64,000 nt of DNA, taken from Candidatus Latescibacterota bacterium (GTDB lineage: Bacteria; Latescibacterota; UBA2968; UBA8231). The notes beneath the pieces were generated by a model. That model was not told the origin of the DNA. It was given only the letters and a program-made list of their open reading frames with translations, and made no database searches. The stretch is taken from assembly GCA_965223905.1 (NCBI GenBank), contig CBDCXV010000009.1, positions 736,001 to 800,000 on the forward strand, written 5' to 3'. The position numbers were made by a program, and so were the translations under genes. Positions within the stretch are counted from its first letter, which is position 1; every line of letters begins with the position of its first letter. Positions 1 to 64,000 of the stretch are shown piece by piece.

Positions 1-1
1 G

Positions 2-862
2 GCGGACCTGGACGGGGGCAACGTGGAAAACCTCGCCATCCCAACCGATCCGGATGGAATGGCAGGGATCGCCCTGGACTTGGCGGCCGGCAGGATGTAC
101 TGGATGGATTGGCGTTTCGAAAATTGGGAGGATATGACGTACAGCATCGGACGAGCCGGGCTGGCCGGTACAAGTGCTGAAGTCCTTTTGCACTACAGCT
201 TTTACACCGATGGCTTTTTCCCGGGGCGCGGCGTGGGCGGTATAGCCCTGGACCTTGTTGGTGGCAAGATGTACTCGGTAATCCGGCGCTGGGTCTATCG
301 GGGCAATCACGAGAATCCGGAATTCCCCGGCAGCCTCCACCGCTCCAACTTGGACGGCAGCGACCTGGAGTCCCTCGGCATCCCCGTGGGGTCGGATGCC
401 ATCGCCGTGGATGGGGTCGAAGGCAGGCTGTACTGGTCGCAGGGGGGTTCAATCCACTTGTCCGACCTGCAGGGCAACGAGGCAACCCTCATCACGGGAT
501 TGGGCGGGGTAGGGAGCATCGCCCTGGCGGTTTCCCGACCCGAGACCTCAGTCTCGACCTTTCTTCCCGAATCCGGCCTTCCCGCCCTCAGCGCCCTGGC
601 GCCCAACTATCCCAATCCCTTCAACGCCGGCACCCGGCTCGTCTACCGCCTGGCCGACGCCGGACCGGTGCGGCTGGAGGTCTACAACGTCCTGGGCCAG
701 CGGGTGCGGACGCTGGTGGACGAGACCCAGAAGGCCGGCTCCTACCGGGTCCACTGGGACGCGCGCGATCAGGGGGGCACGCCGGCCGCGGCCGGCGTCT
801 ATGTGACCCGCCTGCAGTACCCGGGCGGGGAGCAGACGCGGCGGCTGCTTCTGCTCAAGTAG
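2..862 (+). CDS. 5'-partial LDL-receptor/YWTD-type beta-propeller protein with C-terminal FlgD-Ig / T9SS-type sorting domain
   Basis: Repeated 'GIALDLxxGRMYW' and 'RSNLDGS' propeller blades; C-terminal 'PNYPNPFN...VYNVLGQRVRTLV...WD...GVY..RL'; the frame is open to the window edge. Confidence 0.85.
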   Translation, partial: ADLDGGNVENLAIPTDPDGMAGIALDLAAGRMYWMDWRFENWEDMTYSIGRAGLAGTSAEVLLHYSFYTDGFFPGRGVGGIALDLVGGKMYSVIRRWVYRGNHENPEFPGSLHRSNLDGSDLESLGIPVGSDAIAVDGVEGRLYWSQGGSIHLSDLQGNEATLITGLGGVGSIALAVSRPETSVSTFLPESGLPALSALAPNYPNPFNAGTRLVYRLADAGPVRLEVYNVLGQRVRTLVDETQKAGSYRVHWDARDQGGTPAAAGVYVTRLQYPGGEQTRRLLLLK

Positions 863-905
863 CCTTGACGAAGGTTGCCACCTGGAGGGGGTCAGGCCCT
901 GCTTC

Positions 906-2171
906 TCAGAAGTAGAGCTTGGTCTCGAGGTAGTAGAAGTCGGGATAGGTTCCGAACTCGCTGCGGAACCTGAGGTCTTCCGCAGTGCCCCCAACCGGCC
1001 GCCGGCCGCGCGCGATCACCGCCCCCGTGACCACCTCGACTTCGTCCGCGGCCGCCCAGACGAGGCCGGGCTGCGCCAACCATGAGCCGTCCCCGATTCC
1101 CCACAACAGGGCGAGGGAGCCGCTGACCAGGGGGTGAATCCGGCCGCTGGCGAGCCCGCCGAGAAGGTGGCGGCTCACGTGCCGGAGACGGCCTTCGGCG
1201 ACCAGGACGAACCGTTCCTTCAGGTCGCCGCGCGCGGCCCCGTTGTAGAAGTACTCCGCCTGAAGCTGCAGGTCGCGGACGGCGAAACCTCGGCCGACGC
1301 CGGCGACCGCGGCGAGGTGGTCGCCAACCGCTGAACCGCCCGAAGCCCCGGCCCCGGTCCCGTCCTGCGCGGCGAACCAGGCCGCTTCCCCGCGCAGCTG
1401 CAGGTCCCCCAGTTCACCCGTCACGGCTCCTCCGAGCTGATACCCCCCGAGAATCTTTCCTCCCTGCGCGGCGAGGTCCCAGCCGCGGGCGTTTCCATAG
1501 GCGCGCGCCACCAGGGCGCTGCGGTACCAGGCGTCCTCCCCCCCAGGCTGGGCTCCGGACTGCGCCCGCCCCGGCACCGCGACCAGGGTGGCGCCCGAGA
1601 AGTCGCCGAGGGGGAGATCGACGCGCAGGGCGTCGACGCCGGGCTTGTAGTCGCGGTCGAACTGGGTGGAGCCGAACGGCAGGAAGATATCGAGGGGGTT
1701 CCAGAACCAGGCCTTGCCGAAGGTGATCGCCTGACGCCCGGCGGTGATGTCGGCGCGCTCCAGGGCGATCCTGAGATGGGCGCGGTCGACGTGCGCCGAG
1801 GCCCTGACGTCGCCGGCGTCCCCCCACTCCCAGCGCGCGCCGGCAAGTCGGTAGGGATCCTCGGCGCCGCCGGCCCCCAGCAGGTTCACCGCGTCGCCGG
1901 CGGCGCTCGCTAAGGTGGTCAGCGCCAGGTTCTGAACGACGTGCGCCTCCCAGCGCAGGCGCGGGCCCGGGCGGCCTGAGGCGATGAAGCGCAGGGAAAG
2001 GTCGGTGCGGCCGTCGGCGCCGTTGTTTCGGCCCCAGAGCAGCTCCTGGTCGTAGTTGCGCGCCGCCACGCTGGTGGTCCGCAGGTTGGCGTCGATGTCC
2101 GCCGCGGCGATGCTGGCCGCCGCCAGCCCCGAGAGCGCAGCGCCGAGGCAGGCGGCGGAAACCGGCCTCAT
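906..2171 (-). CDS. Outer-membrane beta-barrel-like protein of the LolA-like/ABC cassette
   Basis: Real start MRPVSAAC (ATGA overlap with the ATPase stop); signal peptide; 'GRQAITFG..WFWNPLD...DRDYKPGVDALR'; C-terminal 'YLETKLYF' barrel signature. Confidence 0.8.
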   Translation of the reverse strand: MRPVSAACLGAALSGLAAASIAAADIDANLRTTSVAARNYDQELLWGRNNGADGRTDLSLRFIASGRPGPRLRWEAHVVQNLALTTLASAAGDAVNLLGAGGAEDPYRLAGARWEWGDAGDVRASAHVDRAHLRIALERADITAGRQAITFGKAWFWNPLDIFLPFGSTQFDRDYKPGVDALRVDLPLGDFSGATLVAVPGRAQSGAQPGGEDAWYRSALVARAYGNARGWDLAAQGGKILGGYQLGGAVTGELGDLQLRGEAAWFAAQDGTGAGASGGSAVGDHLAAVAGVGRGFAVRDLQLQAEYFYNGAARGDLKERFVLVAEGRLRHVSRHLLGGLASGRIHPLVSGSLALLWGIGDGSWLAQPGLVWAAADEVEVVTGAVIARGRRPVGGTAEDLRFRSEFGTYPDFYYLETKLYF

Positions 2172-2875
2172 TCGGCGGGGCGGCTCCCCGGCGCCGTATC
2201 GCCGGTGATGCGGCCGTCCGTGAGGGTCAGCAGGCGCCGGGCGCGCTCGAGGACGTGACTGTCGTGGGAGGAGAACAGGAAGGTCGTGCCCCGCTCTTCG
2301 TTCAGCTGCGCCATCAGGTCCATCAGCGACGAGGCGGTCGTCTGGTCGACGTTGGCGGTCGGCTCGTCGGCCAGCACCAGCGCCGGTTCCGAGGCGATGG
2401 CCCGGGCGATGGCGACGCGCTGCTGCTGCCCGCCGGAGAGCTCGCGTGGAAAGCGGTGCTCCATGCCGGCGAGACCGACCTGCGCCAGCAGCTCCATCAC
2501 CCTCTCGCGCCGCTCCCGCAGCCGCACCCCCTGCAGCATGAGGATGTACTCGGCGTTCTCGAAGGCGGTGAGAACGGGGAGGAGGTTGTAGGCCTGGAAG
2601 ACGAAGCCGATGCGCCGCAGGCGCAGCTCGCTGAGCCGGCTCCCCGCAGCGGAGGTGATCTCCTCGCCGGCGACGAACACCCTGCCCTCGGTGGTTCGGT
2701 CGAGGCCGCTGGCGACGTTGAGCAGGGTGCTCTTGCCGGAGCCGGAGGGCCCGGCGACGGCGGTGAACTCCCCGGGATGGATCTCGAGGTCGATCCCGGC
2801 GAGGGCGCGGGTCGCGACCTCCCCTTCGCCGTACTCCTTGACGACCCCCTCGAGGCGGACGATGGCGGCGTTCAT
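2168..2875 (-). CDS. ABC transporter ATP-binding protein (LolD/MacB-like)
   Basis: Walker A GPSGSGKST, signature LSGGQQQRV, Walker B LVLADEPT, H-loop SSHD. Confidence 0.95.
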   Translation of the reverse strand: MNAAIVRLEGVVKEYGEGEVATRALAGIDLEIHPGEFTAVAGPSGSGKSTLLNVASGLDRTTEGRVFVAGEEITSAAGSRLSELRLRRIGFVFQAYNLLPVLTAFENAEYILMLQGVRLRERRERVMELLAQVGLAGMEHRFPRELSGGQQQRVAIARAIASEPALVLADEPTANVDQTTASSLMDLMAQLNEERGTTFLFSSHDSHVLERARRLLTLTDGRITGDTAPGSRPAE

Positions 2876-2878
2876 CGC

Positions 2879-4120
2879 TCAGGCCCGCAGCACGTCGGCG
2901 ACGGCGATGCGCGAGATCTGCCGTCCCGGAATCAGGCTGAGAAATACAGTGGCGGCGAAGACCAGCAGCCACATCGAGACGAGGAGCTCGACGGTGACGT
3001 CGGCGTGGACCATGGTGTCGAGGGCGAATCCCGAGACGTCGATGTCATCGCCGTAGAAGCGCGAGATGTCGAGGCCTTCGGCCTGCATCCAGTAGCCGAG
3101 GCCCCCGCCGAGCAGGATCCCGAGGCTGCTGCCGAGAGCGCCGAGCAGGGCGGACTCGATCACCACCTGCAGGCGCAGCAGGGAGGCCGACACCCCGAGG
3201 GCGAGCTGCATCGCCAGCTCGCGGGTGCGCTCCAGCACCGACATCAGGATGGTGTTGAAGATCGTGAACAGGCTGAGGAAGACGACGATCCCCTGGAAGA
3301 TCAGGTTGCTGCCGCGGTCGACGCGGACGTAGCTGGCGAGCTCGGGCATCACTTCTTCCCAGGTGCGCAGGGCAACCCCGCGGGGAACGAGCTCCCGCGC
3401 CGCGGCCATGACCGCAGGCCGCCGGCCGGGATCGGCGAGCAGGACGCCGACCTGGGTGGCGTCGTCGTCGCCGAGGCCGTAGAGCCGGCGCGCGAACTCC
3501 AGCGGGATCTGCACCAGGTAGGCGTCCACTTCGTCGGAGCCGACCTCGAAGGTCCCCTTGACCCTGAAGAGCTCCTCGACGATCTCGCCGGAAGCGTCGT
3601 TCGTGGCGATGACGAGCTTCCTGCCGGTCCGGACCTCGAGCCGCTTCGCCAGCCCGGAGCCGACGACGATCTTGCGCCCGTCCCCCTCTTCGAGGTAGGA
3701 CCCGGCGACCATCCTGCCGGCGATCGGGGACGCCCCTGCCTCGATTGACGGCTCCACCCCCATTACGGACACACCTACCGCGCCGCTGCCCGACTTGGCG
3801 ACCCCCTGGCCGAGGATGAGGGCCTTGGTGCCCAGGACGCCGTCGAGCCCCTCGAGCTGGTCGCGCAGGCCGGAGACGCCGCCGACGAAGAGATCGACCG
3901 CGGGGGCCTCGCGGTAGTGCGGGTGCTCGAGGGTGAAGTGACCGCCCTGCATGCGCGTGGCGTCGTCGATCAGCTGGTTGTAGACGCCGTCGGCGAAGGC
4001 GATGAAGAAGACCGCCAGGGCGAGGCCGAAGGCGATGGCGCTGAGCGTGATCCAGGTGCGCCGCCGGTTGCGCCAGATGCTGCGCCAGGAAATCCTGAAG
4101 ATCACTGCGAGCTTGTCCAT
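2879..4120 (-). CDS. ABC transporter permease (FtsX/LolE-like)
   Basis: 'WRSIWRNRRRT' start, periplasmic MacB-type domain, 'NTILMSVLERTRE' motif, 4 TM segments. Confidence 0.92.
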   Translation of the reverse strand: MDKLAVIFRISWRSIWRNRRRTWITLSAIAFGLALAVFFIAFADGVYNQLIDDATRMQGGHFTLEHPHYREAPAVDLFVGGVSGLRDQLEGLDGVLGTKALILGQGVAKSGSGAVGVSVMGVEPSIEAGASPIAGRMVAGSYLEEGDGRKIVVGSGLAKRLEVRTGRKLVIATNDASGEIVEELFRVKGTFEVGSDEVDAYLVQIPLEFARRLYGLGDDDATQVGVLLADPGRRPAVMAAARELVPRGVALRTWEEVMPELASYVRVDRGSNLIFQGIVVFLSLFTIFNTILMSVLERTRELAMQLALGVSASLLRLQVVIESALLGALGSSLGILLGGGLGYWMQAEGLDISRFYGDDIDVSGFALDTMVHADVTVELLVSMWLLVFAATVFLSLIPGRQISRIAVADVLRA

Positions 4121-4192
4121 GTCAGATGGTACTGATTACCCGTTGCCGCCGATACGTCGCTGAAGGTGCGTCGTTCCGTTGCGCCGCTGCCC

Positions 4193-5428
4193 TCACTGAT
4201 GGGTCATCGCCGCCACCGGGTCGAGGCGCGCCGCCTTGAGCGCGGGAAACAGCGCCGCCGCGACGCAGACCGCCGACATCGAGACGACCGCAGTCGCCAC
4301 CCTCCCCGGATGCAGGGAGAACTGGTAGACCGCGGCGATCGGCATCCCCGACATGGTCAGCGATTCCCCCTGCCAGCGCGTCAGGTCGAGGCCGCCCGAG
4401 GCCTCGAAATAGAGGCTGACCCCGCTGCCGAGAACCGCCCCGATCAAGGAGGCGAACCCCGACAGCACCAGCGCCTCGACGAGGACGTCGCCGACGATGC
4501 GATGCGGCCGGGTGCCGAGGGCCTTGAGCATGCCGAACTCACGCACCCGGTCGTGGGTGGCCATGAACATCGTGTTGAGAACCCCCAAACCGGCGGCCAG
4601 CAGGAAGATGACGGAGAAGATCCCCATCGAGGCGCCGGAGACATTGAGCATGTCGGACAAGGTGGGCAGCAGCTCGCGCCAGGTTTCGGCCACCAGGGCC
4701 TGCCCCTCCTCTTCCCGGCCGGCGTACAGGGCCGCCACCTCCTCGGCGGCGGCGCCGTTGCCGAGCAGGGCGACCTCGTGGACGCGTCCGTCGGCGACGA
4801 AAAGGCGGTCGAAGTCGTCCCTGTGCATGAGGATGCCGCCGCGGTCGATCTCCTCGCCGACGCTTTGCAGGATGCCGGCGACCTGGAAGAGATCGTTGCC
4901 GAGGGAGCCGTCCGCGGCCTGCACCACGGCGACGATCTCCGAGCCGACGTCCGCCTGCAGACTGCGGGCGAGCCGGCGCCCGATCACCACCTCGGACTGC
5001 GCCGGCGCCGACAGGAAGCGGCCCCGCTGGAGCTTGCCGGCCATCTCGAAGGTGCTGCTCTCCGCGGCCGGATCGATGCCCCAGTAGCTGGCGCCCGCGG
5101 ACTTGGCGCCGCACGAGACCAGGCCGAAGCCGAAGCTGCGGGCCGCGGCCCCGAAGCCGGCGGCGGCCGCCCTGTCGAGCAGGGCCTGCGGCTCGGAGAG
5201 GCTCTTGTATATCGAGCGGTCGGCGCGGTACCCCGGTGCGTGCAGCTGCACGTCGCCGACGTAGGTGTGCCGCGAGCTGTGCACCAGCTGCGCGATCATG
5301 CCGTCCATCATCGCGTAGGTGAAGATGAGCACGGCCGTGTTCAGGGCGACGGCGGCCACCGTCACCGCGGTCCGCCGCGGCTTGCGCATGATGTTGCGCC
5401 AGGCAATGGCCAGGGTTGCGTCAGGCAA
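4193..5428 (-). CDS. ABC transporter permease (FtsX/LolE-like)
   Basis: 'AWRNIMRKPRRT', 'NTMFMATHDRVREFGMLKALG', C-terminal 'PALKAARLDPV'. Confidence 0.92.
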   Translation of the reverse strand: MPDATLAIAWRNIMRKPRRTAVTVAAVALNTAVLIFTYAMMDGMIAQLVHSSRHTYVGDVQLHAPGYRADRSIYKSLSEPQALLDRAAAAGFGAAARSFGFGLVSCGAKSAGASYWGIDPAAESSTFEMAGKLQRGRFLSAPAQSEVVIGRRLARSLQADVGSEIVAVVQAADGSLGNDLFQVAGILQSVGEEIDRGGILMHRDDFDRLFVADGRVHEVALLGNGAAAEEVAALYAGREEEGQALVAETWRELLPTLSDMLNVSGASMGIFSVIFLLAAGLGVLNTMFMATHDRVREFGMLKALGTRPHRIVGDVLVEALVLSGFASLIGAVLGSGVSLYFEASGGLDLTRWQGESLTMSGMPIAAVYQFSLHPGRVATAVVSMSAVCVAAALFPALKAARLDPVAAMTHQ

Positions 5429-5602
5429 TTATTTCGGATTCTCCTCTCGGCAGAAATCCCCACAGCGTCCGGACCAAACCTGTCAGGCTTTGGGGAGCGA
5501 GAAAGCCACGGGATTTTACGTTGAATCCGGTGTCGATCAGTGGTTTTCCAAAAGGTTGAAAAACATCCGATGCTCCCATGGCCAGGGATCGCATTTATAC
5601 GC

Positions 5603-6340
5603 TTACTCGCGCAGGCTGCGCAGGGAGAAGAGGTCCTCGGCGAGGGGAAGGTCGAACTCGATCTCCTCGTAGCGGACCTCGGTGTGCTCGTCCGGCTCGT
5701 CCGCGGGGGCGATGCGCATGCGTAGCGGAATCAGCCGATCCCCTACCTCGCGGTAGTCGCCGAAGCTCATTGTCCGGGCCGGCTCCATGTCCTCGTCGAA
5801 GTACTCGACCGCCACCGGCATCCCGTCGGCGCTGCGCATCCGGACCACCACCTTGCCCCAGACCACCGCCGCATCCGGTTTGGGGATGCAGACCACGGCG
5901 ATCTCCCCGGAACCGGCCTCGCCGTACTCGAAGTTGTAATCGTCGGCCATGCGGCTCTCCTTGACGAGGTCGTCGTTGGTGAAGTGGCTGCCCATCCAGG
6001 AGCCGCCCATCATCGACGACGGGACCTTGATGACGCGGTTGACCTTGGGCAGGTAGTTCCACATCTGCCGGCCGGACTTCAGGGTGGTCGTCCCCTTCTC
6101 CTTGCGCGGCGACAGGATGCGGAACAGCGACTTCTCCCTGCCCTGGCTCCAGGCCTCGAGCTTCAGCTCCCGGGTCCAGTGTTCGGTGACCACCGTCATC
6201 GCCATGACCGCGCGCGAGGAGTCGCCGCGGTAGAGGTCGTCGAAGCGGTCGAGAACCTCCCGGGGGCTCAATTCGCCGGAAGCGCCGACGGCGACGGGAA
6301 GGGCGAGCAGGAGCAGCAGCGCTGCCGGGATGGTTTTCAT
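5603..6340 (-). CDS. Outer-membrane lipoprotein-sorting protein (LolA-like)
   Basis: Start MKTIP with signal peptide; 'MWNYLPKVNRVIKV..SMMGGSWMGSHFTNDDL' and C-terminal 'FSLRSLR' typical of the LolA-like family. Confidence 0.88.
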   Translation of the reverse strand: MKTIPAALLLLLALPVAVGASGELSPREVLDRFDDLYRGDSSRAVMAMTVVTEHWTRELKLEAWSQGREKSLFRILSPRKEKGTTTLKSGRQMWNYLPKVNRVIKVPSSMMGGSWMGSHFTNDDLVKESRMADDYNFEYGEAGSGEIAVVCIPKPDAAVVWGKVVVRMRSADGMPVAVEYFDEDMEPARTMSFGDYREVGDRLIPLRMRIAPADEPDEHTEVRYEEIEFDLPLAEDLFSLRSLRE

Positions 6341-6533
6341 GGCAGGTGGCCGGGTGTGGGAAGCCATTTCCGGATCTCAATATAGGAGGAGAGCAGGAGC
6401 GCAACCCGGCTTCGGGGCGGCATGCCCACAGCCACGTGTATCTTACCAGTTGCAGGCCGGGCCGGTAGCCAGGTGCGCCAGATGCTCCCCATCAACAAAG
6501 CGACAAAGCCGCAGCCCACGCTTGCAGACGAGG

Positions 6534-7388
6534 ATGCAGGACATGGAAACTGGCCCAGGGCCGTCGAGAAGGCCGATCTGGGAAATCGAGGTACTCCGGG
6601 ACCGCCCGACCTTCGTAGCCGCGGCCTTGGGTGGGGACGGTGCCGCAAGGGCTTTCGCGCGCAACGAGCGGGGCCGGGACTTCGTCGTCGGCGATATCCA
6701 CGGGATGTTCTCCGCCCTCGAAAACTTCCTCGAGGAGCTGTCCTTCGACCCCGGCAGGGACCGGCTGTTTTCGGTGGGGGACCTGATCGACCGCGGCCCG
6801 GAATCCGACGCGGTTCTCCAGTGGCTGACCGGGCGCAGCTGGTTCCACGCCATCCGCGGCAACCACGACCAGTTCCTTCTCGACGCGGCCGCGGATCCCG
6901 CGGGGGAACGGGGCGAGGAGCATGACCTGTGGGTGAACTACAACGGCGGCGGGTGGTGGACCTCGGTCCCGGCCTCCGGGCGGCCTGCCTACGTGCAGGC
7001 GTTCTCTTCCCTGCCGTTTGCCGCGGAGGTGGATTGCGAGATTGGGCCTGTCGGGATCGTCCATGCCGATGTTCCGGAGGACCGCACCTGGGTGGAGTTT
7101 CTCTCCGCGCTCCGGGACGGAAGCCGCGAGGACAGCTATTGCGCGATATGGTCCCGGCGTCGCATGGAGCGCTTCGTCTACAGCGGCTCCGCCGAAAAGG
7201 CTCCTGCGGTAGAAGGGCGCGTGGCGTGCGTCATCTGCGGGCACGCCCGTGGACAGCGGGTAGTCAGGATCGCAAATCTGTGGATGATCGATACCGGGGC
7301 GGCCTACACCTGGGCGATGCCGAGCTCTCGCTTCACCATCGCCCGGATTCACCCCGGGCCGATACGGCTATTCGAGTATCCGACGTAG
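6534..7388 (+). CDS. Metallophosphoesterase, PphA / lambda Ser/Thr protein phosphatase family
   Basis: Motifs GDIHG, GDLIDRGP, RGNHD, VHA, GH, IDTGA; start uncertain (6534 or 6543). Confidence 0.88.
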   Translation: MQDMETGPGPSRRPIWEIEVLRDRPTFVAAALGGDGAARAFARNERGRDFVVGDIHGMFSALENFLEELSFDPGRDRLFSVGDLIDRGPESDAVLQWLTGRSWFHAIRGNHDQFLLDAAADPAGERGEEHDLWVNYNGGGWWTSVPASGRPAYVQAFSSLPFAAEVDCEIGPVGIVHADVPEDRTWVEFLSALRDGSREDSYCAIWSRRRMERFVYSGSAEKAPAVEGRVACVICGHARGQRVVRIANLWMIDTGAAYTWAMPSSRFTIARIHPGPIRLFEYPT

Positions 7389-7433
7389 TCGTTTCGGCGC
7401 ACCATTCGCCGTGGAACGCGCCCAAACACGAGG

Positions 7434-7820
7434 TTATCCGCCCATTTGCGCGATCCTTCGCGCCATCCAGGAGACATAGGCCGTACGGGTCATTTTGCGC
7501 CTCCGGGCCTCGGAGTCGATGAAGGAAGCCACCCCTTCGTCGAGGTTCAAATGGGCGCGCACGGTGCGGCCCGAGGGACGGATCAGGGGAATGGACACCA
7601 GCGCTTCTCCATCGAGGGGCTCGATGTCTTCGAGCGCGCTCGGGGCAGCCAGGGCCGCGCCGTCTTTTTCCGCTTCGATCGCACCATCCCGAAGCGCCTC
7701 TTCGGCATTCATCAGGGCCTCATCCATCGTCTTGCCCATGGCCGCGATGCCGGGAAGGTCCGGGAAGGTCACACCGTAGGCGCCTTTTTCGCCGTCGATC
7801 AGTGCAGGATATCGGATCAT
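7434..7820 (-). CDS. hicB: HicB family antitoxin with C-terminal RHH domain
   Basis: 'YGVTFPDLPG..AMG.T..EAL.NA.EAL' followed by an RHH-like tail. Confidence 0.9.
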   Translation of the reverse strand: MIRYPALIDGEKGAYGVTFPDLPGIAAMGKTMDEALMNAEEALRDGAIEAEKDGAALAAPSALEDIEPLDGEALVSIPLIRPSGRTVRAHLNLDEGVASFIDSEARRRKMTRTAYVSWMARRIAQMGG

Positions 7821-7844
7821 GGTCTCTCTTGTTTCCTTGGCCGC

Positions 7845-8036
7845 TTATTTGTCCACCCAACCGGCCTTCTTTGCAATGGAACGGGCCACTCCAGGCGACA
7901 GCTTGCTGTGTCTTGGCAAGGTGATTATGCCCTTGATGAGGGGATGCCGATAAATGTCATGTCCGCCACCGTGGCGCACCATATACCAACCTTCTTTCTC
8001 CAATTTCCTTTTGATCAGGCTGGTCCTGGTTTCCAT
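7845..8036 (-). CDS. hicA: HicA family toxin
   Basis: 'LEKEGW..VRHGGGHDIYRHP...TLPRH..LSPGVARSIAKKAGW'; directly upstream of hicB. Confidence 0.9.
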   Translation of the reverse strand: METRTSLIKRKLEKEGWYMVRHGGGHDIYRHPLIKGIITLPRHSKLSPGVARSIAKKAGWVDK

Positions 8037-8050
8037 CTTCGTGGTCCGAT

Positions 8051-8070
8051 ATGCGTACATATATGCACAT
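8051..8070. promoter_or_regulatory. Imperfect palindrome upstream of hicA, candidate HicB operator
   Basis: ATGCGTACAT/ATATGCACAT, about 15 bp before the hicA start. Confidence 0.35.
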
Positions 8071-8120
8071 TTCGGGAGCCAATGCCAATGTTGTCCATAT
8101 AATCCACTTCAGGAGTTCGG

Positions 8121-8180
8121 GAGAATACCCTGCCGCCGCGGGACCAGCCCGTCCTCGAAGAGCGGGACGGCATTCGCTGA
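8121..8180 (+). pseudogene. 3' remnant of a VapB/VagC antitoxin
   Basis: Encodes ENTLPPRDQPVLEERDGIR*, like the VapB C-terminal 'R.QP..QERE' motif; TGATG overlap with vapC; in-frame TAA at 8100 and no start codon. Confidence 0.65.
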
Positions 8181-8578
8181 TGTACATGCTGGATACCAAC
8201 ATCTGCATCTACGTCATCAACGAGCGCGACGAGGCCCTGCGCGAACGGTTCGAAGCACACGCGGCGGAGATCTGCATCTCCTCGATCACCTACGCGGAGC
8301 TTTGCTACGGGGTCGCCAATTCGGAACGCGTCGAGGAAAACAGGCGGATGCTGGAGGATTTTCGTCACGATCTGGCGATTCTTCCGTTCGGCGCCGATGC
8401 CGCGGCGCATTACGGCGAGATTCGCCAGGCGCTCAGGCAGCGCGGCAGGCCGATCGGTGCGAACGATCTCTTCATTGCGGCGCATGCCCGCAGTCTGGAC
8501 GCGGCTCTGGTTACGAACGATCCGGGGGAGTTCGGGCGCGTGCCGAAACTGCGGGTGGAGAACTGGTCCCGGTCGTAA
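8180..8578 (+). CDS. vapC: VapC PIN-domain toxin
   Basis: MYMLDTNICIY, TYAEL, IGANDLFIAAHA, LVTND..EF; acidic residues intact. Confidence 0.92.
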   Translation: MYMLDTNICIYVINERDEALRERFEAHAAEICISSITYAELCYGVANSERVEENRRMLEDFRHDLAILPFGADAAAHYGEIRQALRQRGRPIGANDLFIAAHARSLDAALVTNDPGEFGRVPKLRVENWSRS

Positions 8579-8800
8579 CCCCCTGCCTCCGCCGAGGTGT
8601 GACTGGTCCGCGCGGACGGTCAGCACCGCCTGTCTTCACCGGGAATGATACCGCGCATGAACTGGTCGGACAGGGGCAACCGTGAAGGAGGTATCACCGT
8701 CCAGGGCCGCGACCGCAGGCGCTGGAGTGCCGGCATGCAGGAACCGCCCGGGTTGCGGAACGTCAGCGGTCCGGGTATGTTGCGACAAATCGGAACTGAA

Positions 8801-9181
8801 ATGAGAATCGCCCGAGCCATCGCGCTGGCAGCGCTCGTCGCCGCCCTGCCGGCTTCCAGCTTCGCCCTGGAGGGGTACTGCCTCCACTGCGCGCAGGTGG
8901 AGACCGTCCCAGGCTGCCACCCGCAGCAGGCCGACGACCGGCCGCAGCTTCGGGCCGACTGCTTCTGCTGCGCCGCCCTGGCCTGCGCCGAGGATTCGCA
9001 GCCTTCCTCCGAGCCGGGCCACAGCTATCTGCCCGCGGCCAAGGCCCCGGCCGTTGCGCTCGCCGCCAAGGCTCCGGAACGCGCTCCCCGGGCGGCAACG
9101 CCGCGCCCCTCCGGAATTCGCCCCCCGCTGCATCCCGCCACAGTTCCCCTCTACGTCCTCCACGACGTCTACTTGATCTGA
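8801..9181 (+). CDS. Small exported Cys/His-rich protein, DUF2946/CruR-like, upstream of the metal-efflux genes
   Basis: Signal peptide, CLHC, GCH, CFCC, Pro-rich tail ending 'RPPLHPATVPLYVLHDVYLI'. Confidence 0.7.
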   Translation: MRIARAIALAALVAALPASSFALEGYCLHCAQVETVPGCHPQQADDRPQLRADCFCCAALACAEDSQPSSEPGHSYLPAAKAPAVALAAKAPERAPRAATPRPSGIRPPLHPATVPLYVLHDVYLI

Positions 9182-9341
9182 TCCTCCTCCGCTCTCGTCG
9201 CGCCGCCGCGGCCGATGCAGAGCGCAACAAGTGAAGCGCAGGCCGGTCCTGCCCCGAAGGCCGGGCCGCGAGTCCTGCGCATTGCCGCGCGTACCGGTCT
9301 ACCCGGCGCGCGGGCCGTTCGCCTTTTTCAGGAGGAGGAAG

Positions 9342-10601
9342 ATGCACCGAAGAATCATTGCCGCCGCGGCGCTGGCGCTGGCCGCGTCCGCAGGCGCCGA
9401 ACCACCCGAGCTCGACTTCGAGCGCCTGATCGAGGAGGCCCTGGCCGCGAATCCCGGGCTGAAGGCGCTCGAGCACCGGACAGCCGCGGCCGAGGCCAGG
9501 GTCCCGGCGGCCGGGGCGCTGCAGGACCCGTCGCTGCGGCTGGAGCTGAGCAACGTCCCTTTCAGTCCCCTCGACCTCGACGGCTCGCCGATGAGCGGCC
9601 GCCAGGTAACCCTGTCCCAGAAGCTCCCCTACCCGGGCAAACGCAAAGCCCGGGAACGCGCCGCCTCCCACGCCGCCGAGGCCGTTGCAGCCGCCCACCG
9701 GGAGCGCGAGCTGACCGTGGCCAACATGGTGAAGCAGGCCTATTACGAGCTCGCCTTCCTCGACCGGGCGATAGCCATCGCCGAGAGGAACCGGTCTCTG
9801 CTGAAGGATTTCGTCCGCATCGCGCAGAGCAAGTACTCGGTCGCCCGCGGCCCGCAGCAGGACGTGCTCAAGGCGCAGGTGTCGCTGTCGAGCCTGCGCG
9901 GCCGCCTGTTGATGCTGGAACGGCAACGGCGGCGGACTGGCGCCCGACTGAATGCGGTGCTGAACCGGCCCCCGGGCGAGCCAGTGGGCAGGACGCCCCC
10001 GATCGAGCCGACCCCTTTCGACATCGACGCGGGCCGGCTGCGGGAGATCGCCCAGGGGGAGCGGCCACTGCTGAACGGCCTGCGCGCTCGGCGAGACCGC
10101 TGGCGCGCCACCGAGGAGTTGGCGGTCCGGGAACGCCGCCCGGACTTCCAGGTCAGCGCCGCCTGGCGCCAGCGCGGCTTCAGGGAGGATCCGGTGGCGG
10201 GAAGCGACTTCTTCTCCGCCGGCGTAGTGCTGAACCTGCCGGTCTACCAGGGGCGCAGGCAGGACCGGGAGATCGCCGCGGCGCGGGCCGAGGTCAGGGC
10301 GGCCGAGGCGGAGCTCGAGGCGGAAAGCCGGGAGCTGGCGCTGCAGATCGAGCAGTTGCGGATCGACGCCGAGACCCACCTGCGGGAGATGGCGCTGTTC
10401 CGCGACGCGATCATCCCCCAGGCCGACCAGTCGCTGGCCGCGGCCATCGCCGGCTACCAGGTCGACGAGGTCGACTTCCTCACCCTGCTGGACAGCCAGG
10501 TAACCCTGCTGAATTTCGAGATCGACTACTACCGCCACCTGTCGCAATACGAGAAGACCCTGGCGCAGCTGGAGTCCGTCGTGGGCAGGAGGATCTTCTG
10601 A
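9342..10601 (+). CDS. TolC/CusC family outer-membrane efflux protein
   Basis: RBS AGGAGG then MHRRII; two OEP repeats ('ALAANPGL', 'SQKLPYPGKR', 'VLNLPVY'). Confidence 0.92.
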   Translation: MHRRIIAAAALALAASAGAEPPELDFERLIEEALAANPGLKALEHRTAAAEARVPAAGALQDPSLRLELSNVPFSPLDLDGSPMSGRQVTLSQKLPYPGKRKARERAASHAAEAVAAAHRERELTVANMVKQAYYELAFLDRAIAIAERNRSLLKDFVRIAQSKYSVARGPQQDVLKAQVSLSSLRGRLLMLERQRRRTGARLNAVLNRPPGEPVGRTPPIEPTPFDIDAGRLREIAQGERPLLNGLRARRDRWRATEELAVRERRPDFQVSAAWRQRGFREDPVAGSDFFSAGVVLNLPVYQGRRQDREIAAARAEVRAAEAELEAESRELALQIEQLRIDAETHLREMALFRDAIIPQADQSLAAAIAGYQVDEVDFLTLLDSQVTLLNFEIDYYRHLSQYEKTLAQLESVVGRRIF

Positions 10602-10776
10602 TGCTCGCCGGCAAACCATTTCTCGCGAAGGGGCCGGTGCAGTACGGACTCGCTGGGCTGCACTTCCCCGGCGGGTGCCCAACCACTCACCGGTTGCCCG
10701 CCATGCGAGCCGGGCGCCCCGGCGCCCTGGTCGGGCGCGAGTACCTGCTGCTGCGAGCACTGAGGGAGCGAAGATC

Positions 10777-12156
10777 ATGAAGAACACCACGTGGAAATAC
10801 GGGATCGCCGTCGTCCTGTCGCTGGCCGCCGGGCTCGGTCTCGGCCTGTGGCTGGGGGGCGCATTCGAAATGCAGACGTACGCCCAACATGAGGAAGCCT
10901 CCGTGTACCGCTGTCCCATGCACCCGACCGTGGTCTCCGACGGTCCGGGCAGCTGCCCGGTCTGCGGCATGGACCTGGTGGCCGACGAGCCGGCCGGAGG
11001 CAGCGCATCCGGAGGCGAACGCGTCATCGCGTACTGGCGGGCGCCGATGGACCCGTCGTACACCTCCCCGGAGCCGGGAAAGTCGCCGATGGGAATGGAC
11101 TTGGTGCCGGTGTACGAGGACGAGCTCCAGGCCGAGGGCACGGTGACCATCGATCCGGCGACGGTGCAGAACATCGGGGTGAAGACCGCGGCGGTGGAGC
11201 GCCGGATTCTGCACCGCACCCTGCGCACCGTCGGCCGCGTCGACTACGACGAGACGCGCATGACCGACGTCAACACCAAGATCGCCGGCTGGGTGGAGAA
11301 GCTGTTCGTCGACTACACCGGGCAGATGGTCGGGAAGGGAGAGCCGCTGCTGCAGATCTACAGCCCGGAGCTGGTGGCGGCCCAGGAGGAGTTCCTGACC
11401 GCCGTCGACTACAGCGAGCGCCTGCGGGCCGGCGCGGAGGGCGACGCCCTTGCGGGCGCGCGCGACCTGCGGTCGGCGTCGCTGCAGCGGCTGCGCTACT
11501 GGGACATCAGCGACCGGCAGATCGAGGCGCTGCGGGAGACGGGGAAGGTGCGGCGCACCATGACCGTGCACTCCCCGCAGCAGGGGACCGTGGTTCACAA
11601 GGGGGTGTTCGACGGCCAGCACATCGCCCGGGGGCAGCACCTCTACCGCATCGCCGAGCTGTCGCGGGTCTGGGTGTACGCCGACATCTACGAGTACGAG
11701 CTGCCGTGGGTGCGGGAGGGGCAGGAGGCCGAGGTCGAGCTCTCCTACCTGCCCGGGAAGACCTTCACCGGCAAGGTCACCTACGTCTATCCGTTTCTCG
11801 AGGCGAAGACCCGCACCGTGAAGGTGCGCATGGCCTTCCCCAACCCCGGACTCGAGCTGAAGCCGGGGATGTACGCCAACGTCACCATCCGCTCGCCGCT
11901 GCCGGCCGAGAGCGTCGTCGCGGTTCCGGTGCAGGCGGTGATCCACTCCGGGCCGCGCTACGTCGCCGTCGTCAGCCTCGGGGAGGGCCGCTTCCAGCCG
12001 CGCGACATCCGCGTCGGGGCCGAGGCCGGCGGCTTCTACGAGGTGCTCGAGGGCCTCCGCGAAGGGGAGCGGATCGTCACCTCGGCGCAGTTCCTGATCG
12101 ACTCGGAGAGCAACCTGAAGGCCGCGGTCGGCTCCATGCGGGAGGGTTCGTCATGA
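10777..12156 (+). CDS. cusB: CusB-type RND periplasmic adaptor with N-terminal heavy-metal-binding domains
   Basis: YRCPMHP...CPVCGMDL and YWRAPMDP...SPMGMDL domains; 'YSPEL..AQEE', 'LKPGMYA', 'SAQFLIDSES'. Confidence 0.93.
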   Translation: MKNTTWKYGIAVVLSLAAGLGLGLWLGGAFEMQTYAQHEEASVYRCPMHPTVVSDGPGSCPVCGMDLVADEPAGGSASGGERVIAYWRAPMDPSYTSPEPGKSPMGMDLVPVYEDELQAEGTVTIDPATVQNIGVKTAAVERRILHRTLRTVGRVDYDETRMTDVNTKIAGWVEKLFVDYTGQMVGKGEPLLQIYSPELVAAQEEFLTAVDYSERLRAGAEGDALAGARDLRSASLQRLRYWDISDRQIEALRETGKVRRTMTVHSPQQGTVVHKGVFDGQHIARGQHLYRIAELSRVWVYADIYEYELPWVREGQEAEVELSYLPGKTFTGKVTYVYPFLEAKTRTVKVRMAFPNPGLELKPGMYANVTIRSPLPAESVVAVPVQAVIHSGPRYVAVVSLGEGRFQPRDIRVGAEAGGFYEVLEGLREGERIVTSAQFLIDSESNLKAAVGSMREGSS

Positions 12157-15100
12157 TAGGGCGCGTCATCGAAGCCTGCATCCGCAACAAGCTGTTGACC
12201 CTGCTGCTGACCCTGCTTGCGGCCGGCGCCGGGCTCTACGCCGTGGCCGACACCCCCCTCGACGCCATCCCCGACCTGTCGGACGTGCAGGTGATCATCT
12301 TCACCGAGTACCCGGGGCAGGCCCCCCAGGTGGTCGAGGACCAGGTGACCTTTCCGCTGAGCACGGCGATGCTGGCGGTGCCGTTCGCCAGGGCAGTGAG
12401 GGGGTACTCCTTCTTCGGGCTCTCCTTCGTCTACGTCATCTTCGAGGACGGCACCGACATGTACTGGGCGCGCAGCCGGGTGCTGGAATACCTCAATTAC
12501 GCCGGCGACCGGCTGCCGTCCGGGGTGCGGCCGCGGCTGGGTCCGGACGCGACCGGGGTCGGCTGGGTGTACGAGTACGCCCTCGTCGACACCAGCGGCC
12601 GCCGCGACCTCGCGGAGCTGCGCTCGATCCAGGACTGGTACCTGCGCTACGAGCTGACCAGCGTGCCCGGGGTCGCCGAGGTGGCGAGCATCGGCGGCTT
12701 CGTCAAGCAGTACCAGGTGACCGTCGACCCCAACAAGCTGGTGGCCTACGGGATTCCCCTGCAGCAGGTCGGGGCCGCGATCCGGCGCAGCAACAACGAT
12801 GTCGGCGGCCGCCTCATCGAGCTGGCGGAGACCGAGTTCATGGTGCGCGGGCTCGGGTACATCGAGTCGCTCGAGGACATCCGCAACGTGCCGGTGAGCG
12901 CCGGCCTCTCCGGGACCCCGGTGCGGGTGCGGGACGTCGCCACCGTGTCGGTCGGGCCGGAGCTGCGCCGCGGCCTGGCGGAGTGGAACGGCGAAGGGGA
13001 AGTCGCCGGGGGCATCGTGGTGATGCGCTACGGCGAGAACGCGCTGGAGGTGATCGACGCGGTCAAGGAGAAGCTCGCCGCGCTCGAGGCCGGGCTGCCG
13101 GAGGGGGTGGTGGTGGAGACCGCCTACGACCGCTCCGGCCTCATCCGCCGCGCCGTCGGCCACCTGCAAGAGAAGCTGATCGAGGAGTGCCTGGTGGTGG
13201 CCGCGGTATGCGCGCTCTTCCTCCTCCACTTCCGCAGCGCCTTCGCCGCGGTCTTCACCCTGCCCGTCGGCATCCTCGTCTCCTTCATCGTCATGTGGGG
13301 CCAGGGGATCAACGCCAACATCATGTCCCTCGGGGGGATCGCCATCGCCGTCGGCGCCATGGTCGACGCCGGCATCGTGCAGATCGAGAACGCCCACCGG
13401 CATCTCGAGCGCGACCGCGGCCGCAAGGGCCACTGGGAAATCATCGCCGACGCCTCCAAGGAGGTGGGGCCGGCCCTGTTCTACTCGCTGCTGATCGTCA
13501 CCCTGTCCTTCCTGCCGGTGTTCACATTGGAGCAGCAGGAAGGGCGGCTGTTCAAGCCGCTGGCCTACACCAAGACCTACGCCATGGCGGCCGCGGCCAT
13601 CCTGTCGATCACCGTGGTGCCGGTGCTGATCGGCTTCTGCCTGCGCGGCCGCATCGTGCGCGAAGAGCGCAACCCCCTCAACCGTTTCCTGGTCCGGGGG
13701 TACGTGCCGGTCCTCGGCTGGCTGCTGCGCCACAAGGCGGCCGTGCTGGCCGCCGCCGCGGCGGTGGTGTTCGTGTCGCTGTTTCCCTTCCGCAGCGCCG
13801 TCGCCGACCGTTTCGCCGACCGGCCCGGAAGCTTCGCGCACCAGGCGCTCCAGCGCCTGCAGCGGCTGTTTCCCCTCGAGATGATCGGATCGGAGTTCAT
13901 GCCGCCGCTGTACGAGGGGGACCTGCTCTACATGCCGACGACCCTCCCGGGGGTGTCGGTCTCCAAGGCGCGGGAGCTGCTGCAGCAGACCGACCGGATC
14001 ATCCGCAGCTTCCCCGAAGTGGAGAACGTTTTCGGCAAGGTCGGCCGCGCCGAGACCGCCACCGACCCGGCGCCGCTGTCGATGATCGAGACCACCATCA
14101 CCCTGCGGCCGCAGGAGGAGTGGCGGCCGGGCATGACCCCGGAGAAGCTGGTCGAGGAGCTCGACGCCGCGGTCCGCTTTCCCGGCCTCACCAACTCCTG
14201 GACCATGCCGATCAAGACGCGCATCGATATGCTCTCGACCGGCATCAAGACCCCCGTCGGCATCAAGGTCGCGGGGGACGATCTCCAAACGCTCGAGGAG
14301 GTCGGCCGGCGGATCGAGCAGGTGATGCGCGAGATCCCCGGCACCGCCAGCGTTTACGCCGAGCGGGTCGCCGGAGGCAACTACATCGACTTCGAGATCG
14401 ACCGCGAGGAGGCGGCCCGCTACGGGCTGACGGTCGGCGACGTGCAGGACGTGATCCTGTCGGCGATGGGGGGCGTCAACGTCACCTACACCGTCGAGGG
14501 GCGCGAGCGTTACCCGGTAAACCTCCGCTACGGGCGCGAGCTGCGCGACAACCTGCCGGCTCTCCAACGGGTGCTGGTGGCCACGCCGTCCGGGGCGCAG
14601 GTGCCGATGGCGCAGCTCGCCGACCTGCGCATCCGCAAGGGGCCGCCCGGCATCAAGAGCGAGAACGCGCGCCTCAACGCCTGGGTCTACGTCGACATCC
14701 GCGACGCCGACGTCGGTACCTATGTCGAGCGGGCGCGGCAGGTCGTCGGCGAGCAGGTCGACCTGCCGCCGGGAACCAGCCTGGTCTGGAGCGGCCAGTA
14801 CGAATACATGGAGAGGGCGCAGCGGCGGCTGAGCATCGTCGTTCCGGTAACCCTTGCCATCATCTTCCTGCTCCTGTATCTCAACTTCCGCAGCGTCACC
14901 GAGAGCCTGATCGTCATGTTCACCCTGCCTTTCGCCCTGGTCGGGGGGATCTGGTTCATCTACCTGCTCGGCTACAACATGAGCGTCGCCGTCGGCGTCG
15001 GGTTCATCGCCCTCGCCGGGGTGAGCGCCGAGCTCGGAGTGGTCATGCTGACCTACCTCGACCAGGCGCTGGAGAGCCGCCGCAGGGACGGCCGGCTCGA

Positions 15101-15401
15101 CAGCTCCGGCGATCTCGTTGCCGCGGTTATTGAGGGCGCATCGAGAAGGGTGCGGCCGATCTTCATGACCGTCGGCTCGACGGTCGGCGGCCTGCTGCCG
15201 ATCATGTGGGCCTCGGGAACCGGGTCCCAGGTGATGAAGCGGATAGCGGCCCCGATGGTCGGGGGGCTGGCGACCGCCACCCTGCTCGTACTGCTGGTGC
15301 TGCCGGCCGTTTACGCTCTGTGGCGCGGCCTTGAGTTGCGCGCCGGCACGAAACCGACAACTGATACACACACCCACAAGGAAGGAGTCAGTGCATCATG
15401 A
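12153..15401 (+). CDS. cusA: CusA/SilA Cu(I)/Ag(I) RND efflux pump
   Basis: 'PLDAIPDLSDVQVII', 'LGPDATGVGWVY', 'EFMPPL.EGDLLYMP', 'DPAPLSMIET', 'WTMPIKTRIDML'; ATGA coupling to cusB. Confidence 0.96.
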   Translation: MIGRVIEACIRNKLLTLLLTLLAAGAGLYAVADTPLDAIPDLSDVQVIIFTEYPGQAPQVVEDQVTFPLSTAMLAVPFARAVRGYSFFGLSFVYVIFEDGTDMYWARSRVLEYLNYAGDRLPSGVRPRLGPDATGVGWVYEYALVDTSGRRDLAELRSIQDWYLRYELTSVPGVAEVASIGGFVKQYQVTVDPNKLVAYGIPLQQVGAAIRRSNNDVGGRLIELAETEFMVRGLGYIESLEDIRNVPVSAGLSGTPVRVRDVATVSVGPELRRGLAEWNGEGEVAGGIVVMRYGENALEVIDAVKEKLAALEAGLPEGVVVETAYDRSGLIRRAVGHLQEKLIEECLVVAAVCALFLLHFRSAFAAVFTLPVGILVSFIVMWGQGINANIMSLGGIAIAVGAMVDAGIVQIENAHRHLERDRGRKGHWEIIADASKEVGPALFYSLLIVTLSFLPVFTLEQQEGRLFKPLAYTKTYAMAAAAILSITVVPVLIGFCLRGRIVREERNPLNRFLVRGYVPVLGWLLRHKAAVLAAAAAVVFVSLFPFRSAVADRFADRPGSFAHQALQRLQRLFPLEMIGSEFMPPLYEGDLLYMPTTLPGVSVSKARELLQQTDRIIRSFPEVENVFGKVGRAETATDPAPLSMIETTITLRPQEEWRPGMTPEKLVEELDAAVRFPGLTNSWTMPIKTRIDMLSTGIKTPVGIKVAGDDLQTLEEVGRRIEQVMREIPGTASVYAERVAGGNYIDFEIDREEAARYGLTVGDVQDVILSAMGGVNVTYTVEGRERYPVNLRYGRELRDNLPALQRVLVATPSGAQVPMAQLADLRIRKGPPGIKSENARLNAWVYVDIRDADVGTYVERARQVVGEQVDLPPGTSLVWSGQYEYMERAQRRLSIVVPVTLAIIFLLLYLNFRSVTESLIVMFTLPFALVGGIWFIYLLGYNMSVAVGVGFIALAGVSAELGVVMLTYLDQALESRRRDGRLDSSGDLVAAVIEGASRRVRPIFMTVGSTVGGLLPIMWASGTGSQVMKRIAAPMVGGLATATLLVLLVLPAVYALWRGLELRAGTKPTTDTHTHKEGVSAS

Positions 15402-15834
15402 AACGCTTCGATTCGCCGCCATCCTCGCCCTCGCCCTGCCGGTCGCAGCGGCCGGCAGCCCATCCGGGGCGACCGAGGAGACCGCCGTCGATACGGCTTC
15501 CATGCAGGGAGAGATCGTCGACATCGCCTGCTACTTCCGCCACGACTCCAGCGGGCCGGAGCACACCAAGTGCGCCGTCTACTGCGCCAACCTCGGGATG
15601 CCCCTGGCCTTCCTCGAGGAGGAGACGGGCAACCTCTTCGTCGTGCTGCCCTCCGGGCACGCGGACCCGAAGGAAGTTGTGCTGCCGCACCTCGGCCAGG
15701 CTGTGAGCGTCGAGGGGATCCTGTGGTCCTCGGGAGGCCTGACCGGGATCGAGATCATGGAGATTCAACCTGCCGGGGAGGCCGGTGCCGACCCGGCGGA
15801 AGGGGAGATGGAGGGAGGGCACAGTGAACACTAA
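15391..15834 (+). CDS. Exported Cys/His-containing protein, probable periplasmic metal-binding OB-fold
   Basis: GTG start after GAAGGAG; signal peptide; 'GEIVDIACY...HTKCAVYCANLGMP'; overlaps the cusA 3' end. Confidence 0.8.
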   Translation: MHHETLRFAAILALALPVAAAGSPSGATEETAVDTASMQGEIVDIACYFRHDSSGPEHTKCAVYCANLGMPLAFLEEETGNLFVVLPSGHADPKEVVLPHLGQAVSVEGILWSSGGLTGIEIMEIQPAGEAGADPAEGEMEGGHSEH

Positions 15835-16159
15835 AGGGAAAGCCACCCTCGCCGTCGCAGCTGCGGCGGTTCTTCTGGCCGGAGGCGGCTACCTGTTGCA
15901 TGACCAAAGCCAGCCTCCGGAGTTGCCGCCTGACGGACTCGCCCTCTACCGGACCCTGCTGGAGGAGATCCCCGAGGTGGTCAGCGAGGTGCCGTGCGCC
16001 TGTTGCAAACAGACCCTGGCCTGGTGCTACGAGGGAGGCTGTCCCCCTACCTGACGCCAGTGCAACGAAGAAGGCCGTGACGCCTTCGAATGGCACCATG
16101 AAGGAAGGGGGATCGAGGAGATCAAGGAGCTGATCCTGGCGAAGTACTTCGACCAGTAG
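15824..16159 (+). CDS. Probable selenoprotein (Sec77, UxxC), membrane-anchored PCYCGC-like Cys-rich protein, 111 aa
   Basis: GTG start after GAGGGAGG; N-terminal TM; PCACC...WCY..GCPPT-TGA-RQC then the frame stays open (NEEGRDAFEWHHEGRGIEEIKELILAKYFDQ) to TAG at 16157-16159; hairpin follows the TGA. Confidence 0.78.
16055..16096 (+). promoter_or_regulatory. Candidate bacterial SECIS element
   Basis: Stem GAAGGC (16070-75)/GCCTTC (16082-87), loop CGTGAC with G in position 2, starting 21 nt after the UGA; lower pairing GCCA/TGGC or GTGC/GCAC. Confidence 0.6.
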
Positions 16160-16264
16160 TGGCCAGTCGTTATCATACCATGGTTGTCGGCTGGTTGGCG
16201 CTGTCGGCACCGGAGGCAGCCGATCACGGAGCGAGCGGCGAAGACCATTGATAGCAAAGAACGG

Positions 16265-17528
16265 ATGAATTCCATACAGGCGGGGGAAGATACCGAGCTC
16301 GAACTGAAGGAGATCGTGTTCCGGGGAGATAGGATTTCCTTTGCCAGGGAGGAAGGACGGGCTGCGTCCAAACTCGCAGAAGTATTCGTCAGCATGGCCA
16401 ACACGAAGGGGGGCGAGGTTGTGATGGGCGTGCCCAACAGCGATCGCATTCCAGTCGGAATCGACCACGAGATGCGCGATCTCCTGGAGCAATTCGTAGT
16501 CAACGTGGCGCTGAACAACTGCAAGCCTATGATCGTACCGGCGTTGAACTGGGAATACCTTCCCGGAGAAGACAGCGTGCCAAAGCTGTGTCTGATTGTT
16601 GAAATCCCCATGTCCAGATTCGATGTACACCAGACGAGCGACGGCCGCTTTCTTCAACGATTGGGAAGTCACCGGCAATCCATCCCTCCGGAACGACTGG
16701 CAGGCCTGCTGAGTGCTCGTCGCCTGACCAGCCCTGTAGAAGAAAGACCGGTTTTGGGCAGCAATCTGGATGATCTGAGCGAGGTTCGCTTGAACCAATA
16801 TTTCCTCGATCGCTTCCCGGACTGGTCCAGGCCCGAGGACTGGGGCTCCACCCTCGTCGACCACAAACTCGCCGTCGAGCTGGACTCGGGTGTGACGCCG
16901 ACGCACCTCGGAGTCTTGCTCTTTGCCGAACTACCAGAGCGGCATTTGAACGGCGCCTGCATCGATCTGGCCGCATATGCCCACGAGGAGCCCGACGGCA
17001 ATACCGTGGACAGCAAGCGGATCGTCGGCCCCGTGCCCGATCAGATCGCCCAGGCGCTGTCGTACATCCGGCTTTCACCCCTGGTTCCGACGCTCTCCAG
17101 GAAGGACGGAGAGGGCCGCATGGACTATCCGAGGTACGTGGAAACGGCTCTACAGGAAGCGGTCGTCAACGCCGTCGTGCACCGGGATTACGAGATCGCG
17201 GGTTCGCAGATCATCATCCGCCTGTTTCCCGACCGGATCGAGTTCCAGAATCCCGGTGCCCTCTACAACACCCTGACCATCGAGAACCTGTACGCGGGCT
17301 GTCAGCCTGTCCGCCGAAATCAGCTTCTGGCGGGATTCATGCGCGATTACAAGAGCGCGCTTACCGGCCGCAGCTATATGGAAGCGAGAGGCGAGGGGAT
17401 TCCTGAACCTGGTCAGGGACAGCCTGCGTCTGTCCGGGCGCCTCCCCAAGCTCGAACAGATCGGGGACGCGACCAAGCTGACGATCTACGCTGCGCGTCA
17501 TGAGGAGTTGGTGAATGATACGGATTGA
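16265..17528 (+). CDS. Schlafen/AlbA_2 domain plus RecG C-terminal-like (HATPase_c_4) protein, apparent frameshift near 17396
   Basis: 'GEDTELELKE','SMANTKGG..VMGV','ALQEAVVNAVVHRDY','F.DRIEFQNPG','RRNQLLA'; after EARGEG a plausible tail FLNLVRDS...KLTIYAA lies in another frame; start uncertain. Confidence 0.8.
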
Positions 17529-18082
17529 CGACGCACTCCTGCGATGGATGGCAGGGCGAAACATCGGCGTAGGGGGCTCAGGTAGTGGGCACCGAAGCTC
17601 TTCGCGTTGGTGATGCGGTCTTCGCCAGGCGTGATCGCCAGGGCCGGCAGGCTGCCGAACGCTGGGAGCTTCGGGAAGTCCTGGCGGTCGACGGCAGGGG
17701 GGATGTGAGTCACACGTGCCCCACAGGCAACCCGTCCGCTGAAGAGCCTACGATGTGGAACACCCTGGAATCTCAGTGCATCACCAGCGTCAGGACCATA
17801 CCGGCGACCCACCAGGGGATCGCCCGGAAACTGGCCGGCAAACTGGCGGGACGAACCGTGAACCAAAAGAATCTCTTTCGTCTCTACGAGCGATTCTTCG
17901 ATATATCAGTTCCTTCGCTGGGTATCTCCATACTTGCCGACCTGGATCTGCTCGACAGCATGGACCTGGACTGCTACTTGACCGAGTAACAGCCTGGGGG
18001 CCTTCTCGGCCGGGTGACATCCAGATCTTAAGAGATCATGCCGCCAGCCGCATTCTCATCTCCTGCCAATAAAGAAGCCTTG

Positions 18083-18118
18083 AAAACTGACTGAATTAAC
18101 GTAGATTCAGTCAGTTTT
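18083..18118. promoter_or_regulatory. Perfect 14-bp inverted repeat (operator-like) overlapping a sigma70-like promoter
   Basis: AAAACTGACTGAAT-N8-ATTCAGTCAGTTTT abutting ATG 18119; TTGAAA (18080-85) and TAGATT (18102-07). Confidence 0.7.
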
Positions 18119-19270
18119 ATGACTGAAATTTACATACCTCAGGCACAACTGACTCGGCTCGAGCGTTCGGTCGCACCGGGAAAGGTCGTCGTGGTGTACG
18201 GTCCGAGGCGGGTCGGGAAGACCACCTTGATCCGGCGCTACGTTCAGCAGCACGACCGGGACGCCCTCGTGGTGACCGGCGAGGACATCGCCGTGCGCGA
18301 GTACCTGGAAAGCCAGTCCCTTGCCAAACTGAGGGCATTCGTCGGCGGGCGGCGGACGCTGATTGTGGACGAGGCTCAGTACGTGCGCCAGATCGGCCTG
18401 AACCTCAAGCTTCTTGCGGATCACGTCGAAGGCCTCCACATCATCGCCACGGGTTCTTCCTCCTTCGATCTCGCCCGGCAGACTGGCGAGCCCCTGACGG
18501 GTCGGAAATACACGCTGCTGCTTCTGCCCCTGGCCCAGCTGGAGCTCCGGGAAGTGGAAGCAGCCCATGAAACCAAGGCCCGGCTCGAAATGCGGCTGAT
18601 CTACGGGTCCTACCCGGAGGTCGTCCTCATGGAATCAAACGAGGACCGCGAGCTCTACATCAGGGAGTTGGTCGCTTCCTATCTGTTCAAGGACATCCTG
18701 CAGCTGGAGGGGGTCCGGCATACCGACAAGCTGCTGCGCCTGCTCCAGCTGCTGGCTTTCCAGATCGGCCGCGAGGTTTCGGTGTCCGAACTGGGGACCC
18801 GGCTCGGCATGAACAAGAACACGGTGGACCGCTATCTCGACCTGCTGGAGAAAGCCTACGTCATCTACAGCCGGGGCGGCTTCAGCCGCAATCTTCGCAA
18901 GGAGATCACCAAAAGCCGTCGCTACTACTTCTACGACAACGGGATCAGGAACGGACTGATCGGCAACTTCAACCCCCTGTCCCTCCGCGACGACGCCGGC
19001 GCCCTGTGGGAGAACTACATCATGGTCGAGCGGCTGAAGTACAACCTGTACACGGGGCGCCTGGCCGAGAGCCGTTTCTGGCGCACCTACGACCGGCAGG
19101 AGATCGACCTGGTCGAGGAGTGGGGCGGGCGGCTGCACGCGGCGGAAATGAAGTGGTCCTTCAAACCTGGCCGAGCCATCCGTGCGCCCGGCGGTTGGCG
19201 GCAGGCTTATCCCGACAGCTCGTTTGAGGTGGTTCACCCCGGGAACTACCTCGGTTTCATCGCCGGCTGA
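18119..19270 (+). CDS. AAA+ ATPase (AAA_14) with DUF4143 C-terminal domain
   Basis: GPRRVGKTT, IVDEAQ, ATGSSS, LTGR, YGSYPE, YFYDNGIRN, 'WRT..QEIDL.E...AAEMKW'. Confidence 0.92.
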   Translation: MTEIYIPQAQLTRLERSVAPGKVVVVYGPRRVGKTTLIRRYVQQHDRDALVVTGEDIAVREYLESQSLAKLRAFVGGRRTLIVDEAQYVRQIGLNLKLLADHVEGLHIIATGSSSFDLARQTGEPLTGRKYTLLLLPLAQLELREVEAAHETKARLEMRLIYGSYPEVVLMESNEDRELYIRELVASYLFKDILQLEGVRHTDKLLRLLQLLAFQIGREVSVSELGTRLGMNKNTVDRYLDLLEKAYVIYSRGGFSRNLRKEITKSRRYYFYDNGIRNGLIGNFNPLSLRDDAGALWENYIMVERLKYNLYTGRLAESRFWRTYDRQEIDLVEEWGGRLHAAEMKWSFKPGRAIRAPGGWRQAYPDSSFEVVHPGNYLGFIAG

Positions 19271-19588
19271 ACTTGGGCGCGGAAAGGGTCAAGGCAAGGA
19301 AGAGTGTGCCCGAGGTGTTTGCCCGTAAGACCTCTCGGGACGCCCTAGAACACAAGACACCGACCCTGTCAGGCGACGCCCCTTACCCTATCTTCCCCCT
19401 CCATCCGACTCACACCGAGACATGCAGACGATACTAAAGTCTGGAACAGTACATCATGTGGCGCCTGTTCCGGTTCAGGCTCTAGAAATGGGTGAGTTGG
19501 TGAAGGCCAGGGGAGACGATTCAAACAAAGGGCGCCGTGACAAGAAATAGGGCGAAATGACCCCAAAGGGATAGCTGAGAGCGAAGAG

Positions 19589-19841
19589 TTGCCGTTGAGC
19601 CCTGAAGTTCCCATCCGCGAAGGACAGGTTCTGACCGGTCCGCCGTTCAACGCAACGACACTGGACCGTCTGCACGCGGCCTTGCTGCTCCAAGCCAGCG
19701 GCCACGCCAACGCGCTCCGAACGCTGATCGGCGCCGAGCAGGATCGAGACCCCGATTTTCTTCGACTCGCAAACGCTGTATCCGCGCGGCAGTCAGGAAA
19801 AGCGGCTCCTCGACGCCATGCTGCTTGCGGTTCCGAGATAG
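19589..19841 (+). pseudogene. Deletion scar joining an SNF2-helicase-like N-terminus to a DUF1156 methyltransferase-like C-terminus
   Basis: 'IREGQVLTGPPFN' directly joined to 'TTLDRLHAALLLQASG.ANALR.LI.AEQ.R.PDFLRLANA.SA' and, after a frameshift, 'KRLLDAMLLAVPR*' (recognised from memory of these families). Confidence 0.55.
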
Positions 19842-19871
19842 TCGACCACCCATGAACTACGGAGGGAAGAT

Positions 19872-20123
19872 ATGACGACCAGCGATGAACTTTTGAACCG
19901 CATAACAGCCCGTCCCGAAGTATTCGGCGGCAAGCCCATCGTGCGGGACATGCGGATATCTGTGGAGCTGATACTGAGCCTGATGAGCCAGGGAGCCACA
20001 CAGGAGGAACTCCTGGACGACTACCCTGGGCTGGAATTGGAAGACATCCGCGCCTGCATCGCCTACGCACACACAGTGATAGCTGGCGACACTCTGGCGC
20101 CGGTCTCGGTTGGAGGACGATGA
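19872..20123 (+). CDS. DUF433 antitoxin
   Basis: 'RIT..PEVFGGKPIVR.MRISVELIL...G.T.EELL.DYP.L..EDIRACIAYA'. Confidence 0.93.
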   Translation: MTTSDELLNRITARPEVFGGKPIVRDMRISVELILSLMSQGATQEELLDDYPGLELEDIRACIAYAHTVIAGDTLAPVSVGGR

Positions 20124-20479
20124 GATTCCTTACCGACCGATGCGCCGGGCGGAGGCTGGCAGAGTGGCTGCGCACCAAGGGACACGACGTCGTTGAAGCG
20201 GAGACCCTCGGCCCGGACCCCGGCGACAGGGCATTGCTAGAACGGGCGGGGTCAGAAGACCGGGTTCTGGTCACCGTCGACAAGGACTTCGGAGAACTGA
20301 TCTACCTGCGCCGAGTTGTCCACGCCGGATTGATACTGCTGCCTGACGCTCGAGTGCCCCAGCGGATCGAACTGGTTGAAGCAGTCATCGACCATCACCA
20401 TCAAGCGCTGAAAGAGCGGGCCGTGATAACGATACGCGGTGGGCGGGTTCGGATTTCACACCCGACGGCCTCAGGATGA
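20120..20479 (+). CDS. DUF5615 PIN-like toxin
   Basis: 'MRFL.D','GHDV','D.ALLERA..EDRVLVT.DKDFGEL'; ATGA coupling to DUF433. Confidence 0.9.
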   Translation: MRFLTDRCAGRRLAEWLRTKGHDVVEAETLGPDPGDRALLERAGSEDRVLVTVDKDFGELIYLRRVVHAGLILLPDARVPQRIELVEAVIDHHHQALKERAVITIRGGRVRISHPTASG

Positions 20480-20599
20480 AGCGCTGACCATTCAACGGGG
20501 CCTGCCCTTTGCGATCGTCCAACCGCCTCCTGTTCCCGTCCTCTTTGTGCGTCTGCCGGCTCGCAGGATCGGCTCTGCCCACGAGGTCTACCGGGGCCT

Positions 20600-21424
20600 C
20601 GACTATTCCAGCGAGATCATCAACGACGGCGTCATAGACGGCACTGTCTTCCTAGGCTTGGATCGCCGGTCGTTCCTGAGCACGGCCTGCGTTAAGCAGG
20701 CCGACATTCAGTCGGTCGTGAACGATGCGGAGGAACTTCAAGAATACAGGCAACGGGCGGCAGCCACTGCGGGCAAAGACGCCACCGCGGCGGCAGCGCT
20801 CACTGCGATTGAAGAATACCACCGGGACACCGTCGGCTCGAACCGGAGCAACAGCACCAAACCGCTCAGAACCGGGACCGTCCGTTTGGAGGACGCACGA
20901 GTTCGCCTCCAGGAGGCCAACGAGGCCCACGCGAATTATTACCAGGAGCGGTCAATAGTTGACAATTTTCCGCCTGATACAGAGGGGTGTGATGTCAACT
21001 TTAGGGTGCTCCCCGTGATACGTAGCCAAGCTAGGGGACCTGGAAGCACTTGAAGCGGAGGCGGGTAAAGCAGAGCGTGACCGGGAAATCGTCGAAGCCG
21101 CGATAAGGTCAAAGGCAGCGGATGAAGCGCAAAGGAAATTTTGACCGGGCACGCGAGTTGAGCGCCAGGCACCCCCATGATCCAGGGCCGGAACATGAAC
21201 AGCAAGGAGAAAAGGTGCAGCAGATCAGGATAGCCCTCTACAGATGGAACAACCGGCCCGCGCCCGTCAACCTCACCGGGCCCAGCGCGGAGGAACTCCG
21301 TCGGCAACTAAACGACCTGCCGCCCATGCCAGGAGGAGACATCGAGCCGCATTCCACTGTCGTAGGCGCAAGGGACGGTTACAACCACGCCCGGCAAAGT
21401 CTGAGAGACCATCTTTGCTGGTAG
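20600..21424 (+). pseudogene. Fragmented YhaN/SbcC-like coiled-coil AAA ATPase
   Basis: 'DG..FLGLDRRSFL.TACV.QA...QRAAATAG.DATAAAAL...NSTKPLR' internal segment with no Walker A; broken by stops and frameshifts. Confidence 0.55.
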
Positions 21425-21537
21425 ACCAGCGGAGCCGGAAACCGTAGACACTGGTGGCCAGACCTCTGGGGATATCCGCGCCCTGATTCCAGAACTCAGC
21501 TTACCGTGATATCATTATGTAAACCAAAATTGAGCTT

Positions 21538-22128
21538 ATGACCGTGATGAGTTGTCTGTTGTGGATCTCTCCAGCCTCGGACGTAATCGTAGCCGTTGCG
21601 GCGATAGTGACTGCCTGCATGGCAATCCGGGGATTACAGGTTTGGAAAAGACAAGTCAGGGGACAGTCTGAGTACGAATGTGCCCGAAGGCTTCTCGCCT
21701 CAATCCGTCAGGTGCAGTATTCCTTTGAATCCGCACGTTCACCTTTAGGGTTTACGTCCGAGGGGGAAGGCTTTTCGGGTATGTTCGATGATCGTATACG
21801 CATTATGGACGCGGCGTTTCGTGAGATGCGGACTCATGGAATAAATGCGGAAGTCCTTTGGGGGAGTGAGAAGATTCGGGGATTGCTCGACCCGATTGCC
21901 AAGTGCTGCATGAAGTGGAAAATGAGCGTAGGACGTTATTGTCAATTGGATGCGCAGTATTCGAAGCCCCACCTTCGCCGGGTCATGCCCCCGGAGGTCG
22001 TCCAAGAATATGATAGACTTGAAAAGGTTGTATATGGTGACAGACCAGACGATGTGTTCCACGGTGAATTGCTTGATGCCGTCTCTGAGGCGGAAGCCTT
22101 CCTACGACCCCGGATAGAGGTCAAGTAA
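21538..22128 (+). CDS. Hypothetical membrane-anchored protein, lower GC
   Basis: 196-aa ORF with N-terminal TM followed by 'GLQVWKRQ..G..EYE.ARRLL'. Confidence 0.7.
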   Translation: MTVMSCLLWISPASDVIVAVAAIVTACMAIRGLQVWKRQVRGQSEYECARRLLASIRQVQYSFESARSPLGFTSEGEGFSGMFDDRIRIMDAAFREMRTHGINAEVLWGSEKIRGLLDPIAKCCMKWKMSVGRYCQLDAQYSKPHLRRVMPPEVVQEYDRLEKVVYGDRPDDVFHGELLDAVSEAEAFLRPRIEVK

Positions 22129-22292
22129 GGCCCAGGATGGGCCATCGATTCAGCCGTCGCAAGGCAACCTGATCTTGTGGAAAACCCTGTGAAAAACAAT
22201 AAAGGATTAGGTTTTCCGGTGGACGGTGGATAATCTCAAACTGAGACACTACCCGGCATTGAAGGGGTGACGGCTGCGACGCGACGGGGCGC

Positions 22293-23357
22293 TCATCCGT
22301 CGAGGCTGATCCGGTCCCCGTTCGACAGCAATCCCGCCTCGTAGACCTGCATGACCTCCAGGGCGAATTCAAGGCTTCCCGTGACCGCCGCCTCGCCGGC
22401 CAGTACCCGGTCGCAGAAGTAGCGCATCTCGTTGTAGATCCCCTGCGTGAACAGGGCCTTGTTCTCCAGCGTGGAGATGTTGTTCTGCGGCTCCCAGACG
22501 ATGGCGCCGCTGTCGATGCCTTCGGGGAGATAGCTGGTGATTTGGGCGTACTGAAAGGGAATCCCTCTCTGCACCGTCACCCTGTGGTTGTTGTCTACGG
22601 TGACGCTGCAACCGTCGCCGAAGAAGCTGTAGCGTTCCAGCGGTTGAGCATCCAGCGGCTGCTGGCCGGACCCACCGCTGGACATGTGGAAGTTGCCCAT
22701 GGCGCCGCTGGCAAAATCCAGCACGCAGACGCCGCCGCCCCGCTGACCGCGGTGTACGGTAACGGCGGACACCGCGCCGCCGACTCGCATCATCAGCGAC
22801 AGGGGATGACATCCATTGGCGAGCCAGCCGTTGATTTCCCGCTCGCGCAGCACCTTTTCTGCGTCTTCCGGAACGTCCATCGAGTAGACGGCTAGCATGT
22901 TTCTCAGTGGGCCGTAGCCCTCCATGGCGAGCATTTCGATGACTTTGTCGGCGGCCGGCATGAAAGCCTTTTTGTACCCGACCACGGCCACCCTGTCCTT
23001 GCGGTGTCTGATCATCTCCTCCACCTCGCTGGCGCGCATGGCGGGCGGTTTCTCCATCCACACATGCAAGCCCGCGTCGAATGCCTGACAGGCCAGCTCC
23101 GGATGCAATTGCGGTGACACGCACAGGAACACGGCATCGAGGTCCTCGTTCCGATACATCTGCCGGGCGTTGTCGTAGCAGGCTGTCACCCCGTATTGGG
23201 AAGCGGTCGAACGCATCCGCTCCTCATCGACGTCGCAGATGGCGCGCAGCGTCACCGGCAGAAACGTCATCGTCGGCATGATGTTGCGGTAGGCGTGCGA
23301 GCCGACGCCGACCATTCCCACCCTCAGCTTGTTTTCAAACTCTCTCTGGTATGCCAT
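22293..23357 (-). CDS. Gfo/Idh/MocA family oxidoreductase
   Basis: VGMVGVG, '[15 protein letters not shown]'. Confidence 0.92.
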
Positions 23358-23368
23358 CGATTACTCCG

Positions 23369-24235
23369 TCAGGCGATTTCCGGAATGGCGCGGCGGATGA
23401 AGTCCATGTCCCGCTGCACGATGTCGGCGTAGTCGTAGCCGGCTTTCTTGTCGCCGTGAGAGCCGTTCAGGCAGATCACCGGCGTTGCTCCGTCCGCGAC
23501 CACCTGTCGAGTGATCTCCACGACCGGCCAGGAGGCATCCTCCAGGGACGTTCTCCAGCAAAGGTCCGTGCTCGAGTCGTTGTGCTGCCCGCCCTTCAAA
23601 TGATAGTAGCGGACCAGATGTTTGATCGCCTGGTACACCTCGATCGAGGGAAAAGTCCCCAGCTCCCACAGATTCTGGACGTCCCAGGTGAAGGAGACCT
23701 TGCCGGTCCGGTCCAACTCCCGGAAGAAGCCGAGGATTTCGTTGGGATTGGCCAGGATGCATTGCCCGGTCTCGTTTTCTATCGTGGTGTGGAAGCCTGC
23801 TTCGTGCACTTGATCGATGGCCTCTGCGTACAGGGGAAGGGCCCAGGGATGCTCGGCCTTCAGATAGGCCACGCTGTCGCCCACCGTCGCTCTCCGGGTC
23901 GTCTGGGCCGCCAGGAGCCGGATCATTTCGGGTTGCAGGATCCGGGCAATTTCAATGGTGTGATCGACTTTCCCGAGGTGGTCCCGGCGGAATACCTCCT
24001 CGCCCAGCTCCACTTCGGGTTCGAAGAGCTGGGTCGAAAAGCAATGGACGAAGAGCCCGTGATGTTGAATCAAGTCTCGGGCTCGCAGGGCCTCCTCTTC
24101 GGTCAGGTCCACGATGCGCTTGCCGAAGACCCAGTCTTTCAGGTCCAGGAATTTCATCCCCCATTCCTGATGGCGTTCCAGCGCCTCGGAGAAGTCGCTC
24201 GATGCCATCGTGTTCAGTACGGTCAGGTCAACCAT
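23369..24235 (-). CDS. Sugar-phosphate isomerase/epimerase (xylose isomerase-like TIM barrel)
   Basis: 'IENE','WDVQN','YHLKG' metal-site motifs; operon with the oxidoreductase. Confidence 0.82.
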   Translation of the reverse strand: MVDLTVLNTMASSDFSEALERHQEWGMKFLDLKDWVFGKRIVDLTEEEALRARDLIQHHGLFVHCFSTQLFEPEVELGEEVFRRDHLGKVDHTIEIARILQPEMIRLLAAQTTRRATVGDSVAYLKAEHPWALPLYAEAIDQVHEAGFHTTIENETGQCILANPNEILGFFRELDRTGKVSFTWDVQNLWELGTFPSIEVYQAIKHLVRYYHLKGGQHNDSSTDLCWRTSLEDASWPVVEITRQVVADGATPVICLNGSHGDKKAGYDYADIVQRDMDFIRRAIPEIA

Positions 24236-24448
24236 TTGATCCCCGGGGTGTCATCCATTCCACACGACAGGCGCAGACCCGTGGTGAATGCATAGTGGTG
24301 AATGCATGGAAGTATGCAGTGGCCTTTCAGGCTCCTGATATGCCGCGTGCGCTCAGCCGCAAAGCAGCGCAGCAACGGCGTTCCGGCTGGTGATGGCCAC
24401 TTGGGCCAGCCGGAAAATGAAGCCGGACCCAAGGCCGGCGACCCGAGG

Positions 24449-27400
24449 TCAGGGCCGCCTCCGCCCGGAGAACGGCTCCGCCCTCGCCGCGGCGACGAAG
24501 CTGTCGAAGATCCCCCTGGTATCGTCCATCAGCTGCATCAGCTCCTGCTCCAGGGCGCGGCCGTCGGCGGCCCCCAGGGTCCGGGCCAGCCTTTCCAGCT
24601 CGGGGCCGCCGGGCAGGGCGGTGATCGGGCGGTTGCCCATCATGCGGAACCCCTTCTCCACCTCGCGGAAGCGGTCGTAGGCCGGCAGCAGGACCTGTCC
24701 GTCGTCGCGCCCGATCAGGCCGCTCTCGAGCAGTCGCACCAGCAGCGGCCGGGTGCCGCTCATCGCCAGCCCCGGTGTGGTTTTCCCCTGGGTGATCAGC
24801 AGGATCTGGGCGATGAGCTCGATGTCGGTGATGCCCCCTCGGCCCCGTTTGATGTCGGCGCTTCCCGGTGGCACCGATTCCTTCAGGCGGCCGTGGATGT
24901 CGACGAGGCGCTCGAAGCGGTCGCCGTCGACGGGGTCGCGGAAGAGAAAGCCCCTGATCGCCCGCTGCACCTTCCCGCACAGATCCGGATCGCCGGCCAC
25001 CGGCCGGGAACGGGACAGGGCGAGCCGCTCCCAGTCGATGGCGCGATCCTTCAGGTAGCGCCGGTACCCGGCGAGATCGATGGCTATCGGCGCCCTTCTG
25101 CCCTCGGGCCGCAGGCGCGCGTCGACCTCGTAGGAGAGCTGCTTCAGGGTCTGCATGAAGACCTGGGCGAGCTCGCTGAAGAACTCGTTGTTGTCGACGG
25201 ATCGGCCGGTCTGTCCGGCGGCGCCGTACACGAAGAAGAGGTCGAGGTCGGAGCCGAAGTTGAGCTCGCGGCCTCCGTATTTCCCTGCGGCGAAGCAGGC
25301 GAACCCGACCTCGGCGCCGCGCCGGGACCTCGGCCTTCCGCGCCGCAGGACGCAGCTGCGCCAGGCGTGGCGGAAGGCGATCCGCACCATGCTGTCGGCG
25401 AGGTCGGACAGCTGCAGGAAGGTGTCCTCCGGGGTCGACAGGCCGAGCAGGTCTTCGGCGCCGATGCGCAGCAGCTCGCGGTTGCGGTAGCGGGCGGCGG
25501 TTCCCAGGTCGAGAGCCCTGCCCTCAGGGGCTTCCCCGCCTGCGGACAGCACCGGGGTGACGAGGCGGTCGAGCAGCGCCGGATCGCGCACCACGAGGTC
25601 GGTCAGGTACTGGCTGGCGCCGCAAATGGCGATCAGCATCCTGCGGAACTCGGGGTTGCTCTCGAGGAGCTGCAGGAAGATGCCCGGGGCCCCGTAGGCG
25701 CTGATGACGCTGCGCAGCCGCACCAGGGAATGCAGCGGATCGGGCGAGGCCCCCAAAGCGGCCAGCACTCCCGGGATCGTGGTGCCGAAGTTGCGGCGCG
25801 CCAGCTCCGTCATCATCGGCTCGGAGCTCATCTCCGCCAGCATCTGGCGCGCTTCTTCAGGTGCATCGAAACCGAGGGCCCCGAGCCGCCCCTCGATGGC
25901 CGCGGGATCCGCGGTCAGCCAGTCGAGATCCTCCCCGTCCGCGGCCGGCTCGGCGAAAAAGACGTCGTCGTAGATCGCCCGCACGCGGGTCAGGTGGCCC
26001 TGGATATCGCCGTCGAGGGCGGCGGCGTCGTCGAGATCGAGGGCCGCGGCCAGACCGTTCCGGGCCGCCGGCGAGTCCGGGACCTCGTAGACCGCCCGGT
26101 CCGACTCGATCTGCAGGAGGTTCTCGAGCCGGCGAAAGAAGCGGTAGGCGGCGCGCAGGTCGCGGGCCTCGGACGCCGACAGGGTCGTGGCCGCCCGCAG
26201 TCTCGAAATCGCCTCGAGGGTGTTCGGCGCGCGCGCGCGCCGGTTGGCGCCCCCGCCGATCAGCTGCAGGCACTGGACGACGAACTCGATGTCGCGGATA
26301 CCCCCGGGGCGCAGCTTGATGTTCTCGGGATTGCGCGACCTCTCGACCTTGGCCTCGATGCGCTGCTTGACGTGCCGGATCTCCCGCTGCGGCGCCTCCT
26401 CGAGGCGTCCGGGATAGACGAAGGAAGCCAGCATCTGCTGGAACTGCTTCCACAGGCGGACGGAGCCGCCCGCCCGCCGCGCCTTGATCAGCATCTGCCG
26501 TTCCCACAGCTCCCCCCGGGTCTCGTAGTGGACCCAGTAGCTGCGTATCGAGCGCACCAGGGGCCCGCGCAGGCCGTCGGGCCGCAGGCGCATGTCGACG
26601 CGGTAGAGGCTCCCCTCCCCGGTGACCCGGGTCAGCTCGCGGATCAGGGCCTCGCCGAGGCGGGTGAAGAACTCGTAGTTGTCGATCGGCTGTCTCCCCG
26701 CGGCCGCGGCCGCGCCCTCGCCGTCGTACACGAAGAGGAGGTCGACGTCGGAGCTGAAGTTGAGCTCTTCGCCGCCGTACTTGCCGAGGGCGACGACGCA
26801 GAAGCGGGCGCGCCGGCCGCGGCTGTCGCGGGGAACACCGTAGCGTTCCTCCAGCTGCCGGGTCAGGGTCTCGAGGACGGTCTCGAGAACGAAGTCGGCC
26901 AGCCAGGCCAGCTCGGCCCCGATGCGGGAGACATCCTTGAGGCCGAGGATTTCCGAGGCTCCCAGGCGCAGGAGCTCGCGCCGCTGCGCCCGCCGCAGTT
27001 GCTCGAGACCGGTTCCGTCCGGAGTACCGAGGTCGAAGTCGCGGTGCAGGGAAGCGCTCAGCCGCCTGCGGTCCAGGGAGCGGGTGAGAAACGGGGTTTC
27101 CTCGAGGAGCCAGTGGAGGTACTCGGGATCGCGGACCAGGATGTCGGTCAGCAGGGCGCTGTGCCCCAGGAGGGCGAGCAGGCGGTCGCAGAGGGGCCCG
27201 GAGTCGGCGAGGCGGCGGTAGAGGGCGGAGGGGGCCCCGCCGGCGTGGGCGAAGCGCTCGAAGTGGCGCAGCGCCTGGTCGGGACGGCCGCAGACCGAGG
27301 CGGAGACCAGCACCTCCGGGGGCGGCGCCGAGGATGGTTCTGCGGGGGTTGCGGGGGAACGGCGCCGCGGTTTCCGGGGCGAACTTGCAGGTTCCGCGGC

Positions 27401-27544
27401 CTCGCGGAGCCGGTCGAGGATGCGGCCGGCGAGCTCCGGATCGGTGAAGCCGAGCCGCGCCAGCGGGCCCGCGGCCGCGGCTCCCTTTCCAGCCATGGCC
27501 TTGCGGGCGAGTGCCAGCAGCGGCCCCCGGTCAGCTTCCCGCAT
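24449..27544 (-). CDS. glnE: Bifunctional glutamine synthetase adenylyltransferase/adenylyl-removing enzyme
   Basis: Two nucleotidyltransferase domains: LGKYGGEELNFSSDVDL..VDMRLRPDG..WERQMLIKAR..NIKLRPGGIRDIEF and GKYGGRELNFGSDLDL..DARLRPEG..DIKRGRGGITDIE. Confidence 0.95.
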   Translation of the reverse strand: MREADRGPLLALARKAMAGKGAAAAGPLARLGFTDPELAGRILDRLREAAEPASSPRKPRRRSPATPAEPSSAPPPEVLVSASVCGRPDQALRHFERFAHAGGAPSALYRRLADSGPLCDRLLALLGHSALLTDILVRDPEYLHWLLEETPFLTRSLDRRRLSASLHRDFDLGTPDGTGLEQLRRAQRRELLRLGASEILGLKDVSRIGAELAWLADFVLETVLETLTRQLEERYGVPRDSRGRRARFCVVALGKYGGEELNFSSDVDLLFVYDGEGAAAAAGRQPIDNYEFFTRLGEALIRELTRVTGEGSLYRVDMRLRPDGLRGPLVRSIRSYWVHYETRGELWERQMLIKARRAGGSVRLWKQFQQMLASFVYPGRLEEAPQREIRHVKQRIEAKVERSRNPENIKLRPGGIRDIEFVVQCLQLIGGGANRRARAPNTLEAISRLRAATTLSASEARDLRAAYRFFRRLENLLQIESDRAVYEVPDSPAARNGLAAALDLDDAAALDGDIQGHLTRVRAIYDDVFFAEPAADGEDLDWLTADPAAIEGRLGALGFDAPEEARQMLAEMSSEPMMTELARRNFGTTIPGVLAALGASPDPLHSLVRLRSVISAYGAPGIFLQLLESNPEFRRMLIAICGASQYLTDLVVRDPALLDRLVTPVLSAGGEAPEGRALDLGTAARYRNRELLRIGAEDLLGLSTPEDTFLQLSDLADSMVRIAFRHAWRSCVLRRGRPRSRRGAEVGFACFAAGKYGGRELNFGSDLDLFFVYGAAGQTGRSVDNNEFFSELAQVFMQTLKQLSYEVDARLRPEGRRAPIAIDLAGYRRYLKDRAIDWERLALSRSRPVAGDPDLCGKVQRAIRGFLFRDPVDGDRFERLVDIHGRLKESVPPGSADIKRGRGGITDIELIAQILLITQGKTTPGLAMSGTRPLLVRLLESGLIGRDDGQVLLPAYDRFREVEKGFRMMGNRPITALPGGPELERLARTLGAADGRALEQELMQLMDDTRGIFDSFVAAARAEPFSGRRRP

Positions 27545-27554
27545 GAGGAGTCGC

Positions 27555-27962
<408 letters not shown>

Positions 27963-28034
27963 TTAATTGCCTCGCGTGACACACAATGTAAGAAACCGGC
28001 TCGAACTGCCGGAAATCCGCGGCAACCAGGGGCC

Positions 28035-28613
28035 ATGAACGGCGGCGGCGACGGCTTCTCCCGCGGACTCCTGTCGCGGCTGTTCATCGCCCAGAAAGAG
28101 CGGCCCGGCCACCTGGGGGAGATCGACCTCGAGGCGCTGACCCCGTTCGAGCGCGGGCTGCTGGTCATCGTCGGCCTGGTGACCCAGTTCATCGAGGCGC
28201 ACCAGCTCGAAGCGGTCGATGTCGAGCAGCTCTCCCAGGAGAGGATCGTCCTGGAAGGGGACCAGCCCTGGCTGCAGGCCGCGGCCGGCGACCGGGTCGC
28301 CTCGCGCTCGGTGCTGCTGACCGGCGCCGAGAGCGGCAGGGTGTACGTCCACGGGCAGGCCCTGATTGTCGAGGAACGCCTGCCTCCCGGGCTGCGAGTC
28401 GCCCTCGCCACGCGGCATCTCGGCATCGGCCGCGCCCTGCGCCGGGAGCGGATCGAGCTTTTCGGCGACCTGCTCTGGTGCGGAATGGAGCGGGTCGATC
28501 TTCCGGGCCTGTGCCACGACAGGCCGGTCGTAAGCCGCACCTACCGGTTCGTCACCGCGGGAACGCCCTCGATGTTGATCACCGAGCGCTTCGCACCTCA
28601 CGGAAACAGCTGA
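28035..28613 (+). CDS. Chorismate pyruvate-lyase-like (UbiC/DUF98) protein
   Basis: 'LTPFERGLL...G.VT.FIEA','R.VLL.G..SG..Y','GIGR.L','SRTYR....G.P.MLITE.F'. Confidence 0.75.
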   Translation: MNGGGDGFSRGLLSRLFIAQKERPGHLGEIDLEALTPFERGLLVIVGLVTQFIEAHQLEAVDVEQLSQERIVLEGDQPWLQAAAGDRVASRSVLLTGAESGRVYVHGQALIVEERLPPGLRVALATRHLGIGRALRRERIELFGDLLWCGMERVDLPGLCHDRPVVSRTYRFVTAGTPSMLITERFAPHGNS

Positions 28614-28626
28614 AGCAGGAGCCGTC

Positions 28627-29877
28627 ATGACACGAGTGTCGCAAAGACTGAAACAGATTGCCGCCTGCGCCGCGGGAGCCTCGGCCCTGCTGGCGCTGCC
28701 CCGGTTGGCGGACCCGTCCCACGGAGAGGACTGGCCCCAGTGGCGGGGACCGAACCGGGACGGGATTTCCCCGGAGACAGGGATCCTGCGAGAGTGGCCG
28801 GCGGAAGGTCCCCCCGTGGTCTGGAGGGAGCCGGGAGGGGAGGGGTTCTCCGGCGTTTCGGTCGCCGGGGACCGCGCCTTCACCATGGTCGCCGCCGGCG
28901 AGGAGGAGTTCGCCCTGTGCCTGGAAGCGGCGACCGGGAAGCAGCTCTGGAAGCGCCGGCTCGACGTGAAGTTCACCGAAGGTAATGGGAACGGACCGCG
29001 CTCGACGCCGACCGTGGAAGGCGACAGGGTGTTCTTCCTGAGCTCGCAGGGAAAGCTGGTGGCGCTGAACGCCGGCAGCGGCGAAAACCTGTGGGCGTCG
29101 AACCTGCGCGAGGTTCTCGACAGCGGCCTCCCGCCCTGGGGATTCGCCGCCTCGCCGCTGATCGAGGAGGAGCTGCTGATCGTCCAGGGGGGCTCCGGAG
29201 GGTCCCATTGCATCGCCGCCTTCGACAAGGGGACGGGCGCGGTGGTCTGGACCTCCCTCGAGGACGGCGGCGACTACTCCTCGCCGATTGCGGTCACCGC
29301 GCGCGGGGCGAGGCAGGTGCTGTCGCTGACCGAGCACGCCCTGGTGTCGCTGGCGCCGGCCAGCGGGGCGCTCAACTGGCGCTACCCGTTCAAGGGGAAC
29401 ATCAACATCGCCACCCCCCTGATGGTGACGCAGGACCAGGTTTTCATCTCCGCGGCCTACGACAAGGGGGCCGCCCTCGTCGAGATGACCGGGGAGCCGG
29501 GCAGGCTCGGCGTCGAGGAGGTCTGGTTCCGCCGGGAGATGAAGAACTGGTTCAGCTCTTCGGTGCTGCACGACGGCCATCTCTACGGTTTCGACAACGC
29601 GATATTCAAGTGCATCTCCGCGACGACCGGGGAGAGGCGCTGGCGCCAGCGCGGCTTGAATCGCGGCTCGCTGATCCTCGCCGACGGACTCCTGATCGTC
29701 CTGGGTGAGGAGGGAAGGCTGGCCCTGGTCGAGGCGGCCCCCGACGCCTATCGCCCCAAGGCAGGGTTCCAGGTGGTGGAGGGGAAGTGCTGGACGGCCC
29801 CGTCGCTGGCGAACGGCCGGCTCTTCCTGCGCAACCAGGAGGAGATCGTCTGCCTCGACCTGTCGGCCGGCGGCTGA
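28627..29877 (+). CDS. PQQ-binding-like beta-propeller protein (BamB-like family)
   Basis: Signal peptide; 'DWPQWRGPNRDG','GPRSTP','WGFAASPL','YSSP','WTAP.LANGRLFLRN'. Confidence 0.9.
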   Translation: MTRVSQRLKQIAACAAGASALLALPRLADPSHGEDWPQWRGPNRDGISPETGILREWPAEGPPVVWREPGGEGFSGVSVAGDRAFTMVAAGEEEFALCLEAATGKQLWKRRLDVKFTEGNGNGPRSTPTVEGDRVFFLSSQGKLVALNAGSGENLWASNLREVLDSGLPPWGFAASPLIEEELLIVQGGSGGSHCIAAFDKGTGAVVWTSLEDGGDYSSPIAVTARGARQVLSLTEHALVSLAPASGALNWRYPFKGNINIATPLMVTQDQVFISAAYDKGAALVEMTGEPGRLGVEEVWFRREMKNWFSSSVLHDGHLYGFDNAIFKCISATTGERRWRQRGLNRGSLILADGLLIVLGEEGRLALVEAAPDAYRPKAGFQVVEGKCWTAPSLANGRLFLRNQEEIVCLDLSAGG

Positions 29878-30020
29878 GGCTGGGTTGCCCCCGGTCGTGC
29901 GCAGCCGCCGCCGATGGAATCCCGCTTGATCGTCGAGCCTGGCAGGGATAGTCTCCCGCGCCCGGGAGCCCCGTGAAGGTCTACCAACCCCGATCCGACC
30001 GGCACCCGGAGGCAGGAACC

Positions 30021-31916
30021 ATGACCCGAATCCAAGCGAATATCCCGTTCATCGAGGCGCCCGAATGGGCCCTGCTCGAGCGCAGCCTCATCGACCTGAT
30101 GGACGACTCGGTCGTCCCCGTGATGGAGCGCTACGTGCGCGGCGACGGCTCGGTGATGTGGCCGACCCGGGAGGATTTCACCGGCATCGACGGCCTCGAC
30201 GACGCCTACGAGAGCTTCCACAACTGGCCGCTCTTCTACCTGATGGGGGGAGGCGACCACCTGCTCGAGTACTCCCACCTCGCCTGGGAGGGGATCACCC
30301 GCCAGTTCAGCCGCTACGGCACCGGGCACGGACACCCGATGGTGGTCAAGGAATACGAGCAGGGGTACGACTGGATGCACCAGGGAGAGGGGTACGCCTT
30401 CTTCTACCACCTCTGCCTCGCGGACCCGGGGAACGAGCGCAACGCCGACAGGGCGAGGCGCTACGCCGGCTTCTACCTCAACGAGGATCCGGAGGCGCTC
30501 AACTACGACCCGGAAAAGAAGCTGATCAAATGCGCTCACAACGGCTCGATGGGGCCGGCGTTCCGCAACTTCGAGAAGCACTACACCGCCTACCGCTACG
30601 CCCAGTGGAAGCCGTGGCCCCTGCCGTTCCACGACCTGCCCGGCATCGACACGGTGGAGGACCTTCAGAATCCGGGCATGGAGGAGCTGATGGGGCGCAC
30701 CCTCGTCGAGCGCATGGGGCGCGGCGACGTCGCCACCAACCTCGGCGCCACCACCCTGGTCGCCAACGCCTACCTGTTCGGCGGCGAGGCCAAGTACCGC
30801 GACTGGGTGGTGGAATACACGGAAAGCTGGATGGAGCGCACCCGGGAGAACGGCGGCATCATCCCCGACAACGTCGGCCTGTCGGGAAAGATCGGCGAGT
30901 ACATCGACGGCAAGTGGTGGGGCGGCTACTACGGCTGGACCTGGCCGCACGGCTGGCACCTGATGGCCGACGCGGTGACCGCGGCGGCCGAGAACGCCGC
31001 GCTGCTCTGCCGCGATCCCGGCTACATGGAGTTCCCGCGCTCGCAGATCGACCTGCTGATGGAGAAGGGGGAGCGGCGCGGCCTCACCATGTACGCCCCC
31101 CATCACTATCACGACAAGGGATGGGACGGGTACTCGCCGATGCATCCGGCGCCGATGACGCACATCTGGCAGATGACGATGAGCGCCGCCGACGCGGAAC
31201 GGCTCTTGCAGCAGCGCAACCACGAGTCGGAGGAATGGTGCCGGATCCGCTCGCACGGCTCCAAGCACGGCGCCGGCCACGAGGCCGCCTGGTTCTCCTG
31301 GCTCAACGGGGAGTACCCCGGGTTTCCGCTCGACATCCTGCGCCACAACCTCGCCCAGGTGCGCCAGCGGCTGGCGTTCATGCGCGACGACCGGAAGGAC
31401 CCGGACACCTACGGCGACTGGTACCTGCAGGTGCGCAATCCCATCACCGTGGAAGGGCTGCTGCAGCTGACCATGGGCGGGCCCCTTTACCTGTACAACG
31501 GCGGACTGCAGGTGGCGCGGCTGCGCTACTTCGACTGCCACCGGCGCCGGCCCGGACTGCCGCGCGACGTCGCCGCCCTGGTCGAACGCCTCGAGGAGGA
31601 CCGCGTCGTCGTGCAGCTGGTGAACCTCAGCGCCACCGAGGAGCGGGAGATGCTGGTGCAGGCCGGGGTCTTCGGCGAGCACCGCTTCACCAGCGCCTCG
31701 TATCAGCAGCGCCGTCTCCTCGGTGCCGAAGAGGCCGCGGCCAGCCAGACGCACGAGGCCCAGTTCCGGGAGGTGGTCGAGGGGCAGCTGGAGGAGCGGA
31801 CGGACGAGGTGAACGACCGGCAGTTCACCGTCGGCCTCGCTCCCGGCGCCTGCATCCGTCTCGACCTGGGGATGGAGCGGTACGCCAGCGAGCCGTCGTA
31901 CTCGCTGCCTTGGTAG
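30021..31916 (+). CDS. Conserved uncharacterised Trp/Tyr-rich enzyme (possible alpha/alpha-toroid hydrolase or lyase)
   Basis: Long ORF with strong GC3 bias; 'DDAYESF.NWP','YDWMHQGEG','PDNVG..G','WWGG.YGW.WPHG'; function not assignable. Confidence 0.8.
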   Translation: MTRIQANIPFIEAPEWALLERSLIDLMDDSVVPVMERYVRGDGSVMWPTREDFTGIDGLDDAYESFHNWPLFYLMGGGDHLLEYSHLAWEGITRQFSRYGTGHGHPMVVKEYEQGYDWMHQGEGYAFFYHLCLADPGNERNADRARRYAGFYLNEDPEALNYDPEKKLIKCAHNGSMGPAFRNFEKHYTAYRYAQWKPWPLPFHDLPGIDTVEDLQNPGMEELMGRTLVERMGRGDVATNLGATTLVANAYLFGGEAKYRDWVVEYTESWMERTRENGGIIPDNVGLSGKIGEYIDGKWWGGYYGWTWPHGWHLMADAVTAAAENAALLCRDPGYMEFPRSQIDLLMEKGERRGLTMYAPHHYHDKGWDGYSPMHPAPMTHIWQMTMSAADAERLLQQRNHESEEWCRIRSHGSKHGAGHEAAWFSWLNGEYPGFPLDILRHNLAQVRQRLAFMRDDRKDPDTYGDWYLQVRNPITVEGLLQLTMGGPLYLYNGGLQVARLRYFDCHRRRPGLPRDVAALVERLEEDRVVVQLVNLSATEEREMLVQAGVFGEHRFTSASYQQRRLLGAEEAAASQTHEAQFREVVEGQLEERTDEVNDRQFTVGLAPGACIRLDLGMERYASEPSYSLPW

Positions 31917-32044
31917 CTGTCAGCAGGGAAGGGGATGCCCCCGACCATGGTGGGCTCGTTCGGACTAGTAGCTGGGATTGGAAGAGAAATTCAGCGGTGA
32001 GAGGGTAGTGGGCGAAGGAAGGGAGTTGAGGCAGGCACGGGTCT

Positions 32045-32855
32045 TCAGGCTTCGACATCGCTTTCGTTTGCGATGGCGTCTACTACCGGCGTAATCGTCT
32101 GGATAAGATCCCGCAGCACGTCAGCAATTTTTTCGGCGTAAGTTTCATCATCGAGCCTACCGCTCCCAACCTCTACCAAAATATCCTGGTCATTATAGAC
32201 TTGCCATCCCTCGGGAAGTCTTATTTTGTTTAAAATGTCTTGAAAGACAAAACTTTCTTCCTCTCCAGCCTTCCTATTATGTCTGAATAAGACATTAACC
32301 GTAACTTTCTCATTATCCGGTTCACTTGGGGGATACAAATCGGCTTCATAGTAGGTTGCATAACCGCTGGATCTTTTCCAAGGTTCACGCGAGAAATGGA
32401 ACCAATAGTAACGAAAGTCGCTATAGCTTCCGGCCCATCTGCTATGTCTTTCGGGCTGGAATTCCGGAGACAGGCCATCCATTGTCAGCTCCCCAACTTT
32501 TCGCAAAAAGTGCGTAACGTCGTCGTCGACGTTAGGATTCCTTCCACTATAATCCTGCGACCTGCTGCCAACTTTGACGACATCCATTCCGGGAACGGGG
32601 ATAATTACAGATGCCTGTAAGTATAGCGTATCTGCTTTGACGTCCCTGTAGGGGATCAATTGAACGCAGGTTATCAGGTTTTCTCCAGGGGCTTTTTGAT
32701 TTAGCCACAAGACTGCGGAGGCTACTTCCGGCGCGAATCTGTGGCTTACCAGAATGATGCGCTGATCGTGATTTAACGCATTGAGATTATCTTCTGCATT
32801 GAGGTGAGCCAGCAGGCGGCTCTCGGCTTCCGACTCTGGAATTTCCTTATAGTCA
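32045..32855 (-). pseudogene. 5'-truncated endonuclease NucS-like protein (C-terminal part), lower GC
   Basis: Frame open upstream of the called ORF (…LNHDQRIILVSHRFAPEVASAVLWL…ITCVQLIPY); no start codon, frame closed near 32866. Confidence 0.55.
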
Positions 32856-32863
32856 GCGCTCGT

Positions 32864-32908
32864 TTATCCGCTTGCCCGTAAATGCCTGAGCAGTTGCTGC
32901 CGTTTCAT
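32864..32908 (-). pseudogene. HicA toxin 5' stub
   Basis: MKRQQLLRHLRASG*; ATGA overlap with the hicB stop. Confidence 0.65.
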
Positions 32909-33114
32909 ACGGCGATCTGCTCTTCCACAAAATCGGGACCTGCAGCCGATTTCGCCTCCTGGCGGTTGAATTCGAGGGCTTCTCGAAGGGTCACCCGCAA
33001 AGTCTCAACGAGTTCCTGGTGGGTGCGTTCCTGACAGTTCACTCCGGGGATCTCTTCAATCCAGCCGATCCACCAGTCCCCTTCATTCTTTATTACAGCG
33101 GTGTACTCTGCCAT
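32905..33114 (-). CDS. hicB: Short HicB family antitoxin
   Basis: 'YTAVIK.EGDWWIGWIEEIPGVNCQERT..EL.E.LR.TL.EALE.NR'. Confidence 0.88.
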   Translation of the reverse strand: MAEYTAVIKNEGDWWIGWIEEIPGVNCQERTHQELVETLRVTLREALEFNRQEAKSAAGPDFVEEQIAV

Positions 33115-33435
33115 TCGTCTTCCTCCATTTCCTGATTGTCAGCCTGCCCGGGGTCCAGCCAAGCCGGGAGCGTACCCGTGGTTTTCCTCTCTCCCTCCAG
33201 ATACGAAACCTCAACGATCGCGGGGCCTTGGGAATCCTTCCGAGAGGTGGAGGAGTCCCCGCCTTTCTTGGCCCAAGGAAGTATAAGGGGGGCGTTTCGA
33301 GTGACAAGGTGCGGGAGGTCCATGCTTAGGGGTGATGAGACAGGTGCCCATTGATCTCTTTGTCAGCGATGAAGGTTTCTTCGATTGTATGTGCGCCACC
33401 CACACCTTCCCCCGGAAAACCCCTGAAGGAAAAAC

Positions 33436-34665
33436 ATGCGCAACCACCCGTTGGACGGAATCGAACGCGAGAACATTGCCATCACCGACATCGACGTCAT
33501 CCCCCTCTCCTACGTCGACCCGGCCGGCGACCTGTGGCACTGCGGCAACTACCAGGTCTGGAAGACCGACGGCGCCATCACCCGGATCTTCACGGATCAG
33601 GGGATCGTCGGCATCGGCGAGGGCTCCCCCTACGAGGGGCCGGAATACATCCGGGAGTACACCGAGCGGACGATCAAGCCGATGCTGCTCGGCAAGAACC
33701 CGTTCGATGTCGAGTTCCTCTGCAACCGCGGCAATTCCGACCGCCACAGCCGCGCCCCCTGGGCCGGGGTCGACTGCGCCTGCTGGGACATCATCGGCAA
33801 GGCCAGGGGGGTTCCGGTCAGGACGCTGCTGGCCACCGGGGACACGGGCGCCGTCGACGAGATCGGGATCTACGCCAGCGGCGGCGTCGAGCACGTCTGG
33901 CACGATGGCGGCGAGCAGTTCCTGATCGAGGAGGCGCTGAGATACAAGGAGCAGGGGTACGACGCCTTCAAGTTCCGCACCGGCACCGACTGGGAACGGA
34001 GCGGCATGACCTTCGACGCCTACGTCCCCATCCTGCGCCGCCTGCGCGAGGCCGTGGGGCCTGACTTCCGCCTGATGCACGAGGGGGTCGGCACCCTTCT
34101 CGGGTCCCTCGAGGCGGTGATCACCGAGTTCGCCCCGGTGCTGGAGGAGTTGGGCTTCTACTGGTTCGAGGAGGCGTTCGGCGGCACCAACAGCGAGCAC
34201 ATCGACCTCTTCGTCGAGCTCAACGAGGCGATGCCGACGGTGATGGTCTCGGGAGGGGAGCGCTTCCTCGAGCGCTTCGAGTCGCAGGTCTGGCTCGACC
34301 GCGGCGCCCTCGACATCATCCAGACCGACTGCAACGTCGCCGGCCTCACCGAGAACTGGTACATCGCGCGCATGGCCCATCTGCGCGGCAAGCTCGCCAT
34401 CCCTCACAACTGGCACGGCGGCGGCGGCACCATGGCCAACGCCCACTACGTCGCCGCCATCCCCAACCGCGACTACTGCGAGCTGAACCAGACCCGCAAC
34501 CCGCTGAAGGAGGAGATCTTCAAGGAGCCCCTGACCGTGGAGAACGGGGTCATGAAGCTGCCGGACAGGCCGGGCTTCGGGGTCGAGCTGATCGACGGCG
34601 TCGAGAAGAGATTCCCCTACGTACCGGGGTCGTACAGCAAGCCGAACGAGCGCCTCCCGGGATAG
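33436..34665 (+). CDS. Mandelate racemase/muconate lactonising enzyme (enolase superfamily)
   Basis: 'TDQGIVGIGE','AGVD.ACWDIIGK..G.PV..LL','FKFR','WFEE','GGER','PHNW','PGFGVE'. Confidence 0.93.
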   Translation: MRNHPLDGIERENIAITDIDVIPLSYVDPAGDLWHCGNYQVWKTDGAITRIFTDQGIVGIGEGSPYEGPEYIREYTERTIKPMLLGKNPFDVEFLCNRGNSDRHSRAPWAGVDCACWDIIGKARGVPVRTLLATGDTGAVDEIGIYASGGVEHVWHDGGEQFLIEEALRYKEQGYDAFKFRTGTDWERSGMTFDAYVPILRRLREAVGPDFRLMHEGVGTLLGSLEAVITEFAPVLEELGFYWFEEAFGGTNSEHIDLFVELNEAMPTVMVSGGERFLERFESQVWLDRGALDIIQTDCNVAGLTENWYIARMAHLRGKLAIPHNWHGGGGTMANAHYVAAIPNRDYCELNQTRNPLKEEIFKEPLTVENGVMKLPDRPGFGVELIDGVEKRFPYVPGSYSKPNERLPG

Positions 34666-34749
34666 GGAAGGGGGATGGCCGGGGCAGCCGGTCGACATCG
34701 ATCTGGGATTTGGGGAACCATCCTGGGTGTGGGCTGGGCTCTCAATGTC

Positions 34750-35030
34750 GAAATCCACCGCGACGAGAGACTCATCCCCCAAGGCGTGGAACTGCCGTCC
34801 CTCCGCCCCCGCTGCCCACGGATCTGGCCGGTTATTTCCGGCACGGTGGGGCGCAGTGCCGCGAGTCGTTACAACGGCGGCGTTCGATGCGACGCTGTTG
34901 TTGCCCGGTTCGCCGCCGGTCCTGCTTTTGCCCCTTGGTACTGAAAAACCCCCGCTGCCGCAGTGGCGTCGGGGGTTTGGCCCGTCCAGGTGGTTTGCCC
35001 GAGTGTGGGAGAGTCTGGGCGGTGGATTTC
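34750..35030. repeat. 281-bp intergenic segment bounded by 12-bp perfect inverted repeats (possible MITE)
   Basis: GAAATCCACCGC (34750-61) and GCGGTGGATTTC (35019-30). Confidence 0.4.
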
Positions 35031-35034
35031 CCTG

Positions 35035-35442
35035 CTAGCCGGCTTTATGAGTCAGCAGCGTCACACCCTCAAGCCGAGCTGCCTTCTGATCGAAGGTGTG
35101 CAGCGGGTGGGCGCCCGCCCGGTCGGCTGCCGCCAGGATCATCAGGTCGGAAAAACCAGCGTCACCCGCCCGGTAGCGGGAGGCCGCACGGCCCACATCG
35201 TCGGCTGCCTCGATTACGAGACCCTCGGTCGCTACCAGTTCTTCCAATTTCGTCGCAATCTGGTCACGGGAAAAGCCGTAGGCCCGTTCCAGCACCCAGA
35301 CAGTCTCGACGGTAACCTCGCGACAGACGTAGCCCGGACGGTCCACCGTGAGCGACTCCAGTAACGACCGGGCGGCCTCCGCCTGTTTGGCGTCGTCGCG
35401 TACCAGATAGCGGACGAGGACATTGGTATCGAGTCCGATCAT
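35035..35442 (-). CDS. vapC: VapC PIN-domain toxin
   Basis: 'MIGLDTNVLVRYL..DD..Q','VE.VWVLE..Y','FSD..I','TFD.KA'. Confidence 0.92.
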   Translation of the reverse strand: MIGLDTNVLVRYLVRDDAKQAEAARSLLESLTVDRPGYVCREVTVETVWVLERAYGFSRDQIATKLEELVATEGLVIEAADDVGRAASRYRAGDAGFSDLMILAAADRAGAHPLHTFDQKAARLEGVTLLTHKAG

Positions 35443-36440
35443 TCCTCACACGCCCCGTCGGCTATGGCCTGCTCCATTTCCTCTACAGTGACGGTGGGGC
35501 CGTCATGCCGGAGCGCACCAAACAGCCGACTGATGGGAGGCACGGGTGGATTTCGCACCTCGTCGTCGGGAATTTTTCCGGTAGAACCGTATTTGAGCCT
35601 ATCCATAACAGAATCGATTTGATCTTTTTCGTAAGAGAAAATTATTGTTTTTGAATCGTCGCCGAACATCCACTGCCGATAGTAAGACATTTCACCTTGT
35701 GTTTCGCCAGATGCAATCGCATCTGCGAATGCCAACGAAACCAAGTAGTCCAAGTCATGTTTTGTGTTTGCCAGGCCTTTCTCAAACGGACTATCTCGAC
35801 GTTGGCGGTCACAGGACACTGCAAGAAGCGATTTACAGTAATGCCATATAACCCAACTTTCATCCACGTCATCAGGATTTTTGACAACGTCCTTCAGCGC
35901 TAACCGAATTATATCTGGATCGTTGACGATGTTGTAACAAATTTGCACGATTTCCTCATCATGGCCTGGTTTGTTTTTGATCTTTTTCGCCATTTTTTGA
36001 TCCAATGGTTCACAGTCTGCGGTTGTCTGCAGTCGTTCAAGTATATCTTGACCCTCTCGTTTTTTATCTTCCTGTTCAATAATCGCTTTCAAATCGACAG
36101 GTTCCCACTCTGGATTATCTGCTATCATTTGCCGCATGCGTTTGGTTCTTTCATCATGCAAAGGACCGCCGTACGGACGGTTCTGTTCAATCTCGACCTT
36201 CAACATCTCGGACACATGGGCCCAAACCTCGATAGCGTCCGAACACGCCGTCAGCTTGCACTTTGATGCGGGCCATTGCGCGGAATTGGCAGTGCTGCAA
36301 AGCTCGTATGCTAAAGTGTCGATTAGCACGATACGACCGCCTTGTTCGCACATGTAACGAAACGGCGCACCATCCCTGTGCATGCCCTGAATGTAACTTT
36401 TGTCAATGATGATGCGTGGGTTCGTCGTGTGTTCGTTCAT
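35439..36440 (-). CDS. Low-GC PIN-like hypothetical protein fused to the C-terminus of an AbrB/MazE-type antitoxin
   Basis: Low-GC body ('IIIDKSY...HDLDYL..LAFADAIAS.E') and a GC-rich tail 'DDEVR..PV.PISRLFGALRHDGP.VT.EEME.AIADGACEE' coupled to vapC. Confidence 0.7.
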   Translation of the reverse strand: MNEHTTNPRIIIDKSYIQGMHRDGAPFRYMCEQGGRIVLIDTLAYELCSTANSAQWPASKCKLTACSDAIEVWAHVSEMLKVEIEQNRPYGGPLHDERTKRMRQMIADNPEWEPVDLKAIIEQEDKKREGQDILERLQTTADCEPLDQKMAKKIKNKPGHDEEIVQICYNIVNDPDIIRLALKDVVKNPDDVDESWVIWHYCKSLLAVSCDRQRRDSPFEKGLANTKHDLDYLVSLAFADAIASGETQGEMSYYRQWMFGDDSKTIIFSYEKDQIDSVMDRLKYGSTGKIPDDEVRNPPVPPISRLFGALRHDGPTVTVEEMEQAIADGACEE

Positions 36441-36489
36441 TGTCCTCTTTCCTTTTCACCAGTTTTCAGTTTTATCTGTGTCTATCCCT

Positions 36490-36760
36490 TCAGGTTTCGA
36501 CCAAGCTCCGCACTCCGAGGGCGTCAAAGACCGCGACCGCACGGTCAGCGGCAACGCTTCTAATGTACCCGGTCTGCGCCGCCTGCGCGAGGCCGTCCGA
36601 CGGCGCCCTTGACATCATCCAGACCGACTGCAACGTTACCGGCCTTATCGAAAACTGGTACATCGCTCGCATAGCCCATCAGCGCGGCAAGTTCGCCGCC
36701 ATCCCCAACCACGACTACTGCGAGCTGAACCAGACCCCACAACCCGCTGAGGAAGGGTAG
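36490..36760 (+). pseudogene. Collapsed, internally deleted copy of the enolase-superfamily gene at 33436-34665
   Basis: Three blocks match about 34033-34055, 34303-34398 and 34451-34513 with substitutions. Confidence 0.8.
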
Positions 36761-36867
36761 GGGGGCCGCTGGGAGTAACCCCTTTGGTTACGAAGCGGGC
36801 AGGTTTCGGTTTATTTTGCCCTGTGGTAGATGAACTACAAACGAAGCTATTCCAAGAAAGCATCGGG

Positions 36868-37124
36868 ATGAGTAATGACTCCGTCGTAAGTGCTCGAATC
36901 GACAGGGATACCAAGGCTCGAGCTACAGAGGCGCTGCAGGCCATGGGCATGTCGGTGTCCGATGCGATCCGCCTGCTGTTGCTGCGAGTGGCGGATGAGA
37001 AACGGCTGCCATTCACCGTACAGGTTCCTGATGCAGAAACCGTCGAAGCGATGAAAGAGTTGGACGAGGGTAAAGGCAGGCGTTTCGGCAGCGCCGAGGA
37101 ACTGTTCAAGACCTCGGCACTTGA
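36868..37124 (+). pseudogene. RelB/DinJ antitoxin with a 3' frameshift
   Basis: 'V.ARID..TK..A...L.AMGMSVSDAIRLLL.RVADEKRLPF.VQVP..ET..AM.EL'; expected DLG.* end (GACCTCGGCACTTGA) is out of frame. Confidence 0.8.
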
Positions 37125-37125
37125 G

Positions 37126-37170
37126 GTGACCCCGGTCCGATCCACGCGGTTCAAGCGCGACGTGAGAAGA
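37126..37170 (+). pseudogene. YafQ toxin 5' stub
   Basis: 'TPVRSTRFKRDVRR' directly after dinJ, then unrelated sequence. Confidence 0.6.
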
Positions 37171-37317
37171 CCAGGCCCTGGCGGGAACCGCCCCGTGTCG
37201 GCACCGGGGGGTTACAGGTCGGTCACTTCCTCGGATCGCGGGGGTTGCTGATCGCGGACCGCGAAAATACCGGAATGTTCGTCCCTCCAATCCGCCGCAC
37301 CGATGAGGCCAGCATTC

Positions 37318-37689
37318 CTACCTGCCCGCCGCCTCTTCAACGTATTCCTTCACGAGCAGCAGGTTTTCCATCGATCCCTCCAGCAACCGTTGCATAGGCG
37401 TCTGTTCGCCCAACGCCGCGTGCTGCTCACGGAGCCACTTGTTCTCGGTTTCCTCACTCAGGAACAACGCGGACAACGTCTTGCGGATGCGAAAGAGATG
37501 GGCGATCCGGTCCTTGGTGTCGCGTCCTTTGAGAGCGGTGCGTCCACTCAGCAAGTCCGACACATACGGCATTTCCGACCGTTCGTACCCGAGCAGCGGC
37601 ACAGCGTCTTCAGGATCCAGTTGCCAGGTTTCCAGGAGTTTGTTGATGAACTGGGCGGGGCCAGTCAACGTTTCTTTCGATTCTTGCAT
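37318..37689 (-). CDS. Xre/MbcA/ParS-type antitoxin, apparently orphan
   Basis: 'W.L...DA..LLG','RD.KDRI..L..I...L..LF......WLR.....L...TP...L..GS..NL..V..YV'; no intact RES toxin follows. Confidence 0.75.
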   Translation of the reverse strand: MQESKETLTGPAQFINKLLETWQLDPEDAVPLLGYERSEMPYVSDLLSGRTALKGRDTKDRIAHLFRIRKTLSALFLSEETENKWLREQHAALGEQTPMQRLLEGSMENLLLVKEYVEEAAGR

Positions 37690-37717
37690 CTGACCTGCTG
37701 ACCCCCGGTGCCCCACC

Positions 37718-38479
37718 TCAGCTGCGCCCGCCGCAGGCGACGATCGTCTGTCCGGTGATGAAGCTCGATTCCTCGGAGAGCAGGAACTTGACCGCGGCGG
37801 CCATCTCTTCGGGTGCCGCCATGCGCCCGAGCGGGGTGGCCGCGATCAGCTGCTCGACCATGTCGGGGTTGGCCGACCGCCCCATCTCGGTGTCGGTCAG
37901 CCCGGGAGCGAGGCAGTTGACGCGGATGTTGTGGGGGGCGAGCGCCTCGGAGCAGTGGCGGGTGAAGGCGACCACGGCCGCTTTGGTCGTCGCGTACGGG
38001 ATCATGTTCTTCTTCAGCAGCATCGCCGCCAGCGACGAGATGTTGACGATGCGTCCGTAGCCGCGGGCGATCATCGAGTCCTTGACCGCCCAGGTGGTCA
38101 GGAACGGTCCGTCGACGTTGACCTCGAACATCCTCTTCCAGTCCGAAAAGCCGACCTCCTCGTGCGGGGCGTTGTCGGCCATGCCGGCGTTGTTGACCAG
38201 CAGGTCGACAGGGCCGAGCCCGGACCCAACGGCCGCGACCATGCGCGCCACCTCCTCTTCCCGGGAGACGTCGGCCTGGACGATGATGCCCCTGGCGCCG
38301 GCGGCCTCTACCTGCTCCAGGGTTTCGCGTGCCGCAGCCTCGTTCCGCGCGTAATTGATCGCGACCGCGGCCCCGTGCTCGGCGAGCATGACGCAGACAG
38401 CCCTTCCGATGCCGCGCGAGCCCCCGGTCACCAGGGCGGTGCGGTTCGCAAACGGGAGGGCGGGGTTTTTCTCAGCCAT
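37718..38479 (-). CDS. SDR family oxidoreductase (FabG-like)
   Basis: TGGSRGIG, NNAG, NISS, YATTK, NCLAPG. Confidence 0.93.
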   Translation of the reverse strand: MAEKNPALPFANRTALVTGGSRGIGRAVCVMLAEHGAAVAINYARNEAAARETLEQVEAAGARGIIVQADVSREEEVARMVAAVGSGLGPVDLLVNNAGMADNAPHEEVGFSDWKRMFEVNVDGPFLTTWAVKDSMIARGYGRIVNISSLAAMLLKKNMIPYATTKAAVVAFTRHCSEALAPHNIRVNCLAPGLTDTEMGRSANPDMVEQLIAATPLGRMAAPEEMAAAVKFLLSEESSFITGQTIVACGGRS

Positions 38480-39308
38480 ACGCACCCTTGGCGTGCCGCC
38501 CGAGCATGCGCTGCAGCCGCGGCGAGGCCCCCTCCCAGACGTGCTCGGGCATGCGGTAGTCGATGAAGGGGTAGAACTTCTGGGAGACGAACCGCTTGCT
38601 GTAGGTCACCCCGGCCATCAGGCGGGTGCGGTCGGAAGTGTTGGGGGCGCCCCGGTGCCAGACCTGGTTGTTGAACATGTAGGCGTGGGTCCGGAGGGCG
38701 AGGAAGGAATGCGGGCCGTTGCCGTCGAAGCAGGGCCGGTCCTGCACCCCGGGCCGCCGCCCGGCGAAATGGCTCCCTGGGACGATCTGTGTGGGACCGT
38801 GCATCAGCTCCTCGACGTCGGTCAGCGGCGTGAAGACCTGCACCACGAAGCAGGGCAGCGGCACCTCTGGAGAGTGGCGGGGGATGTGCCGCGGCAGCGG
38901 GAAGTGGATGAGGTCGTCGAGGTGCCAGCCCCCCGGGCCGTCGGTCACAGCGCCGGGATCGGGCGGGGTGTACAGGGCGTTCTGGGACATGCAGTGGCAG
39001 TCCTCCCCGAGGATCGCCTCGGCGAGGCTGGCGAACGGCTCGCGGACGATGAGGTCGCGGAAGGCCGCGGAGTACTCGAACATGCGCATGAGACTGGTGC
39101 CGCGGATCTGATCCCGCTCCGGCTCGTGCATGGCCGCATCGTCCCACTTGCCCTGCATGTCCTCGCGCAACGCCTCGACCTCTTCCAGCTCCAGCACCGG
39201 GCCGAGGTCGCAGTACCCCTCCCGCTGGAACCGGGAGATCAGGCGTGCGGTCTCTTCGGTGGTGAACGGCTCACCGGGGAGAATGGCGCTGTCGGGCAGG
39301 CAGTTCAT
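38472..39308 (-). CDS. Phytanoyl-CoA dioxygenase family Fe(II)/2OG oxygenase
   Basis: WHLD (HxD), GPT..VPGSH, WHRG.PN.SDR.R. Confidence 0.9.
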   Translation of the reverse strand: MNCLPDSAILPGEPFTTEETARLISRFQREGYCDLGPVLELEEVEALREDMQGKWDDAAMHEPERDQIRGTSLMRMFEYSAAFRDLIVREPFASLAEAILGEDCHCMSQNALYTPPDPGAVTDGPGGWHLDDLIHFPLPRHIPRHSPEVPLPCFVVQVFTPLTDVEELMHGPTQIVPGSHFAGRRPGVQDRPCFDGNGPHSFLALRTHAYMFNNQVWHRGAPNTSDRTRLMAGVTYSKRFVSQKFYPFIDYRMPEHVWEGASPRLQRMLGRHAKGAYG

Positions 39309-39413
39309 GGGAAGGGGAGTGGTTGCGGAAATATTACCGGATCGGCTGCGCCGCAGGGGGGAACGCGTTCCGGCGCGGGGCGGTCCCGGGGAAATGGCCG
39401 GCGCCGTTGCCCA

Positions 39414-39510
39414 CTAGTGTCGCGTCCCACGGATAACTTGAAAAATCCGGCGCTGAGACGGGATGGATCGGCGCCGGAAATTGTAAGGGATTCCTGGGAC
39501 GCGACACTAG
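39414..39510. mobile_element. 97-bp palindromic MITE-like element
   Basis: 16-bp perfect inverted ends CTAGTGTCGCGTCCCA / TGGGACGCGACACTAG; inner TCCGGCGC/GCGCCGGA pair. Confidence 0.7.
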
Positions 39511-39512
39511 GG

Positions 39513-40507
39513 TCAGTCGAGGCTGTAGAACCCGTAGCGGAGCGACCAGCGATCCGCCTGCCCCGGGGGGATCTTCAGGTCGATGAACGGCTCGGGGCAC
39601 AGGGTAGTGGACGGGGACCAGTACTGCAGCTTCGACATCGGCCGGTCGCCGTCCATGCGCACGCCTGCCCCGGTCCTGCGGTTCTCGATGGCGAAACGGT
39701 GATCCTCGGCCCGGCCTGAAAACCATTCAACAGCGTCAGGATGAAGGCTCCCTCCGGGATCTCCTCGAGATAGGTCAGCTCCTTCCCCCTCACCTCGGCG
39801 AACCCCTTCAGATCCTGGTCGGGTAGCGGCGGGAACGGAAAGCGCACGACGAAATCCGGGCCGGTCGCCTGCCCGTCGATGACGAAGAAGTTGTGATTGT
39901 ACACGTCCGTTTCGATGGCGAGGCGGCCGCTGTTTTCGAGGACGTGATCGATCACCAGTTCGGGGCTTCCGGGGGTGAGGGTCAGCCGCTTCGAGTACGC
40001 ATACCCGTACCCGGAGCTGTCGTCCCTGACGGACTGGCCGAACTCGATCCAGTTGCCGCCCCGGGAGACCGTCCAGCCGCCGTGGTCGACGATGCGGTAG
40101 GTGTGGTTCCAGCGGAAATCCTCTTCATCCGGCTGCCGGCAGACCCCGACGCCGATGCGAACGAAGGATGCCCCGGGCTCTCCCGGCCGGTACCCGAGCG
40201 CTCCAAAGGAGTCGACCGGGCCGGTAATGCGGTCGTGCAGATAGGGGTCGTCCGACTCCTGCCACTCCCCGAAATACTCGTGCCCGTCATGGGTCAGGCT
40301 GTAGATGACGCCCGACCAGTCGAAGCGGGTGCCGCGGTAGTACCCGTTTTCGCTGTCGGGCAGGTAGATCCCGGCCGTGACCAGGTCGTTGGAGATGGAG
40401 GCTGTCGGGGCGGGGCCGGCCGAGGCCATGGACGCGGAGGTGGAGAGCGCGAGGAGCATCGGCAGCAACAGGTTCAGTGAAGGTAATTCTGGGAAAATCC
40501 GATTCAC
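39513..40507 (-). CDS. Exported aldose-1-epimerase-like beta-sandwich protein, apparent frameshift near 39715
   Basis: 'YLPD...GYYRGTRFDWSG','YNHNFF'; tail AEDHRFAIEN...CPEPFI...W..RY.F lies in the adjacent frame and ends at TGA 39513. Confidence 0.75.
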
Positions 40508-40527
40508 GAGTCAGCTGGTTCGGGAAT

Positions 40528-40740
40528 TCAGGCGATGGAAGGAGAGCGGACCCTTAGTTGAATGCGGAAGTCGATCATCTCGCGGAGAGCGGCGCCCCCA
40601 TTGGAATTGCGTTCTTCCCTCACTCGCAGGTCGAATTCTGTAACAGCCCTGGAAATTTCCTCCCACAACGGTTGCAGCCCGAGTCTCTCAATCTTGCTCT
40701 GGGCCCCATTGTAATATTTCTCCTCGACTATTTCGGGCAT
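40528..40740 (-). pseudogene. Truncated restriction endonuclease (5' part), cognate of the adjacent methyltransferase
   Basis: ATG overlaps the MTase 3' end; 70-aa MPEIVEEKYYNGA..KI.RLGL...NGGAALREMID stops with no catalytic core. Confidence 0.5.
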
Positions 40741-41600
40741 CGCACAGCTGTCGAGAAAAGGCTTGGAAATCCCCCGGGTAAACGTTTTGCGTCGAGCTTT
40801 ACGGTCAGGTCGGTAAGACGTTCGCGAATGATGGAGCAATCCCCGATCTCCATGCCGAGCCATTTGCGATCGTGAACCTCGGCCTGTTGATAGGTACTGC
40901 CTCCCCCTCCGAAGGGATCAAGTACGACGTCCCCGGGCTCGCTCGACATCAGGATGGCGCGTCCGGGAATGACGGGTTTCAGTTCGTTGATCCCGGGCCG
41001 GACCTTGAACTTGCGGTGCCGGACCGGTGAGGTGTCGTCCCAGAAGTCGGTCAAGTTGAGCCCGTCCGGGTTAAGGGCTTTTCGGTGTCCACCGTAATCC
41101 TTGATGTCCTTGCCGCAGTGCCGGCATTGGGGTACCGGAACGCGCAGGCGATTGTAGACGCGAGGCTCGCCCTTGGTGAAATAGAGCAGTGCGTAGTGTG
41201 CCGGGTACAGCTTCTTCCCCCGGGGGTAGGTGCCCTTCATGCTCAGGGCGATCCAGTGCCGGAATTGCATGGAACGGTTATCCAGGTGGTGCGCGAGATG
41301 GAAAGCCCACCTGGGCAGAGAATAGATGAACAGCGCCCCGCCATCGACGAGTACGCGGCAACACTCTTCGATCCAGCGGCAACACCAGTCGAGATAATCA
41401 TCATCCGTCCACGAGTCTGAAAAACCGTTGCCGTATTCCTTGTTGAGGTTGAATGGCGGATCGGCGAAAACCGTGTGAACCGACTCCGAGCATACCAAAG
41501 GCAGAACATCGAGACAGTCCGAGTTGAAGAGAACGCCTTTGGAAGTAACCAGGTAGGGCTGCGGGTGAGTATCGGTGTCGGTCAGCGTCGAGGAAACCAT
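40728..41600 (-). CDS. Beta-class N4-cytosine/N6-adenine DNA methyltransferase (M.BamHI-like)
   Basis: FADPPFN catalytic motif before the LDPFGGGGST SAM motif; start 41600 or 41660. Confidence 0.92.
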   Translation of the reverse strand: MVSSTLTDTDTHPQPYLVTSKGVLFNSDCLDVLPLVCSESVHTVFADPPFNLNKEYGNGFSDSWTDDDYLDWCCRWIEECCRVLVDGGALFIYSLPRWAFHLAHHLDNRSMQFRHWIALSMKGTYPRGKKLYPAHYALLYFTKGEPRVYNRLRVPVPQCRHCGKDIKDYGGHRKALNPDGLNLTDFWDDTSPVRHRKFKVRPGINELKPVIPGRAILMSSEPGDVVLDPFGGGGSTYQQAEVHDRKWLGMEIGDCSIIRERLTDLTVKLDAKRLPGGFPSLFSTAVRCPK

Positions 41601-41789
41601 TGAGGAGTTTGCTTCAGGGAGAATTGATTGCGAAAAGTTCGGTACCTGAGGGTACCACATGTTGGATCACCTCGCCATGTGAATGCCATAGCGATGACAC
41701 CGTAAATGATAATGAACAAACGTATACCATCATAGAGAGGGCATCGAACCTGGTCAATGGAGAAGGCGCCGCAATTGCCGCTTCGGTCC

Positions 41790-42998
41790 CTAAGCACCGG
41801 CGACGAACGGCTCGCGCTGAAACGACATCAGGAACTCGGGACCGCTTTCCGTCACGTGGCAGACGTCCCCGAGGGGGACGAACATCTTCCCCGACCCGGG
41901 CAGCGAGAAGGTCGAGTGCACGACCGCGGTGGTTCCTTCCTGCAGCGGGGTCTCGTTGCTCTCGTTGAGCACCGGGCTCTCGCTGTAGTCGAGCCCCATG
42001 CCGTGGCCGATGCGGCCGCCCTGGACCTCCCAGCCGCTCTCGGCCGCCTTCTCCCGCACCGCCCTGGCGACGCCGCCCACGGGAGCGCCCGGCCTCATCA
42101 CCTCGAGGCCGGCGTCCTGGGCCTGGCGCGTCAGGGCGCAGATGCGGTCGAGCTCGGGGCACGGCTCGCCGAGGGAGCCGGTGCGCTGGCCGTGGCACCA
42201 GTACCCCTTGTAGACGACGTAGGAGCAGGCGGCCATCAGGTCGCCGGCTTCCAGCACCCGCATGTGGGGCTTGACCTCGAGCCTGACGTCGGACCAGTCC
42301 GGCGCCGGCCCGGAGGCGATCCAGTACTTGGCGACGTCGGCCCCCTGCCTGCGGATGACGCGCTCCATCTCCGCGACGACCTCGATGCCGCGCATCCCGG
42401 GGCGGGCGGTCTTCACCAGGGTTTCGAAGCCGAGGTCGCTGAGCGCCGCGGCCCGGCGCATCATCTTGACCTCGCCGGGGGACTTGGCGTAGCGCAGCTC
42501 GGCGACGATGTCCCGGGGGGCGGCGAACCGGGCGCCGAGCTCCCCGACCAGGGCCTGGTGGAACGGCTGCGGCATGTTGTCGATGCCGACGACGCCGACC
42601 TGCCGGTCGCCGAAACCGCTCCCGTCGAGGATCGCCAGGGTTTCGGCGGCAAAGCTCCGCGGGGCCCCCGGCTTGCGCGCGTCGACGGCCACGGCGTTGG
42701 GATCGACCGCGGTGACCAGGCGGACGTCGTCGAGGGGGGACACCTCCATGGCGAGGTCGCGCATGTAGGGCATGCCGGCGAACATCAGCGTCGCCTCCCC
42801 CACCCGCGGGACGACGACGGCGGAGTCGACGATGCGGTCGTGGTCCGCCCACCCCGACAGGTAGGCGACGTGGCCTGTCTGCCCCCACATGTGCTCCATC
42901 GCCGGGGAGTAGACGAACAGCGCCCCGAGGTCCTCTTCCTCCAGGAACTGCTGCACCTTGCCGATGCGTCCGGCAAGCGTTTCGCGGGAAACTGCCAT
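41790..42998 (-). CDS. M24 (Xaa-Pro peptidase/creatinase fold) family protein
   Basis: Creatinase N-domain, 'R..KS..EV..MRRAA.LSD','RPGM','GHGMGL...E.P'. Confidence 0.88.
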   Translation of the reverse strand: MAVSRETLAGRIGKVQQFLEEEDLGALFVYSPAMEHMWGQTGHVAYLSGWADHDRIVDSAVVVPRVGEATLMFAGMPYMRDLAMEVSPLDDVRLVTAVDPNAVAVDARKPGAPRSFAAETLAILDGSGFGDRQVGVVGIDNMPQPFHQALVGELGARFAAPRDIVAELRYAKSPGEVKMMRRAAALSDLGFETLVKTARPGMRGIEVVAEMERVIRRQGADVAKYWIASGPAPDWSDVRLEVKPHMRVLEAGDLMAACSYVVYKGYWCHGQRTGSLGEPCPELDRICALTRQAQDAGLEVMRPGAPVGGVARAVREKAAESGWEVQGGRIGHGMGLDYSESPVLNESNETPLQEGTTAVVHSTFSLPGSGKMFVPLGDVCHVTESGPEFLMSFQREPFVAGA

Positions 42999-43138
42999 GG
43001 TTTCCTCCCTCCCTTTCAATCCCTGCCTGACACGAGGCAGGGCAGATTCTGGTTACTTGCCCATTCTGCGTTGCGGGTGTGCCCGCCACCGGTCTCCCGG
43101 TGGCTCGCCGAACCTCTGCTGATGCCCGCCGCGGAAGG

Positions 43139-44023
43139 CTACACGCGGGCGAACTTCTGGACGCGCTGCCCCAGGTCGCCGTCCCCGATCTCGGCGACGT
43201 AGATGCTGCCCTCGGCGTCGACGCAGAGTCCGTGGGGCGATTCCATCACTCCCCCGGCGGAGCCGGAGAAGCGGCTGACGCACTCCCCCTCGGGGGTCCA
43301 GACGCCGGCGCGCCCGAAGCCGCCCTGCTCGACGACGTAGATCATGCCGTCCCCGGTTACCCAGACGTCGCCGGGCATCGACAGGTCCGTCCACTCCTCG
43401 ATGAAGGCGCCGTCGGGATCGAAGACCTGGATGCGGTCGTTCTCGCGGTCGCAGACGAGCACGCGACCGTCGCGGTCGCAGCCGATGTTGTGGACGACGG
43501 CGAACTGCCCGGGGCCGGAGCCGGGCTCGCCCCAGGTGAGCAGGTGCTCTCCCTCCTTCGAGTACTTGTGCACGCAGCGGTTGGCGTAGCCGTCGGAGAC
43601 GTAGATCGAGCCGTCGGGGCCGATGGCCACGCCGGTCGGCATGTTGAACTGCCGCCGGTAGTAGGTGACGCCGGCGACTCCCCGGGTGCCCCACTCCCGC
43701 TGCATCTCCCCGAGCAGGCTGTAGCGGCGCACGATGTGCTGCAGGGAATCGGTGAGGTAGACCTCGTCGTCCGGGCCGATGAAGATGCCGTGCGACTGGC
43801 TGATCAGGTGCGGCGAGACCCCGAAGTCGCCGTACCCCCAGGAGGTGACGAAGCGGCCCTCCCTGTCGAAGACGATGATCGGGTGAACCCCGCGGGTGAA
43901 GATGAAGATGCGTCCCTTCGAATCGACGGCGGCGTCCGAGACCTGCGCGGGCACCCAGCCTTCGGGGTACTTCGCCCAGCCGTCGACCAGCTCGTACCTG
44001 AAATCACCTTCTCCAAGCTCCAT
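43139..44023 (-). CDS. NHL-repeat protein (peptidyl-alpha-hydroxyglycine amidating lyase-like)
   Basis: 'FNMPTGVA..PDGSIYVSDGY.N..VHKY','WGEPG.GPGQF..VH','DRENDRIQVF'. Confidence 0.9.
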   Translation of the reverse strand: MELGEGDFRYELVDGWAKYPEGWVPAQVSDAAVDSKGRIFIFTRGVHPIIVFDREGRFVTSWGYGDFGVSPHLISQSHGIFIGPDDEVYLTDSLQHIVRRYSLLGEMQREWGTRGVAGVTYYRRQFNMPTGVAIGPDGSIYVSDGYANRCVHKYSKEGEHLLTWGEPGSGPGQFAVVHNIGCDRDGRVLVCDRENDRIQVFDPDGAFIEEWTDLSMPGDVWVTGDGMIYVVEQGGFGRAGVWTPEGECVSRFSGSAGGVMESPHGLCVDAEGSIYVAEIGDGDLGQRVQKFARV

Positions 44024-44500
44024 GCGAATCCTCCGTTTTATCAGCCGCTGAAAAATCCATCTGGGCTGCGGCAGGCCCTGACGGCCGCAGCGAGGTTGCG
44101 CTCCCTCCCCGAATCCCCTGCGGTGCGGCCCGGTAGCGCGCCTTGTCTTCGAGCCGCCATGACTCGGCCTGCCTGCAGAGCAACTTTAGCGACGGGCTGT
44201 GTTGGTGTGAAACTCCGCGTTCCCCTCACTCCCCGGCGGGACCGCGCCTTGTTGTATTCGACCCCGCCTGCAAGCGGCTTCACCGCGGACCTCTGAATCT
44301 GGGCGAATTTCTCGATGCGCCGCTCCCTGTCGCAGTCGCCGGCCTCGCCTCGCCTGCAAGTGCCGCTTCATCAACGGGCTCCCTGAAGCGCGGCGCGGTC
44401 CGTCCTCGATTGGTACGGATTCGTCCGGAGAACGGACTCCCACAGCGGAACATCCACGGCACATCACCGGCGAACCGGTTCACGACAGGGGCGGCACCAG

Positions 44501-45448
44501 TCATCCGGCCCCCTCGATAAAAGCCTCGTACAGCTCCTGCACCCCGGCCTCGAACGGGTCGCCGTCGTGGGCGACGACGCGGATGGCGAAATCGACGGCC
44601 TCGCCGCGGTTGACGAACGTCGCCCCCTTGCGGAACGGGTTGACCCGGATGCTGCCGTAGGTGGCCGCGTACCAGGCGGCGTTGCCGAGGGAAGGGTACT
44701 GAAATACCGCGATGCCGGCTGTGCGTCCCTGTGAGTCGGTGCCGTAGTAGTCGATCCAGCCGGCGTGCTGCCAGCCGACCTCTTCGCCGCGGCGGCCCTC
44801 GGAGTCGACGAGCTCGCCGCCCAGCGGTTCGCCTCGGCGGTCGACGACGCGCAGGTGATCGGCGACGCGGATCGTGAAGTACCCGTGCCGCGACGGTCCG
44901 ATGCGGATGTCCCTGTCGGTCGGCCGCAGCTCGGAGCGGACGTCGATGAGGTTGGCGCCCTCCCCGGGGCGGACGCCGACGGTGCGCATCTCCTCGGCGA
45001 CGACGCGGCGGTACTTCGGGCTGTACCCCTCCTCCGGGCCCTGCCACTGCGTGCGCAGGATGATCTCGAGGCGGTCCTCGCCGAGCTCCGTGCACTCGTT
45101 GTGGGCGGCGGCGACGATGCGGCCTTCGCCGCGGCCGCGCATGTCGGGGCCGTCGGTGTAGAAGCACATCCCCGGGTCCTCGAAGCGGCCGGCCGCGGAG
45201 GTCCGGCAGGTGAAGAAGTAGTCGTTGCCGACGGTGATCGACTGGTGAAAGGGGTGGTCCTCCGGGCGCTCGCTGGTGACGCCGACTCCCGACGGGGTGA
45301 GGACCGGGTAGACATAGCAGCGCCGCGCCGACTGGCAGACCCCGGTGACCGGCCTGCCCTTCCAGCCCACCCGCAGCAGGCGGACCGGTTCCTCCTCCGG
45401 GTCCGCGGGAAGGGCGATGGGGGCGCTGTCGATACCGAAGTGCTTCAT
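44501..45448 (-). CDS. DUF6807/PmoA-like beta-sandwich protein
   Basis: 'Y.YPV.TPSG..VT.E.P.DHP.H.S','G.F.IRVA','G.LVDSEG..G','W..YG'. Confidence 0.72.
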   Translation of the reverse strand: MKHFGIDSAPIALPADPEEEPVRLLRVGWKGRPVTGVCQSARRCYVYPVLTPSGVGVTSERPEDHPFHQSITVGNDYFFTCRTSAAGRFEDPGMCFYTDGPDMRGRGEGRIVAAAHNECTELGEDRLEIILRTQWQGPEEGYSPKYRRVVAEEMRTVGVRPGEGANLIDVRSELRPTDRDIRIGPSRHGYFTIRVADHLRVVDRRGEPLGGELVDSEGRRGEEVGWQHAGWIDYYGTDSQGRTAGIAVFQYPSLGNAAWYAATYGSIRVNPFRKGATFVNRGEAVDFAIRVVAHDGDPFEAGVQELYEAFIEGAG

Positions 45449-45449
45449 C

Positions 45450-46538
45450 TCACCTGAACCAGTCGTAGTTGAGCCCGAGGCCGCGGTCCGGCAGCGGCAG
45501 ATCGACGCGGTCCCGCCGGGCCGAGGAGAGCTTGAGGGCGATCTCGACCTCGAGCGCGGCCGCGGCGCGGCGGCCGGAGTTCAGGGGCTCGCGGCAGCGC
45601 CCCTCCAGGCAGTCGATCAGGGAGGCGAGACCGTACACGGCGTTGTATCCCGGGGCAAGCCGCGGCCCCGGCCACGGGACCTCGAGGCGGCGTTTGCCCG
45701 CGGCGGTCTCGACGTCCCGCCGGAGCCGCCAGCCCCCGTCGAGCAGCAGCTCTCCGGCGCTGCCGCTGACCCGCAGCAGGGGGGCTCCCTTGCGGAAGAA
45801 AACCACGTTGCCGGCCGCAGTCACCATCATCCCCTGGCCGGCGAACTCGTCGCTGCCGGACGGGCGCCTCTCCCCGTCGCCGCAGCCGCAGACCCAGGCC
45901 GGGTCGCCGTCGACGAACAGCGACCAGTGCTGTTTCTGCGCCATCGGCAGGGGCGCCTCCATCGACGCGACCTCGCCGAGGGTGCCGCCGCGTACGAGCT
46001 CCTTCGCCGTTCCGTAGGAGGGGTGGTTGACGGGGATGGCGCCGGCGCACAGGGGAACGCCGGCCGCGGCGCAGGCCCCGACCATGCGGTCGGCTTCCTC
46101 GAGGGTGTGCGCCATCGGCTTCTCGACGGCGATCGCCCTGACCCCGTACTCGACCGCCAGGCTGGCGAGGCCGGCGCGCCCCTTCGTGTTGGTGGCGATG
46201 GCGACGATGTCGAGCCGCTGCTCCCGCAGCATCTCCCTGGGGTCGGCGTAGACCGCGGCGGCGGCGCAGCGCTCGGAGAAAACCGCCCGCCGCTTGGGGT
46301 CGCGCTCGGCCGCGGCGACCAGCTCGACCTCGGAGCGGTCGCGCATGACCTCGGCCCAGCTGTGGGGGACCTGGGTTTCCCCGGGGCCGTCGTGGAAGTG
46401 GAAGCGGCGGTGGACGTCGAGCTCCGGGGTCGGCCTGTCGGTATCGTCGACGTCGTAGCGGGTCGGCGGCCGCCTACCGAGGTCGGAGAGCAGGCCCATC
46501 CACCCCAGTCCGATAACGCCTCCCCGGTATGCAGGCAT
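45450..46538 (-). CDS. Gfo/Idh/MocA family oxidoreductase
   Basis: VIGLGWMG, 'Y.D..EML....LDIV.IAT','EKPMA.TL.EADRM'. Confidence 0.9.
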   Translation of the reverse strand: MPAYRGGVIGLGWMGLLSDLGRRPPTRYDVDDTDRPTPELDVHRRFHFHDGPGETQVPHSWAEVMRDRSEVELVAAAERDPKRRAVFSERCAAAAVYADPREMLREQRLDIVAIATNTKGRAGLASLAVEYGVRAIAVEKPMAHTLEEADRMVGACAAAGVPLCAGAIPVNHPSYGTAKELVRGGTLGEVASMEAPLPMAQKQHWSLFVDGDPAWVCGCGDGERRPSGSDEFAGQGMMVTAAGNVVFFRKGAPLLRVSGSAGELLLDGGWRLRRDVETAAGKRRLEVPWPGPRLAPGYNAVYGLASLIDCLEGRCREPLNSGRRAAAALEVEIALKLSSARRDRVDLPLPDRGLGLNYDWFR

Positions 46539-46749
46539 GGCGGCTGCGGCTTCCTACTGACCAGTCCCACCCGGGCCGCAAGGGGCCTGAGTGTGGCGTA
46601 CCCGGGGTGAGCGGCGAGTGAGGGCAAGGCCCCGAAACGGGATTGAAGGGCGGAAGAATGGCAAGATTTTGGTGAGTCAGGAGTTTTCCATCGGTCTTGA
46701 CCGACCAGGTGGATGAAGGGCAGGGGTAGCGTGAGACCTCCAAAATAGA

Positions 46750-47778
46750 TCAGGTGGCGGCGCGGCTGGCCGCGACGAAGGCGTCGACGTCGACCGGCAC
46801 GCCCCCTTTGCGGGCCGATTCCCACGCCGCCAGCAGCGGCGCCAGGGTCTTGAGCCCGTCGCTGAAATCGCTGCGCAGCGCGCTCCCGCTGCCGCTGCGG
46901 ATCGCCTCGATGAAGGTGCGGTCCAGCTCCCGCCAGGGCTGGAACTCCTCCGACATGTACACGGTCTCGCCGTTCATCTCGATGTGCGAGTACCCGCGGT
47001 GGATCGCCAGGTACCCGCCCTCGTAGTAGAACAGGAACCAGGCCTCGTTCGCCGGGGACGCCGGCGAGGTCTGGAGGAAGGTCATGGCCATGGTGGCGCC
47101 GTTGGAGAGGCGGAAGCTGCAGGGCGCCGACAGCGGCACCCGGTAGGGCCCGCGCTCGCAGAAGAAGGCCTGCGCCGCCTCGACGTCGAGGCCGCTGACG
47201 AAGCGGCAGTAGTCGATGGCGTGCGGCCCCCATCCCAGTGAGTTGGCGTGGCACTCGATGATCCTCTCCCAGCCCGGGGTCTCGGCGTCCGGGTCGAGCG
47301 GCGGCAGCCGGTCAATGCTCTGGAAGCGGACGTGGACGATCTCCTTGTCGGCGAGCAGCCGTTTTGCCTCTTGGAAGATCGGGCGGTAGCGCTCGCGGAA
47401 GCAGACGGTGCCGAGGAGGCGGTTGCGCTTCAGGGCGTCGTCGATGTCGAGGGCGGTCTTCATGTCGAGGGCCTGCGGCTTCTCGCAGAAGAGGTGGGCC
47501 CCCTTCCCGGCCGCGGCGATTTCGACCGCGGGCCGGGCCGCGGCCGGCACCAGCGACCACAGGGCGTCGAGGGATTCCTTCTCCACCATCTCGAGGCCGT
47601 CGGTGTAGGCGGCCGGGATGTCGAATTCCGAGGCCGCGGACCGGACCTTGTCGGCGTCGATGTCGCAGACGGCGACGACTTCCGCGGCGGGGATGGACTT
47701 CAGGTTGGGGAGATGTTGGGTGACCGCGTGTCCGCCGGCGCCGTACATGCCGACGCGCACCCGGTCCGAAGCAGCCAT
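46750..47778 (-). CDS. Gfo/Idh/MocA family oxidoreductase
   Basis: VGMYGAGGH, 'G.HLFCEKPQA','CFRERY'. Confidence 0.92.
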   Translation of the reverse strand: MAASDRVRVGMYGAGGHAVTQHLPNLKSIPAAEVVAVCDIDADKVRSAASEFDIPAAYTDGLEMVEKESLDALWSLVPAAARPAVEIAAAGKGAHLFCEKPQALDMKTALDIDDALKRNRLLGTVCFRERYRPIFQEAKRLLADKEIVHVRFQSIDRLPPLDPDAETPGWERIIECHANSLGWGPHAIDYCRFVSGLDVEAAQAFFCERGPYRVPLSAPCSFRLSNGATMAMTFLQTSPASPANEAWFLFYYEGGYLAIHRGYSHIEMNGETVYMSEEFQPWRELDRTFIEAIRSGSGSALRSDFSDGLKTLAPLLAAWESARKGGVPVDVDAFVAASRAAT

Positions 47779-47958
47779 GATCGATCCTGTGTCGTTTGTA
47801 TTGCGCCGGGGCTCGGGGGTGTCCCTCGGGTTAGGGCAGGGCCCAGGTTGGCCGGCACCGCTGGCAGAGCGACCTTACCGGGCAATATGCTGTGCAGACC
47901 AGGAGCGTACCAACCGCATAAGGACAGGCGCGGTCAAACAATTTAAGGGCGAGGAAAA

Positions 47959-49503
47959 ATGAAGCTGAAGGAATCGCTGGAACTCGGGGGCCGCCACCTG
48001 CTCGGGTGGCTCGACCCGGAAAGGAACTGGCTGCCCACGGGAAGCTGGGCGATCACTCACGACCTCGGGCGCTGGTGGGACGCCATGCTGCGCCTCGAGG
48101 ACGCCACCGGGTTCGAGATCCCCGGACACATCGAGGGGGGGAACCTGGCCAACCTGCACTGGCTCACCGACAACCCGGACGGGCTGCTCTGGGTCCCGCC
48201 CGGCCTCTACTGGCACCCGGTCAAGTTCGAGTTCCACAGCCTGCGCGAGGGGATCCTGACCTTTGCCGCCCTGGCGAAGTTCCGCGGCAGCGCCTGGGCC
48301 CGCCGGGCCGGCCGCCGCTATCTCGAAAGCATCCGCAACGGCCTGGCGCCGGACTTCTCCTGGGACGCCGGCAGGTTCGACTACGCCCGCTATTTCGACG
48401 AGGTCGAGCACCGGGACGCCGGGCACACCCCGTTCAACGAGAACCGGTTCCAGAAGACGGTGAGCCACGGCCGCTGCATCGAAGCCCTGGTCTGGTACTA
48501 CCGCTGGACGGGAGACGACCTCGCCCTCGACCTCGCCGAGCGCCTGGCGCGATTCCACCTCGAATACGCGGTCGCCGAGGACGGCCGCATCCCGCGCTGC
48601 CTGATCGCCCCGGACAGCGCCCCGGGGGACCGCCAGTCCCACCTGTACACCCTGTGCGGGCTGTTGCTTTTCGGACTGATGACGCGCCAGTCGCGCTACG
48701 TCGACGCCGTGGTCCGAACTTACGAGGTCGGAGTGCCGGAGATCGTCAACGAGTGCGGGTGGGTCGCCCACGACCTCGGGGTTCTGCGCTTCCCCGACAG
48801 GACCGGGAATCCGCTCGCCAACACCGAGTCGACCGGGGCCGCGGCGCGCCTTGCCCTGTGGATGGCGATGCACACCGGCCGGGCGGAGTGCTACGACGAC
48901 GTCGAGCGCCTGGTGCGGGCGCGGCTGTTTCCCGGGCAGACCACGGAGGCGGACCGGCGCGGAAATCCCGCCGTCGAGATAGCGGACAAGGCGATCGGGG
49001 GCTGGGGGGTGAACGACTACCCGCACGCCGGCAAGGGGTTCAACCCGAGCGGCACCGCGGAAGTCGTGCACACCTTCAGCGCCATCTACCGGAACGTCAT
49101 CTCCCGACAGGAGGCGGGGCTGTTCGTCAACATGCATTTCGACTGCGAGGGGCCCGACGCCGAGGTCGCGGTGGCGCGCGACAGGGAGGCCGTGGTGACG
49201 ATCACCCCCCGGGTGGAGGACCACCTCTTCGTGCGCGTTCCCGGGTGGGCGGACCGGGTGCGCCTGTCGGTCGACGGCGAACCGGTGGAGGCGGACATGA
49301 CCGGGCCCTGGGCCTGCATCCCGCGGCAGAGGCTGAAGCGGGGAAGCCGGGTGGTGCTGCGCTACGGGCTGCCGGAGAGGCGCACCTCCGAAACCATGCC
49401 GGCCGGGGATACCTACGAGTTCGCCTGGAGAGGGGACGAGATCATAGGCGTGGCTCCGAACGACAAGCCGCTGCCGTTCTATCCGACGCTCGAGGTTCAG
49501 TAG
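47959..49503 (+). CDS. GH127 (beta-L-arabinofuranosidase)-like alpha/alpha-toroid protein
   Basis: 'GR.IEALV.YYR.TGD..AL.LA','E......L......TG...Y.D..ER','L.VRVPGWA','W.GD.I'; CDS secure, function tentative. Confidence 0.65.
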   Translation: MKLKESLELGGRHLLGWLDPERNWLPTGSWAITHDLGRWWDAMLRLEDATGFEIPGHIEGGNLANLHWLTDNPDGLLWVPPGLYWHPVKFEFHSLREGILTFAALAKFRGSAWARRAGRRYLESIRNGLAPDFSWDAGRFDYARYFDEVEHRDAGHTPFNENRFQKTVSHGRCIEALVWYYRWTGDDLALDLAERLARFHLEYAVAEDGRIPRCLIAPDSAPGDRQSHLYTLCGLLLFGLMTRQSRYVDAVVRTYEVGVPEIVNECGWVAHDLGVLRFPDRTGNPLANTESTGAAARLALWMAMHTGRAECYDDVERLVRARLFPGQTTEADRRGNPAVEIADKAIGGWGVNDYPHAGKGFNPSGTAEVVHTFSAIYRNVISRQEAGLFVNMHFDCEGPDAEVAVARDREAVVTITPRVEDHLFVRVPGWADRVRLSVDGEPVEADMTGPWACIPRQRLKRGSRVVLRYGLPERRTSETMPAGDTYEFAWRGDEIIGVAPNDKPLPFYPTLEVQ

Positions 49504-49534
49504 ACCGGAGAGGCGCCTGCCGCGGCGCTGCGGA

Positions 49535-50650
49535 TCAGTGGGCGACCGAGCCGTCGGCGTGAAAGGAGCCGCCGATCTTCACCGGCTCGAACGGGATTTC
49601 CGCGCACGCCCTCTCGTCGATTTCGACGCCGATGCCGGGGCGTTCGCGGATCTCGCGGAATCCGCCTTCCTCGGCGAACGGCTCGTCGACCAGCTCCGCG
49701 GCGATCCCGAGGTGCCGCTGCGATTCCATGAAGGCGTAGTTGGGAATGGCCGCGGCGAGATGGGCGAAGGCGGCTCCGTTGACGGGGCTGCCCATCAGGT
49801 GGGGGAACAGCTGCACGAGGGCGGACTCGGCTATCGCGGCGATCTTCTTCACCTGCGTGAAGCCGCCGGCCAGCGACAGGTCGGCGCGGATGAAACTGGC
49901 GACCTTCCTGTCGATGAGCTCCTTGAACTGAAAGATGCCGTAGCTGCGCTCGCCGACCGCCAGCGGTATGTCGACGTGGGCGGCGACGTACTCGAGGGCA
50001 TCCTCGCTTTCCGGCACCAGCGGGTCCTCGTAGAACTTCAGCCGGAACGGCCTCAGCTCGGCGGCGAGGGTGATGGCCTCGTCCGGCCTGAGGTTGCGGT
50101 GGATCTCCACCCCGAGGTCGACGCGGTCCCCGGCAGCCTCGCGCGCCGCCGCGACCATGGCGACGGCGTCGTCGACGACCTCGGCGGAGGTCCGCTGCTC
50201 GAAGCCGGGAAAGAAGGGACCGAGCCGCAGGGTGGTGTAGCCGGCGGCGACCGCCCGTCTCGCCGTCTCGCCGACTTCTTCAAGGGAGGAGCCCCCGACG
50301 CCGCCGAACACCGCGACCTTGTCGCGGCACCTGCCTCCGAGCAGCTGGTAGACCGGCAGCCCGGCCTCCTTTCCGAGGATGTCCCAGAGGGCGATGTCGA
50401 TGGCGCTGAGGGCGGCGCTCAGCACCGGTCCGGTGAAATGGGCGCTGCGGGAGACCGTCTGGAAGTGGTGCTCGATCCGGCGCGGGTCCTTGCCGACGAA
50501 ATACTCCCCCAGCTCCTCGATCGCCGCGGCGACGACCGGGTGGTGGGCCCACAGGCCGGCCTCGCCGTTGCCGACGAGGTCCTTGTCGGTGTACACGCGC
50601 ACCAGCAGGCAGCGGCCGGTCAGGAAGCTCTTAATGCAGGTTATCTTCAT
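49535..50650 (-). CDS. Galactonate dehydratase-like enolase superfamily enzyme
   Basis: 'MKIT.I','SAIDIALWDILGK..GLPVYQLLGG.CRD','FYEDP','GER','GG....KKIA','PG.GVE','DGSV'. Confidence 0.9.
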   Translation of the reverse strand: MKITCIKSFLTGRCLLVRVYTDKDLVGNGEAGLWAHHPVVAAAIEELGEYFVGKDPRRIEHHFQTVSRSAHFTGPVLSAALSAIDIALWDILGKEAGLPVYQLLGGRCRDKVAVFGGVGGSSLEEVGETARRAVAAGYTTLRLGPFFPGFEQRTSAEVVDDAVAMVAAAREAAGDRVDLGVEIHRNLRPDEAITLAAELRPFRLKFYEDPLVPESEDALEYVAAHVDIPLAVGERSYGIFQFKELIDRKVASFIRADLSLAGGFTQVKKIAAIAESALVQLFPHLMGSPVNGAAFAHLAAAIPNYAFMESQRHLGIAAELVDEPFAEEGGFREIRERPGIGVEIDERACAEIPFEPVKIGGSFHADGSVAH

Positions 50651-51046
50651 TGTGGAACAGGGGCTTATGTCTCGGGGCGATCAGCGAGCGAGCCGATGGT
50701 ACGGATCGATCCGGCGGGCGGCAAGGAAGCGGCCAAATCAGTGAGATGAAGAACACCCGGGAAAAGCGGCGAGCCGTTGCCGCTCTTCTGATCTCGGCAG
50801 TCTGCACGGACTGGCGTTGTGGCTGGTCCCCATGCCTGAGCAAGGGGAAGAGCGGGTGGTCCGGGTCCGGTTCCCAGTTCGTGTGAAACCCGAACGGTTC
50901 GAGTTGAGCCCCCCGGTTTCGGTTCCGCGTCAACTACTGGATCGCCTGCGTTCGGAAACGCGGCCGCCCGATCTCGAAACTGTGGCTTCCCGCGGCCGGT
51001 ATCTCTCCGGAAAAAAGGAATGACAGATCAGACGGAGGTTTTTTAG

Positions 51047-51145
51047 CGGATCCAGCAGGCGGCCAGCTTCGAAGGCAAGACCGCAAGCAGCTTCATTCTC
51101 TCCAGTGCCTTGGCCCAGGCGGAGCAGGTACTCGTCCTCCGGTAG
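51047..51145 (+). pseudogene. DUF1778 (TacA-type) antitoxin fragment
   Basis: RIQQAASFEGKTASSFILSSALAQAEQV between two TAG stops. Confidence 0.55.
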
Positions 51146-51518
51146 TGGAATCTTTCGCATGTCGACCTCCTTCGAGGAGTTCGAGGATCTTGAGATCTTC
51201 CGCCGCCTCGCCGAGCCAACCTGGAGAGGCTCTGCGCACAAGTCCACGCACGACGATACCGATTCACGTGGTTGACCCGCCGGGGCGGATCGTCCGCACC
51301 TTGGGCGACTGAAAAGCACTTGCGTGGCGCGTTGTCTTAAGGATCCTGCCGGGCTGGTCCTACTTTCGCCTGAGCCGGTCTCAATTCTCCAGCCCCGCCT
51401 CCTGCAAAAAAAGCGTTTGCCAACGGACATCCCCTGTCCTCCTCGCGCATATCTTCATCCCGTCCAATTGGGGTACAGCCCATCCGCATGGGTGACTTAA
51501 CCCAGAGGAGCTGAGGGA

Positions 51519-51800
51519 ATGAAAGCCGCAATCGGGTGTCTCATCGGGCTGATGGGACTGTGGAGCCATGCAGGGGCCGAGCCCCGGGTCGAGGACCGGG
51601 TTCCGCTACTCTCAGGCGCAACGGTTCCCGGCACGCACACGGCCCGCCGGGACGCCACCGATGCGGCGGCGCAGGCCGTGGGCGCCGGGGTGTATCTGTA
51701 CCGCCTCAGCGGGGGCGAGGCGAAGATCACCCGGTCGATGCTGCTGATCGACGGACAGGCGGGGATTCCGTCGGGTGGGAGCGGGTCGAACGTCCTGGAA
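51519..51800 (+). pseudogene. Internally deleted FlgD-Ig/T9SS-domain protein remnant
   Basis: Signal-like start then only 'HTAR.DATDAA.QAVGAGVYLYRLSGG...TRSMLLIDGQAG'. Confidence 0.55.
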
Positions 51801-51870
51801 GGCTGCGCCGGATTCACGGGACCGATTTCCAAGGCTGCGTTTGACCTGCTTATCATGTTCAGGTTTCCCT

Positions 51871-52809
51871 TCACCTGCGGTAGCGGATGCGAGCTACCGC
51901 CCCACGAGCAGCAAGCTGTCCCCGCGCATAGTGACCTGGCATCGTCGGCGACCGCCAACGGCCGGCTGTCTGCATTTCGGCAAGCGAAGCACCGCCGGCA
52001 GCGAGCGACTCAGCGCCGCCGACGCGCAGCGAGTGACCGGAAACCCCCTTCACGCCAATGGCCGTGCATCGGCGTTTGATGATCTGTCGGACGCTTGCGG
52101 TGCTTAGTTCCTTCTCGCCCCCGACATTTCCGCCTCGATGGAGGCGGCGAAATAGCGGCCCGCAGGTAATCCTGGCCGCTTCCAGCCACGCCTTGACCCT
52201 GGCCACGGTAGGGGGACCCAGATAGAGCACGACTCCGATCCCTTCCTGGTCCGTCTTCGAGTGGCGGATGGTAACGCGGCCGCCATCAAGTTCGAAAGCG
52301 AGATCGTCGACCTGGAGAGCTACCAGCTCGGAGACGCGCAGCAAGCCGTCCGACATGACCGAAATGATCGCCGCGTCGCGCCGCCCCTGGATGGACCCTT
52401 CGCCAGCGGCGATAGCCGCGGCGGCCTCGGCTTGCGAGAAGTTCACGCCGCTCGCCTGACCTCGTCCTCTTCCTCGCCCCTGGCGCCGGATCCCGGCAAG
52501 AACCCGGTTGGTTCGGGGACCTACCGGCGGTGGAAGGTCCTGCAGCTTGGCCCGGAACTTGAGCGCAGCGACTACCTGGGAGCACGTCGCCGGCGACTTC
52601 TCGGCATCGTACAGGGCGGCGAGGTAGTTGGCAACGACGGTATCGGTGACGGGGTTGTCGCCGATCGCTTTGTCGAACCTCGCCAGCGCGGCCGTATAAG
52701 CCCGCTTGGTGTTGGCGGAAATGCTGGCCTGGACGAGCTCGAGGGCCCGACTTGAGACAGTGAGGGACGGCGCTTGTTTGACGGCGACTGGTGCGGTGTG
52801 GGTGCTCAT
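51871..52809 (-). CDS. Cre-like tyrosine recombinase/integrase
   Basis: SAM-like 'S.NT.RAY'; catalytic R (GLLRVSEL), K (SKTDQ), HxxR (GHSLR), W (GRW), Y (GHYAR) intact. Confidence 0.93.
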   Translation of the reverse strand: MSTHTAPVAVKQAPSLTVSSRALELVQASISANTKRAYTAALARFDKAIGDNPVTDTVVANYLAALYDAEKSPATCSQVVAALKFRAKLQDLPPPVGPRTNRVLAGIRRQGRGRGRGQASGVNFSQAEAAAAIAAGEGSIQGRRDAAIISVMSDGLLRVSELVALQVDDLAFELDGGRVTIRHSKTDQEGIGVVLYLGPPTVARVKAWLEAARITCGPLFRRLHRGGNVGGEKELSTASVRQIIKRRCTAIGVKGVSGHSLRVGGAESLAAGGASLAEMQTAGRWRSPTMPGHYARGQLAARGAVARIRYRR

Positions 52810-53469
52810 TTCATGTGCCGATAAGATGTCCTCTAGGACGACCTGAGGTGTACTCCGTCAACTGACAGAAAAATGGGGTGAAATAAGGTGCATTTTCATG
52901 CTTCCTGGACCGGGGTTGTTTCCCGTACCGAGTACCGGTACGGGCTGGCATACCCCAGCGCTTAGTGAAAGCGATCCAAGCTATTTAACTCGAAAGGAAA
53001 CCGTTCAGTTCCCTGGAAGATTGGGGCCGAAAAGGCTCGGTCTCGAACCGCCGCCAGCGGTTTCCGCAGAGGTGCCAGTCGACCTTGTTGTCGACGGTAT
53101 CCAGCGCCTCGAAATCCAACTTGTGGCGAAGTAGCGCCCCCCCGGGCGGGAGTGCGCGACCTTATAATTTAACGCGACCATATTGTTATCAAATGTTATA
53201 AAATGATTCTTATAAGATCGGTTAAACAATCTATTTACCGAGTCCATTGTCCGCAAATGGTCGAAAATCTTCCCGGATATGTCAAGCACTTTTTTCGCCC
53301 AAACGACAGGCAGACCCAGGGAGAGCAGTCTGAGCGACGCAAGTTGTTTCCCATTTTCGCCCTCATGATCTTCAATTTCGGAACGGGGCCGGACACAGTC
53401 TGGCCGATTCGCTGACGAGAACGGCGCCTTAAACGACGGTTTCCTCCCCCCGGCCATACGGTAAACGTC

Positions 53470-54330
53470 GGATCGGCCCTCGATTGATCCCGCCTCGGGA
53501 TTCGCCCCCGCCGTCGCCGATATCCACCCCCGGCGGTGCTCGCCCGCATCGGCCGCGACCTGGTGAGAAACGGAGAGTCCCTCCACATCCTGGAGGTGGT
53601 CGACGGCCGCCTCGTTCTGGTGTCCGCTGAATGGGACGTGGTAGGCGCCTGGCCAACCCTGGCATGCTACCAGGTCGACGTGCCCCAACCCGGCCTCGAC
53701 CGACAGGGCCCCGGCCCACCTGCCGGCCGGCTGGTATTGGTTCTCCTGACCTGGGAATCGGACCCGGGGCGAACCCCCTGAAGAGGGCGACCGCCGCCCG
53801 GGAGCAACCATATCAGGCGAACTGGCCTCGCGCCTGAAGGCCCCCACCTCAGCAGCGAAGTCCTCGGCCAGGGCGGCCACTGGTGGGTAGGGCCCAACCT
53901 TTCGAGGGCGACGATAAAGCGGCCAAACCCGGTTCCTGCGTTAAGCCCGGAAGGCCCCCAGCCTGACCATTCTGTGGTATCTCCGCGACCCTTCCGGGGT
54001 CCACGGCGTACCGCAACGCCTCTGCGCCCATCCGCCCGATCCCCTGGTTTCCCAGCGCACCGCCGCCTGGGCGACCCTGCTGGCCGTTTGCGGCGTTCCC
54101 GAGGCCGTCGACACCCGCGACGGCTGGCGCCCACTTCGTCCACGCCCCCCCCGGTTGCCTCGTCGCCTGGAGGTCGAACGGCAGGCCAAGGTCGGGCCCG
54201 AGATCCGGGTCGACCTCTCCGAACTGGCCCGCGCCGACCTGGCGACCCGGGCCCCGCGCCTTCGGCAGCTTCATCGACGCCAGGGTGCCCGAGGCCGACG
54301 CCCGCCAGTTATGGGACCTGCCCACCCCCG
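53470..54330 (+). pseudogene. Degenerate phage portal protein gene
   Basis: Frameshifted pieces 'LARIGRDLVRNGESLHIL','CGVP..D.RDGWR.FVH','LE.E.QAKVG.EIRVDLSELARADLATRA/RAFGSFIDA...EADAR.L'. Confidence 0.6.
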
Positions 54331-54542
54331 GAATTGACCCCCGGGAAATGGCCTATTTGGCCACATGCGGCCCGGTTCCTTCCAAGTCCCCCGGGTCGGA
54401 AATGGACGCCTCCAGGGGCCCGGATTACTAGCGATATCCGATCATATCGCAGCTAATCCAAACAGCAACGAAAGCTTCGAAAAACGGCTTGAGATGCGAA
54501 CTAAGCCATTCAAACCAAGAGGATGAGGGGAGCACCCATATA

Positions 54543-57500
54543 ATGGATACCAGGCACGCGTTACACGAGGCAAGAAGATGGGGATGGGGAGGAATGCTCG
54601 TTTTGCTGACCATGTCGTTTCTCCCAAGGGGGATGCAAGCGCAGGAATCGTCGTTTGGTCCTCCAGAAGTGACGGTGAAATCTGGACCGGAGCAGCTCAC
54701 GGTGGAGTGGGACGAGGTAGAGGGGGCCACCGGCTACAAGGTGCAGTGGAGGAATGCCTCCGATGAGGCGGATGCGGAAGATACTGAGTGGGATGCCAGC
54801 CGTCAGGCCATGGAACCCGGGACGAGTTCGAGTAATCTCATCCCGGGTCTGGACCCGGCCCTCACGTACGAGGTGCGGGTTTTCGCCAAAGACATGTACG
54901 GCGACTACAGCAATCCTTCGAATGATCCCGATGGTGACGGTACTCCTATAGATCCATCCACCACTGGCACGCCGGCACCGGGCAAGGTGACGGGCGTGAC
55001 GGTGACCATTCCCATCGCCGCGGGACAGCTCACGGTGACCTGGGACAAGTTGGAGTTAGATAACCTCACTGGCTACAAGGTGCAGTGGAGGGATAAGGTG
55101 CAGTGGAGGGATCCGGATGAGGTAGCCTCTTGGGATGATTTCATGCCCGACGAGGACGGAGCGGACGGCGACAACCAAGAAACGCTGGACGCATCCCCAC
55201 CCCCAACGACCTATTCGATTCCAGGTTTGTCGGCGGAGAACACGTACACGGTGCGGGTGATCGCCACCAACGAGCCTATTCCCGCCACCCCCAACGCCGA
55301 CGAAAGCGACGGCGGCGACGGCACCCCCTCAGACGACGCCACAGGCAGGCCGAGGCCAGGCCAGGTGAACGGCCCGGATGAAGAGGCTACTACCGATCCT
55401 TTGATGGTAGAACCCGGTGAGGGGAAACTCACCGTGAAGTGGGAGTTGGTCACGGGGGCCGACGAATACAAAGTGCAGTGGAAGTCGGGGACGCAGGATT
55501 GGGACCCGATCAACCGCCAAGGCATGGAGGGCGAAGACGCAATCAGTCATGAGATTACGGGTCTGACGGCGGGCACCGAATACACGGTGCGGGTGTTCGC
55601 CATGAACACGAGCGGGCCCGGCATGCCATCAGAAAACGTCATGGGCACGCCGCAGCCGGGCCAGGTGACGGGGGTGATGGTGACCTCCGGCGTGGCGGAG
55701 CTTACGGTGCAGTGGACCGCGGTCTTGGGAACTGGAATTGGATACAAGGTGCAGTGGAAGTCGGGGGACGAGGAGTACGACGAAACGGGGAATACCCGCC
55801 AAGCAACGACGACCGCAACGAGCCATACGATTTCTCCTTCACCGGCTCTGACGGTGGGCACCGAGTACACGGTGCGGGTGATCGCCACACACGATCCGGC
55901 CGGAAATGCGGTAGAGGATATTTTTCCGGCCGACGGCACGCCTTCAGACGACGCCACAGGCACGCCGAAGCCGGGCTTGGTGCAGGGCTTGGTGCAGGTC
56001 ACGCCCACCCTACCGGGGGAGATCACGGTAACTTGGGACCGGTTGGAGGGGGCAGATAGCTACACGGTGCAGTGGAAGTTGGCGACGGAGGTGAATTACG
56101 ACGGGACCCGCCAAGAGGAGATCGGCCAGCCGGAAAGTGGTGATCTTTCGCATAGGATTACGGGGCTGGGGCGCACCGCGCACACGGTGCAGGTTTATGC
56201 CACAAACGATGGGGGGGATGGCGCGGCCACAGAAAAACCTGCAACCCCGGGAACCCCGGGGGACGACCAGGTGACGGGCGTGACGGTAACTCCCGGCTCG
56301 CAGCAGCTCACCGTGGAGTGGGTCCCGGTCACCGGGGCCACTGAATACAAGGTGCAGTGGTGGAAGGGAACCGCGGGATCATACGCAGATGCTCTTGAGG
56401 GGGACAAAGGCGATGCCTCGGGGATTCGTGGTGCGCGGTATACGATCAGGAGCCTGGATGAGGACACCGAGTACATGGTACAGGTGATTGCCGGGGAGGA
56501 GGGCGCACCCTCCCCAGTGACCGATCAGTGGACCAAGCCGGGCCAGGTGACGGGCGTGACGGTGCCCACTCCCACCACCGCGGGACAGCTCACGGTGACT
56601 TGGACGGCGGCTACCACTGCCGGGGTCATCGCCGCCGAGGGTGGCTACAAGGTGCAGTGGAGGACGGGGTCAGAGAATTGGGATCCCGGCCGCCAAGTCG
56701 ACGTGGAAAATGGGAATGCGGAGGAAACGACGATTGGCGATGGCACGCCGACTGCGGATATGCCTCTGGGGGGAACCCTCTACCGGGTGCGGGTGATCGC
56801 CTACAATGATGGCGGCGACGGCGACCCCTCAGGCGAGGCCACAGGAACGCCGTTGGCGGCCCAAGTGGCAACCCCGACGGTGAATGCCGGCCCGGAGCAG
56901 CTTGAGGTGGAGTGGGACGAGGCAGATGGGGCCTATAGGTACAAGGTGCAGTGGGAGGTGGGTTCATCTTTCACACCTGGCTTTACACCCACCGAAGGCA
57001 CCAACCAAAAAACAGTAGCCGGGACCGAGACCAGTTATACGATTCCGGGTCTGACGGGGGGAACCGAGTACGTGGTGCGGGTGATCGCCGAAAACGCGAG
57101 CGGCACGCCGGCCGCGGGGACCGCGAACGCGACAACAGGCACGCCGGAGCCGGGCATGGTGGGAACCCCGACGGTGACTCCCGGCCCGTTGCAACTGGCC
57201 GTGGAGTGGGACGCGGTCACGGGCGCCACCAGCTACAAGGTGCAGTGGAGGGATCCGGAAACTGATGACTCTTGGGATGCGTGGGATGCGGATGATTTCA
57301 CACCCGATGGCACAAACGAAGCAACGGTGCAAGCACCCACAACGATCCATACGATTTCTCCTAGCCCGGCTCTGTCGGCGGCCATCACCTACACGGTGCG
57401 GGTGGTCCCCGTAAACGCGAGCGGGGATGGCGCACCCTCAGCCGACGCCACGGGCAGGCCGGCGCCGGGCCAGGTGACGCTCGTTGCTCAGGATCTAAAC

Positions 57501-60500
57501 GCAGACCCCCCCGTGCGCCCTGTGAATCCCGGTGAGGAGCAGCTCACCGTGAATTGGGTCGATGTTATGGGGGAGGATGAATACAAAGTGCAATGGAAGT
57601 CGGGGACCGATGATTGGGACCCAAGCAACCGCCAAGGCATGGAGGACGAAGACGCAACCAGTTCTACGATTACGGGGCTGACGGCGGGCACCCCGTACAC
57701 GGTGCGGGTGATTGCCGTAAACACGAGCGGGGACGGCACGCCCTCAGCCGAGGCCACAGAAACGCCGAAGCCGGGCCAGGTAGGAACCCCGACGGTGGTC
57801 TCAGGCGAGGGGAATCTTACGGTATCGTGGACCGCGGTTTCTGGAACTGGAATTGGCTACAAGGTGCAGTGGAGGGATGGGAGTACTGTTGCCACTTGGG
57901 ATGGTTTCACACCCAGCGAGGGCACCAGCCAAGAAACGGTGACCGGAACGAGCCATACGATTCCGAGTCTGTCGGCGGGAACCGAGTACACGGTGCGGGT
58001 GATCGCCACACACGATTTGACCAACAACGACCCGATGACGGACGACGGCACGCCTTCAGAGGACGCCACAGGCACGCCGAAGCCGGGCCCGATAGGAACC
58101 GTGACGGCGACTCCGGGCGTCCGGTCTGCTGAGGTAAGCTGGCCCAGGGTCACCGGGGCAGATAAGTACATCCTGCAGTGGAAGTTGGCGACGGAGGTGA
58201 ATTACGACGGGACCCGCCAAGAGGAGATCGACCAGTCGGAAATTGGTGGTCTTACGTATAGGATTCCAGAGCTGACGGCGGGCACCTCGTACACGGTGCA
58301 GGTTGCCCCCCAAAACGAGGGGGGGGGCAGAGGGGATTTTGGAGAATCATCCGCTTTCATCCCAACAGCGGGGACAAATAACCAGGTGGTGGGGGTGGAG
58401 GTGACTTCCGGCTCGGAAGAGCTCGAGGTGGAGTGGGACCGGGTCCCTGGAGCCACTGGATACAAGGTGCAGTGGAATAGTGATGGTAATTACGACGACT
58501 TAGATGATGCGGCTGATGATCCTGACGACAGAACGTCAGATGTGTCCGGGACCAGTTATACGATTACGGGTCTGACGGGGGGCACCCTCTACGCGGTTCA
58601 GGTGATTGCTACCGTGGCCGGGGAGCCTGGAGATCCCTCAGCCGCCGGGCCCACACGCACAGGCACCCCTGCGCCGGGTCAGGTGGAGAACGTGCAGGTG
58701 ACCCTCGGCCAGGGGACCCTCGACGTATCGTGGGATGCGGCCCCGGGGGCCACTGGTGGATACACCGTGCAGTGGAGGGAGGATTCGCAGCTGTACAGCA
58801 CCCGGTCAAGGATGAAAGAGGTCGCTGCAGGTGCAAATCCACCTACGATGACAACATTAACAGAGATGGACCTTCGGGGTCCTGGCCTTTTTATGCCTGC
58901 GGGTCAGAAGTACTGGGTGCAGGTTTACGCCAAACACACAGATGAAGGGGCTGGCCCACCCTCAGAAGAAGTCACCGGCACGCCGTTGCCGGGCGAGGTG
59001 ACCCCGACGGTGACTCGCGGCCCGCAGCAGCTCGAGGTGACGTGGGACCTGGTCCCGGGGGCCACTGGATACACGGTGCAGTGGAAGTCGGGGAGCCAGG
59101 ATTGGGACAACTTGGGTGATACGGATGACACCAGAACGGCGCGCTTGGGAAATGTGTCCAGTCATACGATTGAGAATCTGACGGCAGGCACTCAGTACAC
59201 GGTGCAGGTTTTCGCTTCAAACGCTGGCGGGTTGGGGCCGGCCTCGGATCTACAAAGAGGCACCCCTGCGCCGGGCACGGTGACGGGCGTGTCGGTGACT
59301 TCCGGCTCGGGGGCGCTCACGGTATCGTGGACGGCCGTCCCGGGGGCGGCTGGATACAAAATCCAGTGGAAGTCGGGAGAGGAAACGTTCGAGGATGCGG
59401 CAACCGACAACCGCGAAGGCCGGAGAACGGGTCTGAGTTACACCATCGAAAACCTGTCGGCGGACACCGAGTATACGGTACAGGTGATCGCCACCTTGGA
59501 ACTGAGCAATTCCAACGACCCGGAGACAGACGATAGCGCTCCCTCAGCCCCCCCCGCCACCGGCACGCCGTTGCCGGGCCAGGTGGCAAATGTGGATGTG
59601 GGGATCGGCGCGGGGAAGCTCCTGCTGTCGTGGGACGAGGTTACCGGGGCCGACGACTACACGGTGCAGTGGAAGTCGGAGGATGAAACGTTCCCGGATG
59701 CCGCAACCGACAACCGCGAAGCAACGGATATTTCGGGGACGAGGTATACGATTGAGGGCCTGACGGCGGGCACCGAGTACACGGTGCAGGTGATCGCCTC
59801 CAACGCGAGCGGCGACGGCGATCCCTCAGAAGAAGCAACAGGCACTCCGAACGAGCTCGCTGAGGGCCAGGTTGCGAACGTGGTGGTGACTCCCGGCGCC
59901 GGGGAGCTCATGGTATCGTGGGACCCGGTAGCAGGGGCCACCGGCTACACGGTGCAGTGGAAGTCGGAGACGGACGCGGATTACGATGCGACCAGCCGCC
60001 AAGCCTCCGGCTCGGATATTACCGGTACGAGTTATACGATTCAGGACCTGACGGCGGGCACCGAGTACACGGTGCGGGTGAGGGCTACCGTGAATGGGTC
60101 CGAGGGAGATTACTCGGACGAAGCCTTCGAAACGCCGTTGGAACGGCCGGCCCAGGTTGCGAACGTGGTGGTGACTGCCGGCCCGGAGCAGCTCATGGTA
60201 TCGTGGGATGCGGCCCAGGCGGCCACCGGCTACAAGGTGCAGTGGAAGTCGGACCAGGAAACGTTCGAGGATGCCGCAACCGACAACCGCGAAGCCTCGG
60301 GTTCGGATATTACCGGTACGAGTTATACGATTGAGGATCTGACCGCGGGCACCCAGTACACGGTGCGGGTGATCGCTACGGGGGCCTTGGTCGGCGGTGC
60401 ACCCTCAACCGGTGACCCCTCAACGGAAGTCCCAGGCACTCCGACGCCGGGAATGGTGGTGGACGTGACCGTGACTCCCGGCGCGGAGCGGCTCACGGTA

Positions 60501-63500
60501 TCGTGGGGGGCGGCAGAAGGGGCTACTTTTTACGATGTGTTGTGGAGATCGGGATCGGAGCAATATAGCCCCCCTGACCGGTTAGCCAGGGTGACCAGCG
60601 GTACGAGTCATGTGATTCCGAATCTGACGGGAGGCACCGAGTACTATGTGTGGGTGTTTGCCTTGGCGGGTTCGCCCGAAGCCCCAGTGGCGGGGCCGCC
60701 GGTAGTGGAGGTGGCAGGCACGCCGTTGAGGCGGCCTACGGTTACGCCGCGGCCTGATCCACAGCCGCAGCCACCTCGACAGCCACAGCCGCCCACGCAG
60801 CCGCAGCCGCAGCCCCCGGCCGCCAAACCGCCTGCGGTTTTGACGCCGCCTATAGTGAACCATGTCAGCCTGAATGCGGTCGATGGCGGGCTTCAGGTCC
60901 GCTGGCTGTCGCTGGCCAAAGCCGGCTACAAGGGACCGGTGACCGGCTACAAGGTGCAGTGGAAATCCGGGTCGCAGTCGTATGCCTCGGCCCGCGAAGA
61001 CACCGCTGCCGGCCCGCTCACGTGGATATTCCATACCATCCCGGACCTGAGTCACGAGACCGAATACACGGTGCAGGTGCTCGCTTTCAACGAGCACGGC
61101 GACGGCCCGGCTTCTCAGGAGCTCACCGGCACGCCCAAGGAGGACAAGCCGTCCACGCGGATCGCGGGGACCCTGAGAGGGGCTGTACGGGGTTCGAGTG
61201 GTCAGCAGCCGCGTGGCGACCGTGTCCAGCAGTCGAGTCTGGGTCTGGGCCCGACCGGGCATCTGGACGCCGGCCAGGAAGTGACGCTGACCGTGTCGGT
61301 TGCCGAGGTCGCCTCCTATGTCCTGGAAGTGACCGGAGGACGGGGGGTCACCTTGACCGGGGACGGCGTCACCGACGAGGGCGAAGGCCGGGCTCAGCTG
61401 GATGCGGAGTCCTGGTCTGACAGGCAGCAGCGCACCGTGGTGCTGAAAGACACGGCTGCGGTGGACACCTTGTCCGTGGCGCTTCTGGATACGGACGGCG
61501 AGCAGGTGGCCGCCCTGGGCCCCCGGATCGTCTACAACCCGGAGGTGCGTCACGGCATTCGGGTTACGGGCCTGCCGGACACCCTGGCGGTAAACCGGAC
61601 CTATACGGGTGACGTAACCCTGCTGGACCAGTACGGCAACGTCCGCGTCGCCGACGACGACCGCGAGGTGGAGCTTTCGGCCAACCAGGCAGGCGTCATG
61701 TCGTCGCCGGCCGACCTGACCGCAGGTACCGGGGAGTTCTGGGTACGCAGCGATTCGCTGTTGACCCGGCCGCTGGTCCTGACCTTCCGTGATGGCGCGG
61801 TGAGCCAGTCGGAGACGGTCATCGTGCGGCCTCTGGATGCACCGGATGAGCTGGTGGCCGTTGATAATCCGGACGATGAGGGCGGATTCGTCCTGCTGAC
61901 CTGGGATCTGTCGGTAGACCATTCGATTCTGGACGGCTACCACATATACCGTGCGCCAGCAGGTGGTGAACCGGTGGATTGGGGTCACGTAGCAGCTGAC
62001 CCCGAAGCGACAGAGGGCCGCGTCGTGGTAGCCACGCTCGACACGGCCACCACGGCTTGGGGCATCGCCGCCGAACTGGAGCTCGACATGGAGCCGGATT
62101 CGGGAGAAGGCGAAACCCCGGTGACCCCGCCGCCCGACGATCCCCCGACCAATGGGAGATCGTCGAGTATTACCCTGTCGTCGGGTATCGTTTCCGCCAC
62201 GCCGGAGGATGACGACATGGACGACGACATGGACGGTGACATGGACGGTGACATGGACGGCGGCATGGACGACGACATGGATCCGAAGAAGGTTCGGCGC
62301 TCCTCGGTTACGCGGTCGGGTTCGGTGCGCGCCGTCGACAATGTCGCCCCGTCGGCGGTTCGTGAGTTCCGTGCAATCGACGCTCCCGACGACGACGGGG
62401 GCCGCATTCTCCTGAGTTGGGAAGGCTCGCTGGCCGACACCTCGGTGACCCGGCGGGTCGCAGGGGCGATCGGTCCGGTGGTTTCGGACATGAGCCGCGG
62501 GGTTGCGGGCTATCGCATCTACCGCCAGCCGGCCGAAGGGGCGTTTGCGCTTTTGGACACGGTCGGGCGCAGCGCAACCTCCTTTGTCGATACGACGGCC
62601 GTCAACGGGGAACGGTTCACCTACACGGTGGCTGCCTTCGACGAGGACAACGAGACCCGCTCGGAGGAACGGTCGGCCATGGCCATCCGCAACAACGAGG
62701 TAGACGTCAACGGACAGGCCATCACGGGCCTGTTCGGTGCCGACCGCCAGGTCGGGTTCGACGACTACTTCCACTTCGCCGACCACTACGGTTCGGCGGC
62801 ATCGGATGTGGAGTGGGACCCCGCGTTCGATCTGGCCGCCAAGCAGTCGGTGGGCGAAGCCGGGCTCAACGTCTTCGCCGAGAACTTCGGTCGCCAGACC
62901 GCCTCGGCGGCCAAGGTGATCCCGTTGCGGCCTGGCCGAAACGAGCAGACGCGGCTGGATTTCTACGGCGGCGTCCCGCTGCCGCGGGTCGGCGAGGAGT
63001 TCGTGCTCACCGTGCACCTGAGCGACTTCGATCTGCTCAAGGGCTACGGCTTCCAGCTCGAGTTCAACGGCGAGGAGCTGGAGGTCGTTCGCGCCGTGGC
63101 CGTCGACAACGGCCTTGGCGAGGGCCCCCTGGCCTTGCCGCAGGTCCTGGGCGCAGGGGACGGGAAACGGGCCATTGTCGCCTACGGGGATGCCGTCTCG
63201 GAAGGCACGGTGGCCGTGGATCTGGTTTTCCGCGCTCTCCAGGAGTTCGAATCCGGCTTCATCAAGGTCACGGAAGGCCAGGTCCGCGACGGTGCCTTTG
63301 CCGTCAACACCCTGGCCTTGCCGGCCCCGGTGGAGATGGAGACGCTGCCGGAGGTGTACGCTCTGGGGTTCAACTACCCGAACCCCTTCAACCCGGAGAC
63401 CACGATCAAATACGCGCTTCCTCAGGCGTCGGACGTGGAACTGGTGGTCTACAATTCGCTCGGCCAGAAGGTGCGCACCCTGGTGTCCGAACATCAGGGC

Positions 63501-63629
63501 GTAGGTCGCTACGCCTTCACGTGGGACGCGACCAACGACCGCGGTCACGCGGTGTCTTCGGGGATCTACCTGTACCGCCTGCAGGCGGGAGAGTTCGCGC
63601 AGGTCAGAAAGATGCTGTTGCTCAAGTAG
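54543..63629 (+). CDS. Giant secreted adhesin: about 21 fibronectin type III repeats, Ig-like, EF-hand/dockerin-like and cohesin-like modules, C-terminal FlgD-Ig/T9SS domain
   Basis: Signal peptide; 21 counted 'L.V.W...GA..Y.VQW...L..GT.Y.V.V.A' units; Pro/Gln linker; 'VGFDDYFHFADHYG'; 'NYPNPFNPETTI.Y.L'; start 54543 inferred from the RBS. Confidence 0.93.
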   Translation: MDTRHALHEARRWGWGGMLVLLTMSFLPRGMQAQESSFGPPEVTVKSGPEQLTVEWDEVEGATGYKVQWRNASDEADAEDTEWDASRQAMEPGTSSSNLIPGLDPALTYEVRVFAKDMYGDYSNPSNDPDGDGTPIDPSTTGTPAPGKVTGVTVTIPIAAGQLTVTWDKLELDNLTGYKVQWRDKVQWRDPDEVASWDDFMPDEDGADGDNQETLDASPPPTTYSIPGLSAENTYTVRVIATNEPIPATPNADESDGGDGTPSDDATGRPRPGQVNGPDEEATTDPLMVEPGEGKLTVKWELVTGADEYKVQWKSGTQDWDPINRQGMEGEDAISHEITGLTAGTEYTVRVFAMNTSGPGMPSENVMGTPQPGQVTGVMVTSGVAELTVQWTAVLGTGIGYKVQWKSGDEEYDETGNTRQATTTATSHTISPSPALTVGTEYTVRVIATHDPAGNAVEDIFPADGTPSDDATGTPKPGLVQGLVQVTPTLPGEITVTWDRLEGADSYTVQWKLATEVNYDGTRQEEIGQPESGDLSHRITGLGRTAHTVQVYATNDGGDGAATEKPATPGTPGDDQVTGVTVTPGSQQLTVEWVPVTGATEYKVQWWKGTAGSYADALEGDKGDASGIRGARYTIRSLDEDTEYMVQVIAGEEGAPSPVTDQWTKPGQVTGVTVPTPTTAGQLTVTWTAATTAGVIAAEGGYKVQWRTGSENWDPGRQVDVENGNAEETTIGDGTPTADMPLGGTLYRVRVIAYNDGGDGDPSGEATGTPLAAQVATPTVNAGPEQLEVEWDEADGAYRYKVQWEVGSSFTPGFTPTEGTNQKTVAGTETSYTIPGLTGGTEYVVRVIAENASGTPAAGTANATTGTPEPGMVGTPTVTPGPLQLAVEWDAVTGATSYKVQWRDPETDDSWDAWDADDFTPDGTNEATVQAPTTIHTISPSPALSAAITYTVRVVPVNASGDGAPSADATGRPAPGQVTLVAQDLNADPPVRPVNPGEEQLTVNWVDVMGEDEYKVQWKSGTDDWDPSNRQGMEDEDATSSTITGLTAGTPYTVRVIAVNTSGDGTPSAEATETPKPGQVGTPTVVSGEGNLTVSWTAVSGTGIGYKVQWRDGSTVATWDGFTPSEGTSQETVTGTSHTIPSLSAGTEYTVRVIATHDLTNNDPMTDDGTPSEDATGTPKPGPIGTVTATPGVRSAEVSWPRVTGADKYILQWKLATEVNYDGTRQEEIDQSEIGGLTYRIPELTAGTSYTVQVAPQNEGGGRGDFGESSAFIPTAGTNNQVVGVEVTSGSEELEVEWDRVPGATGYKVQWNSDGNYDDLDDAADDPDDRTSDVSGTSYTITGLTGGTLYAVQVIATVAGEPGDPSAAGPTRTGTPAPGQVENVQVTLGQGTLDVSWDAAPGATGGYTVQWREDSQLYSTRSRMKEVAAGANPPTMTTLTEMDLRGPGLFMPAGQKYWVQVYAKHTDEGAGPPSEEVTGTPLPGEVTPTVTRGPQQLEVTWDLVPGATGYTVQWKSGSQDWDNLGDTDDTRTARLGNVSSHTIENLTAGTQYTVQVFASNAGGLGPASDLQRGTPAPGTVTGVSVTSGSGALTVSWTAVPGAAGYKIQWKSGEETFEDAATDNREGRRTGLSYTIENLSADTEYTVQVIATLELSNSNDPETDDSAPSAPPATGTPLPGQVANVDVGIGAGKLLLSWDEVTGADDYTVQWKSEDETFPDAATDNREATDISGTRYTIEGLTAGTEYTVQVIASNASGDGDPSEEATGTPNELAEGQVANVVVTPGAGELMVSWDPVAGATGYTVQWKSETDADYDATSRQASGSDITGTSYTIQDLTAGTEYTVRVRATVNGSEGDYSDEAFETPLERPAQVANVVVTAGPEQLMVSWDAAQAATGYKVQWKSDQETFEDAATDNREASGSDITGTSYTIEDLTAGTQYTVRVIATGALVGGAPSTGDPSTEVPGTPTPGMVVDVTVTPGAERLTVSWGAAEGATFYDVLWRSGSEQYSPPDRLARVTSGTSHVIPNLTGGTEYYVWVFALAGSPEAPVAGPPVVEVAGTPLRRPTVTPRPDPQPQPPRQPQPPTQPQPQPPAAKPPAVLTPPIVNHVSLNAVDGGLQVRWLSLAKAGYKGPVTGYKVQWKSGSQSYASAREDTAAGPLTWIFHTIPDLSHETEYTVQVLAFNEHGDGPASQELTGTPKEDKPSTRIAGTLRGAVRGSSGQQPRGDRVQQSSLGLGPTGHLDAGQEVTLTVSVAEVASYVLEVTGGRGVTLTGDGVTDEGEGRAQLDAESWSDRQQRTVVLKDTAAVDTLSVALLDTDGEQVAALGPRIVYNPEVRHGIRVTGLPDTLAVNRTYTGDVTLLDQYGNVRVADDDREVELSANQAGVMSSPADLTAGTGEFWVRSDSLLTRPLVLTFRDGAVSQSETVIVRPLDAPDELVAVDNPDDEGGFVLLTWDLSVDHSILDGYHIYRAPAGGEPVDWGHVAADPEATEGRVVVATLDTATTAWGIAAELELDMEPDSGEGETPVTPPPDDPPTNGRSSSITLSSGIVSATPEDDDMDDDMDGDMDGDMDGGMDDDMDPKKVRRSSVTRSGSVRAVDNVAPSAVREFRAIDAPDDDGGRILLSWEGSLADTSVTRRVAGAIGPVVSDMSRGVAGYRIYRQPAEGAFALLDTVGRSATSFVDTTAVNGERFTYTVAAFDEDNETRSEERSAMAIRNNEVDVNGQAITGLFGADRQVGFDDYFHFADHYGSAASDVEWDPAFDLAAKQSVGEAGLNVFAENFGRQTASAAKVIPLRPGRNEQTRLDFYGGVPLPRVGEEFVLTVHLSDFDLLKGYGFQLEFNGEELEVVRAVAVDNGLGEGPLALPQVLGAGDGKRAIVAYGDAVSEGTVAVDLVFRALQEFESGFIKVTEGQVRDGAFAVNTLALPAPVEMETLPEVYALGFNYPNPFNPETTIKYALPQASDVELVVYNSLGQKVRTLVSEHQGVGRYAFTWDATNDRGHAVSSGIYLYRLQAGEFAQVRKMLLLK
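55077..55112 (+). repeat. Perfect in-frame 18-bp tandem duplication
   Basis: AAGGTGCAGTGGAGGGAT x2 (KVQWRD KVQWRD). Confidence 0.9.
62208..62279 (+). repeat. 12-bp coding minisatellite, 6 units (DDDM/DGDM/DGGM)
   Basis: GAYGRYGRCATG x6. Confidence 0.9.
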
Positions 63630-63645
63630 AGTTGTTGGGTTTAGG

Positions 63646-63679
63646 GGGGAGGAGAGGCAGAGATGCTTCTCCTCCCCTT
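63646..63679 (+). terminator. Hairpin downstream of the adhesin gene, probable terminator
   Basis: GGGGAGGAGAGGCA-GAGA-TGCTTCTCCTCCCC followed by TT; weak U-tract. Confidence 0.6.
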
Positions 63680-64000
63680 GGTATTTGGGAGCTGGGATGT
63701 CGAACGCTTCGGACCTTACTTGCGATTCGGGGTGGCCTCCAGTCGCCGGAAAGGGCAAAGACATCCCAGCTCCACTTTTTCCGGTGAGATCCGGGGTTTG
63801 GTTGTCGGCCCTTTTTGGAACGCCTGCAGTGGGTGCCATTCGTGTTACGGCCCTGATGCGGGCGTTTCTCGTTACTGGACCAGAATACCCATCCAGCGCC
63901 GGTAGCCGTAGCGATACACCCGCTCGGTAACCCGAAAAATCGATTCAGTCCTCGCCATCGGGCACAGGCAACCAAAGCCATAAAGGGATCCCGTTGCCGC

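What the first reader, a model, noticed from the sequence alone, without database searches (positions are those of the whole stretch)
15824..16159. Hidden UGA-recoded selenoprotein (UxxC) at the end of a Cu/Ag efflux operon
Seen: the ORF track stops at TGA 16052-54, but the frame continues for 34 more sense codons with host-like GC3 usage. The result is ...PCACCKQTLAWCYEGGCPPT-U-RQC-NEEGRDAFEWHHEGRGIEEIKELILAKYFDQ*. Known: PCYCGC-motif (lipo)proteins have PCxC...L..C.....CxxC...A......G.S..EI...I...Y, so the TGA sits where the first Cys of the CxxC should be, the classic Sec/Cys pairing. Inference: a membrane-anchored, probably periplasm-facing selenoprotein, overlapping its upstream neighbour, in a cusCBA operon. 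It could be a selenolate Cu(I)/Ag(I) chaperone or a redox partner of the pump. Selenoprotein relatives of this family may already be catalogued, but I know of no characterised Sec component of an RND metal-efflux system.
Basis: partly seen in the sequence, partly recalled or inferred. Interest (0 to 1): 0.9.

Follow-up and report, generated by a model that had tools for sequence, protein, structure and literature searches.

The report
Hidden selenoprotein beside copper efflux pump
A small exported bacterial protein whose gene seems to end early at TGA is really read through with selenocysteine; its wider family was already predicted to be selenoproteins, but its frequent position next to copper-export pumps appears undescribed and suggests it handles copper outside the cytoplasm.

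Summary
Window 15824-16159 (+) encodes a 111-residue protein with an in-frame TGA at codon 77 (16052-54).

- **TGA is conserved.** It occupies the same column in 26 of 27 newly fetched related loci where the motif is found. More distant homologues carry Cys there.
- **The tail is protein-coding.** The 34 codons after the TGA are conserved at protein level, with free synonymous variation.
- **A SECIS-like hairpin follows.** A 6-bp hairpin (16070-16087) lies 15 nt after the TGA and is kept in all 16 distinct Sec-form sequences, including frozen synonymous sites.
- **Sec machinery is present.** The genome has selA, selB, selD and tRNA-Sec, and TGA is otherwise its commonest stop.

The protein is a divergent CxCC...UxxC relative of the catalogued OS_HP4/CYCXC (PCYCGC, PF13798) predicted selenoprotein family. 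It scores below NCBIfam's cut-off (33.9 vs 90 bits), and the public protein entries seen are mostly truncated at the TGA. It is exported, as a signal anchor or a lipoprotein.

It lies next to a CusA-type pump in 11 of 17 Sec lineages with usable flanks. Cys forms lie next to a Cu-type P-type ATPase. The link to the pump is therefore frequent, not obligatory.

Function is inferred only: a periplasmic Cu(I)/Ag(I) acceptor or a thiol/selenol redox protein.

The parts
15824..16159 (+). Selenoprotein gene: 111 codons, GTG start, UGA-Sec at codon 77, TAG stop. The product carries CxCC...C....C...UxxC.
   Evidence: Orthologues with the same architecture. AF2 model has pLDDT 95-98 over residues 31-110.
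15824..15898 (+). N-terminal signal anchor (K-rich N-terminus, then a hydrophobic stretch of about 19 residues). Homologues carry lipoboxes instead.
   Evidence: Sequence. Lipobox-type N-termini in P0019, P0020, P0037 and L051. Topology is inferred from the positive-inside rule, not computed by any tool.
16052..16054 (+). In-frame TGA, read as selenocysteine (U77). It sits at the N-cap of predicted helix 78-92.
16070..16087 (+). SECIS-like hairpin GAAGGC-CGUGAC-GCCUUC, 15 nt after the UGA, with GU in the apical loop.
   Evidence: 96 of 96 cells pair across 16 distinct Sec-form sequences. It is the only RNAalifold consensus helix. Synonymous sites are frozen (GGC 16 of 16, CGT 15 of 16).
15391..15834 (+). 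Gene 'X': a secreted OB-fold protein with invariant Cys3/His/Met (C47, R50, H51, D52, C61, C65, M70, H90). Candidate CusF-like periplasmic metal binder. Its true start is probably the ATG at 15398 once the extra C seen in other runs is restored.
12153..15401 (+). CusA-type heavy-metal RND pump.
   Evidence: TIGR00914 at 1231.7 bits (cut-off 701). 1277 bits to E. coli CusA against 528 to ZneA.
10675..12156 (+). CusB-like membrane fusion protein with two HMBD repeats. Its start is uncertain because the ORF overlaps the upstream ORF.
9215..10780 (+). 521-aa ORF in the position of the outer-membrane factor. It is conserved next to CusB in relatives but matches no recognisable family.

Best explanation
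Window 15824-16159 is a genuine gene. Its UGA at codon 77 is decoded as selenocysteine, directed by a short hairpin 15 nt downstream and the genome's SelA/SelB/SelD/tRNA-Sec system. The 111-residue product is anchored in the inner membrane by its N-terminus and faces the periplasm.

Its compact helical domain carries seven invariant Cys/Sec positions (C58, C60, C61, C68, C73, U77, C80). U77 sits at the N-cap of a helix, in a UxxC motif. The protein is a divergent CxCC subfamily of the PCYCGC / CYCXC (OS_HP4) superfamily.

Shown: the recoding signature, the family relationship, the export signals and the gene neighbourhoods.

Inferred: it is an accessory of Cu(I)/Ag(I) export. My preferred mechanism is a membrane-tethered selenolate/thiolate acceptor that takes soft metal ions on the periplasmic side and hands them to, or receives them from, CusCBA and the P1B-type ATPase.

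My probabilities: real Sec-decoded gene about 0.93; functional tie to copper export about 0.6; direct metal binding about 0.4 against thiol/selenol oxidoreductase about 0.35. The single confidence figure given for this explanation (0.75) refers to identity plus the general role as an exported Cys/Sec-rich accessory. It does not cover the specific mechanism.
For: **Recoding**
- TGA is conserved in the column in 26 of 27 newly fetched loci with the motif, and in 12 of the 15 genomes that have the family among 168 searched in the phylum.
- Cys occupies that column in G028, G033, G164 and L038, and in 8 full-length database homologues.
- Of 34 representative hits, 23 end at or within 2 residues of the TGA column; 5 of these were read and end exactly before the column. 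8 run through it with Cys, 2 are post-TGA fragments and 1 is unrelated.
- The tail after the TGA shows protein-type conservation with synonymous variation: N81, G94, I100, I104, K107, Y108 and F109.
- The hairpin pairs in 96 of 96 cells, against 35-54% when partners are slid. RNAalifold finds it as the sole consensus helix. One A-U to G-C compensatory change is present.
- Within the hairpin, G84 is GGC in 16 of 16 and R85 is CGT in 15 of 16. Elsewhere, G71 and G94 each use four codons.
- The hairpin is weakened in the TGC form L038 and, by inspection, not seen in the distant Cys forms.
- Sec machinery: selA 468 bits, a selB domain, selD with its own in-frame TGA, tRNA-Sec.
- TGA ends 1881 of 3016 long open frames, including CusA and CusB, so there is no genome-wide reassignment.
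- TGA is confirmed in contigs of three studies.

**Family**
- NF041379 at E 2.4e-8.
- PF13798 hits 7 of 30 members, best E 1.9e-7.

**Context**
- CusA and/or X is adjacent in 11 of 17 Sec lineages with usable flanks, in three different gene orders.
- Cys forms lie beside a YHS+HMBD P-type ATPase in G028 and G033 and beside CusA in G164.
Against: - No selenium incorporation has been measured.
- The hairpin's stability in the single sequence is not unusual (z -0.44).
- Covariation is thin: one pair, two closely related sequences, and the shuffle control reaches it 67 times in 500.
- Rfam has no matching SECIS family.
- Six of 17 Sec lineages with usable flanks have no metal gene nearby. Their neighbours are glycoside hydrolases, oxidoreductases and cyclases.
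- X co-occurs with the family in only 7 of the 15 genomes that have it.
- No tool could test metal binding, and the model's Cys-Cys geometry was not available to me.
- Periplasmic Cu(I) chaperones known to me (recalled) use Met, His and Trp rather than Cys.
Confidence: 0.75

Rival explanations
1. Same gene and the same Sec decoding, but the protein is a periplasmic thiol/selenol-disulfide oxidoreductase on a CcmH-like helical scaffold. Under copper stress it would keep Cys ligands of envelope proteins reduced (for example the Cys3 site of X), or undo copper-catalysed wrong disulfides. It would not bind metal itself.
For: - UxxC with Sec first, at a helix N-cap.
- Most UxxC selenoprotein families are thiol oxidoreductase homologues: 33 of 51 families in the table and text of PMC2398784.
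- CcmH is the best natural structural neighbour: 2hl7 at Z 5.1, rmsd 3.0, 65 residues aligned; Foldseek target-normalised TM 0.55 and 0.52 for 2hl7 and 2kw0.
- The PDB profile search hits CcmH 2kw0 at E 0.18.
- PF03918 hits 3 of 30 members weakly.
- hhalign against the genome's own CcmH aligns CxCC..L..C with CLCGSC..L..C, and the G.S.EEI motifs, at E 0.003.
Against: - Every CcmH signal is individually insignificant: Z lies in the chance range for helical bundles, hhalign probability is 10%, and Foldseek E is above 1.
- No Dsb, CcdA or thioredoxin-type reductant gene was seen in the neighbourhoods examined.
- Seven invariant Cys/Sec is more than a simple oxidoreductase needs.
- X is absent from 8 of the 15 genomes with the family.
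Confidence: 0.35
2. The protein is a real selenoprotein, but its role is unrelated to copper. The Cus adjacency would be a lineage-specific accident of gene order inherited within one bacterial family.
For: - Six of 17 Sec lineages lack any metal gene nearby.
- All pump-linked genomes found by the genome search belong to one family, f1, so they are not independent.
- A PCYCGC lipoprotein in a Bacillales species lies next to an Fe3+ binding protein, not a copper system (passage in PMC13068155).
Against: - The linkage survives three different gene orders: CBA-X-Sel, X-Sel-CBA and CBA-Sel-X.
- It reappears with a different copper exporter, a P1B ATPase, in Cys forms that share only 26-34% identity with this protein.
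Confidence: 0.2
3. TGA is a true stop, or is read by near-cognate suppression as Trp or Cys. The functional product would then be the 76-residue protein, and the downstream conservation would reflect something else.
For: - Gene callers end most deposited copies there: 17 of 18 close database hits are 75-85 aa.
- One deposited protein (P0003) shows W at the column.
Against: - The DNA matching P0003 (L035) has TGA, so the W comes from a code-4 style gene call.
- The tail is conserved in frame with synonymous drift.
- Cys homologues are continuous.
- A hairpin specific to the TGA forms is conserved.
- Full Sec machinery is present.
- The truncated product would lose 2 of the 7 invariant Cys/Sec positions and two helices of a confidently predicted domain.
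Confidence: 0.04

Closest known systems
OS_HP4 / 'CYCXC family (seleno)protein' (NCBIfam NF041379). Listed as a predicted UxxC selenoprotein family in the tables of PMC9312934 and PMC13188914.
   Same: Small protein with one Sec in a UxxC motif, Cys-rich, function unknown. The model matches residues 47-108, spanning the Sec (E 2.4e-8). The nearest protein-atlas clusters of a Cys homologue carry this name (score 0.80-0.81, a lead only).
   Different: 33.9 bits against a curated cut-off of 90. None of the 168 genomes of this phylum reaches the cut-off. The motif is CxCC rather than C-Y-C-x-C, one residue shorter. The rare homologues P0034 and P0037 have CHCGC and bridge the two forms. No published link to Cus was found.
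Pfam PF13798 PCYCGC (lipo)proteins of unknown function
   Same: Exported or lipoprotein, three clustered Cys plus further conserved Cys. 7 of 30 family members hit the model, best E 1.9e-7.
   Different: This protein gives no hit even at E up to 10. It has seven conserved Cys/Sec, against six non-lipobox Cys described for a Bacillales member (PMC13068155 passage).
CcmH (PF03918; PDB 2hl7, 2kw0), the periplasmic non-thioredoxin CxxC oxidoreductase of cytochrome c maturation
   Same: Membrane-anchored, periplasmic, small helical domain with a Cys motif followed by ..L..C and a G.S.EEI....Y/F helix. It is the best natural fold neighbour.
   Different: No significant sequence or fold score. The genome has its own canonical CcmH elsewhere. 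CcmH's CxxC aligns with the CxCC motif, not with UxxC. There is no ccm context.
CusF / SilF periplasmic Cu(I)/Ag(I) chaperones of CusCFBA
   Same: A small periplasmic accessory encoded with a CusCBA-type pump. The co-encoded protein X shares the OB fold: SilF 8bwv at Z 5.6, and the SilB C-domain 2l55 at Z 5.0.
   Different: The selenoprotein itself is helical, not OB. Its candidate ligands are Cys/Sec, not Met/His/Trp (the CusF ligand set is recalled). X's SilF scores are tied with generic OB folds such as SSB, PriB and RPA.
Other predicted Sec proteins of metal handling: UxxC cation-transporting ATPase, YHS-domain selenoprotein, SO_0444 family Cu/Zn efflux transporter (tables and text of PMC13188914 and PMC2398784)
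   Same: Sec replaces Cys in a motif of a metal-transport-associated protein. The review text says Sec may act as a metal ligand in some.
   Different: Different folds and families. None is described as an accessory of an RND pump.

Membership tests
Bacterial selenoprotein gene (Sec-decoded UGA) | In-frame UGA conserved among orthologues | tested here: met
   26 of 27 newly fetched loci with the motif. 12 of 15 genomes with the family.
Bacterial selenoprotein gene (Sec-decoded UGA) | Cys at the homologous position in other homologues | tested here: met
   8 full-length database homologues, plus G028, G033, G164 and L038.
Bacterial selenoprotein gene (Sec-decoded UGA) | Protein-level conservation continues downstream of the UGA | tested here: met
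   Invariant C80 and G94; N81, G84 and I100 conserved in at least 90% of 30 sequences. Synonymous variation at invariant residues.
Bacterial selenoprotein gene (Sec-decoded UGA) | SECIS stem-loop shortly downstream of the UGA, with G in the apical loop (criteria recalled from the bSECISearch literature) | tested here: met
   Hairpin at 16070-16087, 15 nt after the UGA, loop CGUGAC. 96 of 96 cells pair and synonymous sites are frozen. SelB binding was not tested, and Rfam gave no hit.
Bacterial selenoprotein gene (Sec-decoded UGA) | selA, selB, selC and selD present in the genome | tested here: met
Bacterial selenoprotein gene (Sec-decoded UGA) | Selenium actually incorporated | not testable with these tools
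   Needs 75Se labelling or mass spectrometry.
NCBIfam NF041379 OS_HP4_CYCXC | Score at or above the curated cut-off of 90 bits | tested here: not met
   33.9 bits for the protein and 28.9 bits on the genome. 0 of 168 genomes in the phylum reach the cut-off.
NCBIfam NF041379 OS_HP4_CYCXC | C-Y-C-x-C motif | tested here: not met
   C-A-C-C here. CxCC is invariant in 28 of 30 members; P0034 and P0037 have CHCGC.
NCBIfam NF041379 OS_HP4_CYCXC | Single Sec in UxxC | tested here: met
   U77-R-Q-C80. The motif is as listed in the review tables.
Pfam PF13798 PCYCGC | Hit above the gathering score (25 bits) | tested here: not met
   No hit for this protein at E up to 10. 7 of 30 relatives hit, best E 1.9e-7, so the relationship is at superfamily level only.
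CcmH (PF03918) | Profile match and shared fold with an aligned active-site CxxC | tested here: inconclusive
   PF03918 finds only the genome's canonical CcmH. 3 of 30 members hit at E 0.18 or weaker. hhalign E 0.003, probability 10%. 2hl7 at Z 5.1.
CusCFBA-type Cu(I)/Ag(I) efflux system (the neighbourhood) | CusA-type RND permease | tested here: met
   TIGR00914 at 1231.7 bits, above the 701 cut-off. 1277 bits to E. coli CusA against 528 to ZneA. The Met-triad residues were not inspected.
CusCFBA-type Cu(I)/Ag(I) efflux system (the neighbourhood) | CusB-type adaptor | tested here: inconclusive
   TIGR01730 at 131 bits, above the 94.9 cut-off. The CusB-specific model NF007303 gives 214 bits, below its 390 cut-off. 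Two HMBD repeats are present.
CusCFBA-type Cu(I)/Ag(I) efflux system (the neighbourhood) | Outer-membrane factor (CusC/TolC family) | tested here: inconclusive
   The 521-aa ORF in that position has no hit in Pfam, NCBIfam or PDB sequences.
CusCFBA-type Cu(I)/Ag(I) efflux system (the neighbourhood) | CusF-like periplasmic chaperone | tested here: inconclusive
   X is an OB fold with invariant Cys, His and Met. SilF scores Z 5.6, tied with generic OB folds.

The most novel reading that the evidence does not exclude
A selenocysteine-bearing, membrane-tethered periplasmic protein acts as the soft-metal acceptor or relay between the Cu(I) P-type ATPase and the CusCBA pump. It would be the first selenoprotein functionally integrated into trans-envelope metal efflux. 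Sec would be selected because a selenolate stays reactive in the oxidising periplasm. In addition, the whole PCYCGC/CYCXC superfamily would be an offshoot of the CcmH helical redox fold.
Probability: 0.3. Interest if true: 0.7.

Novelty: new variant of a known kind. Interest (0 to 1): 0.45.

Why it matters
- **Annotation.** A whole subfamily of real genes is deposited as 75-85 aa stumps: 17 of 18 close database hits, including the 2 held by NCBI. NCBI's own family model does not reach them. They will keep being mis-called unless the model is widened.
- **Biology.** OS_HP4/CYCXC/PCYCGC proteins have no known function. A repeated linkage to two different Cu(I) exporters gives the first testable functional hypothesis for them.
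- **Chemistry.** It is a natural case for asking why Sec is preferred over Cys in an exported, Cys-rich protein. Sec and Cys forms occur within a single genus (g18), which offers matched pairs for comparison.

Tried and rejected
- **Single-sequence fold of the region after the UGA.** The MFE is not unusual (z -0.44), so stability alone is no evidence.
- **Covariation shuffle control.** Not significant: 67 of 500 shuffles reach the observed score. The hairpin argument rests on conservation and synonymous-site freezing instead.
- **Rfam.** No SECIS family matched. The only hit is a chance miRNA match at E 2.3.
- **Complex prediction (natural Cys form of G028 with its X protein, own alignments A6 and A7).** No verdict, score 0.00. 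This is evidence neither for nor against binding.
- **Co-occurrence of X with the family.** 7 of the 15 genomes with the family have X, against 13 of the other 153. They are enriched together but separable, so I dropped the idea that X is an obligate partner. The genomes are kin and some are incomplete.
- **Tree of 30 Sec and Cys forms (79 columns).** Poorly resolved. The Sec label needs 2 changes on the best tree, and supported branches force only 1. No order of Sec/Cys events is claimed.
- **Bridging search from the CHCGC homologue P0034.** Found only 3 proteins. No canonical NF041379 member was obtained, so I could not check residue by residue that the Sec column is the same as in OS_HP4.
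- **OS_HP4 in the primary literature.** It is not named in the main text of the Olavius paper (PMC1976440, passages) or of the GOS paper (PMC2398784, passages). I saw it only in the two review tables. The supplements are closed and may hold the original description.
- **BSepDB paper.** Its main text has none of my search terms.
- **Listing of 12 of 213 papers (titles and abstract starts only).** It shows no native Sec protein linked to Cus. PMC6235853 concerns metal transfer in the E. coli Cus pump; my reading that it uses Sec as an engineered probe comes from the listing and recall, not from its text.
- **Promoter and terminator scan.** At background level.
- **PDB sequence search of the putative outer-membrane ORF.** Nothing found.
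- **A4 rows.** It holds 16 distinct nucleotide rows. I left out the near-identical copies L011/L025, L026, L033, L036, L037, L040, L042, L044-L047 and the truncated L052.
- **First filing of the report.** It was returned for a missing confidence field and was resent with that field added.
Full report
**1. Observation**

Window 15824-16159 (+) starts at GTG. It has TGA at 16052-54 as codon 77, then 34 sense codons, then TAG at 16157-59. The gene overlaps the stop of the upstream ORF by 11 nt and is preceded by a GGAGGG run.

An open frame after a stop means little in this GC-rich DNA: one search lists 74 ORFs of at least 50 aa in 13 kb. The case therefore rests on comparison with other sequences.

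**2. The TGA is real and conserved**

Contigs of three separate DNA studies (X2, X5, X9) and one RNA-library contig (X19) bridge 16052-54 with no alternative letters.

In relatives, the protein matched in 8 of 61 genomes. The six closest, including this genome, have TGA in the column and the match runs on to residues 109-111. The two most distant have no stop and read Cys there.

I fetched 28 further loci from public genome and metagenome contigs. 27 contain the motif: 26 have TGA, one (L038) has TGC, and L034 lacks the motif. Several of these are the same genomes or identical genes. There are 22 distinct Sec-form proteins in all.

With the NCBIfam model, 15 of 168 genomes of the phylum have the gene, all within one family. 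12 have TGA and 3 do not. One genus (g18) contains both kinds in different genomes.

**3. The database picture fits a missed selenoprotein**

Of 18 close database hits, 17 are 75-85 aa. Of the 8 sequences I read, 7 end at ...CPPT or ...CPPS. The eighth (P0003) shows W in the column, but the matching DNA (L035) has TGA, so the W comes from a TGA=Trp gene call.

The exhaustive search returned 34 representatives:
- 23 stop at or within 2 residues of the column. I read five of them, and all five end just before it.
- 8 run through it, all with Cys (CP..C..CN).
- 2 are fragments called after the TGA. One of them, P0043, has Gly at the column and an aberrant N-terminus.
- 1 is an unrelated repeat protein.

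**4. Coding constraint after the TGA, and an RNA constraint on top of it**

I compared 16 distinct Sec-form sequences. Invariant residues after the TGA vary freely at synonymous sites: N81 AAC/AAT, G94 with four codons, I100, I104, K107, Y108 and F109. This is the signature of a translated region.

One stretch behaves differently. GA[A/G]-GGC-CGT-GA[C/T]-GC[C/T]-[C/T]TC is frozen: G84 is GGC in 16 of 16, R85 is CGT in 15 of 16 and A87 is GCC in 14 of 16. By contrast G71 and G94 each use four codons, and P74 and P75 use three or four.

That stretch forms a 6-bp hairpin: 16070-16075 pairs with 16082-16087, with loop CGUGAC.
- RNAalifold finds it as the only consensus helix.
- 96 of 96 cells pair, against 35-54% when the partners are slid.
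- One pair changes A-U to G-C in two related sequences, together with an F-to-L change.

Covariation is too thin to be significant on its own: 67 of 500 shuffles reach the observed score. Single-sequence stability is ordinary, and Rfam has no matching family.

The TGC form L038 has lost the loop GU and one pair. The distant Cys forms show no such hairpin by inspection.

The position, 15 nt after the UGA with the loop starting 21 nt after it and GU in the loop, fits what I recall of bacterial SECIS rules. That comparison is recalled, not tested.

**5. Machinery and genetic code**

The genome has all four Sec components:
- selA at 468 bits.
- A SelB winged-helix domain in a 645-aa frame.
- selD at 367 bits, with its own in-frame TGA.
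- One tRNA-Sec with anticodon tca among 57 tRNAs.

TGA ends 1881 of 3016 open frames of at least 500 codons, and it ends CusA and CusB in the window. TGA is therefore not reassigned genome-wide.

**6. What the protein is**

It has an N-terminal K-rich segment followed by a hydrophobic stretch. Homologues carry lipoboxes instead. I therefore infer an extracytoplasmic domain.

In a 30-sequence alignment, C58, C60, C61, C68, C73, U/C77 and C80 are invariant. AlphaFold2 gives pLDDT 95-98 for residues 31-110, with helices at 39-48, 50-53, 65-72, 78-92 and 97-109. U77 sits at the N-cap of helix 78-92.

*Family.* NCBIfam NF041379, the 'CYCXC family (seleno)protein' OS_HP4, matches residues 47-108 at E 2.4e-8. 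The score is only 33.9 bits against a cut-off of 90. None of the 168 genomes in the phylum reaches the cut-off. Pfam PF13798 (PCYCGC) does not hit this protein, but it hits 7 of 30 family members, best E 1.9e-7. The motif here is CxCC. P0034 and P0037 have CHCGC and bridge to CYCXC. I therefore treat it as a divergent subfamily of that superfamily, not as a member of the curated family.

*Literature.* Two reviews list OS_HP4 as a predicted UxxC selenoprotein family without a function (tables in PMC9312934 and PMC13188914). 'OS_HP' means Olavius symbiont hypothetical protein (PMC1976440). OS_HP4 itself is not in the main text of that paper or of the GOS paper, and the supplements are closed.

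**7. Fold lead**

There is no significant structural match. The best natural neighbour is CcmH:
- VIA-align gives 2hl7 at Z 5.1, rmsd 3.0, 65 residues aligned, rank 3 behind two designed proteins.
- Foldseek gives target-normalised TM 0.55 and 0.52 for 2hl7 and 2kw0, with E above 1.
- A PDB profile search gives CcmH 2kw0 at E 0.18.
- hhalign against the genome's own CcmH aligns CxCC..L..C with CLCGSC..L..C, and the G.S.EEI helix, at E 0.003 and probability 10%.

These are four weak signals that are not independent of each other. Together they make a lead, not a finding.

**8. Neighbourhood**

Upstream of the gene lie:
- A CusA-type pump: TIGR00914 at 1232 bits, and 1277 bits to E. coli CusA against 528 to ZneA.
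- A CusB-like adaptor with HMBD repeats.
- A 521-aa ORF of no recognisable family in the outer-membrane-factor position.
- Gene X, immediately upstream. X is secreted and has an invariant C..RHD...H..C...C...M...H pattern. It has an OB fold: Foldseek probability about 1.0 to RPA and SSB at E 3e-3, and SilF at Z 5.6, tied with generic OB folds.

Among Sec lineages with usable flanks, 11 of 17 have CusA and/or X next to the gene. Three gene orders occur: CBA-X-Sel, X-Sel-CBA and CBA-Sel-X. The other six have unrelated neighbours.

The distant Cys forms lie beside a YHS+HMBD P-type ATPase. In G028 this is inside a CusBA-X cluster, and in G033 the gene is directly adjacent. In G164 the Cys form lies beside CusA.

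X and the family co-occur in 7 of the 15 genomes with the family, against 13 of the other 153. They are separable modules.

**9. Mechanism (inferred)**

These points together suggest an envelope accessory of Cu(I)/Ag(I) export:
- the protein is exported;
- it has seven invariant Cys/Sec positions;
- a selenolate sits at a helix N-cap;
- it is repeatedly linked to two kinds of Cu(I) exporter.

I favour direct soft-metal binding and relay (about 0.4) over a CcmH- or Scs-like thiol/selenol oxidoreductase role (about 0.35). An unrelated function remains possible (about 0.2). None of this was testable here.

**10. Novelty and verdict**

A selenoprotein in this superfamily is already catalogued. New here are:
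- the divergent CxCC subfamily that the curated model misses and gene callers truncate;
- its specific SECIS-like hairpin;
- its repeated linkage to Cus and P1B exporters, for which my searches found no report;
- the CcmH lead.

The surprise value is moderate.

Noticed in passing
window 15398-15410: Contigs of three runs (X2, X5, X19) carry an extra C after 15408. With it, gene X starts at ATG 15398 and reads M-K-R-F-R-F-A-A-I-L as in its relatives. That ATG overlaps the CusA stop as ATGA. The window probably has a 1-nt deletion or strain variant here. As given, X must start at GTG 15391.
   Followed up: partly
window 9215-10780 (+): The 521-aa ORF in the position of the outer-membrane factor is conserved next to CusB in relatives at 33-80% identity. 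It has no hit in Pfam, NCBIfam or PDB sequences. It may be an unrecognised outer-membrane component.
   Followed up: partly
window 8645-9181 (+): A small Cys-rich ORF (C-L-H-C ... C-F-C-C-A-A-L-A-C) lies upstream of the pump genes. It is conserved in G001, G002 and L033 at 51-90% identity and matches no family.
   Followed up: no
window 16184-17503 and 18119-19270 (+): Directly downstream lie a Schlafen AlbA_2 + HATPase_c_4 protein and an AAA_14/DUF4143 ATPase. The first is missing at this spot in G001 but present in G002 and L026, so the region after the operon is variable.
   Followed up: no
G000:C10:1272233-1273156 (L008): The genome's selD itself contains one in-frame TGA, so it is probably also a selenoprotein.
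   Followed up: no
P0043, P0053 (database proteins): Two deposited ORFs are fragments called from the part after the TGA. P0053 (32 aa) starts right after the Sec codon. P0043 has Gly at the Sec column and an unrelated N-terminus. This could be a frameshifted or decayed copy.
   Followed up: no
L028, L036 (X gene, 77 aa): In the G005 lineage the X gene is truncated and lacks the N-terminal Cys/His motif. The selenoprotein next to it is intact.
   Followed up: no
L025, L033 versus L026, L027, L031, L032 (record titles): Public titles label close relatives variously as Candidatus Latescibacterota, Gemmatimonadaceae, Gemmatimonadetes or Planctomycetota. The genome search places those it found in one family, f1. 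The taxonomic labels of these MAGs are inconsistent.
   Followed up: no
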